From NCBI GenBank assembly GCA_051294905.1, contig CM119379.1, positions 15,934,001-15,998,000 of the forward strand: a stretch of 64,000 bases of DNA, in the 5' to 3' direction. The notes under the pieces were generated by a model, which saw only the letters and a list, made by a program, of their open reading frames with translations, was not told the DNA's origin and did not search any database. This DNA comes from Botryllus schlosseri (taxonomy: Eukaryota). Below, piece after piece: positions 1 to 64,000 of the stretch (position 1 is its first letter; the number at the start of each line of letters is the position of its first letter). Both the position numbers and the translations under genes were made by a program.

Positions 1-1127
1 GACTTGTCACAATAATTCATCAATTTTCGAGTGATAGATGTTAGCCTGGTAAATAATTCATCCGGAGTGAACATCATGTGTTAGCAGAGACTATCTGGTT
101 TTAATTATGTATTTATTGATTCTGTTCCACGTTCAAGGTTTACTTCCTAATAACAAAATTTGGTTTTGTTTGTTTTGTAAGACAATCCCTTACGTGCGCA
201 GCTGAGATTCTTAAATTCAAAATCTGTTTGAGTTGAATTTTTTTCATGTGACCATTTGAAATACTCATGGTCAACTGTGAGCATTATTCTCTTTCAGCAC
301 CCTTTCTGTTGTTGTTAATGGCACCTGAGCACATAGTCCGCTAGACACAAGCCTGCAAAACACTTGCATGTCACCTTGTAACTTGTTGCTCAATTGCACA
401 TTTACTCAATTATACAGTGGTAGATGTTACTACTAACTGTATTGTTTCCGTAGTCTGGACATTTGCGTGTGATGTCCTATATAAGAGATACCGTTATTCT
501 TTCAATGTCTTGCAGATATACATCCTTGAACTTTAAAGTTGGTAAAATTGGTATTGAAAATATAATGAGGTCAAAATGGGTCCAGCTGGTGGCCGTGAAA
601 ATGTATGACTAGTAACTTCGCTGTGACACAAACGAATCAGTCTTAAGCATGTCGATTGTAATAGATATTTTGTAGAGTTCAGAATAGATTTGCGACATTT
701 GAATATTTTGAGAAGATCACGATTAATAACTTTTCTCTGAGATTCTGGAACATATTGAAACCTTATCAGTAACAACGGAATGATTATTTTAAATGATCCT
801 TTTTTATACAACCTCATTTTTTATTGTTTCAAATTATCCTCTACCTCCATGGCCTATAGTAGCTCCATTTTAATAGAAATGAGAACCATAGTATTGTGAA
901 TAAAAGTACTGTGTTTTCGGACATCAATTCTTTCTGTCTATTAGGCTGTTGTTAGACCGATGTCATATGGAGTCGCTGTTATAATGTAATATCCATGATT
1001 GTTCTACCAACATCATGAACATGTAATGGTTTAGCAGCACTCTCTGTCTGCTGCATGGGTTGTCTGTTATATTTGGACGACAGTTTGCCGATTGCGTGCT
1101 GGCAGTCTGCAATTGTTCTTTCACAAG

Positions 1128-4100
1128 AGCCTATTCCACAGGGGTCCAAGCCCGGTTTACGAGGAAATTGTCCTTGCCCAGTCATGGGCTGGCGGCGCTC
1201 TCGAAACGGTGGACGGACGGGGACCACTCGCCCACTATCGGTTCTGCTAGTCCCGGTAAAGTCAAGTCCCATGCGAGTCTGGCACGTGTTAGGTCTTCCC
1301 CGACAGGCAAGCATGCTGATGATAACTTGACATCCGGGCCTTAATTTGCACGTCACGGTGAAAGTGATCGGTGATGTTGTTTTCAAAGTACATCTGACAT
1401 GAATATCAAAACTCGTTGCTTGTCACACACTGCATACGATCGAATTTCCAAGACCTACGATAGTAACAGTGCACCTGGCACCAATTACGTACAAATTACG
1501 CAATCCTCGTATAAGCTACTGGTTTAAATGTTATATTAATAATATCTATTATAACTAACCAATGATATCTGCAGAGCCAGAAACGGCCAACTGGGTATCT
1601 CACATTTACGCACAGTCCAATGATTCATAATTACACAAGCAGCTGTATGTAAAAGGCAGAAAGTTATATCAAGAAGTAAATGGGGTTTACGATGCTGTGA
1701 CGCAAACACTTATGATTACGAAGAATGGTGCACAATGTAAAATGGAAAAAGGAAATTTGAAACTTACCTTTCTGATACACAAACTGAGAACTTATGTAAC
1801 AAGAAAAAGTGTTCTTGTCACAATGCCGGTAATGCTTCCTATCCAAGCGAATCACATAGGACTATCGAATAATTTGACTCGGTCCATACTTGTCAAGGAA
1901 GTAAGTGGCGTTTCAAGTGTGTAAAATCTCTACTGTGCTGAAATTCCTACGTAGCAGCTAACGAAATACCAAGATGGGTCATCACGAATGAACAATTTGA
2001 CACGGTAAATGCTAGGAATTACTCAAATATCCTGCTGAACTGTAATAAACTAATAACTCAAATATCCTGCTGAACTGTAATAAACTAATAACTTGAATGG
2101 TTTATCACACAACACTGACCAAGATTTTGTCAGTTCAAACAACAGAATTCAAATTGCAGGACTTCATGGGGCCAGAGGCCCCTAAATTTCGGGATGAAAA
2201 GAACAGCTTTCCCGCTAAAAAAATTGTGTGCGTTGTTGTGTTCAGCCGCAGGTGCACTGATACTCACAAGCTTTATTAATATGCTGTTACATTTATTGTT
2301 TGTCACACCATTTAATTTTTCCACTCTCATCGTCAATACAGATAGTAGTTTCCTGGCCAAGGCAAAATGAAAAATCAATTCCATTTAGTAGGAAACAATT
2401 GGACCTCCACAAAGATCCACGTCATCAACTTGCATGACTCAATTTTTTGGGCATGCCAGTCGGAGAAATTTGGTTTTGCCGCACGCTATTTTTTTGATCA
2501 AGATTAATTTTCCAGCAAGCTGTTCTTTTTTTTTCTGTTATACAAGCGACTCCTGAGTTTCATAGTATGTATACAGGATCTGTTTGCTTGCTATCCCATC
2601 ATAAAACCCACGTCAAATGATCCCAACATTTGTTCCATATGTTGCGTTTCTAAAGATTTGCGTCAACTCAGCGTCATACTGTTCATGTACATGTACATGT
2701 ACGCACATGTGTACAATGTAGCTCCTGTGGTGTTTTTCCAGGCCATGCACTATGTTACGTACCATACTTTGACTGAACAATACTCAAGCCTAACCCTTTG
2801 CAAACTCGCGAATTGCTCTTGATAACTATAAACTAATATACCTTATTTCATTGAATCCCAAATTAACTACTAGAGTTGATATGTGTCCTACACACGTGAT
2901 ATTCAACAGCTGTACCATTTCGTCAAGGAGAATGTAAGCCCACGTATATATTGTGAAAAAAAAAATTCGGTATCAATGAACGGTGAGTTTTTGTCGGTCT
3001 CTTGAATTGTGAGTGCTGGCATCACCACTCGAAATTTCCTGCACATATTCAAACTGTAGCATTTTCGATACTGAGTAAAAATTGAACCACTCGCGCAATT
3101 GCACGATGTAAGACTTCACATTGCGCATGCAAATGATTTTCGTGAATTCTGGTGCACTATTCGATCCTTACATCAGTGATTTTTGGTGATGCACGCGTTT
3201 TATTTCGGACAGCATTGCATCGTTCCTCGCGCGATTTATCAACGACTTCAGCTAGCGATCATTTGCTATTTGAAATACTCGTTTTACCTGGTGGTATCTG
3301 TTGCATGGTGTTCTTTAATTTCCTGGCTGCGATCATATTGATTTTGCATGTGTGACCTGCTTGCAATCAGGCTGTTTTGACACTGGTTAATTTGATCAGA
3401 TGGCGGTCGAACTGAAGCGATGAGATCCTTGTTCGTCTCGCTAAACGACCCTTCTTCTGCTGTGGGTCGCGCTATCTTCCCAGGGCGGATAAATCAAAAG
3501 CTTGAGCAAAGCGGCAAGGAAGGTTTGTGTTTGGTTACTGGCGCTGTCTGTGCGTTTTCAGCTGCATGTGGTCGGGCCTGATCCGTGATCCGTACCCGCT
3601 ACTGGAATGATAATTCGATGTAATCTGTTCTGCGAATTGTACAGTATATTCATTTACTGATTTCTATGGGATTTTTTTGAATATGAATAGGATGTTGCAT
3701 ATTTTTGTCCTTGAAGTTTTTGCGGCATAGCCTATGTACCGACTCGAAATATACAGACACATGATCTGTGCATATGAATGCCACGGGTGCATGATTTGCA
3801 TATGCTGGACATTGGACAAGGAAGGTGCAGATATAGCCTTTTACCACTTTCCAAGTCTTGCTCCAGAGCTCCAATGCTCCACCCCTCCATGCTATCACGG
3901 CAATGCTGAGCGTGAAGCAGGTAAGCCGTGAATACCAGTTTAATAATCAGGTCTTTGGTCTGATCCAGTCGGGGATTGAACCCACGAACTACCGATCAAT
4001 AGTCTGGACGCTCCACCATTGTGCTATCTTGTCAGTGACTGTATTCATGTTTCCACAGTCACCAACACACAATGGTTATCAGACTTGGCACTTATTCATT

Positions 4101-7100
4101 TCTCTTACTTTTCAATCAAACTCATACTACAGTAATCTTTGTGGTGGTCGCCCAAATTATTCACTATTAATCTGTGTTTCAGAGGACGGCAAAAGCTCGA
4201 CGGGTAAAATATCAACGACGGTCCGCAGACAATCGGCCGGCGCCCAATCGGGTGAAGAGTCCGAAATCGGCACTTTGAACGAAGTTTACCAGAATTTCGC
4301 CCAGGTAACGAAAGATCAGAGCTGGTGAAAGTAGCCATCGTTAGTATGCAAGTAGAAGTAACATCATAAATGCTACTCAAATCCAAGGTTGAAGGACCCA
4401 TTTTCATCAATATGAAGAGTTCATCAATAGCAATTGTTGCGTTACAGGACTGGTTCAACGCCATGCACGCCGTCAAGTGTCCGTCTGTGTTCCAGCAAGA
4501 ATGGAAGCTGTCGGCGAAATCTCATCTGAAGGACTTCATATTGAATTTGCGAAAGATACTCACTTCCTCTTTGACCGACTGCAAGGTAGATGTACTGCTG
4601 TAACTTGATGATGTTGAGATCATATCTAGTCAAATTATCCAAACGCAGTAGTTCTTCCTTTTTGGAGTACTCAAGTAGGTTGTGCCAACTGGCACTACCC
4701 AAATGGTTTTATTTTCATTCTACTCCCACTAGTAATTAAATAGACATTTACTGCCTTACTTCTACTTGAGTAACAGTCCTGACTACTTTGACCAACCCTG
4801 CTTATAATTAGCTCTTGAATAATGTTTGCTACGATCTCACTTACCATTTACTACTATTTTGACACTGAAACAAGCGAATTTTATATTTGCAGGTTAAAAT
4901 CTTCTCTCGAGATCATCATGACGGTGCCCCAACATCGGTTAATTTGGACGCCAAAAAATTTGATCACGAACGCGAAGTTCCTTCACAGTAATATATCTTT
5001 TACCTTAAACTGATTTTAAATCATGTCGCACGTTTTGGTGTTCCCTCACCCATAAGCAATGTTTAATGCTCTGAAGGTTCTTTATCCAGTAGAATGAAAA
5101 GGTGAAGTTACTGTGTTGCGAATTAATCAGGAATCGATAAGGCATGATGTTGATATTGAGGTCAAATTATTGAAATAATGTCTCTTTATATTTCAGTATA
5201 TGATTATTTACCTTGGCTTACTGCACAGTGCTTTGTCAACTGACGAGTGTTGTAATTTGTGTTAAAGTGCGCGATGCCACTTCCTCAACAGAATAGCGCA
5301 TCATGCCGACGTTATTACAAGCTTGTCTTGACTATTTGAATCCTGTTTCAATTGCATTTTATCCTAGCAACAAATATATAATTCGCAATTTGTTATAGGT
5401 ATGTGTCGTTCACCATCATAGCAAGAAATTTTCCCCTCTGGAGAAAATCTGTCGGCCAGTCCGCTTATTCAGGTATTTCGTGATTCAATTTCGTTACTAG
5501 TCCTTATTCATGTACCCATAGCGTATACACAGGGTTGCTATACTATCCTTGTTTCTCAGATTTGTATTTATTCTGAAGGGCGATATCTAATAAGTAGGGT
5601 GACTTTTTTTTTGACATGTCAAATTTTGTCAAAATTGTAGCGGGAGCGTTAGGTCAAAATTTGTCAAAATTGTTCACAAAGTCAAAATTTTTTTGACGTC
5701 TGCATTTCGTTTGTATCGTAGATTTTGCACTGTCGGTGAACTTATCTTTTGATATATTACAGCTTGTAGCCTACTTTATAGGCCTACCGTTGTAAAAGGC
5801 CCATTGTCTGTTCATTGGGAATTATAAACGGTCAAATAAAACAAATAGGTAGACATGGTGTTATGGTCAACGTACCGCAATATCCTAACTGAAGAAAGAC
5901 TTCTCAGGTATTGCATCATTCTTATATTAAGAAGCGCATAATGAAAAATTGTGATTTAGACAACATTGTCAGAATGAAGCAACAAGGTGTGTCACCAGCA
6001 GTGTATGCAAACTTGGTTGTTGTCTGCCAACAACTGCTGCTGTTGAACGTTCTTTCTCCATTCTTGGCAAGCTTCTTAGTAAGGACATGCACTTTCTACC
6101 CAAGAATGTAGGAAACTATCTCACGTTGTACTACAACAAATTTTAATTATTTCTACCATAATACGTATTGTAACTACCTACTCTTTGTAGGGCCAGATTT
6201 CCTTGAAATATTAGTTTTTTCATGTAAAAATTTGCCTGATTCTAAGCCAAAAACGTTTTTTGAGGCCAAACTACTTCGTTAGGACAGCCAGTTCCAACCA
6301 GAATTGAAGATAAGTGGTGCAATTTTAACATTATGTGGGAAAACACCTAATTTGCATACGTTAGGTCAAAATTCAGTTTGTTTAGATCAAAAAAAGTCAA
6401 AATTTTGATTTTGTAGGTCAAAATTTTCCTTTTTTAGGTAAAAAAATTGCCCTACTAATAAGAATACATTGTCCTTATTTCTCAGCAGATTCGTCCATAT
6501 TTTGAAGCGCGATATCTGATAAAACCACATCATCCTTCCCTTATAGCAAGTTTGGCCTTTATTTTGTATTTATTTGCGGCAAGTTTATTCTTATTTCTGG
6601 TAATGCGGCTACGATGACCTTTTTACAATTCAATTTAAGTCAAATTAACAAAAAGACTGGGAAGAGGTGACTTTATAACTGGGTAAACGTGTGTTGACCT
6701 TTCGCCGTTTCGTTGGCTGTTCTTATTTTTTCATCCATGTCGATGTCAATTTTGCTTACACACCTGCAGAATCCGTATCTTACGGCAACACCATTAAATT
6801 CCGGCCGTACGACGCATTGGCTCGGCTTGACCAAAGTCCGCGCCCTCAAGAGCACAGGTTCACCAGCTCTTCAACTTTCATCTCGCGACAACAATTTGTG
6901 ATGATCTGCGTCGGTGGTGGACATATGAAGTTGTGGGGATATAATGTTACCAACGACCCACGTATGTGTTATGTCTTCTCCGTATTTGAGGAGGTTTTGG
7001 AGTATGATTGCGTCCCCTTTGTGAAATTTCCGTAACATCCGTGATTGTGGTGTGACCCGTTGAGAATGAAATTATGAGCTTTAATGTTCTTCCACCACAA

Positions 7101-10100
7101 GCTATCCTGCATCATACTAACTTTGTTTTAGTGAGCGCCCTCGTCACCAAACTGACGTCATGCAAACATTTTCACGAGGCGAGATGGCGAGCGAGAAACT
7201 GTCTGACGTTTCAAAAGCTGGGCTTGTTCCGACATTGTTCGTATGAAACCGGGTATCCGAATCGCGACAACTCCCAGAAAGGTACCGTTCAGCTTTGATG
7301 ATTGAATGGCAAACTTCACTCTTTCAAATCAAGTGTACTATTGCTTATCTGTAGTTGCCATCGTTAGTTTATTGTTTCCACATTGATATTGCTCCATTTC
7401 CTTGTATAAGCCGTCAGTATGTAATCACTTGTCTATTGTTGTGCGTACCGTGTATTATTTATGATTTGTTGTGGAATAAGTTTAATAAATCCTATTTTTT
7501 GTTCATTTGCACACTTACCTTAATACAACCAAATACTCCATTTTGTGATCGAATTATTGTGTTTCGTACGAACAAATTCATCGTCCGTTGTCATTGATCC
7601 AATTATTGATATTACGAAGCACCATGTAATGCCGATGTGCAACGTGATTAATATATCATGTGCTGATATTCTTCAATAGGAACCAATCCGTATACAAGGG
7701 ATGTCCGCGATGTCGACATGGTTCTGGCTCAAACTGAAATGCCGAGTGAAGGGGATAAGCGATTTCAACAGCAAAGATCCAAATCAAACAGGTAATCGAT
7801 GGTTTTTTATCTTGAAAACTGTAAAACCGTCCGGAAGCTCAAATTAACTACCACGGAAGACCCGTGAGACTCTATTTGGGCTCGATTTGAGTTTATATTT
7901 GTGATCCGTGTTATTCGAATATTATAACTTTTGCCATTCTGACAAAAAAACGCGACACGACGCACACGTTGTCTTCATGTTCCATAAACAGAAGGGTTAG
8001 TAACAAATTACTACTACTTTTTCAGAGTACGCAGTAGGTTTTCCCTACCTGTACTACATTCTTGAAGGGTCATGTGTTAGACTTCTTCCACTTCTACTTA
8101 ACAGAATTTTGGGTAAAACTACTGATTTTGAACATTTTCATATTGAAATAAACCCGAAAATATCCGGGAATATAATAAATTAGTCAGTTGTATATTGAAG
8201 TTCTGTACCTCCAAGAAGCTATTTTCAATTTTGTAAAGTAGACAGTAGTTTTGAAACAAGTTTGCGTCACTTTTACGGGTGAAATAGTAGTACTTCTACT
8301 ATTGTTGTTGTAATTGATACTTCAACATTTAAATGAGTCAAAATTTAGGCCATTACTTCTACTTTTACTAGAGTAACAACGCTGACTTCTTGAAAATCTC
8401 AGCCCATAAATGAAGTAGCATATTGTTCTTTTGAATGCAAGTGTTCAATGCACACACTTCTAGGCCAAAATCTTCGTTGCTAATGCTAAAAATTGTATTT
8501 ATTCCAACCGTGCAAGTACGTCAATGTTGACATTAAATTTATCTGCCCGTGTTAATGCTTCAACTTTGATTTTCGAACCCCCATAGGTGTGGTTATTAGT
8601 AACACATTGCATGCCAGGGTAATCATGTTAGGATTGCGGGAATTTGAAATTTTACTGCAATCGGTCGTGTGTTTCATTGCAATTAACAGGAGAGTCTTCT
8701 TCAACGAAGCGTACCTCAATCACAAGCCCGCTCAGCCACTGCAGTCGTCCACTTATGCAGATGCTGACACGACCTTGCAGTACACGAAACAATACCTGGA
8801 GATGAAGGCTGACGTGAGAAAGGTATGTACCAGTGTTGGGATGACTCGAGTCATGACTTGACTCGAGTCAGACTCGAGTCACCTTTTTCGTATGACTTGA
8901 CTTGACTCGAGTCACTTTGGTAAAATGACTTGACTTGACTTGACTCGACGTATCAGAAATGTGGATTGACTCGTGACTCGGAGCAAAATTCACGAGTCAA
9001 TTTCAAGTCATCAAGTAATCGGTGACGATAAATATCACTGTATCTTCCATATGTTCTGATTGTTCGCGAAAAGCCTCCATTGTTCTCTCACAAATATATT
9101 GACCGCAGACGAAGTGATCCAAGCTTATAGCTTACGTTGTCGTAAACTAGTAGTAAAGAAATTTAATAGCAAAATGTCTATTTCTGTTCTCTGTTCTTTC
9201 CTTAACGAAACCTCTTGTTTTATTTAAATAGAACCCGAATATAGTTTAAATAGTTCTCAACCATTGGCGTAGGCTCGAATTGAATCATCTCAATTTGTAA
9301 AAGGGTATTGCATCTTATCCATTCGCTTCTCTATTCTCTATTTTGGCTGGTAACTGTGAACTGAGGCTATGCAATTACTTACGTAGTTTAACAGTTCTAC
9401 GAATATGTGAGCGATGCAGCCCCTTTTAGCGTGTATTTTCAAGTCTATATTCGTCCATCGGTTCAGAATCAATGACCGCTCAATATGTATTTCAGACATC
9501 TGGAAAAATTCAACGATGTAATCATGCCTCATACTCCGAAAAGGCAACTTGACTTGAATTGTGACTTGACTCGTGACTTGACTTGACTTGACTCGACTTG
9601 ACTTGAGTCACCTCCAAAAATCGAGTGACTTGACTTGACTCGAGTCACCTTTGAAAATCGATTGACTTGACTTGACTCGAGTCAAAATGTGCAATGACTC
9701 GAATTGACTCGTGACTCGAAGGTAGTGACTTGATCCCAACACTGGTATGTACTCATTTTCCGCTGAGATGTGGAATGGATAAGTTCAGTTACTACATAGT
9801 CTATAATAAACAGAAGTGGTCGGAGTACTCAGCTTTGCTACCCAAGTGGAAGATGCAGTAACACCGTAAAGTTATTACGTTTTGAATTGAAAAGTGTATC
9901 ATTGCAAGTAACGTCAAATGACAGACGAGAATATATTCAGTTAGCATGATACACCATCTCTTTCATACAGTTCTGAACGGGAATTTCGTTAAAGTGATCT
10001 CCTATAAGTGATGCAACCTCAACATAGAGTACATTCAACTAAATCCAAAGTGTCAAGATTAGTTACTTAGGAAAACTGTAGAAGTAGAATTAGCAGTAGT

Positions 10101-13100
10101 TTAAAACAGTACGTCTTGAGTGAGTAAAGCAAGTTGAAACAGTTTAGTGGAAGTGATTTATTGCTGACCACCATCAACCGTAAGGGATGGTACTGCGGAA
10201 TGGAGCTCTCTGCATGCTTTCACCCCATATTCAATTGAAAATTCCAGTACAAATGGCACAATGCGGATAATATCATTGTTCGTAATGTTTCATCCATACT
10301 TTTGTTTCAACTCTGATTGTGCCATGGCAGAAATCTCTGAAAACCGATCCAAATTCACTTTTGCTCCATATTACAGGACTCGCCTTAGGTCCCGTGCTAG
10401 CGTGTTCCTGCTGAATATTGCTTTTTCATGGTTTAGTTTACTTTGTCTTTCTTAGGTGAGCGAACAGCAGCAAATACTGCAACGGGTGTATGCGAATTGT
10501 CGCGATCGATCTGCAGCTGCTTCTCAAAACGTCTTGACCAAAGACACTCTCAAGGTGAAAACATGCCCTTGCGAATTTGTCAAACGTGTATTATCTCTGC
10601 ACCTTCCTTGTCCAGCAACACATGCACATAATTCATTCATGATATGCCTCTACACAGATCGTGTGTATACGCCGCAAAACAAAAATATATAACGTCCTAT
10701 TCCTACACATTCATTTTCTTCTTCCACTTAACCAGCTTCAACACATCTGGAAATTGAGACCTTTATAATCACGGTGCCGTTTTCATTGTCCGTTCAGACA
10801 TTGTTACGTCACGCAAGAACGATTCATCACGTTACGTCTTCGATACTGGTGAGTCCCTACTTTCGGAGGTCGATCCCCGGCTGCAAACCTGCCAAAACAG
10901 ACCCACCGTCTGAAAATTTGGCCGGTGCGAAAGAGCCTGCGGTCCGCAAAAGGAAAAAGCGTTTGTCGGGATCGATGAGAAAATCTGGCGAATTCTCAGG
11001 TACGCCCCTACTAACTACTGGATTTTCAAAATGCGCAACTAGAACTGAAACTGGAGAATGACAACCTTCAATAATTCACAACTAACTAGATTAACGTCCG
11101 AACCGGCTCTTTAACTCATCAGGGATACCATCAGCAATAATGCGAACATTCAAAATAAATATGTTCAACAACAATCAGTAACTATGTTTAACAACAATCA
11201 GAATCAAAGTCAAAATTATAATCAAAGTGCGGTTACAAAGTTTTTTCGAGTTTTTTACGTAGACGGACGCTCAAGAACTTATTCAAAAACATATCGATTC
11301 GTACAGTCTCAATGATAAAAAGCGTATCGTTTTCTGAATAGATTTACAGGAATGTTGGAGTCGGTGGTAAAATGAACCGAATCCACAGCTCTGCTGGGTA
11401 CTCATGTAGACGTAGAAGTAATTGTCAAAAATTTTTACTCAAGCGCAAGTAGAATTAGAGATTTAGGTTTCCAAGTAATTAAAAAATATGTAGGCTTGGT
11501 TTCGCTTGAAAAACTGAAACAAAACCATTCCAGTAAGTGGTGCATGTCGCAAAAATGATTCTCCACCGTATTGAATGTCTGCCGCGAGACACGATAAAAC
11601 CTTGCTTCTTGCAGGAAAAAACCCGGAAGAAACACGCAGCAGGAGCAACTCGACGAGAAAAGAAGGGAAAGGATCCAAAAGCAGTCTGCAGCACTATTTT
11701 GTAGACTCGTGAGATATCATGGTTTGTGCAGCTTAGCGACCACGGTAATTCCATGATTTTGTCCCTTCCACAGGCTGGACTCTCCCCCGTTTGATGTCGA
11801 AGAGCTGAAGAAGGCCATCGCCAATCAGTACATACAATATTGGCAAAGTCTGCAGTTTTTAATGGTACGGAGCTTATATTGCTAGGTGATTAGTAACGAA
11901 GTGCCACTTTTTTAAAGTCTGATGTAGGGTTTGCTTACTTGTGCAAATTATTATTCAAGTGATTTATGTTTTTAGACTGATTCTATTCCTAAGTGGCAGT
12001 TTTCAGTCTGCAGGCAAAAGTCAGCCTAGCATGCATATGTTCTGCTTATTTCTCTTGAATTCTAAACACAGCTGTAGAGATTCTAAACACAGCTGTGGAG
12101 TTACGTTAGTACCCACTGCAATATCGATTGGAATTTTGTAGAATGTCTGCAGCACTGTTATGAGTGAACTTTTTGGAATGACTGTACATAATATCCTCAA
12201 CATAACCATACCTGAATTTAAAATTATTTTGGGAGATAACAAATTGCTACTCTTACTTGTAATTGAGTAAGAATTTACGGCTTTACTTCTACTTCTGATC
12301 GAGTATCACTGCCAGGGTTATAATAACTCGAGCCGCAATGACTTGACTCGAGTCAATGAGTGTAGTAACTCAACTTGTACTGGACTCCGTGCACATGACA
12401 CGACACATATTGTATGACTTACTGAAGTCTCGTATATGGGAATTGATAATTAAAAAATAGGCCTTGAAACTCTCATTTATCTGTTTGAATAAACATGTGT
12501 AGAGTGAGAAAAATGAGTGTGACATAAATTCGAGGCTTTCGATATTACTCAATCGTTTCACAGAAATAAGTTGAATCTGACTTGAACTCTACACTGAACA
12601 GGAAACACTGACTTTGACTCGGACTCGAGTCTTAACACGATGACTCGAACTGAACTTGTTGCTCCCTGTCTTTGACTCAGACTTGACTCGGTGTTGAATT
12701 CAAAATGGGTCGATTTGAGTCGAGGCTAAACTATAAAAGTCAAACTGACTCGTGACTCGGAACCTTGTGACTTGGTTTCAATCCTGACCAATGCTTAATA
12801 ATTTGACCATATCTTGTTACTCTCGACCACATTGTTTTGGTACCAATTCCTTCAAGGGCGTGGTGCTGGTTTCATTAGTTTTTTATTTAGGTGAAAGAGG
12901 AACATCGGGGCAGAAGTGAAAAACTCGTCAAAAAGTCTGCCGATTCAAACGTAACAAAGCAAGGCTCGACGAAGCAATCAAACAAGGCGACGTCTACGAA
13001 ACTGGATGGTTAAGATTACCGTGTTCTATCTGTTGAAACATGTTTCTTATCGTTTTAAGCTGAATGCTCAAATCTTACGACCATGTTTACGTACACTATT

Positions 13101-16100
13101 AAGTAGTGATATTCAACTTGTTAATCTCGACATCTATGTGTATCTCCTTCGTGCTATCCCTGGATGCTGAGCGCCTAGCAGGATAGCAGCGGATACCAGT
13201 TTTCGAGTCTTTGGTCTGACCCGGCCGGGGATTGAACCCACGACCTACCGATCAAGAAGTGAATAACTCAACAGTAACAAGTGTAAAAACGGAGAGACAT
13301 TCAATATAGCGAGTGTCATAATATCAGTGTATTCAAAATAGTGAGGTTAGGGGTCCGGTCAGCTTGTATTTGGGTTTTATGTAAGTTCGGGTTACTTTTG
13401 ATTGGTCACTATCATGGCGCTTGGGATGCTGAGTGCCACGCTGTAATGTATGACGCTATTTTCAATGAATCGCTGTCGTTATTTTTTAATGCGACATCTT
13501 TTCAAATAAGAACATCTCTGGATCTCTAGTGTTACGTGAATATGTTTGCAATCCTTTTGTGTATTCAGATGCAAAGTCTGGTGAGGGCATCTTTCCGATT
13601 TATTTGTATCGAGCATCCGGTTGCGGTATTGTAATTATGGAGGTTGGATTCGTCGGTATGAATTTATCGTTGAAGGTCAGTCGCTTTGACTTATTGCTGT
13701 ATCATTCAACAGACTTCGTACTGTTTCTCACTTATCTACCTTTCCGATCAAATCCAACTTGATAAATCATACTCATGTACATATGTATATATTTTCCAGC
13801 TGCACGTGATCGAAGCTATGAAATTCCTCCATCAATATGACAGTAAGCAACAGATGAACGTCCGTTTCATAAACGAATACGAACACCTCAAGGTAGGCAG
13901 ACATATAACAAGATGACGATTCCAAAATATGTTCGTCTTTCCATTTCGCGACCTTACTCGTGTTTCAAATCATCTAGGAATTAACCCACGCCCACTCGTT
14001 CATGTACGATTTCCACCTGAGGTACATGCAAATGTACATCCAAGGCAGGCAAACCGCAATCGAACCTGGCTACAACTTTCTATCCTTTTTACAAGATTTC
14101 AGCCGCTTTTACGCTACCGTTCCGGGTGAGAAACACATTCATTTTTCACACTTTCCAGTGAAGTGATTTGTGATTGTGTGAATATATCGCACGTTTTAAG
14201 CAGTCTAGTTTACCGTGCGATGCTCATTTTGCACCCACACAGCCAGAGACGAGAAGTAGAAGTAATGTCATAAATTTCTTGTCAAGTACGAGTAGCATTT
14301 CTAACATATCTTAATACTGCTTTAAGTACACATAGAGAATGAACGTTTGAAATGTACTCGATTATGTAATTTCATAAAGTAGGTTTTGTGGAAATGCTAA
14401 ATCAAAGGTGGGGGGACTTTTGGAATTGCAACGTGCATCTTCTTTACCAACGCAAAATGACTAATTCGAATTGGTGTGATTTTCCAAAGTACATTCAATT
14501 ACCCGTGATTCCTAAGCTATTTCACTCTGTTCGGAAAGTGATGGAAACATATTGTAATTAAAAACACTTCCGATATTGCAAAGTCAAAAATCAAATAGTT
14601 TTGCCTAAAAAACTGTTGAGCGAAATTGGGCAAATAGTACCGGAGAACTCTAAAAAGTAAAAGTGCTGACCAATTCTGCACACGAAATTGACATCGCGAT
14701 AGTCTATGTCGGTGACAAAATGTGGTTGGTACATCGCGGCCATGTGATTACAGATTGCGTCGTCAATTCCCTCTATTGCGGAGAAATGTCAGCCAAGTGC
14801 TCGCACGTGTCACCGGAGAAACTGTACGATTATCTCAAGAAAGAGGCCGAAAATCTGGGAATGAAAGCGCTGAAACTCACGCAGGACAAGGAAGACGGCT
14901 GCGAGCATGCGTTGGTAAGAATGTGAATCCGATCAAAGACCTGATCAGTGAAACTGGTCTCTGTGGCTTCCCCGCATGAAGGGGTGGTGCATGACTAGCA
15001 CAGATCGTGTGTATGTATATCATGAGTCGGTGCATAGGCGCCGACTTTTATTTTAACATGCGGTGGCCAGATGAAAAACGGGAGGGGTTGAAATTGTTTC
15101 AAATTTACAAAGTAAGCATCCATTTATTGCGGTTAAGTACATGCGTAAATGCCCATGATACATGGATAGGACAAGCTTCATCGTGTTGACGAATTTACAC
15201 GTACTACACGTAGAAGTATGCGTAAGCTTGCCAGCGAGTCCAGCGGCTAATAAGCGTTTCCTCGATCTTGCTTCAGTATCAACCATCAACAATTGAATAC
15301 GCAACCTCGGTGACGACGAACTATTTCACAAATTAATATGATTGAAGTCTGCTGTGAAATCTGTACTGCAATGGTACCGATTTCAGGTGATTCAGACCTG
15401 TCGTATCTTTTGATAACTCGGCCTTAACACACTTCTTCTGATGTTTTAGTGTTAGCGCTAATCAATTACGTCCGTTCGAGTCTGTTCGTGGCCAATTGCG
15501 CATATTCAAAGTTATTCAATTTCACACTGTCTTAAGCCAGTATGACATAACAATCGCTTAAGTAGAGATAGCAGGCAAATCATGTGAGGCCTGTAGCAGA
15601 CGCTATAGTTTAGGCCAGCGATGTTATCGCATGTGCCAGTCCTGCCGTAGACTCGATAGTTCAGACTGGTAACGATATCAGGCCTAGCCTGGTGCACGTG
15701 ATCGTTCATGCCAGCTATTATAGCGTGCAGGCCTGCATGCCGACGCGCTTAATCAAACAAGCGACGATAGCGTACATCATATGTCAACGACCCATTTCGC
15801 ATACAAATGATTCTCGCTAATTTGGAGTAGGCATCACCGATAATACGAATTAGTGAATTGGCATTTCAAAAGGACGGAATTTCTAGTTTTACAAGAGAAA
15901 CTCCCTGGCTACACACCTAGGGTTTAAATACCGACCACGCGCTGGTTAATATCAGCCCGGGGCCTACAGCCTACGTAGGCCCCGAACAGCCAGTCGAATT
16001 TGATCGTAAAATGGTGCGATTTTGATTATCCAGGTGTTATTGCAGCAAGAGCAATATGGGCGCATGTCGCAACATTATCAATAGAAATACAAATCCCAGC

Positions 16101-19100
16101 GGTTTGAAATTCGCTCCGCGATATTGTTGCGCTCGATAGAGTCCGTGCAGCGATGAAGTTTATTGGAACATAGTAGGTTCCCGTTCAAACTAATCGGATA
16201 AATTCAGAATTTATGTCACCGAGAATCTCGTGTTGCATCAATATATGACAACGTAATTCAACGCCGTGCACTTTACAATGCACAGTATTGAAAACACTGA
16301 CAAGTGACATGGAGGGAATACGAGTGTATAAAGCAGACAAGAATTAGTAGCCTACAGGTGATAGCAAACGAGAAAGCGCGCATGTAATCAGTAATTCCTC
16401 AACTTGCTAACAGCACAATGGGGTTCCGACTCTGGCATCGCGACAATTGTTTGCTCATCATAACGATGTTTCATCTGCATAGCTGCATTTCCCGATAGAA
16501 GTTGAAAAAGCCTCGTTAGAGTAATGAATAAGCGCACTTTGTGCAGAAATGACTTTCAATTCGCAGTCATACACAAACACACTGTCCTATTTCGCGATCA
16601 AGCCTCCAATTAAAGAGACTATCACGAAACTAACTCAAAAATTATTTTGTAAACGAATATAGGCGCAATGCAATTTAAAGGGGCGCTGCACTCTAAAAAT
16701 GATGTGGTCTCAAATTGAAGGGCAAAACGAAATAAAAATTTTGGCCGCAGCCGTTTTCTTCAGAACGCCACCTTAATTGAGCTGCAATTTATTGAAATTT
16801 CGATAGCAACTTCACGCTCCAGCAGTCACGCAGAGATCGAACTTTATCTGGTTGTCAGCCGATGTTATGAAGGCAATATGTCGTACACGACAAGGTGGTT
16901 TAGATACCGCGTTCAACGGAAGATGTTCAGTCAGGAGATTTATGTCAAAATCGGGCCTAGTGTATTCTATTTCTTTAGGACATAGGGCGTGTACGACATA
17001 TTTCTGTCATATCATCGGCTGACAACTATATAAAGTTCGATCTCTGCATGACTGCTGGAGCGGGAAGTTGCTATCGAAATTTCAATAAATTGCAGCTCCA
17101 TTACGGTAGTGTTCTGAAGAAAACGGCTGCGGCCAAAATTTTTATTTCATTTTGCCCTTCAATTTGAGACCACATCATTTTTAGAGTGCGGTGCCCCTTT
17201 AATAAAGTGAAGGAGAACGTGAATTCGCTTTTAAGGGGCATTTTAAGCACTAATTTGTTGTCGCCGACGAAGCTGCATATTTAATTATTCGCGTGCATAT
17301 CGGTTAATGGTAAATAGTCGGCATTTATGCGATATCACGAACTAGCTAATTGAAAGCGCTGATGATCTCGTTGGGCTGATGTTGTATCGGATTCACCAGA
17401 CAATAGAAATATACAAAAATTTGAAATCGCAGACGGCGTTTAAGCATTTTGTATGGGGTGGCCGCCACCCCGTGACTCGGCGCCTAGGACAAAAATACAA
17501 CGTCTTATTCCTGTGTTTTTTTATTCGCATTCTTTTTGTGCTGTCGCAGGTGTCTTCACATTTGGGCTTTGATAAATCCCACACGCTTTCGTGCAACGTG
17601 GAGGAGCATGACGCTTACGACAGCGGTTACGTGATATGGCTCGATGCGAAGTCACAGGAACACAAGAAAATCAAGCTCAAGTTCTTTCTGATCTTTACCA
17701 ATAGAAAACACGTCTTCCCGAGGCTCGACAGACGCGGTAAGAGCGAATAGTTTGTACTTTTTATTGGACAAAGGGAGGACGAGGTGCAGCATGGGCTTCG
17801 GATATTTACTGAGGTGGTCAGTAATGTACTTGTACTTGTACTTTTTTAGAGTACCCAAATAAGTTTTTCCTACTTGCGGTACTTGCTCAAGTGGTTGTTT
17901 TTTTTTTAGACTAATTCCACGGTTTATAGACACAGCTACTTACTTTTCACACTAAAAATTTCATCTGGATGGTCTATTACAGAGACTGATTACTGAAATT
18001 AAGCCGACGACATCACGAGTTTCACCCATAGATATATACCACTGATTTCAAATATCAGCTCTGTGATTCTCAGCTCGTATCTTCCAGACGAAATCTCGCC
18101 GAAAATATTCCCGCTGCTTCGCGCTCCGACCAACGTCACCCCACAAGCCGCAAAGTCAAAAATCTTCGCACAGCAAGGACGCAAGTACTCGACTGAAATG
18201 AAAACCAGCACCTTGCCGCCGGTCAGCAGCGTGTCTCAAATCCAAGGGCTCGAGTCTACCTCGGCGACGGTTTCGACGGCAGCTGCCGTCATGCTAAGTC
18301 AAGGGCGTCGAAAATCAATGCCAAATTTCGGAGCCGCTTTGCAGGATAGCAAAATGAAGCCGCGAAACGTCGTGGCGCAGTTGCTGAAAGCGCAGGACGA
18401 GCAGAACAGCGACTCGACGCACGGTGAGTCTGCAGGCTTGTGTAAAGTACTGAATTTTTGAAATGTGCAACGAGAACTGGAACTGCTCTTCAATACTCGC
18501 AATTAGAACTTCCATTGAATTCTGCCGCTTGCAAACATTCATTGGATAATTCTGTGCGAAAAATTATCGAGACGACAGGTTTCGCGTCGTCAGCAGAGTC
18601 TTTCATTCGTGTGTCTTGGAGCAAACCTAGTTTTTGCCGATAGAAGGAGTTCGTGTACCATCTAAAATAGTACATTGAACTTAAGCGTTCTCTTAGCCCT
18701 GATTATTCAAAATTTCTGCCGGTGATGTCATATTTGGTAATAATATTGTTGATAAACAATGTTCTTTCCGATCCTCTACTAGTTTTTGAGGACCACCCCT
18801 GACGAGTGTCAGCCAAAAATATTCGGGTTTATTTCGGTATGAATATACTCTCCAATTGTAAATTATATTTAATCAAATAGAACGACTACCGATCACATCT
18901 AAACCATAAATTTTGCTTTCTAGAAAGTGAGAACTCCTCGTTTGTGAAATGCGAAAAGAAGAGACTCTCAGATTACCTGGAGGGAATTTGTCAGTCCAGC
19001 GAAATTCAGTGTTACAGAGACCATTTGTGGCAGCTGATTCTTACCGACGTGCCGGTATGATACTTTCATTTTTCGTCGTGAGAACTTGTGATAGTATCAA

Positions 19101-22100
19101 ATCAGATTCTGACGCCTTCCAATCCTAGATCTTAACAGGAGATTGTAATGCATTCTTTCGTACTAGTGTCCTGCTTAGGATTCAGTGTAGCCATAGTAAT
19201 TGAGGTCACCACTGTAGCTGAAGTAGAATCGTTTATCATATAATGTAAAAGCGTTGAAAAAGCCGACGAACTTTCCGTATTCTAGTAAACTTGGTAGGTG
19301 TTTGATGCAATTGAATTTATGGCAGGGCGTTTGCTATAACTTGTTTTATAGTAAGATCGGCGCAGTTTGTGACTCCGAGCATTGCTGATGTCTATTTGAT
19401 ACAACCGGCAATCTTTAATATCAATTATCGAAATTATTATCTAGTAATTAGATCCTTCGTGCTTTCAAGCATTTCCTGGCAGGAAAGGTGTGCACTTGAT
19501 AGAATTGCGCTATTTGTAGCATTTATGCTTGGGGTAGCCAACTCAAACCGGGTCGCTGGTCAATTTTCGTATAGGCCGCGGGCCGCATGTTTTCAAAACT
19601 TTATATCAGAACAACGCTGTGCTATCTAACATGAGCTAGGGGCATAATCACCACAAAAGAAATAATATTTTAAAATAGAAATACAACAAAATATCATAAT
19701 CATCACTGCACACAATACTTGACGACACTTTTCCACGACTAACGACTCGATAGTGGGGTTAGCTATACATGCGGCGCTTGCTAAAAATCTACCTCCTCGT
19801 AAAGCTTGATCGTGTGGGAGAGCACCAAGTTGATTTTAAGCGTCTCGGTCTTGGCAGTTTATGGGCTGTTGCACTTCAAGGCAATATGCCCAATAGGGTT
19901 GTTCAAAAAAAACTTTTTTTTCCAAATCTCACTCGCTTGGTGACTAAATCGTCAGGTTGTCTAAGAAAACGATGCACATCAAATTCGAGTCAATTGCAAC
20001 CAGTAAAGGCCGTGCAATCTTGAATTGAAATTTTTAATTTATTAGTAAAAATTAAAAAAAAAAATGTCAAAATTTTCTGTCAACCTTATGAAATTGTTGG
20101 GTTGTCTTCAAATACGATGCAAAACAAATTTGACTTAATTCCGACTAGTAGGAGCGGAGTTATCTGAGTTTTCGTTGATAATTCTCGCATTATTCTTGAT
20201 CCGGGGATTATCAACGAAAAACTCAAATAACTCCGCTTCTACTAGTTGGAATTGACTCAAATTTGTTTTGCGTGGTCTTTGAAAAATTTGAATTTTTTTT
20301 TTTTTTTAATTTTTACTGATAAATTATCAATTTCAATTCAAGATTGCACGGCCTTTACTGGTTGGAATTGACTCAAATTTGGTGTGCATCGTTTTCTTAG
20401 ACAACCTGACGATTTAGTCACCAAGCGAGTGAGATTTGGAAAGAAAAGTTTTTTTTGAACAACCCTAATGCCCAATTGCCCATTCATATCATACCAGGTT
20501 TATAATGACTCGAGTCATTTTCTAAAAAATGAAAAATGACTCGACTTGAGTCAATTTGTGTATTGACTCGACTTGGGCTCGAGTCATTGTGCATGACTCG
20601 GAGCAAGTCATATGACTGGAGACTGGGTAACCAAGACGAGCATTTCATTGTAATTTCGAAGAATAGTAAAGTTATCACACTAGTGATATTTGGTCTATCG
20701 GTACTGGTACTTGAAAATGCTACCAGAAACTGGTCAAAGTGAGGAAAATTAGCATATTACGAATGCGAAGCTTTCGATATCGCTGAGCAGACCTGTAAAA
20801 AGTGGGTTTCACATGACATTAACTGGGAACTGAACAGTCAACATAATGACTTGGACTCGGACTCGAGTCAAAATACTGTGACTCGGACTCGACACTCTTA
20901 TCCGTGACTTGGACTCGGACTTGACTCGGTGGTGAATTGAAAATGACTCGACTTGACTCGAGTCTTTGACTATAAAAGTGAGATTGACTTGTGACTGGGA
21001 ACCTTGTGACTCGGTTACAGCCCTGTATCATACCATCGTCGAAACCGTATCAGCTAATGTGGAATAGCGATGTTAGGTACAGGAGAATAGCAACAACAAT
21101 ATTGTTAAATTGAAATCAATTTCAGCATTTCGAAATGCTTTATTAAGATTTTTTCCGAAATCTCAAATCAGATCGTGACCCCTGATTCATACCAATGTTT
21201 TCAGAACATCATCCTTGATTCTGCCTTGGATTTATTGAAACAGTTTCCGCCACCACTAGGGTGAACACATGATTCGACTCCAACATGATAATTGTAATGG
21301 TTCGAGTTGAGTAGTGAGGAACGATTTTGATTTTTCTAGTATTGGTACTATACGCCCCTTCCCATTAAAAGTTGCATTATTTCAGAGAATTATAGTTTTT
21401 AATGTTTTTTTTCCCAACGCCTTGAGACCTCGATTGATCGTATCACAGGATACAAAACATGTTGCACAAAACTACGCACGTTAGCGGACATTACATTTTT
21501 AGGAAGTCGTGATCAACCCACAGCGTTGTCACAAAGTCTAATAAGTAGGTATGGTCGAAAAAACACCATATTATCTTTATTATGATGTAGAGATGGCATT
21601 CTATTCTTTATGGTCACAAAAAGGTGCATAACTGTACTTGCAATATCATCGATACCCTCATGTTATCATATTGTGTGATACTCGAATACCCATCTCGAAT
21701 CCTAATACTCGATTTAGCCCAGAATGTTTTTCATTCAACTTTTCGTCTAACATTTCCGCTCTACATACAGTTGCAGAACCAGCCGTCGTTGCTGACCATC
21801 GAAGATTTCGAACACCTGCTGAAGCACTGTCAGAAAATACCTCTCGAAAATCTGGACAAGCGCGGGGCGGTGCTTTGCGACACGGCGGCGATGGGCGTGC
21901 CATGGGCGCTGACCGTGCAGAAGCTTCTTCTGGCGAAATTCAAGGATCACGGAAGATACTTCATCAATGCTAGCGAGACAAAGAAATATCTGGTATGGGT
22001 TATTCTAGGGTCGTCGTTATCTCCTGTGTATCAGAGATCTGAATCACGGAGAAATTATGTGTTATCACTGGCGTTGCTACTCCAATAGAAGTAAAAGTAA

Positions 22101-23451
22101 CGCTGTGAATTTCTACTTGATTATGAGTAGACTTGGAGTATCGAAGACATGTCAAAACTGTTGTTCCCAAAAGTAGATTTCGTAGAAGGGTCGCATACTT
22201 TAGCGATTAATCGAAGTTGGCTAGTTTCTAGATTGCAAGATGTATCTTCGTGACTGACACAAAAAACGAATGATACCCCAAATAGATATTCTTCGAAAAT
22301 ACATTCAATTACCGTGATACGGGAGCTATTTCATGAGGCTCTTGCGTCAATCTCACTCATTGTGATACTAACTACTACTACTACTGATACTAACTACTAG
22401 TCTATTTTATACTTTTCAAAGTTAAAATTTTGGAAAGTACTTTTAGTAATAAGCAGAAGTGAAAGTAGTCTAAACACATAACCACTTCAACGGACTCTTA
22501 AGATTCAGTCACTATGCCGAACTGCAAAATTTATATAGGAACTATACCCTTTACAATCTGGCCTGATGTAATTGCTCTAAACCTCTGTTTGGAATGATAT
22601 GTTTTTCTATTCTACTACGTGACGAATAGAATATTGAAATCCAATTGCAAAATAACTTGTGCGATTAAGGTATCTTTCCGACATATTTAGAGTGTAGTGA
22701 ATCCGAAGCTGACTGCTATGCTTTTCCTTGTCGCCGTAGAAACGGACAAAACGGAAATAGTAAGTATCTTATAATTGCTGACAGCCTTTAGTAGCTACAC
22801 TGACAATGTCAATTTTGTCTCCATCGCTTGTTGGTAGTAGAGGTACTAATGTGATTACTTAACTTTGTTATCGTGCGAATGAGAGTGACAATCTATGTAA
22901 ATGAAATACGCATGTTATGCGAGACATTAGCAAAACCATGGGAAATATGAACCACAATGCTGCGTGAGATAATAATGCAATGCTAGCTTTTACTGGTATT
23001 ACTTGTATCATATTTTTGTATTCGCTTTGGAAAGAGAAGGCCGACAACTCTCTAATGTCCGGAGGTTTATTTTTCTAAATAATTGGTCCTCAAATATATT
23101 AAGCTTATGTTTTGATAGGTCACCTAATTCTATGTTCATATCTGCTGAAGTTCATGAAATTGTCTGCCTGAGTGGATATTGCATTTCCATTTGACTATGT
23201 GAACGTAGTTTGATTCTGTTTATCGACAATATTTTCCAGCGAAGATAGAGATGCCGCCGTCTCTAATCAGCTTTTCAACATTTTGTTTTCAGGGCATGTT
23301 TGCAATCCTTCGAGATAAGATCGCGGAATTGGATGTGGAAAATCCGGACATATCTCTGAGCGGCAATCCAATCATTGACGGCTTGAGGACTTTCTTGAAT
23401 AATGTACTGGAATTAATATCCTTCCAGACTTGGACTTCTTTATTTTCCTGA
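1128..23451 (+). CDS. SZT2: SZT2 (KICSTOR complex subunit), 3' part of a multi-exon gene; 5' exons lie upstream of the window
   Basis: Phase-consistent exons: 1128-1306 (or -1255; least certain), 4183-4304, 4448-4585, 4893-4987, 5399-5472, 6770-6961, 7132-7281, 7681-7791, 8690-8822, 10456-10554, 10798-10999, 11615-11708, 11774-11864, 12891-13008, 13569-13675, 13800-13892, 13978-14125, 14754-14914, 17550-17736, 18088-18423, 18924-19054, 21771-21992, 22691-22759, 23293-23451 (TGA). Peptides recognised from memory as the SZT2 C-terminus: SRQQFVMICV..KLWGYNVTND, NCLTFQKLGLFRH, HAHSFMYDFHLR, IKLKFFLIFTNRKHVFPRL, FLNNVLELISFQTWTSLFS*. Confidence 0.9.
2021..2090. repeat. Perfect 35-bp tandem duplication (2 copies)
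   Basis: actcaaatatcctgctgaactgtaataaactaata at 2021-2055 and 2056-2090, with no spacer. Confidence 0.95.
3905..4028 (-). mobile_element. tRNA-derived SINE, family A copy 1
   Basis: The minus strand has an A box TAGCACAATGG and B box GGTTCAATCCC but no cloverleaf end. Homologous to 13166-13260 and 62246-62362. Confidence 0.75.
5595..6454. mobile_element. hAT-type MITE (GTCAAA-motif family)
   Basis: Termini TAGGGTGACTTTT / AAAATTGCCCTA, perfect 8-bp TSD ctaataag (5587-5594, 6455-6462), subterminal gtcaaa arrays. A second copy is at 44189-44704. Confidence 0.9.
8831..9744. mobile_element. hAT-type MITE (GACTCGA/GACTTGA-motif family) inserted at an SZT2 splice donor
   Basis: 12-bp TIR CAGTGTTGGGAT / ATCCCAACACTG, perfect TSD gtatgtac (8823-8830, 9745-9752), dense gactcgagtc/gacttgac subterminal repeats. 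Confidence 0.93.
12313..12786. mobile_element. hAT-type MITE (GACTCGA family), older copy
   Basis: Imperfect TIR CAGGGTTAT / TTCAATCCTG, 6/8 TSD (atcactgc / accaatgc), same subterminal motif. Confidence 0.8.
13166..13260 (-). mobile_element. tRNA-derived SINE, family A copy 2 (5'-truncated)
   Basis: gctgagcgcctagcaggatagc..gagtctttggtctgacccggccggggattgaacccacgacctaccga is shared with the 3905 and 62246 copies. Confidence 0.75.
16679..17198. mobile_element. Foldback MITE with TTAA TSD (Kolobok/T2-like)
   Basis: TTAA|AGGGGC..GCCCCT|TTAA ends, with roughly 200-bp inverted arms (16679-~16890 vs ~16990-17198). Confidence 0.85.
19894..20467. mobile_element. Foldback hAT-type MITE, nearly full-length palindrome
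   Basis: TIR TAGGGTTGTTCAAAAAAACTTTT, perfect TSD atgcccaa (19886-19893, 20468-20475), arms about 280 bp around a loop at about 20183-20206. Confidence 0.92.
20495..21025. mobile_element. hAT-type MITE (GACTCGA family)
   Basis: Termini CAGGTTTATAA / TTACAGCCCTG, perfect TSD tatcatac (20487-20494, 21026-21033). Confidence 0.9.
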
Positions 23452-23586
23452 TAACGTTGCGGATTTTACTTGTTGATAAATATTTCGAATACATTGTTTA
23501 TAAATCGTGATTTTCTCGGTAGACTACATTGATTTCAGGAGCAGGATTTGTCAGCAGGGTGGCCTGGAATTCGTTAAAATTTTACC

Positions 23587-23592
23587 AATAAA
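23587..23592 (+). promoter_or_regulatory. Candidate SZT2 polyadenylation signal
   Basis: AATAAA about 135 nt after the SZT2 stop codon. Confidence 0.5.
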
Positions 23593-24518
23593 GTGTAAAA
23601 AGTCAATCCTTCAGTCACAAATACTATCGGCTGTCTTTGAAATTCCAGACCAGTAAATACATACCGCTTTGCTCTCATAGACGCCCTAATACTAGTATCG
23701 AGTTGACCGTAACGGCGTAACGTAGTCAGCAAAGACATTTCTTGAGCGGTACAATACCGCGGCATCATAAGATCGTATTTAGATGTCATGTCATGCTATG
23801 TACAAATAGATGCCACATCTTTGCCATCTTTTTCTGATAGTTGACTTGTTTCGCTGATACCTCCAAAGATAGCCTGAAGTACACATAAATAGGAGTCGGT
23901 TTGTTTTTCTTTGCTTTGCTTAAACGTGCGCTCTATCTTAGTTCTACATAAAGCCATTCACTCGTAAGAAACTGGCAGAATTTTCTATGTGATTGACTGT
24001 TGCGGTGCTGTTAAAATCGTGGCGGTAGGCGAAATGTGACCATGGAGGTAATTTTAAGTGACCCGCGAAAGTCTGATCTGAAAATTTTTAGATGAAATTC
24101 GCAACGTGAGCACATGTATATAAGCTTCACATTAATTGCAGAATTCCCTCGGATACAACCTCATGAAGTTTAATCGGAAGGAAATTACGGTGATGCTCCG
24201 TGACAAGATTGCCCCTAGCGAAAGTGTTTCAACATTAGTGATAAAGTCATTGTCTAATTTTCGTTAGGCCTACCATTATGCTGAATTGATGATGTGGTCG
24301 GAGGCTAAAGTCGCCAATACTGTACCGAGGCTACGTAGCGCCGCGAGGTTACTTTCAAAATGTTTTACGGTTTTTACAACAGTAACTGGGAAACCGGCGT
24401 CGAATTTCGCGTTACTGGATCTGCTCGTACCTCCATTGTTTTCGCGGCTCAAAAAACCCGCAGGGTATATAGATAGGTCTAATGCAGAAGGCGTAGAATA
24501 GCCTACTGCTAATTGCGC

Positions 24519-26139
24519 ATGGCTGTAAGAAATCGGTGGACTATGTTGCTGAAGCTGCGCAGAATTTATAATAATATGCGCAATAAAATAGGGCGTCAGA
24601 ACAAAGGAATTACTTTCTTACTTGGTGCATGCCTTTCTCTATATTTTATACGAGGCGTATATTATGATAGTCGAGCGAGAAAGTCACGACCATTCTTCAA
24701 AGAGACTGTGAACACATCATTATGGAGGGTTTACTCAAGTGAAATTCAAGAGCCATTTGCTGCGAGCTATAAAGAAATGCCGACAGTCCCTGTGGCTTCA
24801 TTTGACAAGACCTCACATAAAGTAGTTATTATTTATGCGACTAAGCGATCTGGCTCCACCCTAATCGGAGAATTTTTCAACCAAAACAAGCATTGTTTCT
24901 ATTTGTTCGAACCACTTTCTCCATTTTCCCGGGATTGCCATCTACTCCTCGGTGAAAGATTTGATTTCCTTCATCAACTTGTCCAGTGCAATTTTTCATC
25001 GCTGCCGCAAATTTACAAGAATGCTCTTCTTCAATCAAACCACACTGACGTAAACGCTAAATGTCTGCAGAACAATCTTTGCTTCAGCAATAGAAACAAA
25101 TATCTCCTTTTCCGATATGCAGCGGCATGTGGACGAGGAAACAAAACCGCAAGTTTTCACGAGTTGACACGATTTGTTGCTGCTGATCCGACTTGTGGGT
25201 ATCCACTCCGATCTGAAATAGTTTCATCTCTGTGCAATTCTGCCCCATTCGTTGCATACAAAATTATTAGGATGTGTAGTATTCGTGATGTTGTGCCACT
25301 CCTCGCATACCCGAACGTTTACCTGATTCATTTGATGCGAGATCCCAGAGGTATATTGGGTTCAAGGATTGACCTGGACTCAGATGAATTAACGGCTAGA
25401 GATGTGAATTCAGCATCGTTGAAACTCTGCGAAGAAATTGCAGATAGTATCGACTTCATGGACACAAAAGTGAATAGCGGTAAGTTCAAATCATGGCCTC
25501 CTCGTAGTCATTTTCATCATTTTGATTTTGAAAAACAGATGGCAAATCAAGATATTTGCGAGTCAGATACGAAGATATCGCTTTGAACCCATTGTTGCAC
25601 GCTTACATTATGTACAAGTAAGCTCACGTGAAACATATGTATGGCGTATGCTCTGTTCGTTGGTAGTTATGGGGAATAATACAGCGATACGTCTCCGCAA
25701 CCGCGTATTCATGATAGCAATATAGAAATCGATGGCCCTTCGCCAACTGTTCCGCAATTTCTTTTAATTACATATCACTAAATTTTTAGATTCATTGGTC
25801 GAGACTTACCAGGATCGGTGAAATTGTGGATCACAAATTCGTTTCTGTTCGACGGAAAGATGCATAAAAAGGTTCGTAAGCCCGGAATGTCTAATGTGCA
25901 CGAAAGAAGAAACTGACGGTAATATAGCTTCTCTAAATTTTAAGGAATCCAAGGACCCGTACAGCACCGTAAAATTAGTCCAGCAGTCCATTATGTCTTG
26001 GAAAAACAGACTGACCTACGATCAAATATCTCAGATCCAGAGGAATTGCGCGATTGCCATGGAGAAAATGCGATACAACGTTATCACATCTGAAGAACAT
26101 ATGAAACACTGGAACATATCACTGTTAGGTTATACATGA
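24519..26139 (+). CDS. Carbohydrate (GlcNAc/Gal-6-O) sulfotransferase, CHST1/3/5-like, type II Golgi membrane protein, about 438 aa
   Basis: Exons 24519-25479, 25539-25617, 25790-25871, 25945-26139 join in frame. Contains an N-terminal TM (ITFLLGACLSLYFI), the 5'-PAPS motif IIYATKRSGSTLIGEFFNQ..YLFEPL, the 3'-PAPS motif HLMRDPRGILGSR, and YLRVRYEDIALNP. Confidence 0.92.
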
Positions 26140-26371
26140 AATATCATACTTCTGTTTTCCCATGAGATGGCACTGAACTGTATACGATTGCTCCGGGCGA
26201 GGAGTTTTATTTCATATTCCTATCACCGCTTCCCGCGTCACCTTATCGTAAAAAAGCCTGATTTGAGACTACCATTGTCTCGTGGCTGCTGTTATTCGAT
26301 CTCGCCCGTCATTCAGTCCGCGATTCGCTGTCTTGTGATAAAATAAGAGGAAGTCTTTTAGCTGTCGTATT

Positions 26372-27412
26372 ATGTCTTCGAATCGTATTTACATGGGGAG
26401 ACTTAGCCATAGGGCTCGGGAAAGCGATATAGAACGCTTTTTTCGGGGTTATGGAAGGATCCGCGAAATAATGCTCAAGAACGGGTACGGTTTTGTCGAG
26501 TTTGATGATCACAGAGATGCCGACGACGCCGTACACGATTTAAGCGGAAAGGAGCTTTGCGGGGAGAGGATAGTGATTGAGATCGCTAGAGGAACCCCGC
26601 GAGGTGCCGGTGGAGCGTTTGTAGGTGGCTATTACCCACCTCCTCCACCACCAAGGTACCGCGATTACGGAGGATACGGTGGCGACCGTGGTGGATATGG
26701 ACATGGTGGCGGGAGAAGAGGTGGCGGTGGTGGAGGTGGATATGGCCCTCCGTCCCATACGGAGTACCGTGTAATCGTGGAGAATCTTTCTTCGAGAGTT
26801 AGTTGGCAAGATTTGAAAGACTACATGAGACAAGCGGGAGAGGTTACTTTTGCTGATGCTCATCGGTATCGTAAAAACGAAGGTGTTGTTGAATTTGTTT
26901 CGAAAAGCGAGATGGAACATGCAATTGAAAAGCTTGACGGAACTGAGATTAACGGGAGAAGGATCAAATTAACCAAAGATAACTCCCGTAAAAGACGTAA
27001 CGACTCTAGATCTCGTAGCAGAAGCCGTAGTCGCGGCCGAGATCGCAAGTCTCGCAGCAAGTCCGGAAGTCGCAGTCGCTCTAGAAGTGGCAGCAGAGGG
27101 CGCAAAAGGTCACGAAGCCGTGACGATCGAAATGGACGTTCTAGATCTCGCAGTGATTCAGGCTCGCCTGCCAAGAAGAAGGACCGCTCAAGGTCAAGAT
27201 CTGAAGACAGAAAATCGAAATCAGAGGAAGACCACAACGATCAAGACAAAGCGGACGATGTCCCGGATAAGGAAGAGAATGGCGATAATGAGAGAAAATC
27301 CAGAAGCAAGAGCCGGTCTGCGTCTCCGCGTAGCGATCGTAAGGAGTCCAGAAGTCGTAGCCGTTCTCGGTCCAAGTCACGCTCCAGGTCTCGATCCAGA
27401 AGCCAGAGTTGA
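26372..27412 (+). CDS. SRSF6: SR splicing factor of the SRSF4/5/6 (SRp55/B52) family, 346 aa, intronless CDS
   Basis: RRM1 ([26 protein letters not shown]), Gly/Tyr/Pro linker, pseudo-RRM2 with [15 protein letters not shown], and an RS domain. The exact paralog (4/5/6) is not resolvable; likely a co-ortholog. Confidence 0.95.
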
Positions 27413-27730
27413 AAGTGAGAATCTCTGATTTTGATTTTGAAGGGGGGGACATCGGTTGAATAGCTCCTGTAAAAATCGAAATTTCCTTTCAGAAGCAAAG
27501 GCATCTCGTATACATTGTACAGTACCGATTCTTTTCATAATTTTACATTCACGACGATTTGGTCCGATCAAAATAATCCGCTGGCATCCTACTATGACTC
27601 GTGCTGTTAAACTGGTGATATGCGCCATTGTTTTGTTGAGAATTATCGATTATGAATTCGTGAATGCTCTGGTAATAACAGTTAGATTGTGAAATAAGTG
27701 ATGGATATTGTTATGCTTGTTGATGCCTAG

Positions 27731-27739
27731 TTTATTAAA
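27731..27739. promoter_or_regulatory. Overlapping poly(A) signals (ATTAAA on +, AATAAA on -)
   Basis: tttattaaa about 320 nt after the SRSF stop codon. Confidence 0.4.
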
Positions 27740-29697
27740 GGTTATTTTGTAAACACTGCTTTTCAGTATGGGTAACTGCTGTTTATGTATGTCATTGGTG
27801 AATGTTTGACTAGCTGTAATTTGTCTTAGCCGCCTTTCTCTCCGGTGTGACAGAAGTTGTCATGATCATATTTTTATCGAATGTTACATGTACTAATACG
27901 TGCTTCTTTTGAATATTTAAGGCTACATCCACCATCAGCCTGCCCCTTTCCAAATCGGCCGCTTGACTTGGGTTGGTGACCAATACAGTGTGTGATGTGG
28001 GCATTCGACTTTTCTGGCCTGTTGGATGTTTGTCCAATGTTCCCAACCACAACCAGATCTTTGTGGGACGCAAGGGATAATTGAGGCAGAACAGAGATCA
28101 ATGATATCCAGGCGAAGGTTCGATCAGTGGTCGCTTGGCGGAACAGATTGGGTTTTGTGGCATGTCAATCAATTAGTGGGACACTCGTGGTCAGTGACGG
28201 CTGTGAGGGAAATTCCATCCCCCCTGACACATGTTTCAATACTGAGTTCTCAAATGGACAAGCAACCCGTAAGTAGATCCGTAGTGACGGTGTCATTTTT
28301 GTGTGGCATATGTTCTATGTAATCTCAAACTTCTGTTTGCAAGCCCCTGTTGAACAGGTTGATTCAATTGAAGGCAGTGTGGGCAACTTTTCGCTTCTCC
28401 ACTTCGCATGTTCGCTGGCAATCATTTGTTGGTTGAGGTGGGAAAGCTCCAACTGTCCTGGATACACCCATAATCAAGTCTTGATGCAGCGGTTAGGGTT
28501 ACGAAGATTGGCATAAAAGGGTAGTTACGTACAATGAATGAATAATTGTTGAATTACTGATTCACCGGTGGGATGTATTGTACTCAAACGTGTCTCTACT
28601 TGACGGGCTATCGCGAAATACATGGATCGTCATTTTACGATGTGTTTTGGGGTAAATCATTTTCAGGAAATTGAGACGTCTGGTTTTGGAGTCCTGCAGG
28701 AGTCTGCTTAGCTAAAATATCACGTTCGTTTTGAGTTTAGTGTAATCTGCTTTATCAGCAATAGCTATGCAGGGATGACCCTACGCTTTAGCAAGAGTAG
28801 TTCACAATTTATCTATCGTGTCTAATATTAGAGGGTGTTACGGTAAGGAGTACAGCGCCAGTGTTGAAACGGCGCATTATAATTTTTATGTTGTGCACAG
28901 CAATGGCATGGAGTAAAGTGCGTTCTCATGCAACTATGATCTTATCGACAATTAACAAGTATTCATTATGACCTCACAATGCGGCACCTATGTCTTCACA
29001 GCTGCCTCCTACGTTACTAGCGGCTGACTGACTCTAGATTACTGCAGATAACTAACCTACGGGTAGATTAGCAATCTTTGCAGACCAGGGTTGGCCGACC
29101 TTTTCGACTAAAGCGCCAAATGCAATTGACGAACGAGTGCGCTGTCCACTAGCCGCGCCAAGCGTGTACAATTTTCAAAGTTTCTAAATGAACTAGGTCA
29201 CTAATATTATTACTTGAGTATATTGCAGTGACGTGCGGTGAGATTCATGAATGGTTACTGGTGAGGCACGGACCCCCCCCCCCTCATACACACAATCACG
29301 CACGTAAAGTACCTGGTAAAGAGACCCGAGATGTGAATAACAACAGGTATAGAGACCATTTTCTTTGCACACTTGATAGCCGTTGCAATTTCACATTCTA
29401 CAATACATGTCGCTGTTGCGCTAAATGTGCGAGTTTAGACGGATAATGATTACTATCTCTTCGAGTGCCGGTAAAAATTATTCGAAGCGCATGAAAATAG
29501 CATCCTCATTTTAAATAATGCTTTCAGTAAAAAAAACACTAGATTTGCCGAATTTCGAAAGAAAATGAACTAGGACACTAGGCCAAGTCAAAATACACTA
29601 GATCTAGTGTAAAAACACTGGGAGTGGCACAACAGACAACGTCAACGCAGGCTATGTAAGTATAGCTGTCGCATATCACAATTAAGGGTTATATAGG

Positions 29698-30721
29698 CAG
29701 GCCGTGTTATTTTTGGCATCGTCCTATGAATAGATAGTTTCAGCCACGAATTAGTCACAAAAACGCTTTATTTGGGCTAGTTTGTCGAAAGACACCACAA
29801 AATGTGCAGCATCCACGTATATAATCAGTGCCAACAAACAATAAGAAGAAAAAACCTAACGATTTCATAGGTTAATAATAACAAACGAAACCACAAAATG
29901 CGCAGTATCCATCGCAATCGGTGCCAATAAGCAAAAAAAAGAAAGAAAAGCCATCGATCTCATCGCGGAAAAATTTTTGTTCCCGATCCTTTTCCAGGAG
30001 TTTCCTGTGTTGTCTCTCAACACATTCTATTCAGTAGCCCGACTATCATTTCTCCTTCAGTCTACAGATATATTTTTGGAGGACTTTTGTCACTTCAGGT
30101 GGCTTTAATATTACCAACTCGGATGGAAGAGTCCTGGGAAGGTTAGCTTGTCTAAGAACATTGACGCAACAAGACTGTCTGGCAAAACGAGACTATGCAG
30201 CTTAGAAATAGCCAGACAGTTTGTTGCGTCACAATGTTCAACTCGGTCACAATGCAAAAATCGTGGTTGATTTTGGGGGTTCCAGTTCCATGAGCAGAAT
30301 ATAATTTATATTTTAATAATCAGTACTGCGGCAGCTTCTCATCGATACCCGTTTTAATCAAATTTAGCGCTCGACAAGCCGGTCAAAAATGGTCGTAAAA
30401 TTGCCTTTGGACAAATGGAAAGTATGACGTAAACCAAATGCAGTCAGCCGTTCAATCTCGCTGTGCCCATACCATTTAGGACACCATGCTTTCACCCCTA
30501 ATGGGTGGGCTGGACCCAGATTAAGAAACCTGATTTTCACAAACGCTCCTCTCGCTTGTAACGCGGTCCTGTTAACACAACACCATGAACGAAATACACT
30601 ATTTGGCAGGCCGTGTTATTTTTGGCATATGCCAAAAATTGCTTATTTTTGGCATTTTCAAATTTTTATTTTTGGCAGTTTTGGCATCTGGCTCCTGAAA
30701 TGCCAAAAATAACACGGCCTG
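29698..30721. mobile_element. MITE with 22-bp TIR CAGGCCGTGTTATTTTTGGCAT and an extra internal left TIR at 30607
   Basis: Left TIR at 29698 and 30607, inverted copy ending at 30721, 6/8 TSD (tatatagg / gttatagg). Confidence 0.75.
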
Positions 30722-31918
30722 GTTATAGGTATTGCAGTCGAACACAACATAAAGGCCGCAATCAACGACAATGCAGCCTATGCAAGTAGCTCACATGGAT
30801 GGAAAATAGCCTACATAACAGCTACATAAGTAAGGGAATGTATTTGCTTCGCACAGGGATATCTAGAACTAGTTCTAGATATGCCTGGCTTCGCATTACC
30901 TATTGGCCGTCGCTATACTATATAATTCTTACAAGACTGTTGGATTCCGAAATCGATAGCGCGTCTCACTGTGCTGCGATTGTCCAATTGTTGGCGAATA
31001 GTGCATGAGGCAGGTTCGTTTGTGCCTCACCTGGCTAATAATGCCGAATGTTACATTCCTTGGCGATTTTGGGGGTTCTGGTGCTCTAACACTGTTGATA
31101 TTTGTATTTTCGGAATCAGTGTGACGATAGCATTTGATTGATACCAGTTATCATGAATTCCGAGCTATGTATGACGAATTGCATTGTCGCAGGTGATGGC
31201 ACGACCCGCCCGTGCCTCACCAGTGCCTCACCTCTCCTTTCGCGCTGTATTTTTGAACAATAATGATGCAAATTTATGATATTGGGTGAAAAAAATGTTC
31301 AAATTTAGTTATTTATGAACATCGATGTAAAATATCAATAATCATCGAGGGTTTTCATAATATTTCACTTAGGCCTATACTCACCCAGACGACAGGTGAG
31401 GCACTGCCTCATTGGACCGCACGTCACTGTTATATTGCCAGTCTACTGTATACCGCCCGCTGGCCTCAGTTTGCAAGGACAGGACTATTCGACATCTGGA
31501 CATATCGAAGGTTTCCGCTAATATGTGACAATCATTTTGTGCCTGCATATCATTGTTGACCATCTTTCTGCGAGCGCAAACGCGAAAAGACATTCTCTCG
31601 TAATTGCGAATATAGTTGACTCAATTGGCTAAATTAGGCGTTTCTTTCATTTTCAGGGGGGTAGGCTACCAAGCAAGAAATCGTGTGACAATTGAACACG
31701 CGAAGCGAAAAGAAAAATTTTACTGCTATTTTAGTTTATTATTGTGATGTACGACGATTTACTAAAAATGTGACTGGACTGCAATGCGTCGGAACTGATA
31801 TTTTAGTCATCCATCCAAGTGTCGCGGCCAGACTAGTCATATTCTTGGTTGGCCTTGCAATAAATGTTCAAAATCCGAGAAATTCATTTTCAATAATATG
31901 GGTTACCATACCATACGT

Positions 31919-33474
31919 CAGGGGTTCTCAACTTCCCTTGTATAACGGGCCGCATTTTAACAGCAGAAGACGCTGCGGGCCGCAGAAAAATATTTACATG
32001 TATTTGTGGGCTAATGTTAAATTTAGGCTAATGTAGCCCATTTACCAGTCGTATACGGCCATGTAGTACGTTTTTATGCATTCTTAAGCATTAATGGACA
32101 GCGTTCGTAAGTTTGCAGCTGCTGCTTGTTGTAAGACTATGTAGGCCTATCTTCTTGCGGCGCAAGTAAATCACTTCACGGAACGTGCATTGCATTCGAT
32201 ACCAAGCCGGTATATTCAACTTCAAACCCTTCCACCAGAGAACCGAACTCTCTGTTTCAATGGGTGAGAGAGCAAGTATAAAATTACCGTAACTTTTGCG
32301 TTACGGAGGCCATTATCACATTGAGCTCTGAGTGATATGTGAAGAAGTCTGGTGATCGGGGCCATTTCTGAGCAAACCAATCGGCCCTTTTTCTTTCCTT
32401 CCAAGCCTTGGGCCCTGCATCATTAATTACAGTAGTCAGCTTTGTCAAGGTAATATTTTTGCTGGTCCCCTCCCCACGTTTGCCCAGCATGTATTTACTC
32501 TGCATATATACGTCCACTCTGATAAAATTCAACCAGATAATTAGTTATGCAATATAGGTGGATTCGTCCGAGGCTGGGTTAAGTAGTCTACGCAGCAATG
32601 TGTTTCAGAACATGCTATAAAATATTGATTGACATTGATGTTTCTCGTCTGGTCCCGATTGAATCAGACGACTGTATCTTCGCAATTCGTCGGGTGATCT
32701 TGTCCTTGCTACTAAGTTCCGAAAACAGCAGATATTCGCACATACTGTTGAAGTTTTATTGAAATAACACCTTCTTTGGCAGATTTCTTGGGTTTAGCGA
32801 TATTCCAATCAATTTTGAACGTTTGTTCTGTATCGTCATCGCCAATCTCAACAAACGTTTGCACTGACTCTAACACTCTTTAAAAATGTAGGCCTACTAC
32901 GTTGCGGAATTCTCTTGAACTAGAGTCCAGTCGAATACTGATTCAAATCAATACCAATCTTAAGTCGAGCATACATCAAGAAACGAGAACACATTAAAGC
33001 AGGGGTTCTCAAACTATTTAGACACGCCCCCGTTTTTGATAGGTAAAATTTAGTGCCCCTTATCGTCATATAACAAAATGCAACCGGAATGCTAGCAACA
33101 CAAAAGGGTAGTTCGATGGCAAGAAAGGTTATGGCTGTTGATGAGAAAATTCTCAAATATGAAATCCTGACTATACACCGAGAAATAACTAAGAAACGGA
33201 GATAAATTGCGCAGAGTGGAATTTTTTTTGTTCAGTTGACCGCATCTTCGCCCCCCTCAGATGCTTTCAGGCCCCCAAGGCAGCGCATCCTCGAGTTTGA
33301 GAACTGCTTTCAAGAATGAGTAATCCAATGAAAGAGAGACGGTGCGATAAAAGTGCTAAGTATTAAGATAAAATTAATTTGTAAAAATACCGTGTCAGAA
33401 GTAATTGCGTTTATAATGAAAGATGTCGCGGGCCGCAAAATAATCGTCTGCGGGCCGCGGGTTGAGAACCCCTG
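31919..33474. mobile_element. Non-autonomous Charlie-like hAT element (1.56 kb)
   Basis: 14-bp perfect TIR CAGGGGTTCTCAAC, perfect TSD ccatacgt (31911-31918, 33475-33482), gggccgc subterminal motifs. A possible decayed transposase C-terminus lies on the minus strand near 32570-32820 (tentative). Confidence 0.9.
33000..33306. mobile_element. Charlie-like MITE nested in the 31919-33474 element
   Basis: CAGGGGTTCTCAAACT left end, AGTTTGAGAAC-TG right end, 6/8 TSD (cattaaag / ctttcaag). Confidence 0.7.
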
Positions 33475-34805
33475 CCATACGTCATCTATGGAAACGAGGA
33501 TATGTCCTCTGTTTTGAAAATTTCGGTTTAATAGAGGGCAAAATCCGACTGAGATACATGTAAATCAGCACTGAAGTGACGCTGCGGCGGCAAGTAGTAG
33601 TGTTTAACTTGTAACCTTACTAAGTATTTGAAACGAACACTAAAGCCGAGAATATACATAATTCAAAAAGTAAGGCTGTTTATATAGTCCTACAGTGCAA
33701 CCTGAAGGAGGTGCTCGGTAACGAAGTCCATCCTACTCTTGCGAAGTACTTGAGTCATTCTCCCTAGTTGTAGTACTTACCCAAGTAAATCTCATTTTCC
33801 AATACTTCGCTCAGCATTATATCATCTACAGGCCTTGTAATACGGGGGCGGGCGCCATGTCACATTTTATGAAAGAAGTCAACACTGGGGTGAAAACGTA
33901 TTGAAATACTGTTCTATAGAAAATCTATCACGAATGTAATGAAAATATATTTATCCCGCATGAAATGTAACAACACTAACTTAATTCTCTACACCAGTGG
34001 TTCTCAGCCTTATTTCGAAATTTCGAAAAATATTTGGCTGACCGGTGGACTTTCAGAAATTGAAATCAACCCAAAATGTAAAGTATGCAGCCGTGGTGGG
34101 TGTCTGATTCCATAGACTACTCCAAGTCGCTTCGACACCTTCCTATCTTTTCATTGTATCGCATTTTGTTGTGTATTGAACTGATAAAATTGCTAATATA
34201 CCAATGATGCAAATAGATGCAAGTAGATGGTGCTAGAGAGTGACAGTTTGCGGGTTTTGATATTAATTAATTATGTTCATCGTTTATAATGACATCCATG
34301 TGATTTTACGGTAGTGGGTCTGCGAAGTCGATGTAAAATTGCCTTTCCCAGATAAACGTGCTACAGCCGAGAGCCATTAACAGTCTTTCGCTCCGTATGC
34401 CGTATGCTGACCACGCCAACTTGAATAATATTTTTCTCTTCGACAATATCGAGAGAAAAAGTGTTTCGTAGTAGAACCAAGCACCTTGTCGTGCTACCTG
34501 AACGCTCATTGCCCACTACCACAAAACGTATACGTAGCCTATAGGCTACTCTGGCTACTACGGATACAATGCCGAGCGAAAACACCTGGCTACAGCCATA
34601 CCTGACCATCCACAAAAATCAGCCAACCCCCAAAAAACATATTGCTTCAAATTTTTTTTATCCTCTCAGAATTATCAGATTTCCCTGTAGATCTGAGCGA
34701 GGTGTCGTCTTGGAAGATGAAGGGCACATAAATCAATAATGAAACATATTCAGGCGTGCCTATTGCAATAATTACTTCGGTTTTGCCAGTTCGACATATA
34801 TATAT

Positions 34806-35393
34806 TGTAGCGACCCTGATACGGCGTTACGTAGGCTACCTAACAGGGAAGCGGTCCTGTTACCGGGCTCGCGAACTCGTCTCTCTGCGATCGCCGCCTG
34901 CTCTGCGCGCTCGTAACGCGAAGCGCCCAACATAGTACTCCAGTCCATACGGTTATAATAAGATTATATTCCACGACACAGTACTCAAACGGCGTTTCAC
35001 ACTTGACTCATATACTCAAAGTACACAGCGACGCATGCAAACTGATAACGGAAACATACGACCTAACAATACGAGACACAGGCCTACACACACCACACAA
35101 GTTCTCACAAACTGTATTCCGACAGCGTGCCGCTAAACCTACACCAGCAGCAGCCTTTCCATCTACAGGCGAGGGACTAACTACGGGACAATATCACTCC
35201 CCAGATGCTAGCGCAGCATCGTCCGTGATCTTTCCATGTCCCAGTCAATCTATCTGAACATAGATTCCGACAGGATAGATCCACTTCTAGCCTACAAATA
35301 CAATGCCAACTACCTGCTACTTCACACCTTAACTGTCTAATACTACAACCACTTCATGCTGCTGCTCCCGACTACTAATACTTCACGCTACCA
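34806..35393. mobile_element. Possible solo LTR
   Basis: Starts TGTAGCG and ends CGCTACCA (near-inverted), about 590 bp, C/A-skewed. No matching TSD was found. Confidence 0.3.
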
Positions 35394-35460
35394 AACACAG
35401 AGACAATCATCTCACTCACATCCATCTTCAGACACGCTCTGCATGGGTCTCGGTCAACTC

Positions 35461-35745
35461 CCTACTCAACCAACTCAACACGCGGTCTCCCGCCATACCT
35501 CGCGCAACGTAATTTCTAAACGGCAAATACTCAACATTCTAAAAACCCTGGGTTGCCACCAGAGTTGGATCAATTACATTATTTCAGTTCAATTACAATT
35601 ACAATTACAATTACTTTCATGCATGTTTCAATTACTCAACCAACTCAACCTACTCAACCAACTCAACACGCGGTCTCCCGCCATACCTCGCGCAACGTAA
35701 TTTCTAAACGGCAAATACTCAACATTCTAAAAACCCTGGGTTGCC
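35461..35745. repeat. Two identical 97-bp direct repeats separated by 91 bp
   Basis: cctactcaacc..aaaccctgggttgcc at 35461-35557 and 35649-35745. Confidence 0.92.
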
Positions 35746-36055
35746 TTGCCACACTATACTGCTTCGCGCGCAGTGGATACGGAGTGACCAGTATGATTTC
35801 ACGAGAGTATCGGTGAATAAAATTTAGGTAGCGGGTTGGCGTGGTTCCGTTCACACCGCATTGTCGCTCTTCACCCATATGAAATATTTCATCACAGTAT
35901 ATATGGCTCATCATAACGTTTGTAACTGATGTTTTGCAATCTAGCATTTACTTATCATATCGTAATCTATAGCAGTCCATGGCGTGTCCTAATCTGAAAA
36001 AGTGGACTCTGACTTTTTTTTAGTTTCAGAGCTGTTTTAGCATACAACCTTTGAA

Positions 36056-37336
36056 CAGAGGTTGTCAAAGTAGTCAAGAATGCTACTCAAGTAGAAGTAA
36101 AAGTAGCGACGAAAAAATCTACTCAAGTACGAGTAGAAATACTTCTTCCATAAGCAACCTAAAACTACTTGAAGTAGAATTGACTGACTTTAAATATACT
36201 TGAGTAAGTAATTAGTTGTGAAAACGATCGTTGATCGTTGAGCTTGAAAACGATCGTTGAGCGTTGAGCTGTGCGAAAGGTGCCGAGCTTGATTCATATT
36301 GATGCATACCAGGAGATATCCAATTTTCGACAGCAGAAGCATTTGTCGACATCATAGGATGAAAATGATAGTATTGATATGGAAATGCGATATTGAAACT
36401 ATGTTTAATCGAACAGCACGTTTTAGAAAACATCATGGTGTGGCGCTCCCCCCCCCCCATATTATAAGGCCTGTGGTTTAGTCGAAGAGCAATAGGAGAA
36501 GTTGTATTGGATACGGTGTAAACACTGTGTGTGATTAGAAAACGTTAATAATATGGTGGACCGTAAAAATGTCATATCGTGTAGCTTTATTTCCTGAAAT
36601 TATAGGCATTACTACACTTGCTTCTATACTTCAAGATGTATGTTATCCAGACAAAAGAACTGATATTAATTATAACTCAAAGTATATGATACTGGGAATT
36701 GGAAGTAAAATATAAATACTACTTCAAAAAGCGGAACATGTATTTTATGTCTTTAGTCCGGAAAGTTTCGACGGTTGGTATGCTAAAACATACCTAAAAC
36801 TAAAAAAATGAGTCCACTTTTCCAGATTAGGACACGCCATGGACTGCTAGATTACGATATGATAAGTAAATGCTAGATTGCGAAACATTAGTTTCAAGCT
36901 TTATGATGAGCCATATACACTGTGAGTAAATATTTGTATATCGCGAAGGGCGACAATGCGGTGTGAACGGAACCACGCAACCCGCTACCTTAATTATGTT
37001 CACCGATACTTTCGTGAAATCCTACTGGTTACACCGTATCCACTGCGCGCGAAGCTGGACGAAAATTCTGAGCTTTAATCAACTTTTATGAAATTAAATG
37101 CTGATACTCCGTGAAAACAGCCCCGAAATTCCTCAGGCTACCTTCCTGATTGGAGGGTTAAACTACTTCTAGTTGAGAAACTGAAATAGCGAAAATTAAG
37201 TAAGTAGATCACAAAATATCATGAAGTAGAAGTAAAAGCAGCGAAAATCAGATCTACTTGATTAAGTACCAGAAGTAGAGAAAAACTACTTGAGTACTTC
37301 CAAAAAGTAGAAGTACTTCGTTACTGACCACCTCTG
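36056..37336 (-). mobile_element. Full-length AAGTAG-family MITE, inverted orientation
   Basis: TIRs CAGAGGTTGTC / GACCACCTCTG, perfect TSD cctttgaa (36048-36055, 37337-37344). Confidence 0.9.
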
Positions 37337-37713
37337 CCTTTGAAACTTTCTGGACTAAAGACACGAAATACATTTTCCGCTTTTAGAAGTAGTATTTATA
37401 ATTCACTTTCAATTCCCAGTATCAAATACTTTTAGTTCTAATTAATTTCAGTTCTTTTGTCTGGATAACATACATGTTGATTGTTGAAGTATAAAAGCAA
37501 GTGTAGTAATTTCCGGAAATAAAGCTACACAATATGGCATCCATCATATTCCTTATTAACGTTTACTCATCGCGCAAGGTGTTTACACCGTATCCTATAT
37601 ACAACTTCTCCGTTTTGATCTTTGACAAAACTGCGGGCCTTGCGGACGGCGCGATACCATGATATTTTCTAAAACGTGCAGTTCGAGTATACAGAGGATT
37701 AGTGTCGCATTTC

Positions 37714-38270
37714 CAGAGGTGGTCAGTAACGAAGTACATCTACTTTTTCGAAGTAGTCAAGTAGTTTTCCTCTACTTCTGGTACTTACTCAAGTAGATCT
37801 GATTTTCGCTACTTCAACTTCTACTTCGTAATATTTTGTGATCTACTTACTTACTTTTCGCTATTTTCAGTTTGTCAAGTAGAAGTAGTTCAATCTTCCT
37901 ATCAGGAAGATAGACTGAGGAATTTCGAGGCTGTTTTCACGGAGCATCAAAATTTAATTTTCATAAAAGTTGAGTAAAGCCCAGAATTTTCGTCGCGCTT
38001 CGCGCGCAGTGGATACGGAGTTACCAGTATAATTTCACGAAAATATCGATGAATATAATTTAGGTAGCGGGTTGCCGTGATTACGTTCACACATGGATAT
38101 CTAGAACTAGAACTAATCTCCTAGGTTCCGGCTTGACATGAATATCGTAAGGATCATATCGCCGGCACCCGTCTATACCGTTATAAAGCCAGTTACACGC
38201 TATTGTGTATGTGTTTTTTTTTTAGTATTTTTTTGCAAAATCATTCTGTTTAATCCGGTTGACGAAGAAA

Positions 38271-38305
<35 letters not shown>

Positions 38306-39195
38306 GTTCACACCACATTGTCGCCCTTCGCGCATATGCAATAATTCATCACAGTATATATGGCTCATCATATCGTTTGAAACTGATGTTTCGCAATCTA
38401 TCATTTACATGTCATATCGTAATCTAGCATGTCCATGGCACGTCCTAACTTGGAAAAGTGAAATGTGACTTTTTTGTTAGATTTAGTGCTGTTTTAGCAT
38501 ACCGCCTTTGAAACATTCTGGACTGAAGGCATGAAAAACGTGTTCCACTTTTTAGAAGTAGTATTTATGTTTTGTTTTCAATTCCCATCAGTATCATATA
38601 CTTTGAGTTATAATTTAAAAAAAGCAAGTGTAGTAATGCCTTTAATTTCCGGAAATAAAGCTACACAATATGGCATTTTTACGGTCCCTCATATTTTTAT
38701 TAACGTTTACTAATCGCGCAAAGTGTTTACAACTTATCCTATACAACTCTCCGTATTGCTTCTCGACTAAACTTCGGACCTTATACTATGGGGGATGGCG
38801 CCATACCATGCTATTCTCTAAAACGTGCTGTTCGAGAAAACAGAGGATAAGTATCGCGTTTCCATAATAATACTATCATTTTCATCCTATGATGTGGACA
38901 AATGCTTATGCTATCGAAAATTGGATACCTGCTAGTATGCATCAATATGAATCAAGCTCGTCACCTTTCGCATAGCTCAATATGCACATTTTTATAATCC
39001 ATGTGAACGAATTAGGATCGTTTTCACAATTACTTACTTACTTGAGTACTTTTGAAGTCAGTAAATTCTACTTCTACTTCAAGTAGTTTTAGGTTGCTTG
39101 TGGAAGAAGTACTTCTACTCGTACTTGAGTAGATTTTTTCGTCGCTACTTCTACTTCTACTTGAGTAGCTTTCTTGACTACTTTGACCACCTCTG
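37714..39195 (+). mobile_element. Full-length AAGTAG-family MITE
   Basis: TIRs CAGAGGTGGTC / GACCACCTCTG, perfect TSD cgcatttc (37706-37713, 39196-39203). Confidence 0.9.
38093..38304 (+). mobile_element. Short retroposed fragment with a (TC)n tail inside the MITE
   Basis: Absent from sister copies, flanked by 9-bp direct repeats cgttcacac (38084-38092, 38305-38313), ends with gaaataaa followed by a (TC) run. Confidence 0.7.
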
Positions 39196-40149
39196 CGCAT
39201 TTCCATATCAATACTAGCATTTTCATCCCATGATGTGGACGAATGCTTCTGCTGTCGAAAATTTCATACCTCCTGGTATGCATCAATATGAATCAAGCTC
39301 GGCACCTTTCGCATAACTCAATTTGCACCTTTTGACAATCCATGCGAACGAATTACGATCGTTTTCACAACTACTTACTTACTTGAGTAGATTTGAAGTC
39401 AGTGAATTCTACTTCTACTTCAAATAGTTTTAGGAAGCTTATGTAAGAAGTACTTCTACTCGTACTTGAGTAGATTTTTTCGTCGCTACTTTTACACTTC
39501 TACTTGAGTAGCTTTCTTGACTACTTTGACCACCTCTGCCATTCACAGAGCGCCCGATAAAACGGAATATGATTTTCTCAGGCATTCATACCTTAGAGAC
39601 CGGTTATAAAGATCAGACTAAAAATCTCTATACTGTGGTTATCCACAAGTTTTGATGAAAACACGGTTTTTGTTGATGGCATAATTGTGCCGATCGTCGA
39701 TCTATTTGTATCCACAGGCCTGTCTGTCCTTCCCGTTTCAAACCGTAGACCTGATCCTATCGTTACAAAAACTTCCTATCACCTTTTCCATTCGTTTGGT
39801 AGTATCGGAGTTTACTTTCAACTACCAGGATCAAAAACGATCATAATTTGTATGCATTCGCCTATAATCAAAACGTTCGCATACCTCATCATCACGATTT
39901 ATTATTTTTTTTTATCATCAAATCTGCATTCCACCACAAGATTGCGATGTAATGAAAAGATAGGAGGGGGCCGAAATGACTTGGAGTATTCTTTTAATCA
40001 GACACCTAGCTGCTAGCTCGGCCTACAGCATGTAAATAGGAGGCATGTACATTGTACAGTTATACACTGTATTCAAGAAAGGATAACATAAGAGGAAGGG
40101 ACAAGAATGAATGCTGCATATGCCGGTGGGCGAGGTCGATATGTCAGGT

Positions 40150-40305
40150 TAGGTCCGATAATCAAGGTCGAACACCCTGTGTTGGCGTGTATTCATCTCA
40201 CTGGCAATTTATCTTCCATCTCCCCCTACTCTCTTCATCCGCTGGAAATCGTTACAAAGCATTGCGAGATGCACAATTTGGTGCAGCACAAAAATTATTT
40301 GCTGT
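40150..40305 (-). pseudogene. Decayed THAP zinc-finger coding fragment (THAP12/PRKRIR-type hAT transposase-like)
   Basis: Minus-frame NNFCAAPNCASRNAL*RFPADEESRGRWKINCQ*DEYTPT resembles the MPNFCAAPNC..FRFP..W..NC THAP signature; in-frame stops. Confidence 0.65.
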
Positions 40306-40631
40306 ATGGTAGTCCCGGTACATTTGAAATGAAAACAACGGGTAGACAACAAAATATTATTAACTGGCCTTGGTTTCGACGTAAAATATCCAAGCTGCTG
40401 TCCAGCATATATTCCATAAATATCACTGGTATTAATAACTCCGAAAACTACAGCCGCACGCATAGGTGCAAGTTTTTTTTTAATATTGCAGCAAACAATA
40501 CGTTCATGTTGCCAAATATATTCTACCCGAATCTTTTCGACTGGCTCTCTTCAGGAGCAAACGCCAGTGAATGAGGCTAACCTATAGCTCGAAATATAGA
40601 AATAATTTTGTCGTTGTGATGAAATGATGAG

Positions 40632-41049
40632 CAGAGATGAGCATGGATTAGGATTAGGTTTTGAAAAAACAGGATTTGTGAAATTTTCTCGGATTTGGAT
40701 TGGATTTGGATTATACATTTTTTTCAGAACGGATTAGGATTTGGATTGGATTTACCTATTTTCTGGGAGATTGAAATGTCGTGTGGCGAATGGCGACAGA
40801 CTTTATTCAGTTCAGTTATAAATGTACTTATCTTATCTTGAATCAAGTGAATCGTTGGTTGTGAAAGAAAATTTTCGAATCCTGCCATTGCGTAAATTAG
40901 TATTTCTTCTGAATTTCCAGTTGGAATCGGATTAGGATTGGACATGGACTTGAATATGAAAAAGTTATGGATTAGGATTTGGATTAGGATTTGAAGGTTC
41001 GGATTGGGATTGGATTAGGACATAGAAATTTCAAATCCGCTCATCTCTG
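40632..41049. mobile_element. MITE (GGATTAGG/GGATTTGG-motif family)
   Basis: 11-bp TIR CAGAGATGAGC / GCTCATCTCTG with arrays of ggattagg/ggatttgg. TSD not conserved. Confidence 0.75.
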
Positions 41050-42353
41050 CTATAGTACACAAAGTCGCGAACGGCAGTAAACAACGTACAGTTACGGTTA
41101 CAAGTCATATGGGGTACAGAACTTCAGAATAACGCAAAAAAATAACTTCGTATTGTTAATTTATTCGCTAAAAGCTTTTCGACTGAGTTTCATCAGTAGC
41201 GAACGTCAGTGATAGGGTGAATCAAATTAGATAGCTTACAATTGGACATGTATCTAAGGTTTCGGCCAACAAGCGGAAGTCCTTTGCAGCCAAGTTTTTT
41301 GATAACACACTTTGGGCAGTCGCATGTTGAACGAACCGTCATTTGCCTTGATGTGTCATGGGGCGGTAATGGCAGTGCTTCGTTCCGACCCCGCGCTCCT
41401 GTTTTGTTTTAATTCCCTCGTCCGACTTCGGTCCACCTCCTTGGCCGGATTCTTGAAATGACCATGATCCGGCTCGAAAACTCCGACCATAATCATCTAC
41501 TCACAGATTAGTATTGAATATTGATTGCAAAAATATGACCAGGAAATTAAAAATTCGACTATCAAAGGTTTATTGCCATGAACTGTTCAATGTAATTATT
41601 AATTCCAGGGTGGAAGAGGACAAGGCTGTCCTTTTCTTTGACGCAAAGTACTGATCCCGCTCAAATCCGGCTCCGGCCAAAACTTAGAAAATCCGAGCGG
41701 ATATCCAATCAGGCTCCGGTCCATGCCCCGTTCTACCCTAGACTAAATAAAGCCTATCAACCTGTGTATGCCAGGTAAGTCGGGTATGCAGTATAATTAT
41801 TGCGGGTGCACGGTATACCCACGACACTATTGGGCTAGTATCGGCACAAACCTTGCCTGGGAATTGTGTGCAAAAATGTATTAGCCATGCATTTCGATAA
41901 ACGTAAGCTACGCATGACGCATTTCATGTAGCCCAGGGCTCGGCAACCTTTCACATGCAACGTGCCAAAATGTCAAAAAATGTCAAAACATTACCAACTC
42001 GCGTGCCCGACGCATTCAATCTTGTCATATTTAGCGTTACAAGCAAGGAATCCCACCAACCGCTTAATTGCAGTTGGTATCGGTTACGCCAATTAATCTT
42101 AAGGTACTGGTCGCGACGGGTTAAAATTTTTTGTCGCTCCCGCATCTACATTACTATGATACACAATGTTCTTTCCGATTCTCTACTAGTTGCTAACTAT
42201 TACGATTGTACGTCCAAGAAGCTCTTATTCACGGTTGCCCGACATATGAGCATGCGACACAATGGAAAACGACAGTTCAGCATGGAACGCATCACCATGC
42301 GTCACTTCAGCATGTGACTGCAACCCAAAAACGTACCCTAACCCGAAACATAG

Positions 42354-42393
42354 CCTAACCTAACCTAACCTAACCTAGCCTAACCTAACCTAA
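42354..42393. repeat. (CCTAA)8 interstitial microsatellite
   Basis: Eight 5-bp units, one of them a CCTAG variant. Confidence 0.9.
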
Positions 42394-44188
42394 AGGATGT
42401 TAAAACGATCAATTATACGGTCTCTTGATGTAACACCGACATCGGCATATAGCAAAACATGCATGTATTCGATCAAGGTAGAGCTATAGATATATGGGAA
42501 ACGAGTGCATAATGCATTTGTATGTAACAATGCAACATACATAGCGAATCGTTCTCGTAATTGCCGGTGCTGATTTATAAGAAGATGATGTATCGCAATG
42601 CAACTTTCCTTACTGGTTTCTGTATTAGTTTGAATTGATATTTTATCATCAAAGCAATGCGACATTGCATAGGCCTATGCTCAGTTCGAAAATGTTCTAA
42701 TATTGATCAATGCGACTGAAGCAGCTTTGTCCGGATCATATGGATCATCGAGTACATATTTTATGCTATATAGGTTAGTTCTCCAGTGCCTTTTATCTTA
42801 CAGTGAAGGCGCTTACTTTCTGGAGAACAATCATCTAGTCCAGTGTTGCCGCTGAGTAATGCGCCGAGCTATACCAAATGGTGCTGTAGAGTAGTCGCAG
42901 AGTGTATCGCTCAGACGACCTATTACACTCGATACGAACAGAGCGCTATTCATTTTTAAATATGATTTCATTCATGACCAGATCGAATTTGACCAGCGAC
43001 CACGTTTGTGTTGAATTTGAGTAGTACTTGGTCATGGTAATAAATAAATGTGTTTCATTGTACAATGTACTATGTAGTACAATTGCGGGGCCGCAGCTCT
43101 GAGACACATGTGGAGTGGGTATTAATTGAATTGGTTGGACAAGTCATGGAACAGAACGCCTACTGCCCGATGATTTGGAAGCCAGTTCACCATATTCTTG
43201 GAGGGTGACACCATCAGGGACATCTAGAACTCAAGATTTAGATCTAATCTAGATATCTCTGGGTGGCACAGTCAAAATCAGTACCGCAAAGCAAGTGTTC
43301 TCAACGTTGGTTGCGTCTTCTCTTGGGGTCGCAGAGACAAAAATTAAAAACCAAATACTGTTACAAGAATGCCAATCAACCGGATGCTATCGGTGGCTCG
43401 TTTCTGAAAATTTTACTTCATTTTTCAAAACAGAAAAAACGACATTTGCGGAATGCGAACCCGGCGAACAAAGTATTATATCAGTCGAGGCGTCACTTTA
43501 TAGTGTCGGGTGCATGGAAACCAATAGGACGGGAATTTCTTCTTCCAAAAAACTACAGGTGATCGGTAGTGCTATTTGTTAACAGTATAGCCTAGATACT
43601 ATTATACAGATACATACCGCACGCACGCTCGGTGCGGCCGAATAACTTATCGGTCGTTATCAGAATTTCACGTAGTACTACATGACTACGTCGACTGGAC
43701 TGGACAGAAATCGTTCCAAAACGTTGCACACTCTTGTTAGACGTAGGTTTTACGAGTTAATAATTGCATAATTGCTATTACTGAGCGCAAAGTCGCCAGT
43801 TTCCCACGTGGCCGTGAGTAGGTTTTGGAGAAGGTGCTGACCATCTTTTACACTGTTAGAAAAATTCAGGCAAATTTACCAGTCTCAGACTGGGCAGCAG
43901 TTTTACCTGCTCTAGTAAACTTTGATACTGAATATTTCTGGTAAATTACGCTACTGGTAAATCCTGGTTTTCTTCATTACCAGAAGTCTGGTAAATTACG
44001 CCACTAGTAAACCCTGGTCCTCTTGATTACCAGAATTCTGGTAAATATGGTACTGAAATCACAGTCCATGCCACCTGAAGCATTTATTGGCTTTAGGTTT
44101 TCTGACGCTCTTCTCATCCTTCTGTGAATTAATCAAATGTTGCAGCTCAAAGCATTTATTTCCACGATTTTGAAATTTCAGTCAATGC

Positions 44189-44704
44189 TAGCGCGATTCG
44201 TTTTTGACACGCCAAAAAAAGTCGAAATTTTTGTCAAAATTGTGTAGTTATATGTCAAAAGAAGACAAAATTGTTTACAAAGTCAAAATTTTTTGCAACC
44301 TGCATTACGTTTGTATCGTAGATATTTGCACTGTTGGTAAACTTATCATTCGGCATTTTTCAGCTTCTGGCCTACGGTACTCTATAGACAATGAAGGAAA
44401 GTATCTTTCATTGAACTAAAACAAATTTTAATTATTTTACCATAATACGTGATGTAACTACTGGAATTCTTCATAGGGCCACATTTCGTACCATGTAAAA
44501 ATTTGTCAGTTATCGAGTCGAGGAAGTTTTTCAGGTCAAACTACTTTGTAAGGACAGACAGTTTTAACCAGGAATGAAAATCAGTAGTACAATTCTAACA
44601 TTATGTGGGAAAACACCTAATTCGCATACATCAGGTCAAAATGCAGTTTTTTAGAAGTCAAAAAATGTCAAATCTTCTGTTTTTAGGTAAAAAAAATCGC
44701 CCTA
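44189..44704. mobile_element. hAT MITE (GTCAAA family) nested in the EnSpm element
   Basis: Homologous to 5595-6454. Ends TAGCGCGATT / AATCGCCCTA, 6/8 TSD (gtcaatgc / gtcattgg). Confidence 0.8.
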
Positions 44705-47700
44705 GTCATTGGATTTCCGGAGTGCAGTCATCAGCTGCTTGACCTTGATGTGCACATTCTTTTTCTTCATCACACTCGACCGTGACCCGTCGTCAGATAT
44801 CTCAGCAAAGATCCTGTGATAAATGAAAAATATTTCTTATAAACATGTAACTACAAAACTACGTACGTGGTATTTCCCAAGATAAAACCAATGCGCCCCA
44901 GAGGACTCTATTTTATGTTGATATAATAATATGATTATGAACCCAACTTAAGGGAGGCTTCTTCACCCAGACCCCTGTCAGGACATACGTTTTCAACGCT
45001 ACTGATGAGTGGCGTTAGTGGGTGAGTTCCAATTGCCGCATTGCGCCAGGCATGAAAATATTCTATAATTCATGATTTAATCTGCCAATAATATCTGGAA
45101 TTGCTTATATAGTGCTGTGAAATTTTTATCTTCTCCCTGCCCAGATAATCAGATTTACAGGTATCGCTTAGTGCAGTGGTTCTTAACCTTTTTGTCTTTG
45201 CGGACCCCTTTTGGACCGTTCCGGACCCCACGAAGTTTTATTTCAAATTTAGCTCAACTATCGTGCAATCGTCATCTGTCTTGTGCAAATGATAACTGTA
45301 GGCTTAGTGATAAACGGCAACAAAATGACTTTTCTTGAAAATAAGATTATATACTATTCATCTAGAAATTGGGATTTCATCTCAGATGGCCATTTTGTTG
45401 ATGTGAGCTCTGGAGTTTTACTAGTAATGAAACCAAACGGATATGTGATTTTCCGAATTAAAAAAAAATACAAATTAGGTTACCAACTATTTTGAGGATT
45501 CGCGGACCCCCGGTTGAGAACCACTGGCTTGGTGAAATGTTGCCTTGGAAAATGTAGGACGCCTAAATATTAATTAAACATATTCGGGTGACCTGTTGGT
45601 ATCATGACTTAGTTAGATGCTGTTATTTTCTCGCTTCCCGACTTCTCTTCCAAAAGATATTGAAATCGCTTGAACGTAAACTAAAAGAGGAACACTATTT
45701 CAAATAATATTGCTTCACTGATACTGCTGCTTATATTGGTTTCACTCTCACTCAGCTTACCTTTGTATGAATTCCAGAGTAGCGATCAGCTCTTGTGGAT
45801 ACTCCATGTTAAACACATAGAATGAGACGAACAGATAAGCTAATGCGACGCAGAAGCTGTCGGTCGAAAATATTGCGCTTCTCTCCGCAGTTATCACGAA
45901 CTCTTTTGACTTGTAGAGGACTGGGCCTAAAAATAAACAGAAGTGATAGTGTAGTTAGTGCTGCTACTCAAGTATAGATGTAGAATTAATGTCTTATTTA
46001 GGGTTACCATATTTTCGTGGCCCATATTACGAACACTCTTTAGCGCCTACCAGCCGGTTCTCAAATGAGTTATGAAAACATATGACTTGTGAATGAATTA
46101 TGTTATTAATTTTCATACTTTCATTTTCACTATAAAACTTTTATCCTCCGTCAGCATAAGTGACCAAAGTTAGCGGTACAGATGGAGGTGATGACTTCAA
46201 TAATGCAGGGTCATGTCACGCAGAGAAGACTATTAATGAGCCTGAATGCATGCCCCCGTACCTCCCCCAGCGGGCTACGCCACTACTAGTAGTGATGACT
46301 CCGATCTAACGATGGCTGCACTCTGTAGAAATATCATGTAACAAAACATCGTTATCTCGATTCACGCAAAACAACATTTGTTTTCGGTTATTAGACAACT
46401 AATATTTTTTCAAATGTGTACTAGAACTAGATTGCTGTTTAGTACTTACCGACTACAATCAAAAAAGGATGATTTGGAACGTCTGGCACAGGATCTCCTG
46501 GGACAATATCCTAAAAACAGATTAGCATCATTGCCCAGAACACGTTTCATTCGAGTTCACCAAGCCTGATGGCAGACTTGGACAACTAGAAAATTTTCAC
46601 CTTTTCGATATTAGATCAGAATTGGAATTAGAGCTACACAATTTTTCCTATTAAAATAGAATTAGAGCTAAACATTTTTTCAAATCAAATTATAATTACC
46701 GAATTCACAAAAACTCAGAAATTGAATGAAATTGTGCATCAGAAAGAAATAAGCCTATAGCGACAATCAAGTACAGCTCATATCAAATCACAGTGCATTC
46801 CCTCAAGCTTGTTTTGCACTATACCTGGAGTAACCAACAAGCGGCCTGCGAAGGGAGAACGTGAATTCAATAATTTGAAACGCTGGAATTCATTTCGGTT
46901 TCAAATGTTGTTTTCAAAATGAAGCATTCGCCATTGCCCTACAACACTTTGACTGGTGAATAATCAGCAAAGTACATAGTGATAAGGGTAGCCTTGCATT
47001 ATCCTTACCATATGTTTGAATAATTTAGACGTTGGTTCTCCAAAGAATGCACAGAGCAGGTCGAGCATCCCAACAGAGGAACAATATTCTTTATAATCTT
47101 CCCATTCTGATAGAAGTGAAAATCTTGACATTATGTGCTTTACTTTCTCCGACTTCGATTCGTTGAAAGCCCTGCGAAGAGTAAGATTACCATGTATTTA
47201 AGATAATATCAAAGATGACAGGTATCTAGCTGGTAAAATTGACATCAAAAATTGCGGATATCGTGTGTTTATGAGATTACAGAAAACATTTGCTTACTTT
47301 AGAAGAAGCGGCCAAGATACATTCATCTTGCGAATGATGAACTCCTTTGCTTCATTTGTTCCAGTAAGAATGGAATAATGCTGAAACATGTATTCGGCTT
47401 CGAAGAGAAGAGGCCACTCCTTTCTGAGACTTGATATTGGGGCCTGGCCATTGATATTTTTTCTCTGTAATGGATATGTTGATCCCATTAAACTTTCAAC
47501 CTTTTCTTTGTCTCGAACCGCCTTTCTGCTTTCGTCGATCAGCCACTGCTGGTTCATTTCCATTTCATCAGTAACAGGGTCAGTAGGAGACCAATTGACG
47601 CAGCCATATTCTTTGACATCATGCCCTCTTCTTTTCTTACCACTGGGCTTGTCCATACTGTTTGATCCGTCTCGTAACTTTTTCTTTGCTTTACGCTCAT

Positions 47701-48355
47701 TAGTAATTCGGTAATCAAACTGATCTGTTAGTGTTTCATGACCATTTCCAACAATAGCTCCACACGTCTTATCCATGAACGAGTCTGGATATTTTTGAAC
47801 GACTTGATGAGCAATGAAATCCAACGCCTTTCTTTTAGGGTACAGAGTCACTTTCATTATTTCGTCACAAATAAGCCTAACCAACTCGCGGCGATCACGA
47901 TGACAAGCATTCCTCTTCTCCATGCAGCATTTGACCAATGTCTGCGACATGGCATGCCACGGCACTTCGAATGAATAATACCAAAATGAATCACAGCTTG
48001 ACCTGCCAGACCAGCACAGTGCATTACTTTCACTTGCGTCGCTGCAGGAAGAAGCATCATCACTTTTTGAATTGTTGAACTTGAGTGGGGTACCTGTCAA
48101 GTCACCGAGACTGGATGAGCTTAATGGACATCCGATATCAGCATCTACCGCTGTGGTGGATTTGTTCGCATATTTTTTAAATCCATCAATGAGGTACCGG
48201 ATACGTACGGGAGGCAATACACCGTCCAAATCGGCCTGCTCTAAAAATTGAGCTTCCTCTATGTTCCCAACTCCAACTTTATTAAGATGGGAAATGACTT
48301 CCTCATGTACATCAGCAGTTTGATCAGCTAGGATTTCCCGAACACAATTCTCCAT
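44702..48355 (-). pseudogene. EnSpm accessory gene: SAM-domain protein (SAMD3-like), spliced, penultimate exon damaged
   Basis: Exons 48355-47298, 47171-47009 and 46510-46450 join in frame (SAM-like N-terminus, PKRKALDFIAHQVVQKYP, PFLIVV). The next exon has stops and is split by an insert at about 45008-46285. Last exon 44813-44702 reads IFAEISDDG..VKQLMTALRKSND*. Confidence 0.7.
45174..45526. mobile_element. Charlie-like MITE nested in the EnSpm element
   Basis: TIR CAGTGGTTCTTAACC / GGTTGAGAACCACTG, 7/8 TSD (gcttagtg / gcttggtg). Confidence 0.85.
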
Positions 48356-48636
48356 TTCTAACTTGACTGTAAAAAGACCAAGTACACATGTTATACCAAA
48401 AATAAGACAATTTGAGTCAAATATCGAAAATCATTGCAAATCAAATTGCCAGAAGAGTAAATTACACAAAAGCAGACATGGACAACTAGAAAATTTTCAG
48501 TTTTTTCAAAATATGATTGAACTACATGACAATAGCAAATGGCTGTAAAGCAAACTTGGCTTGTTTCGCACTATACAGTTGCAGTTACAGGAAAACCAGA
48601 AATTATATTAAAATCAAAATTAAAGCACAAAATTAT

Positions 48637-51051
48637 TTATACATTATGCTTGAGCACTGTATACAGGGACAGTCCGATATGAAATCCATGCAAGGGATGG
48701 TAATCCAATAGCTGTGAAAATTCAATTCGTTGTGAAACAGTAGTTTTAGAAGGCCCGTGAATCTCGAAGCAGCCATATTGTGGGCAAAAGGTAGCTCGAC
48801 ACGGATCAACCACCAGGAATACCATATGTTCTAGATGTTGAACAAACATCCGAATTTTTCCGATATTCAAATTGAGACCATCACGGCTCAATACAACAAA
48901 ACAGTCAATCATGTATCGTGTCCCCCTATAATTAACCTCACGGAAAAGCCGGCATTGCTGAAACCCTCCTTGTTCAGACAGAATGGGCATAATCCACTCA
49001 GGACATGGATGTTCAAAATGCTTTTTATCACTCAATTCGGTTGCGAACAATGATGAGTTTGCAATTAGGTACGCCTGAAGGAGCTGGTGATTTTCACAAA
49101 GCGTCCTCGTGATATTAATAAAATTTTGACGAGATCTTACAACATTTTTGAAATAGGAATGTTTACCCTCAAAACGCAGGGTCCAAACGGAAATTAAATT
49201 TTTAAATTTTGTGAGTAGTAACGGATAATGGGTTAAATAATGATGTTTTGGAAGAAACGTCAAGCTACTGTCACACAACATACGCAGGCGAAAATATTCA
49301 TATATATGCTGGATTAGCATACCAATATTTCCATTTGTCACACATGGGGAGCAAACAATTTCGATTATCATGCGTAAAACTAAAATGGCTCTCCATGCTG
49401 ACTCTTCAAAGTCAAGAACCTTTTCCATGATATACAAAGGGAAAAATCGCATAAAACACCAATTCTGACTGGCATTACCCAACATTTTATGGCAATCTGG
49501 TCTGATTGGTATCGGACGAGATGACGAACTGTGACTGTCATACGGAAAGTTAATAATCTTCGAATTCAAATATTCAACGGTAAACCATCCTCGTTCCACC
49601 AAGCATTTTATAAAAACCATCATATCTTGTGATACAAACCCTTCAAAGAGGTCATGGCCCAGGCATGGCGGCAACCCAGGATTACAAACATGAAAATAGT
49701 TGAGTTCGTTGAAGGGAGAAGAGAATTTAATTCCCAAATAGTTATTCATCGCGGATAATTCACATTGCCTAACTGATTCATTATATGAGTCAATGGTTCG
49801 AAGTGAGCATTCAGCTTCAATGTCAGGCCAGTTCACTCTCGGTGTCTGGCAATATCTACAGGCAAACTGTCCCGTTGAAAAGTTAGTAATAAAACCACCG
49901 ATCCAGTGGCTCCCTAAGTTATCCCCAGCAACACATAATAAGGTGCCACGTACATTTTCCCCCAAACCAATATCAATACCCTCAGATTCAAGGAGTTTGA
50001 GATCTTTGATGAGCGGACTCAAAATTTGGGCCAAGTTGGAGTCTGAAATATATTTCTCTTTGCACATCATAACAAGTTGAATTTGATCTAGTTTAGAACG
50101 AGCGTACGCAGGAATGTTCGCAAGAGTGAAGTAGAAAGCCAGCATTTTGTGCTTTTTTCTGGCCGAACCAAGTGGATTTACTATTTCAAAGGCATCTTGA
50201 TATAAGATTAACTGGAGCGAAAATTTCTTAGAAAACAGGGGGTTTGATTTAAAAAGCTCGCCGTCTACAATATCACCGAACTCTGATTTAGTTGCATCTC
50301 CGTTCTGGAGTTGTTGTCTCATAAAATCAGTACGGCATAGCACTTCCAAAGTCTGTAATATTGGTACATAGTAGTAAGTTTTGCTTTGTTCCATTGTACT
50401 CTCGATCAAATACGAAACTGGTTCTACATAATATGGCGAACCTGAAATGTTATTTTTACGAGAATACTCTGAATCATTTGGAAAATGCTTGTTCAAAACT
50501 TCTTCACTTGCGCTACGTAGTTGTGAAATAAAGTGCTCAGTAGAAGTAAGTCCAGCATTTTCCTGCATAATGGCCGCTTTAACCTGTTTTTCAATCTCGT
50601 TACCATGGTATGTTATCAGCTTACGCAGCTCGACCATAATTTCCTGCACTGTTGATGAAGGTACAAGGTTTTTGTATTGCATCCGCATTGCAAACATAAG
50701 GCCTGGGTTACCAATCATAAGTTGCTCTTCCGGTTTGTCCGCGTCATCAGTAAAAATGTCATTCGGTGCCGTTACTGGATGCTGACCAGCAATTGCTGTC
50801 GTACTGCTGTTAGTTGACGCAGATACGGTACCATTATGGCTAGACTTCTGATGCAGTTCAGTAACGGTATGATATCGGCTCAGGTGACTGGAAAATGACG
50901 AAACGACTTCATATCTTTTGGAACAGTTTGAAAATGGACACTTAACCATTAATCCATCTCGAATATGCCTTTTTAGGTGAGTGCAGATAGATGATGCGGA
51001 CGAGAACTCCGCACCGCACATGACCACAGAACACCTCAATTGAACGGTCAT
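48637..51051 (-). CDS. EnSpm/CACTA transposase, uninterrupted ORF, 804 aa from the likely ATG at 51051 (ORF open to 51141)
   Basis: Two C2H2-like fingers (CSVVMC..H..H, CPFSNC..H..H), LYQDAFEIVNPLG, AGDNLGSHWIGGF, ACRYC, GHDLFEG and WTLRFEGKH, which are the DDE and CxxC/H motifs typical of animal EnSpm transposases. Confidence 0.9.
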   Translation of the reverse strand: MTVQLRCSVVMCGAEFSSASSICTHLKRHIRDGLMVKCPFSNCSKRYEVVSSFSSHLSRYHTVTELHQKSSHNGTVSASTNSSTTAIAGQHPVTAPNDIFTDDADKPEEQLMIGNPGLMFAMRMQYKNLVPSSTVQEIMVELRKLITYHGNEIEKQVKAAIMQENAGLTSTEHFISQLRSASEEVLNKHFPNDSEYSRKNNISGSPYYVEPVSYLIESTMEQSKTYYYVPILQTLEVLCRTDFMRQQLQNGDATKSEFGDIVDGELFKSNPLFSKKFSLQLILYQDAFEIVNPLGSARKKHKMLAFYFTLANIPAYARSKLDQIQLVMMCKEKYISDSNLAQILSPLIKDLKLLESEGIDIGLGENVRGTLLCVAGDNLGSHWIGGFITNFSTGQFACRYCQTPRVNWPDIEAECSLRTIDSYNESVRQCELSAMNNYLGIKFSSPFNELNYFHVCNPGLPPCLGHDLFEGFVSQDMMVFIKCLVERGWFTVEYLNSKIINFPYDSHSSSSRPIPIRPDCHKMLGNASQNWCFMRFFPLYIMEKVLDFEESAWRAILVLRMIIEIVCSPCVTNGNIGMLIQHIYEYFRLRMLCDSSLTFLPKHHYLTHYPLLLTKFKNLISVWTLRFEGKHSYFKNVVRSRQNFINITRTLCENHQLLQAYLIANSSLFATELSDKKHFEHPCPEWIMPILSEQGGFQQCRLFREVNYRGTRYMIDCFVVLSRDGLNLNIGKIRMFVQHLEHMVFLVVDPCRATFCPQYGCFEIHGPSKTTVSQRIEFSQLLDYHPLHGFHIGLSLYTVLKHNV

Positions 51052-52429
51052 TGTTGATATTGAGGGATTCCAGTAGGGATAGATACTATATTTCCTTCGA
51101 ATTTGATGAGATAGCTGTTGAACAGAAAAACGACATGTCATAAATTACCGTATAATTAATATAATTAATCACTCATTTCGATCCTATTATATATTTAATC
51201 ACTCATTTTGATACTATTATATATTATGAGAACAAACAAAAGTACCGGCTTGAAATATCTATGCGAAGGACAAAGAAATTCGAGAACCCGTCAAGCTTCC
51301 AAATTTTCCCTCAATTCTCTTAACAAGAATTTGTAGCTTTTCAAATTTCAATGCTAAACTCCATTATCAAAAAATGACAGTTCTGACGCTAATATACAGT
51401 TGCAATTCAAAAGTCCGTGATGAATGGATGCTATATCAGTAAATTCGTGAAAAAATCGAAATCCCTCATCTCATTTCAATTCCCAGCTTATTTTCCGGCT
51501 GGCTACGCGCCTGTAAGTATACACATGCTTCACAGAATTAAAGGCGGTCATTTGAATATAAATGAAATCTAAAATGATTCCAGCTCTTCGTCTTTCCATC
51601 TATCTATCGATCCATCTAACTATATCTAGATTTAAAAAAAACATGGCTTGATATCTCTACGCATAAGCAGCCTGTCTAAATACGAGATTGCAACTGGAAC
51701 TAATAGACTGTCACATTTTCGCGCGTAATGCCTGCGATGGACTCGAGTGTATCAAACCAGCTTACACGCACGGCTGAGTCGCACGCCCAGGGAGATTATT
51801 ACATCATAGTGTCCTACTCGCACGGCTCGCTGCGATTGGTGTACGTCAACAATGCTGTCTGTCTAAACGAGACCAATGAGCGGCGAGAGTAGTAGACTGA
51901 GAGTGATCGAAGATGGCGTCGCGGCCATGATCCCGCTGTACTACTTCTGATGGAAGAGGTCCCCTGCATTCAGAGAAATCCGAATGGTGATTGAAAGATG
52001 ATAAACCTAATTCTAACGTAAACGTATACAGTTAAATCTATAATCCCGACAAGGACTAAATAGGCATAAGCATAAGGCTAGGCTTGGTAATAGAGCATTA
52101 TATTGAAAAACTAAGGTTGTTCTGAATGATACCGGATTTTCCGGATAAATATGCGCGCAGATGGGCACAAATGCCTCTACTCCAAGAATCAAATAACTCA
52201 CACTAGTTAACTCTATATACATATACCAAGCGACGCTATGGTGCGCACCAGGCCTGTTGCTGTCGCTGCCTATATCGCCTATACACCAAAGGCCACCACT
52301 GATTACAATGTAATCCCACCTTAATTAAGTTCTGTCGCAGACAGAATTAACGAAGAACCCGAACCAACTCAGCCACCTGCTCGCTCATCCAACGAGTGAA
52401 TTACTTGTCTGCTTTAAGAGTAAATTTAC

Positions 52430-52706
52430 CAGAAACGTCTGGCAATTATCGTTACGAATGAGTCGGTATACTTGTTTACCAATTAAAGAGATGTAAATTT
52501 ACCAATTTTTCTAACAGTATACCAGAAAAGACTGGTAATTATCGTTACGAATGAGTCGGTATACTTGTTTACCAATTAAAGAGATGTAAATTTACCAATT
52601 TTTCTAACAGTATACCAGAAAAGACTGGTAATTATCGTTACGAATGAGTTGGTATACTTGTTTACCAGTGAAAGAGGGGTAAAATTTACCAATTTTTCTA
52701 ACAGTG
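52430..52706. repeat. About 93-bp unit repeated three times at the EnSpm right end
   Basis: aatttttctaacagt recurs at 52504, 52597 and 52691; the units are near-identical. Confidence 0.9.
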
Positions 52707-52835
52707 TAGTAACCAGCACGTCAAATTGAGAGTTAGGTCGCGTAACATTTTCAAATCAAAATGTGGTGTCGCAACCATAAAAAGGCTGGGAATCCCTGTC
52801 GTAAAATGTGCATTTGCGACTGTAAACTTGTAGCC

Positions 52836-52843
52836 TATATAAA
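52836..52843 (+). promoter_or_regulatory. TATA-like box upstream of the P450 gene
   Basis: TATATAAA 130 bp from the EnSpm terminus and about 490 bp before the ATG. Confidence 0.35.
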
Positions 52844-53327
52844 TACAACCCGCTCCTCGCATGTGGTTCGAAATTCTGCAGTGCCACGAATGCGAACACA
52901 TCCGGAGCCACTGCGATAGTGGTGCAGGTGAAGTTATTTTCATACATATGAAGGTTCGTCTGTTTGAAAAGCCGCTGACGATGATCTCATGGCACTTGAA
53001 CCCGGTGAATCATTGATGTCGGGTGATTACGAATTGAATTAGAGGCAGATAATCTACCACGCTTGAGTGACGAAAGTGAGTAGCGATGCGCAGCAGTTTT
53101 GGCTCGCATAGCTGCCTATAAGTCACAGCTGGAAGCTTAAAGATATCACAGGAAGCGTTCAGTGAGTCAGTGAGACGTTTCAATTGTATTGATAAGTCCG
53201 AGGCAGCGTTTGCCGAAATCGACAAATATTCCGTTCATGTTTTGTTTAGCGAGCTTGTCATACCGTCGGAGTAGCAACAACTGCAACATATTTGCAAGTG
53301 TGCAATAGCGATAAGTCTACCTATAAA

Positions 53328-56300
53328 ATGACGGAAGGTCGATCTAATGAAGAAGAAGAAGAAAGCAGAGTGTTAGGTTTCGACAAAATGCCGGGTCCAT
53401 GGGGGCTACCCATTTTGGGATCGTTACTAACACTTGGATCGGCCCATCCTCGAAGGTTCTCGGAGTGGGGATCGAAATACTACGGCAACATTTTTCGATA
53501 CAAGATGGTATATCAAGACTACGTAGTGTTGAACGGGTTAGATAACGTTCTTTACAGTATATATTCGCTCACAGCAATGCACGTTAGCCTTAGAATTTAT
53601 ATTTGAGAAGCTATCACCCAGCATTACATGCGATATAGTCAGTCAGTTCGTCACATCGTGTGCGGATGCTATTGTAGGCCGGTAGACTTTATCTGATGTT
53701 CCGAATCGTTAATTAACGTGGTAGGTTACGGTAAACCTGCGTAAATAGTAAGTTGCTCTTCTGTAGCTGGTGAAATGAAGTTTTCCTTCAACTGACGGAA
53801 ACTGATCATTTATATCGCGGTAATATCGTCATCTGTCGGGCAGGTACTTTGATGTTACTTGTCAATTATTGTTGCTTAAATAGACAATTCGCTGATAATG
53901 AATAATAATAGTGAAATTTGAGAGAAACGAGAGGGTTTTATTGCGTAATACCTGTTCAGATCAAAACTCTTATAAGTCATCGAAAACCTCCGTTTTTCAT
54001 CGACACGTAAATGTGACTTTGACATGCTCCTGCTGTCATCTCGGCCGCAATTAAATAAAATATATCTCATTTCATTTTAGCTACGAAGCGGTGGAAGACG
54101 GATTACTGCTCTGCGGGAACAGTCTGAGCGGCCGAAAACCCTTTCCGGTTGTTGATCATGTCCATAAAGGAAAGAGGATTTTTTTCACGAATTGCGATAG
54201 CACCTGGCGGGAATGGAAGACCTTCGCTATTAGAGCAATGGCTGCGGCCATGCCTGGTGAGACTGTGCTTTATCAAATTTTGCATTTTTGTGACAGAATG
54301 TGCCACTTTCAACTTTCTTGTTAAACATTTCCAAATATATTACATAAACAATGGATAGCTCATTGGATTAGTTGAATATAATGTCAGCCATATTAGGTAG
54401 GGTAGATAGTGCACGTGAAATTCTAAAACGTAACTATAATAGGCTCACTCAGTAGCCTATACTCCATATTCCTTGGGTATCATTGACAAATTTTAAATTC
54501 TATTCTGTGAACCTTGTATGACACCAAATAGATGAAGCACCTTGGACTGTAAAACGATTTTCGACTTCTGACTTGGTAATATATTCGAAATACGTGTTTC
54601 GTGAGCCCTAATCAAATCGATGACATAATTTGGTACGTGACGCCTGCTTTGCACGCCCGAGTGGATTCCCCTAAAATTCGTTCCACACACATGTTTTACT
54701 ATACCTACCGCAAGTGCGTAACAACATAGCGCAAGTTAAATTTATATATTTAGTTCATCGTAGCTGTAACAGTTAGTCCTTTAATATCGGCTAATTCACT
54801 CTTATTAATATCATCACATTGATTCTGCCAGGATGCAATAGTTCATCCATCTCTTTTTTTTAAATCCATACAATAAATAATTCAAATTATCCATCATTTA
54901 TATGTTGTAAAATTTAGTAATATACATCACTGACCCTTGCAGGTATGCCGTTGAAAATTTGCGATGAAGGGGAAAAGTTAATTTCGGATATGTTGGATCT
55001 CGGTTTCGCAACCGGAACAGCTATCGATATCAAAGATTTGATGAAATGTAGAATGGCGCAAATTGGCTTTCGAGTGAGTAAATCTCCGTAACATGCCTAT
55101 TTCATTAGGAAACGGTGGGTAGGACATTGGATATTCGTTGCGTGTCACGGTATGTTTTACGCCTTATTATTTCAAGTTTTTACGGTTCGATAATTCGTAA
55201 AGCTATGTCGCTTTACATCGTGTTGCTGCTCGTGACACAAAAGTCATTGTAGGATTTTATCAAAGCGATTTCCGTGTAGAAGATTGACCTTTTCTTTGTG
55301 AACTTCACAGTCCTTCATCGACAAGGAATTCGAGGAAACAGAAGTCCAAGGAATTATCGATGAAATTTACGGACCATTTCGCTCCAAGCCGTTGTCGGGA
55401 TTCTTATTTTTGATTCCTTCCCTTGCTTACATACCGCCTTTTAATAGGTAAGCTGTGCGGTCGCTGATATCGCCGCATTTCATAGATTTTTGAGCAACTG
55501 TTAATCTTTGCAGATATTTAGATGCAATAAAGCGAAACTATACTTTGGTGCAACGACGATTAGAGAAAGCGATCAAGGAACGTCTGTCGCCTGACGATGA
55601 TTCAACGGATGTAGCCGCTTCGTTTTTTAAAGGTTAATCTTTTATATAATGTGTAGCTTAGTCATTTTATGGTGTTGCATGTTAGTGACACGGTCGGCGA
55701 AGTCGCACAATAGACTGGGAATTCTGCAGTTAAGAAACACGTCATTCCGACGGTAGAAGGGTGATTAGTCACAAGTATTAACTTGAGAGAATGAAAAGAA
55801 TGCATCTCACATGAAATGACACGCACAATGGCGTCGAATGCTTTTTGAAGTTCGATAAAATCGAACCGCTGGGACTGGGTCATTTCCAGAGATTCCGCAA
55901 TGCACATGCCTTGCCTGTACACCAGGGGTGACTGAGTTTTGTCGGGGAAGCGGGTGGCGCAGTTGCTTAAACGCTGCTGTCACGACACGGATGGTTGCTG
56001 GTTCGAGTCTCGGCTTCGCTATGTTTCTATTTGTCGGAGGTTCATCTGGGCTTCTCATCGCCGATCCCGCTGTACTTACAGCGCCTTGAAAAGCCCAGAG
56101 GAAGATAGAGTCGAACTCTAGAAAGATGGCAGCAAATGACCAAGTTCAAAGAGCGAAGCGCTAAAGACATCTGACATTACTGAAATTAATGCACTGGGAG
56201 CAAATGACCTTGTAGGCGATAAGCGCCAATGTTGCGTGAATAAAACAAACCAGAGTTTTGTCAATTATTGGGCGAAATGCGGCGGCATAGCTAGGCAAAG

Positions 56301-59300
56301 GCCAAGGTCACACACCATAAGCGACATATTGACATGTGGACACGTGATTATTTTCCTGTACTAACAAATGGAATCGCAGCTTTAAATCGTATTGAGATCG
56401 TGGTTTTCAAAACTTATCGTACAGATATCCCTAACGCAAGTATACTCTGGTGTTACGGTCAGCTAGCAACATTGTCGTATTTTCAGATCACCCCAATCCC
56501 GATGAAGACGAGATTGAAAGACTAGCATGCCTATTGATCGATTGGATATTCGCCGGAGTTTCGACGACGTCTGAGCAAGCACTTTGGGTGCTGCTTTTCC
56601 TCATGAAACATACCGATCAGATGAAGATAGTGCAGGCTGAACTGAGGAATGCGCTGAAAGATGGTAAAGGTCGGTAGTACGATATTCCATTCGAAGATAG
56701 TAAGTAAGTGGCTATATAATTGTCGAAAACCACGATCTATCGCTATAATTAATGCAAATCGGGATTTTCGAAAATTCATTTCTCTGTTTGGCCAAATTTT
56801 AACAAGCAAGTTTTTTATATTGATGAAAAAGCTTTGCAAAAAAGGAAACAGAATTTTTCCTGATGCTAAACAATCCCACGTTTTAATGATGTCTTACAAT
56901 ATGCTGCTGTCTAAGTGTATTTGCAAATCATCATAATAAATTTTTTTAGATGCGATGATTGCTCATACGGCGCTAGGCAGCTATCGGCGTTACAGAAGTA
57001 GATTGGTTGTCGGCTGATCACTGATATGATGAGTGGTGAATTCGTGAAGAGAGGTGGATATACGGAGTAGAAATATCAATTAAAATTATTTAAATTATTT
57101 ACTTATTGACGCATTTCGCACTGAGTCGCGGGTATTGCCACAATTCATCGTTTTCCTTTCCTTAGGAAACCTACATATATAAATATAAAGACGGCATAGC
57201 TGTGAACCTCTAAAAGGTTCAGGTTCGTGTGAACGCGAACCTTTTTGAAAGGTTCTGCGTGAACGCGAACGTGAACCTCATGACGTCACGTGACGTCATA
57301 TTGCTAATTCCAACCCTACATTTCAGTGAAGTGATAGCCGATATTAATGTGACACACGACCCTAGCGACGACTCGGGCTACATAATTCCGCAATGCTGAA
57401 GTACATATTGTCGTTTTAAATCTCGCCAAATGTATCAACTGGGGAAATCAAATGATATAATATTCCCATAAAATCAATATCTTCCGTGGCTTTGCCAACA
57501 ATTTTGACTTGCAAGGGAATATAAGTTTACGCCTTAACAGTCTAGGCCAGACCGGACAATGTATTCAGCGCCTGAGTATTGCTACGTTGATATTGAGCAG
57601 AGCGTAAAACTGGTTTTTGTAGTTGCTACCGATTACCCCTTTAACAAGTTATAGGCCTAGAGCAGTAGCCAACACCCCAATCGCACGGGCTTGTTTTTTA
57701 TGATATGATAAACATACTAAATCAAGATTGACCCCGTACGCATATGCTAGACATTTTACATCAGACACCGATAACAATTTCATTGATTGGTTGAACATTG
57801 AATCGCTCTTGATGTTGTGTGATTGCTGGTCAAGCTCACAGCAGAGAGTCACTAAATATATTTACAAACGGAAAACTGGATATTCCGAGCAAACTTTTGT
57901 AACAAAGCAAGTAAAACGTTTGAGATTGTCAAGGTGCATGCTCGTCTAGTGTATATTTTTGTATGCTGCCAGCGCCATGCATAGAGTGGCCCGCCGTTGA
58001 AATGCAATAAATTTCAACCAAAGATGTTATAATGAAGCGAAAATTGCAATATATGAAAAAGGTTCACAGTACAGAACGTACCAAGGTTCATTTGTGAACG
58101 TGAACCTCTAAGTTTCCGAGGTTCACAGACAGAACGCGAGCGTGAACCTCACGTTCACACCATCCCTAGCTGTGAACCTACTTCCACTATATTTCATCAC
58201 TTACTCGAGCGGTTGTGATTTTTATACTACTTCCAGTTATACCTGACAGTTTCCATTTCTTGGACAAAACAAGGCCTTGGATACTGATCTTTTTTATGAT
58301 TTTGAGCTTTGATTGTGTTTTCGTATCGAGTCGAAATCTTATTGCCTGAGATCAAATTAAGGCATGCCATCACTTACGGTGTTGCAGTTCTTTGTATGCA
58401 ATCTTTGACTGTGGTGTAAATAACCAACAGGTGATAAGCGCCTAAGTTTTTACGTAGACCTGCTTGGAGAGCGGTATACTTCCACCTAAGTACCAACGAT
58501 TACTGCTTTCACCACGTCTGTTTTTCCTATAGGTTTCAAACAATACGAGTCAACTTTTATATTACTTCAGGAGTCGAACAGCTGTATAAAAACAAAGACC
58601 TGGTGCCGCGTTTCCAAGCCAGCATACACGAAGTCATGCGCCTGCGCCCTATCGCACCAATGGCTTTCTTCCACAAAACTATCGATGAAGCGGTGGTCGG
58701 TGGTTTCAGGATACCGGAGAATGTCGTTATCGTACCGAATGTGTGGAGCGCGCATCACGACCCCGATCTCTGGTCTCCGGATCCGGAATCCTTCAGACCA
58801 GAGAGACATATCTCCGGTGATGGAAAGTTCTTACCGTCGAAATACGTCATACCGTTCAGTTTGGGACCGAGAAAGTGTGTGGGGGAAGAGCTGGCCCGTG
58901 CGAATATTTTTATTATTAATGCATTGCTACTATCCAGGTAAATATGCTTGTTATTTATTACGCTTGGCAGTACCATGACAATTTTGCAATATTCACCTCT
59001 ATCATTTCTAGGGCTGGGCAAAATTGAGTACCGGAGTGATTCGATTCTGAATCACGCATCATGCTTCGAGTCGAGTCGAGCATTCGAGTATAACTAATTA
59101 TGACGTAATACCAGTATGTAAGATGTCCGAGTTGAAATTTGTACCTTTTAAGCGCCCACAATGCCCGTCTCCATCACATTGAATACACTTTGGTATTTTT
59201 TCGACCATACCGATTTCATTGCGCTTTCTGACATGTTGTGGACTGATCATGACTTAAGAAATATGTTATTTCCAGTAACGTTAGTAGCTTTGTAATATGT

Positions 59301-60405
59301 GTTTCGTATGCTGTGATACGGCCAATCAAGGTTCAAGACTTTTACTGTGGAAACTAGTACCGAAACTATAATTATCTTTTACAAATTACATTTCACTGTC
59401 GTGGAGCATGTATTTTCAGTACTCGAAAAAATCGTGTCTTAATACTCGACTCGAATCATTAGAATTAATACTCGATTCAGAATCGAGTACTCGAGTCATT
59501 GTGCCCAGCCCTAATCATTTCCCTTCACCTAATCCCTGGTTTTAAATATGCAACCCGTTGTGCATCCTTGGCGATGATGCTGTATTGAGCTGACAACGGC
59601 TGAATTTGTCATATCCTTGTATTCGGCCAGAGCCTTACCTTATAAATCTTTGATGTAACCTCTACATAAATCATAGACAAAAGTATTACACGTATTTTCA
59701 GACTAATTTAGGAAAGACTTGGCGGACAATTGCAGTCTGTACAATGTACAATGTAAATATAGCTGACTGAGTTCGGTTCGACCGCCAATGCTGCTGTACG
59801 CGATGTTCCCACGTTCCACCGTTAGGTTGGAATGTATTACATCGCTTATTAATGATATTGCCCTACCTCTTCTTCAAAGTGTGAACATGTTAATGAAATA
59901 TCACTCTCCCACCGGGCATATGCCTGGAACGCGATGTTTGGTCTCGGCGACGTGAAGAAATTTTCCACTTTAAATATACTTTTATTTGATAACATGTCCA
60001 AAATCGGATCGGATCTACGCTACTGGCTGCATAGTTGAGGCCAATTTGGCGTGCGGCATTTTTTTGTCAGGCAACCTAACATTGTAATGAATATGGGGCG
60101 ATAATTTTGAAAACAGTTTATTCAACAGTCATATACGAATTCATACGGAAGAATTCGCAACGTCGTAACCAAATTGCAAGTAACTAAAAACACAGTAATG
60201 AGTGACTATAGTTCCAAAATTCAGATCAAACCTACCTATACTGTCTAATGACAACAAACTAAACATGTTAAGATAAATGCAATTTTGTTGCAGATACGAT
60301 TTTCAATTGGCACAAGAAAGCGAAAACGTAGATATGGAAGGGGAACTGGCATCTATTTTACAGACTCCGGATTTCAAGATTCAAATTCATGACAAGCTGG
60401 ATTGA
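53328..60405 (+). CDS. Cytochrome P450, CYP2 clan-like, 8 exons, 475 aa
   Basis: Exons 53328-53536, 54081-54256, 54943-55073, 55311-55447, 55514-55632, 56487-56663, 58571-58937, 60294-60405 total 1428 nt in frame. Motifs: PGPWGLPILG, VVLNGYEAV, AGVSTTS, EVMR (ExxR), PERH, FSLGPRKCVG (heme Cys). Confidence 0.93.
55952..56110 (+). mobile_element. tRNA-derived SINE-like head (family B) in P450 intron 5
   Basis: A box TGGCGCAGTTG (55955) and B box GGTTCGAGTCT (56000), without a complete cloverleaf. Confidence 0.55.
57197..58168 (-). mobile_element. MITE (GTGAAC-motif family, TAGGGATGGTGTGAA terminus) in P450 intron 6
   Basis: Right end TTCACACCATCCCTA. 57670-58168 is the reverse complement of 63296-63823. 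Confidence 0.8.
59009..59513. mobile_element. hAT MITE (ACTCGA motif) in P450 intron 7
   Basis: 12-bp TIR TAGGGCTGGGCA, perfect TSD atcatttc (59001-59008, 59514-59521). Confidence 0.92.
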
Positions 60406-62245
60406 AGCAAATTTAGGCATGTTCGAGCACGGTCCAAATTTTCTGAGAATTATTCAATCCTTGAACTAAATGTACGGCATCCTATGTCGTCTAAATAGTT
60501 TGTATACACGCCTATACCGAGCGTATCTTTACAAGATTGACGATGGGGATATCGAAAGCATCAACAGATCCCAACATAAGTGTAAACAAGTTCAGAAAGA
60601 AAATTTACTCCTTACACGGCTCTTATGGTATTTATGCGTGTATTTTTTCATGAATCTCGCAACCGTTGTGTGCTTATTAGATTTCATGATAACTCGAGAG
60701 AAATGATTATTTCACAAATCCAAGTCCACTGAAGACGAGAATTTCCTCACTTAACCATAGAAGTCGCTACGGAATCGAGCGATATAAAAATATTTTGTTG
60801 CTGATCGCTGATCATATACGTACTCTCTCATGCAGTTACGTATCACGTATATAATATGTTGTGATAGGGCTACAATACGCCCTACCCTGGGAGGATTTGT
60901 CTAGCTTTTTTAAGAAATCGAAAATGTTCTCTGAGGATGCCCAAATGTCCTTTCGGTAATTCGTCCTCCGTCAGGTGATTGTACTGGCCATGAACGACCC
61001 GAAATTTGGATTTCAACGGCAGAGACTGCAAGGATGACTAAAAAATAGGTCAAACGTAACATAAATTACTTCAGAGTGGGTCTTCCGGTAGTCAAGTTGG
61101 AAAAAGGACCTTTTTTGGTCAACACAATAGTATTACTCCAGAAAATTTTAAAACTAACCGTGTTCTCATTGGATATTAAGAATTTTCTTACTTGAAAAAA
61201 AGTGTCCGCTTTTCCGAATCTCAAAATATGGTAACCCTCAGGAAGACTGTAGGATCCTATACCAATGGATTTGAAACAAGTGTATAAGCAGCAATGATAA
61301 GTTAGGGAGAAAAATAGTAAACGCGAGTGAAGGCGGCAGAAACATAAGGGGATGGTCTGAGATGGTATATGAGCAATAACCGCAGGTTGGCGATACAACC
61401 CGACATTATAAGGGCCGCTGCCCGGTGTAATGCGGTGATCGGCTTCATTCATAAAATATTTCGCCACTGTGTAGGACGTGTACCGCGGAGCTCGGGAACG
61501 CTTAATCCTTCGACTCTCCAAGTATAACAAAATATGTGCGTCAATATGTAACGAAATCATCTGGCGAGATGTCTTTTGATCGGTTGTGAGTTCAATGTTG
61601 ACACGTAGATGATGTTCCCTCTAATTCTCTACGAGTCTGCGTGCACTCACCAACTCATTTCCCGGTTCCTTGGACAACAGTGCGTAACGACTAAAAAAAT
61701 GTCATCACTTCGGCTTTTTTTGCGCGCAGATTAGATTTTCTGTGCGCAGAGACCGTGTCAGCACAGCGCAATTGCACACGCGCGCAGCTTAGAGGTAACA
61801 TTGCCTGTAAGCTATATAGGGTTGTTCAGTATTGACCGACTTTCAAAAATTAATGGTTTTCAGTCCCTTTCTCAGATGCCTTAAAACATATTCTAACTAC
61901 TTTTTTCTTCAACTCATCTGTGTGCATGTGCAATTGTGCATGTTGAGCTGGCTGAAAATCGGCGAAATTGGGTGCCGCGATTTCACGTAGCGTACTGAAA
62001 TGCCATATACGTCAGGTTTTAAGCAGCTGTTGGGGTTTGGGGTGATTCAAAACCTCAGGAAAGAACGGTGGTAATTTCGGTGGAACACCATCAGGTCGAG
62101 TCTTCCAGTCCGAATGCGAGAGAGAGAAATATGACATTCTTTTTCGCCTGCACCATCGAGATGCTCCGACGACGGAGTTTCGATACGGCCATGAGGTCAT
62201 CTAGTCTGAACCCCCGCTTTTTTCTCCTCCAAGCTATCAGTGATT

Positions 62246-62362
62246 GCTGAGCGCCTAGCAGGATAGCTGCGGGTACCAATTTTCGAGTCTTTGGTATGAC
62301 CCGACCGGGTCAGACCCACGACCTACCGACCGAGAAGCCGGACGCATAACCATTACACTATC
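62246..62362 (-). mobile_element. tRNA-derived SINE, family A copy 3
   Basis: High similarity to 13166-13260. Confidence 0.75.
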
Positions 62363-63295
62363 TCGCTCGACATAGTGATCCGCCTTTCATGAGTGCTCCG
62401 GAATTCGTGAATAGTGGCCAAGAACTCAACAATACAGCAGCACATGTGATGAAATTAAATACCGACCACGCTATGTACATACTTGACGACAGAAAACACA
62501 AGCTAGTCTCTTACGAGCCGTGAAAGATATCCGGCAAAGACTTCAAAATTTCGAAAAATAAACCCATTCATCTACCTGATTGGTATTGGATTTTTGTAAA
62601 ATTAATCCATATCTTTGCTATGTTGTTTGGTTTCGTCATCCATTTCCCCGTTAAGTTCTTGCGTTTCATTGAATAATAAGATAATCACGATGTCGCTGTG
62701 CAATTGGATGGCGCATTTACAGTTATATTCTTTTACACGGTGAATCGCGCATAATTATGCTAAGTTTTAGGTAAGTGTGAGGATTTCCAAGGCAGTGTGC
62801 AATATGAAAATGGTGTCCTGAACTCAGAAAAATATCTACAGTGAGGTTTTGCATCACTTCAAACCAGAACAGCCGCTTAAACCATGACATATATGGCATT
62901 TTAGTAGGCTAGGTAAAATCTCGGCACTCAAATTTTCGGGGAATCGCCTATTTTCTGCCGATATTCTTCCGCCTCAACATGCACAGTGCACACAGTTGTG
63001 AGCGTTGAGTTACAGAAAAAAGTAGCTAGGATATTTTTGTAAGGGATAAGGAATGGGAAACTGACTGAAAACCATTACTTTTTGAAGGTCGGTCAATTCT
63101 GAACAACCCTAACGTAGGCCTACTTGTTAAAACCTAACAAACGGTCCCTTCGCATCTCAATCGCCAAAGCGCTTCTGTTATGAATACTAAAAACTGAATT
63201 CCTTCTTTTATCTCGACTTTCGCCAATAATTAAGCCACTAATCGGGGTGAATACCCTTTCATCTGAATACCAAAATTCCCGTGCACGAACCTTCA

Positions 63296-64000
63296 TAGGG
63301 ATGGTGTGAACGTGAGGTTCACATTCGCGTTCTGTGTGTGAACGTCAGACATTTTAGAGGTTCACGCTCACAATCGAACCTTGGTAGGTTCTGCACTGTG
63401 AACCTTTTACACATATTAAAATGTACACTTCATTATAACATCTTTGGTTGAAATTTATTGCATTTCAACTGCGGGCTACTCTATGAATGCCGATGGAAGC
63501 TTAAAAAAATCAACACTAAACGAGCATGCACCTTGACAATCTCAGAAATTTTACTTGCTTTGTTACAAAAGCCTGCTCGAAATATCTAGCTTTCCGCATG
63601 TGAATATTTAGTGACACTCTGCTTTGAGATTGACTCGCAATCACACAACATCACACTACATGTGGGAAAAGTAGTCTGCGAATGATGTTTATTCAACCAA
63701 TCAATGAATTTGATATTGTTGTCTGATGTAAAAAAAATCTAGCAGGCGTATACGAGGTCAATCTTGACTTCATATATGATTATGGTATCATAAAAACCAA
63801 ATCCGCGTGATTGGGGTGTTAGCTAGGGATGGTGTGAAGGTGGGGTTCACGTGCTCGTTCTGTGTATGAACCTCATAAATATACAGGTTCACGTTCACAA
63901 ACGAACCTGGTTCTGCACTGTGTGAACCGTTTTGATTTTTCACGTCATTGTAACGTCATTCTATGAAATTCTTGGCATTTTAATTTCGAACCAGTCTATG
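63296..64000 (+). mobile_element. GTGAAC-family MITE with a second copy starting inside it at 63824 (runs off the window)
   Basis: TAGGGATGGTGTGAA at 63296 and again at 63824. Confidence 0.8.

What the first reader, a model, noticed from the sequence alone, without database searches (positions are those of the whole stretch)
8815..9755. Transposon target-site duplication copies the SZT2 5' splice site
Seen: the exon ends AAG|GTATGTAC and those first 8 intron bases are the TSD of a 914-bp MITE. A second donor-like site, CTG|GTATGTAC, now sits at 9745. Inferred: the insertion kept the original donor and created a ready-made alternative. Using it would add 922 nt of stop-containing sequence, an instant poison extension (NMD substrate) in an mTORC1-regulator gene. 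This resembles introner-style splice-site duplication, and the perfect TIR and TSD suggest a recent, perhaps polymorphic, insertion.
Basis: partly seen in the sequence, partly recalled or inferred. Interest (0 to 1): 0.7.

Follow-up and report, generated by a model that had tools for sequence, protein, structure and literature searches.

The report
hAT transposon duplicated an intron's donor
A 914-bp defective hAT transposon landed on the first eight bases of an intron in a probable SZT2 gene and copied the splice donor, but RNA data show only the original donor in use, so this looks like an ordinary, tolerated intronic insertion.

Summary
A 914-bp element (8831-9744) has perfect 12-nt inverted ends and a perfect 8-bp target-site duplication, GTATGTAC. 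The left copy is intron bases +1 to +8 after the exon that ends at 8822. The right copy forms a second donor-like site, CTG|GTATGTAC, at 9744|9745.

The element is an internal-deletion derivative of a 4.4-kb autonomous hAT transposon found elsewhere in this genome, which encodes a 618-aa BED/hAT transposase. The family has about 9,000 intact ends. Its targets follow the hAT rule nTnnnnAn, sharpened here to roughly GTA..TAC, which resembles a 5' splice site.

RNA contigs from three studies join 8822 to 10456, the original donor. No 9744-to-10456 joint was among the joints shown.

This copy differs by 3.5% from its subfamily majority. Its right junction is also present in two other samples, so a recent or private insertion is not supported.

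The excess of donor-like flanks in the family is driven by the target motif (GTATGT 13, GTAAGT 3). The two donor hits found (this one and an Arf gene) fit the 4-9 expected by chance.

SZT2 identity rests on one weak but specific match.

The introner-like and poison-exon readings are unsupported. The scan's notes hold no earlier finding of this on other DNA.

The parts
8690..8822 (+). Coding exon (133 nt) upstream of the insertion; ends AAG
   Evidence: RNA contig joints 7791->8690 and 8822->10456 in runs X5, X6 and X15. The reading frame stays open across six joined exons.
8823..8830 (+). Left target-site duplication GTATGTAC, which is the functional 5' splice site (+1 to +8)
   Evidence: Predicted U1 duplex -8.2 kcal/mol.
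8831..9744 (.). 914-bp non-autonomous hAT element, an internal-deletion derivative of a 4.4-kb autonomous hAT
   Evidence: Family copies with 8-bp duplications. The two end blocks align to the ends of the autonomous element L080:3481-7851 at 78-87% identity.
8831..8842 (+). Left terminal inverted repeat CAGTGTTGGGAT
8842..9011 (.). Left subterminal array of short repeats (TGACTCGAGTCA and GACTTGACT motifs)
   Evidence: families D1-D6 and I17-I24.
9544..9732 (.). Right subterminal array of the same short repeats
9733..9744 (-). Right terminal inverted repeat (ATCCCAACACTG on the + strand); its last G supplies position -1 of the distal donor-like site
9745..9752 (+). Right target-site duplication GTATGTAC, a donor-like site CTG|GTATGTAC with no RNA evidence of use
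   Evidence: Predicted U1 duplex -6.7 kcal/mol. No 9744->10456 joint among those shown.
9753..10455 (+). The rest of the original intron (703 nt), single copy in the assembly
   Evidence: only a self match. The intron ends AG at 10454-10455.
10456..10554 (+). Next coding exon (99 nt)
   Evidence: Joints 8822->10456 and 10554->10798.

Best explanation
A 914-bp internally deleted hAT transposon was moved by the transposase of a 4.4-kb autonomous relative. It integrated into the 8-bp target GTATGTAC, which happened to be the first eight bases of an existing 711-nt intron of a probable SZT2 orthologue. hAT integration uses an 8-bp staggered cut, and gap repair duplicates those 8 bp. The exon therefore still abuts an unchanged donor (+1 to +8), and the element is removed with the intron, now 1,633 nt long.

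The site was hit because it fits the family's target preference (nTnnnnAn, here about GTA..TAC), which overlaps the 5' splice-site consensus. The insertion was probably kept because it is close to harmless.

The second donor copy at 9745 is a by-product. It is not detectably used. Inferred reasons are that the first-transcribed donor wins, that the distal site lacks exon context, and that it can be locked in a 21-bp stem formed by the inverted ends and the self-complementary duplication.
For: Shown:
- Anatomy of the element.
- 22 of 30 family copies have perfect 8-bp duplications and 5 more match at 7 of 8.
- The family is large: 3,683 matches to the 39-nt left end against 0 in the control. 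2,696 ends have A at -16, which implies about 9,000 ends.
- Target motif: T at position 2 and A at position 7 in 55 of 92 unique flanks each, and GT at the start in 20 of 92, against a background of 0.058. Genome-wide there are 2,052 GT-starting ends, and A at position 3 in 41 of 89.
- Published hAT motifs agree: nTnnnnAn for Hermes (PMC10368747) and GTNCGNAC for hobo (PMC3276498).
- Autonomous partner L080:3481-7851 has the same ends, the duplication GATAAGCG, and a 618-aa ORF with zf-BED, DUF659 and Dimer_Tnp_hAT. The MITE's two end blocks align to it.
- The splice joint 8822->10456 is present in RNA contigs of X5, X6 and X15, from three studies.

Inferred:
- Chance expectation of 3.5-8.9 donor-coincident ends.
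- A long-range stem pairs 8822-8842 with 9733-9753, in both the MFE and the centroid structure.
Against: - Only assembled contigs, not reads, cover the exons. The one raw-read RNA run (X23) had no reads on them, so a minor isoform that uses the distal donor cannot be excluded. 19 joints were not displayed.
- The unique part of this intron has RNA contig depth in X5 (3-5) and X6 (10-18), while bins in the two upstream introns read 0. The element may therefore not be fully neutral for splicing.
- The expectation calculation assumes 100,000-250,000 introns; this was not measured.
Confidence: 0.8

Rival explanations
1. Poison extension. The distal donor is used in a share of transcripts, adding 922 nt with an early stop, so that nonsense-mediated decay lowers output of the gene.
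For: The distal site pairs with the U1 5' end at -6.7 kcal/mol, within the range of confirmed donors of the same gene (-3.8 to -8.1). An in-frame stop lies 12 codons in. Contigs drop rare variants, and decay would hide the isoform.
Against: No 9744->10456 joint is among the best-supported joints in three transcriptomes, whereas 8822->10456 is present in all three. The distal site's exon side lies inside a predicted 21-bp stem. Nothing suggests regulation.
Confidence: 0.12
2. The element impairs removal of its host intron, through retention, slow splicing or a shifted acceptor, without the distal donor being used.
For: RNA contigs cover 9722-10282 in X5 and X6. An unspliced 106-nt contig (10378-10483, depth 19.5) crosses the acceptor in X5, beside the spliced form at depth 38.7. 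Bins in the 398-nt and 898-nt upstream introns read 0. That contig's left end sits next to an acceptor-like ...attacag| at 10376. The ends of the element can form a long stem.
Against: X15 shows no intron depth. The tool warns that holes prove nothing. The small 170-nt intron upstream is also found unspliced. The strand of the contigs is unknown, so another transcript could account for them.
Confidence: 0.25
3. Introner-like behaviour. The family targets splice donors or creates introns, recruiting its 5' splice site from the duplication.
For: Introners that take their 5' splice site from the duplication are documented (PMC9860276). 20 family ends follow G|GTRWGT against 8 for a scrambled control (p=0.018). 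A second donor-coincident case exists at an Arf exon. One copy lies inside a long ORF (L074).
Against: The excess is GTATGT (13) and not GTAAGT (3), against a background of 30:37 (p=0.003), and the motif is palindromic, which is a property of the transposase target. The element ends in ...CACTG, with no AG. A 703-nt unique intron existed before the insertion. Of the 18 other donor-like flanks, one is the L074 copy inside an ORF; eight of the rest had an upstream ORF long enough to test and none matched Pfam, and the remainder were not tested. Two hits fit the chance expectation.
Confidence: 0.04

Closest known systems
hAT superfamily non-autonomous elements (Ac/Ds, hobo and Hermes type MITEs)
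   Same: 8-bp target-site duplication; inverted ends that begin CAGTG (YARNG); subterminal short repeat arrays; target motif nTnnnnAn or GT....AC; an autonomous partner with a BED zinc finger and the hAT dimerisation domain.
   Different: Nothing essential. This is a lineage-specific family of about 9,000 ends, and this copy's target happens to be a splice donor.
Introners that recruit the 5' splice site from their target-site duplication (PMC9860276)
   Same: A transposon's target-site duplication supplies GT-starting donor sequence next to the element.
   Different: Introners create a new intron in an exon and carry or recruit both boundaries. Here an existing intron was merely lengthened, the element has no 3' splice site, and the duplicated donor is not seen in use.
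MITE or transposon insertions in introns that alter splicing (for example plant MITEs, PMC6593561)
   Same: A small DNA transposon inside a gene's intron, with potential cryptic splice sites and hairpin-forming ends.
   Different: Here the canonical isoform is what the RNA data show. Altered splicing is only hinted at.
Unproductive splicing coupled to nonsense-mediated decay (poison exons and extensions)
   Same: Use of the distal donor would give a transcript with a premature stop.
   Different: No evidence that the isoform exists, is conserved or is regulated.

Membership tests
hAT superfamily (non-autonomous member) | 8-bp target-site duplication | tested here: met
   This copy matches 8/8. 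22 of 30 family copies match 8/8 and 5 match 7/8. The autonomous copy matches 8/8.
hAT superfamily (non-autonomous member) | Short terminal inverted repeats beginning 5'-YARNG | tested here: met
   CAGTGTTGGGAT at both ends. The YARNG rule itself is recalled from the literature and was not checked here.
hAT superfamily (non-autonomous member) | Target preference nTnnnnAn | tested here: met
   T at position 2 and A at position 7 in 55 of 92 unique flanks each (hand tally; p=4e-9). The motif is described in PMC10368747 and PMC3276498.
hAT superfamily (non-autonomous member) | Shares its ends with an autonomous element that encodes a hAT transposase | tested here: met
   L080:3481-7851 has terminal 40-mers matching at 37-38 of 40. 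Its 618-aa ORF carries zf-BED (7.7e-9), DUF659 and Dimer_Tnp_hAT (1.9e-20).
Introner / introner-like element | Insertion creates a new intron whose boundaries are set by the element and its duplication | tested here: not met
   The spliced intron runs 8823-10455 and includes 703 nt of unique, single-copy sequence beyond the element. The element ends ...CACTG with no AG.
Introner / introner-like element | Copies strongly concentrated in genes as introns | not testable with these tools
   No gene annotation was available. Of 20 donor-like flanks, only 2 show exon evidence.
SZT2 (KICSTOR subunit) orthologue | Sequence similarity to SZT2 along the protein | tested here: inconclusive
   An 82-aa RNA-supported peptide gives human SZT2 as the top three of 177,635 PDB sequences, at residues 2645-2717 of 3432, with E 0.06-0.2. 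The six other peptide or ORF pieces searched against PDB gave no SZT2 hit (less one search's own query). There is no Pfam model hit and there were no hits in two large protein searches.
Alternative 5' splice site coupled to nonsense-mediated decay | The distal donor is used in RNA | tested here: not met
   The joint 8822->10456 is present in three transcriptomes. No 9744->10456 joint is among the joints shown. This is contig-level evidence only.
Alternative 5' splice site coupled to nonsense-mediated decay | The extension carries a premature stop | tested here: met
   922 nt with an in-frame stop after 12 codons.

The most novel reading that the evidence does not exclude
Because this hAT family's preferred target (about GTA..TAC, then CTG| supplied by the element's own end) mimics a 5' splice site, intron position +1 is a recurrent, nearly harmless landing site. 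Each such insertion leaves the gene's donor intact and plants a spare, competent donor about 0.9 kb downstream. Across roughly 4,500 elements this would seed a small set of latent alternative donors (SZT2, Arf and others) that selection could later turn into regulated unproductive isoforms.
Probability: 0.15. Interest if true: 0.5.

Novelty: new member of a known kind. Interest (0 to 1): 0.25.

Why it matters
This is a clean worked example of how a transposase's target preference can coincide with a splice signal. hAT targets start with GT and often GTA, so a hit on the first base of an intron rebuilds the donor through the target-site duplication, and the gene tolerates it. That explains why such an insertion can persist in an essential-looking gene, and it cautions against reading duplicated splice sites as adaptive or introner-like. 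It is of modest interest to people who study transposon-driven splicing change. It does not open a new question.

Tried and rejected
Gene identity:
- Pfam on ten ORF pieces gave no SZT2-type model.
- Eight PDB sequence searches gave one weak SZT2 hit.
- A whole-library HMMER search with a guessed 74-aa exon (21771-21992) found nothing, so that guess is probably not an exon.
- The word-indexed protein search with the 82-aa peptide found no candidate.

Raw RNA reads:
- Run X23 gave no reads on the exons in the 6% of the run that was sampled, so read-level junction counts were not obtained.

Empty allele:
- The unique part of the intron has no second copy in the assembly.

Other donor-like flanks:
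- For eight of the other donor-like flanks, the upstream ORFs had no Pfam match.
- The next Arf exon was not found within 10 kb of the second case.

Autonomous partner:
- A first scan of 30 transposase loci was ambiguous.
- The extended locus L080 resolved it.

Rejected readings:
- A 9-bp duplication. The ninth G is the element's own last base.
- Perfect inverted ends and duplication as a sign of youth. At 3.5% divergence, 40 bases stay intact with probability 0.24.

Full report
**1. The observation**

The sequence reads ...GTGAGAAAG|GTATGTAC|CAGTGTTGGGATGACTCGAG... at 8815-8850. At 9725-9760 it reads ...GTGACTTGATCCCAACACTG|GTATGTAC|TCATTTTCC.

- The element spans 8831-9744 (914 bp).
- Its terminal 12 nt are perfectly inverted, and the 8-bp flanks are identical.
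- The 12-mer, allowing one mismatch, occurs only at these two places in the 64-kb window; 0.19 matches are expected by chance.
- Both subterminal regions carry arrays of short repeats (TGACTCGAGTCA and GACTTGACT).

RNA contigs fix the exon boundaries at 8690-8822 and 10456-10554. The left duplication is therefore exactly intron +1 to +8.

The ninth matching base (G at 8822 and at 9744) is not part of the duplication. It is the last base of the inverted end, which every copy carries.

**2. What the element is**

The genome (495.5 Mb) holds many copies.
- A DNA search gave 47 matches from 5,131 first-look candidates. The nearest other copy is 95% identical.
- The 39-nt left end occurs 3,683 times with up to 3 mismatches, and 0 times in the control.
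- 2,696 intact ends have A at position -16, which implies about 9,000 ends.
- Of 30 fetched copies, 22 have a perfect 8-bp duplication and 5 match at 7 of 8.

An autonomous relative sits at L080:3481-7851.
- It is 4,371 bp long, with the perfect duplication GATAAGCG.
- Its terminal 40-mers match those of the MITE at 37-38 of 40 positions.
- It has a 618-aa ORF with zf-BED, DUF659 and the hAT dimerisation domain.
- MITE positions 1-580 align to one end of it at 78-87% identity. Positions 574-914 align to the other end at 81-82%.

The MITE is therefore an internal-deletion derivative of a hAT transposon.

**3. Target preference**

I tallied by hand 92 unique flanks out of an unbiased listing of 100 ends.
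- T is at duplication position 2 in 55 flanks, and A at position 7 in 55.
- GT is at positions 1-2 in 20 (22%). The window's GT frequency is 0.058.

Genome-wide, 2,052 ends have a GT-starting flank. Among 89 unique listed ones, position 3 is A in 41 (p=6e-4).

This is the classical palindromic hAT target: nTnnnnAn for Hermes (PMC10368747) and GTNCGNAC for hobo (PMC3276498). Here it is about GTA..TAC. GTATGTAC is a perfect fit to that pattern and is also a good 5' splice site.

**4. Is the family enriched at donors?**

- Ends preceded by G|GTRWGT number 20, against 8 for a scrambled control with the same composition. In the window the two motifs are equally common, 31 each (p=0.018).
- The excess is GTATGT (13), not GTAAGT (3), although the window background is 30 to 37 (p=0.003). 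This points to the transposase's motif and not to splice donors as such.
- Among the 20, two have exon evidence.
  - The first is the present locus, from RNA.
  - The second is L079. There an Arf-family exon (PF00025, E=4.9e-40, profile positions 1-83 of 174) ends ...ACACAG. It is followed at once by GTATGTAG, then an 895-bp copy, then GTATGTAG again.
- Of the other 18 flanks, one (L074) lies inside a long ORF. Eight had upstream ORFs of 30 or more codons that were run against Pfam, and none matched. The rest were not tested.
- Assume 100,000-250,000 introns. Then 2,052 GT-starting ends falling blindly on the genome's roughly 58 million GT sites would hit 3.5-8.9 donors (the intron number is an assumption).

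Two or more observed cases are what chance plus the target motif predicts.

**5. Which donor is used?**

Contigs from three runs belonging to three studies (X5, X6, X15) contain the joint 8820->10454. The table marks it 'GT..AG, cut +2', which places it at 8822|10456. In X15 it lies in a 2,278-nt mRNA contig that also joins 7791|8690 and 10554|10798.

No 9744->10456 joint is among the joints shown. 19 weaker joints were not displayed.

The only raw-read RNA run (X23, about 6% sampled) had no reads on the exons, so rare isoforms cannot be excluded.

By pairing with the textbook U1 5' end, the distal site scores -6.7 kcal/mol. The proximal site scores -8.2, and the gene's other confirmed donors score -3.8 to -8.1. 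The distal site is therefore a credible decoy.

Its use would add 922 nt and bring a stop after 12 codons.

Folding 8790-9790 as RNA pairs 8822-8842 with 9733-9753, in both the MFE and the centroid structure. The duplication GUAUGUAC is self-complementary with two G-U pairs, so the stem covers both donor copies.

I infer that U1 binds the first-transcribed donor before its partner strand exists, and that the later copy can be sequestered. This step is inference.

**6. Age and polymorphism**

- This copy differs from its subfamily majority at 32 of 909 positions (3.5%). The nearest copy is 96.5% identical in the alignment.
- At that divergence, 16 duplication bases stay intact with probability 0.57. 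All 40 duplication and inverted-end bases stay intact with probability 0.24. Perfection is therefore weak evidence of youth.
- Contigs run from the element's right end into unique intron without mismatch. In X6 one covers 9722-10015, and in X5 one covers 9729-10022. The insertion is thus present in samples from two studies other than the assembly's source.
- The element side of these contigs is only 16-23 nt, below the tool's 31-nt bridging rule. It nevertheless matches the element and not the exon.
- No second copy of the locus exists in the assembly.

**7. The gene**

Six RNA-supported exons give one open frame of 297 codons. An 82-aa peptide spanning two of them finds human KICSTOR protein SZT2 as the top three of 177,635 PDB sequences. 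The match covers residues 2645-2717 of 3432, with E 0.06-0.2 and 74 aligned residues, including QKLGLF.H.

The score is weak. However, SZT2 was the protein named in advance, and the position fits a gene whose 3' end lies downstream in the window. Other pieces gave nothing. I rate SZT2 as likely (about 0.85) but not proven.

**8. Unexplained**

RNA contig depth covers the unique part of this intron in X5 (3-5) and X6 (10-18), but not in X15. Bins inside the two upstream introns read 0.

In X5 a 106-nt contig (10378-10483, depth 19.5) crosses the acceptor unspliced. Its left end is next to an acceptor-like ...attacag| at 10376. This could reflect retention, an alternative acceptor or another transcript. 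The tool warns that holes prove nothing.

**9. Verdict**

This is an ordinary intronic hAT MITE whose target happened to be a donor. The coincidence is explained by the hAT target motif and by the size of the family. The poison-extension and introner readings lack support.

The scan's notebook held no earlier finding of this on other DNA.

Noticed in passing
L079:1523-1780 (- strand); G000:C21 near 299,208-299,230: Second donor-duplicating insertion. An Arf-family coding exon (Pfam PF00025, E=4.9e-40) ends ...CAG. It is followed at once by the duplication GTATGTAG, an 895-bp copy of the same family, and GTATGTAG again. The next Arf exon was not found within 10 kb downstream, so this may be a long intron or a truncated gene copy on a small unplaced contig.
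   Followed up: partly
L074:1525-2634 (- strand); G000:C11 near 8,323,796: A 916-bp copy with the duplication GTATGTGG sits inside an ORF of more than 430 codons. The ORF reads on across the reconstructed empty site. It has no Pfam match. Whether the gene is dead or the element is spliced out is unknown.
   Followed up: partly
window 9753-10483: RNA contigs cover the unique part of the element-bearing intron in two of three transcriptomes. One contig (10378-10483) crosses the acceptor unspliced and starts next to an acceptor-like AG at 10375-10376. This could be intron retention or an alternative 3' splice site that adds 79 nt.
   Followed up: partly
L080:3481-7851 (G000:C7:15,662,480-15,666,850): Apparently intact autonomous hAT element of 4,371 bp with a perfect 8-bp duplication and a 618-aa BED/DUF659/hAT-dimerisation ORF. 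It is the likely source of transposase for the roughly 9,000-end MITE family. Two sister loci have the same domain score (L038, L039).
   Followed up: partly
L031-L035, L044: Another group of hAT transposase loci carries a near-identical end motif (CAGTGTTGAGAT) in a fixed position about 1.4 kb from the dimerisation domain, oriented away from it. Its meaning is unclear. L036 holds a full MITE copy beside the transposase.
   Followed up: no
window 8110-8260 and 7506-7656: Two other short repeats inside the same gene's introns have very high summed RNA contig depth. The first also has raw RNA reads with many different flanks, which marks an abundant transcribed repeat family.
   Followed up: no
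Pfam gives only a sub-threshold C2H2 zinc-finger hit (24.5 bits against a cut-off of 27). Its ends are not those of the CAGTGTTGGGAT family.
   Followed up: partly
window 24513-25583 and 26342-27409 (+ strand): Downstream neighbours: a long ORF with sub-threshold sulfotransferase similarity, and an SR-protein-like ORF with two RRM domains (E=7.5e-31).
   Followed up: no
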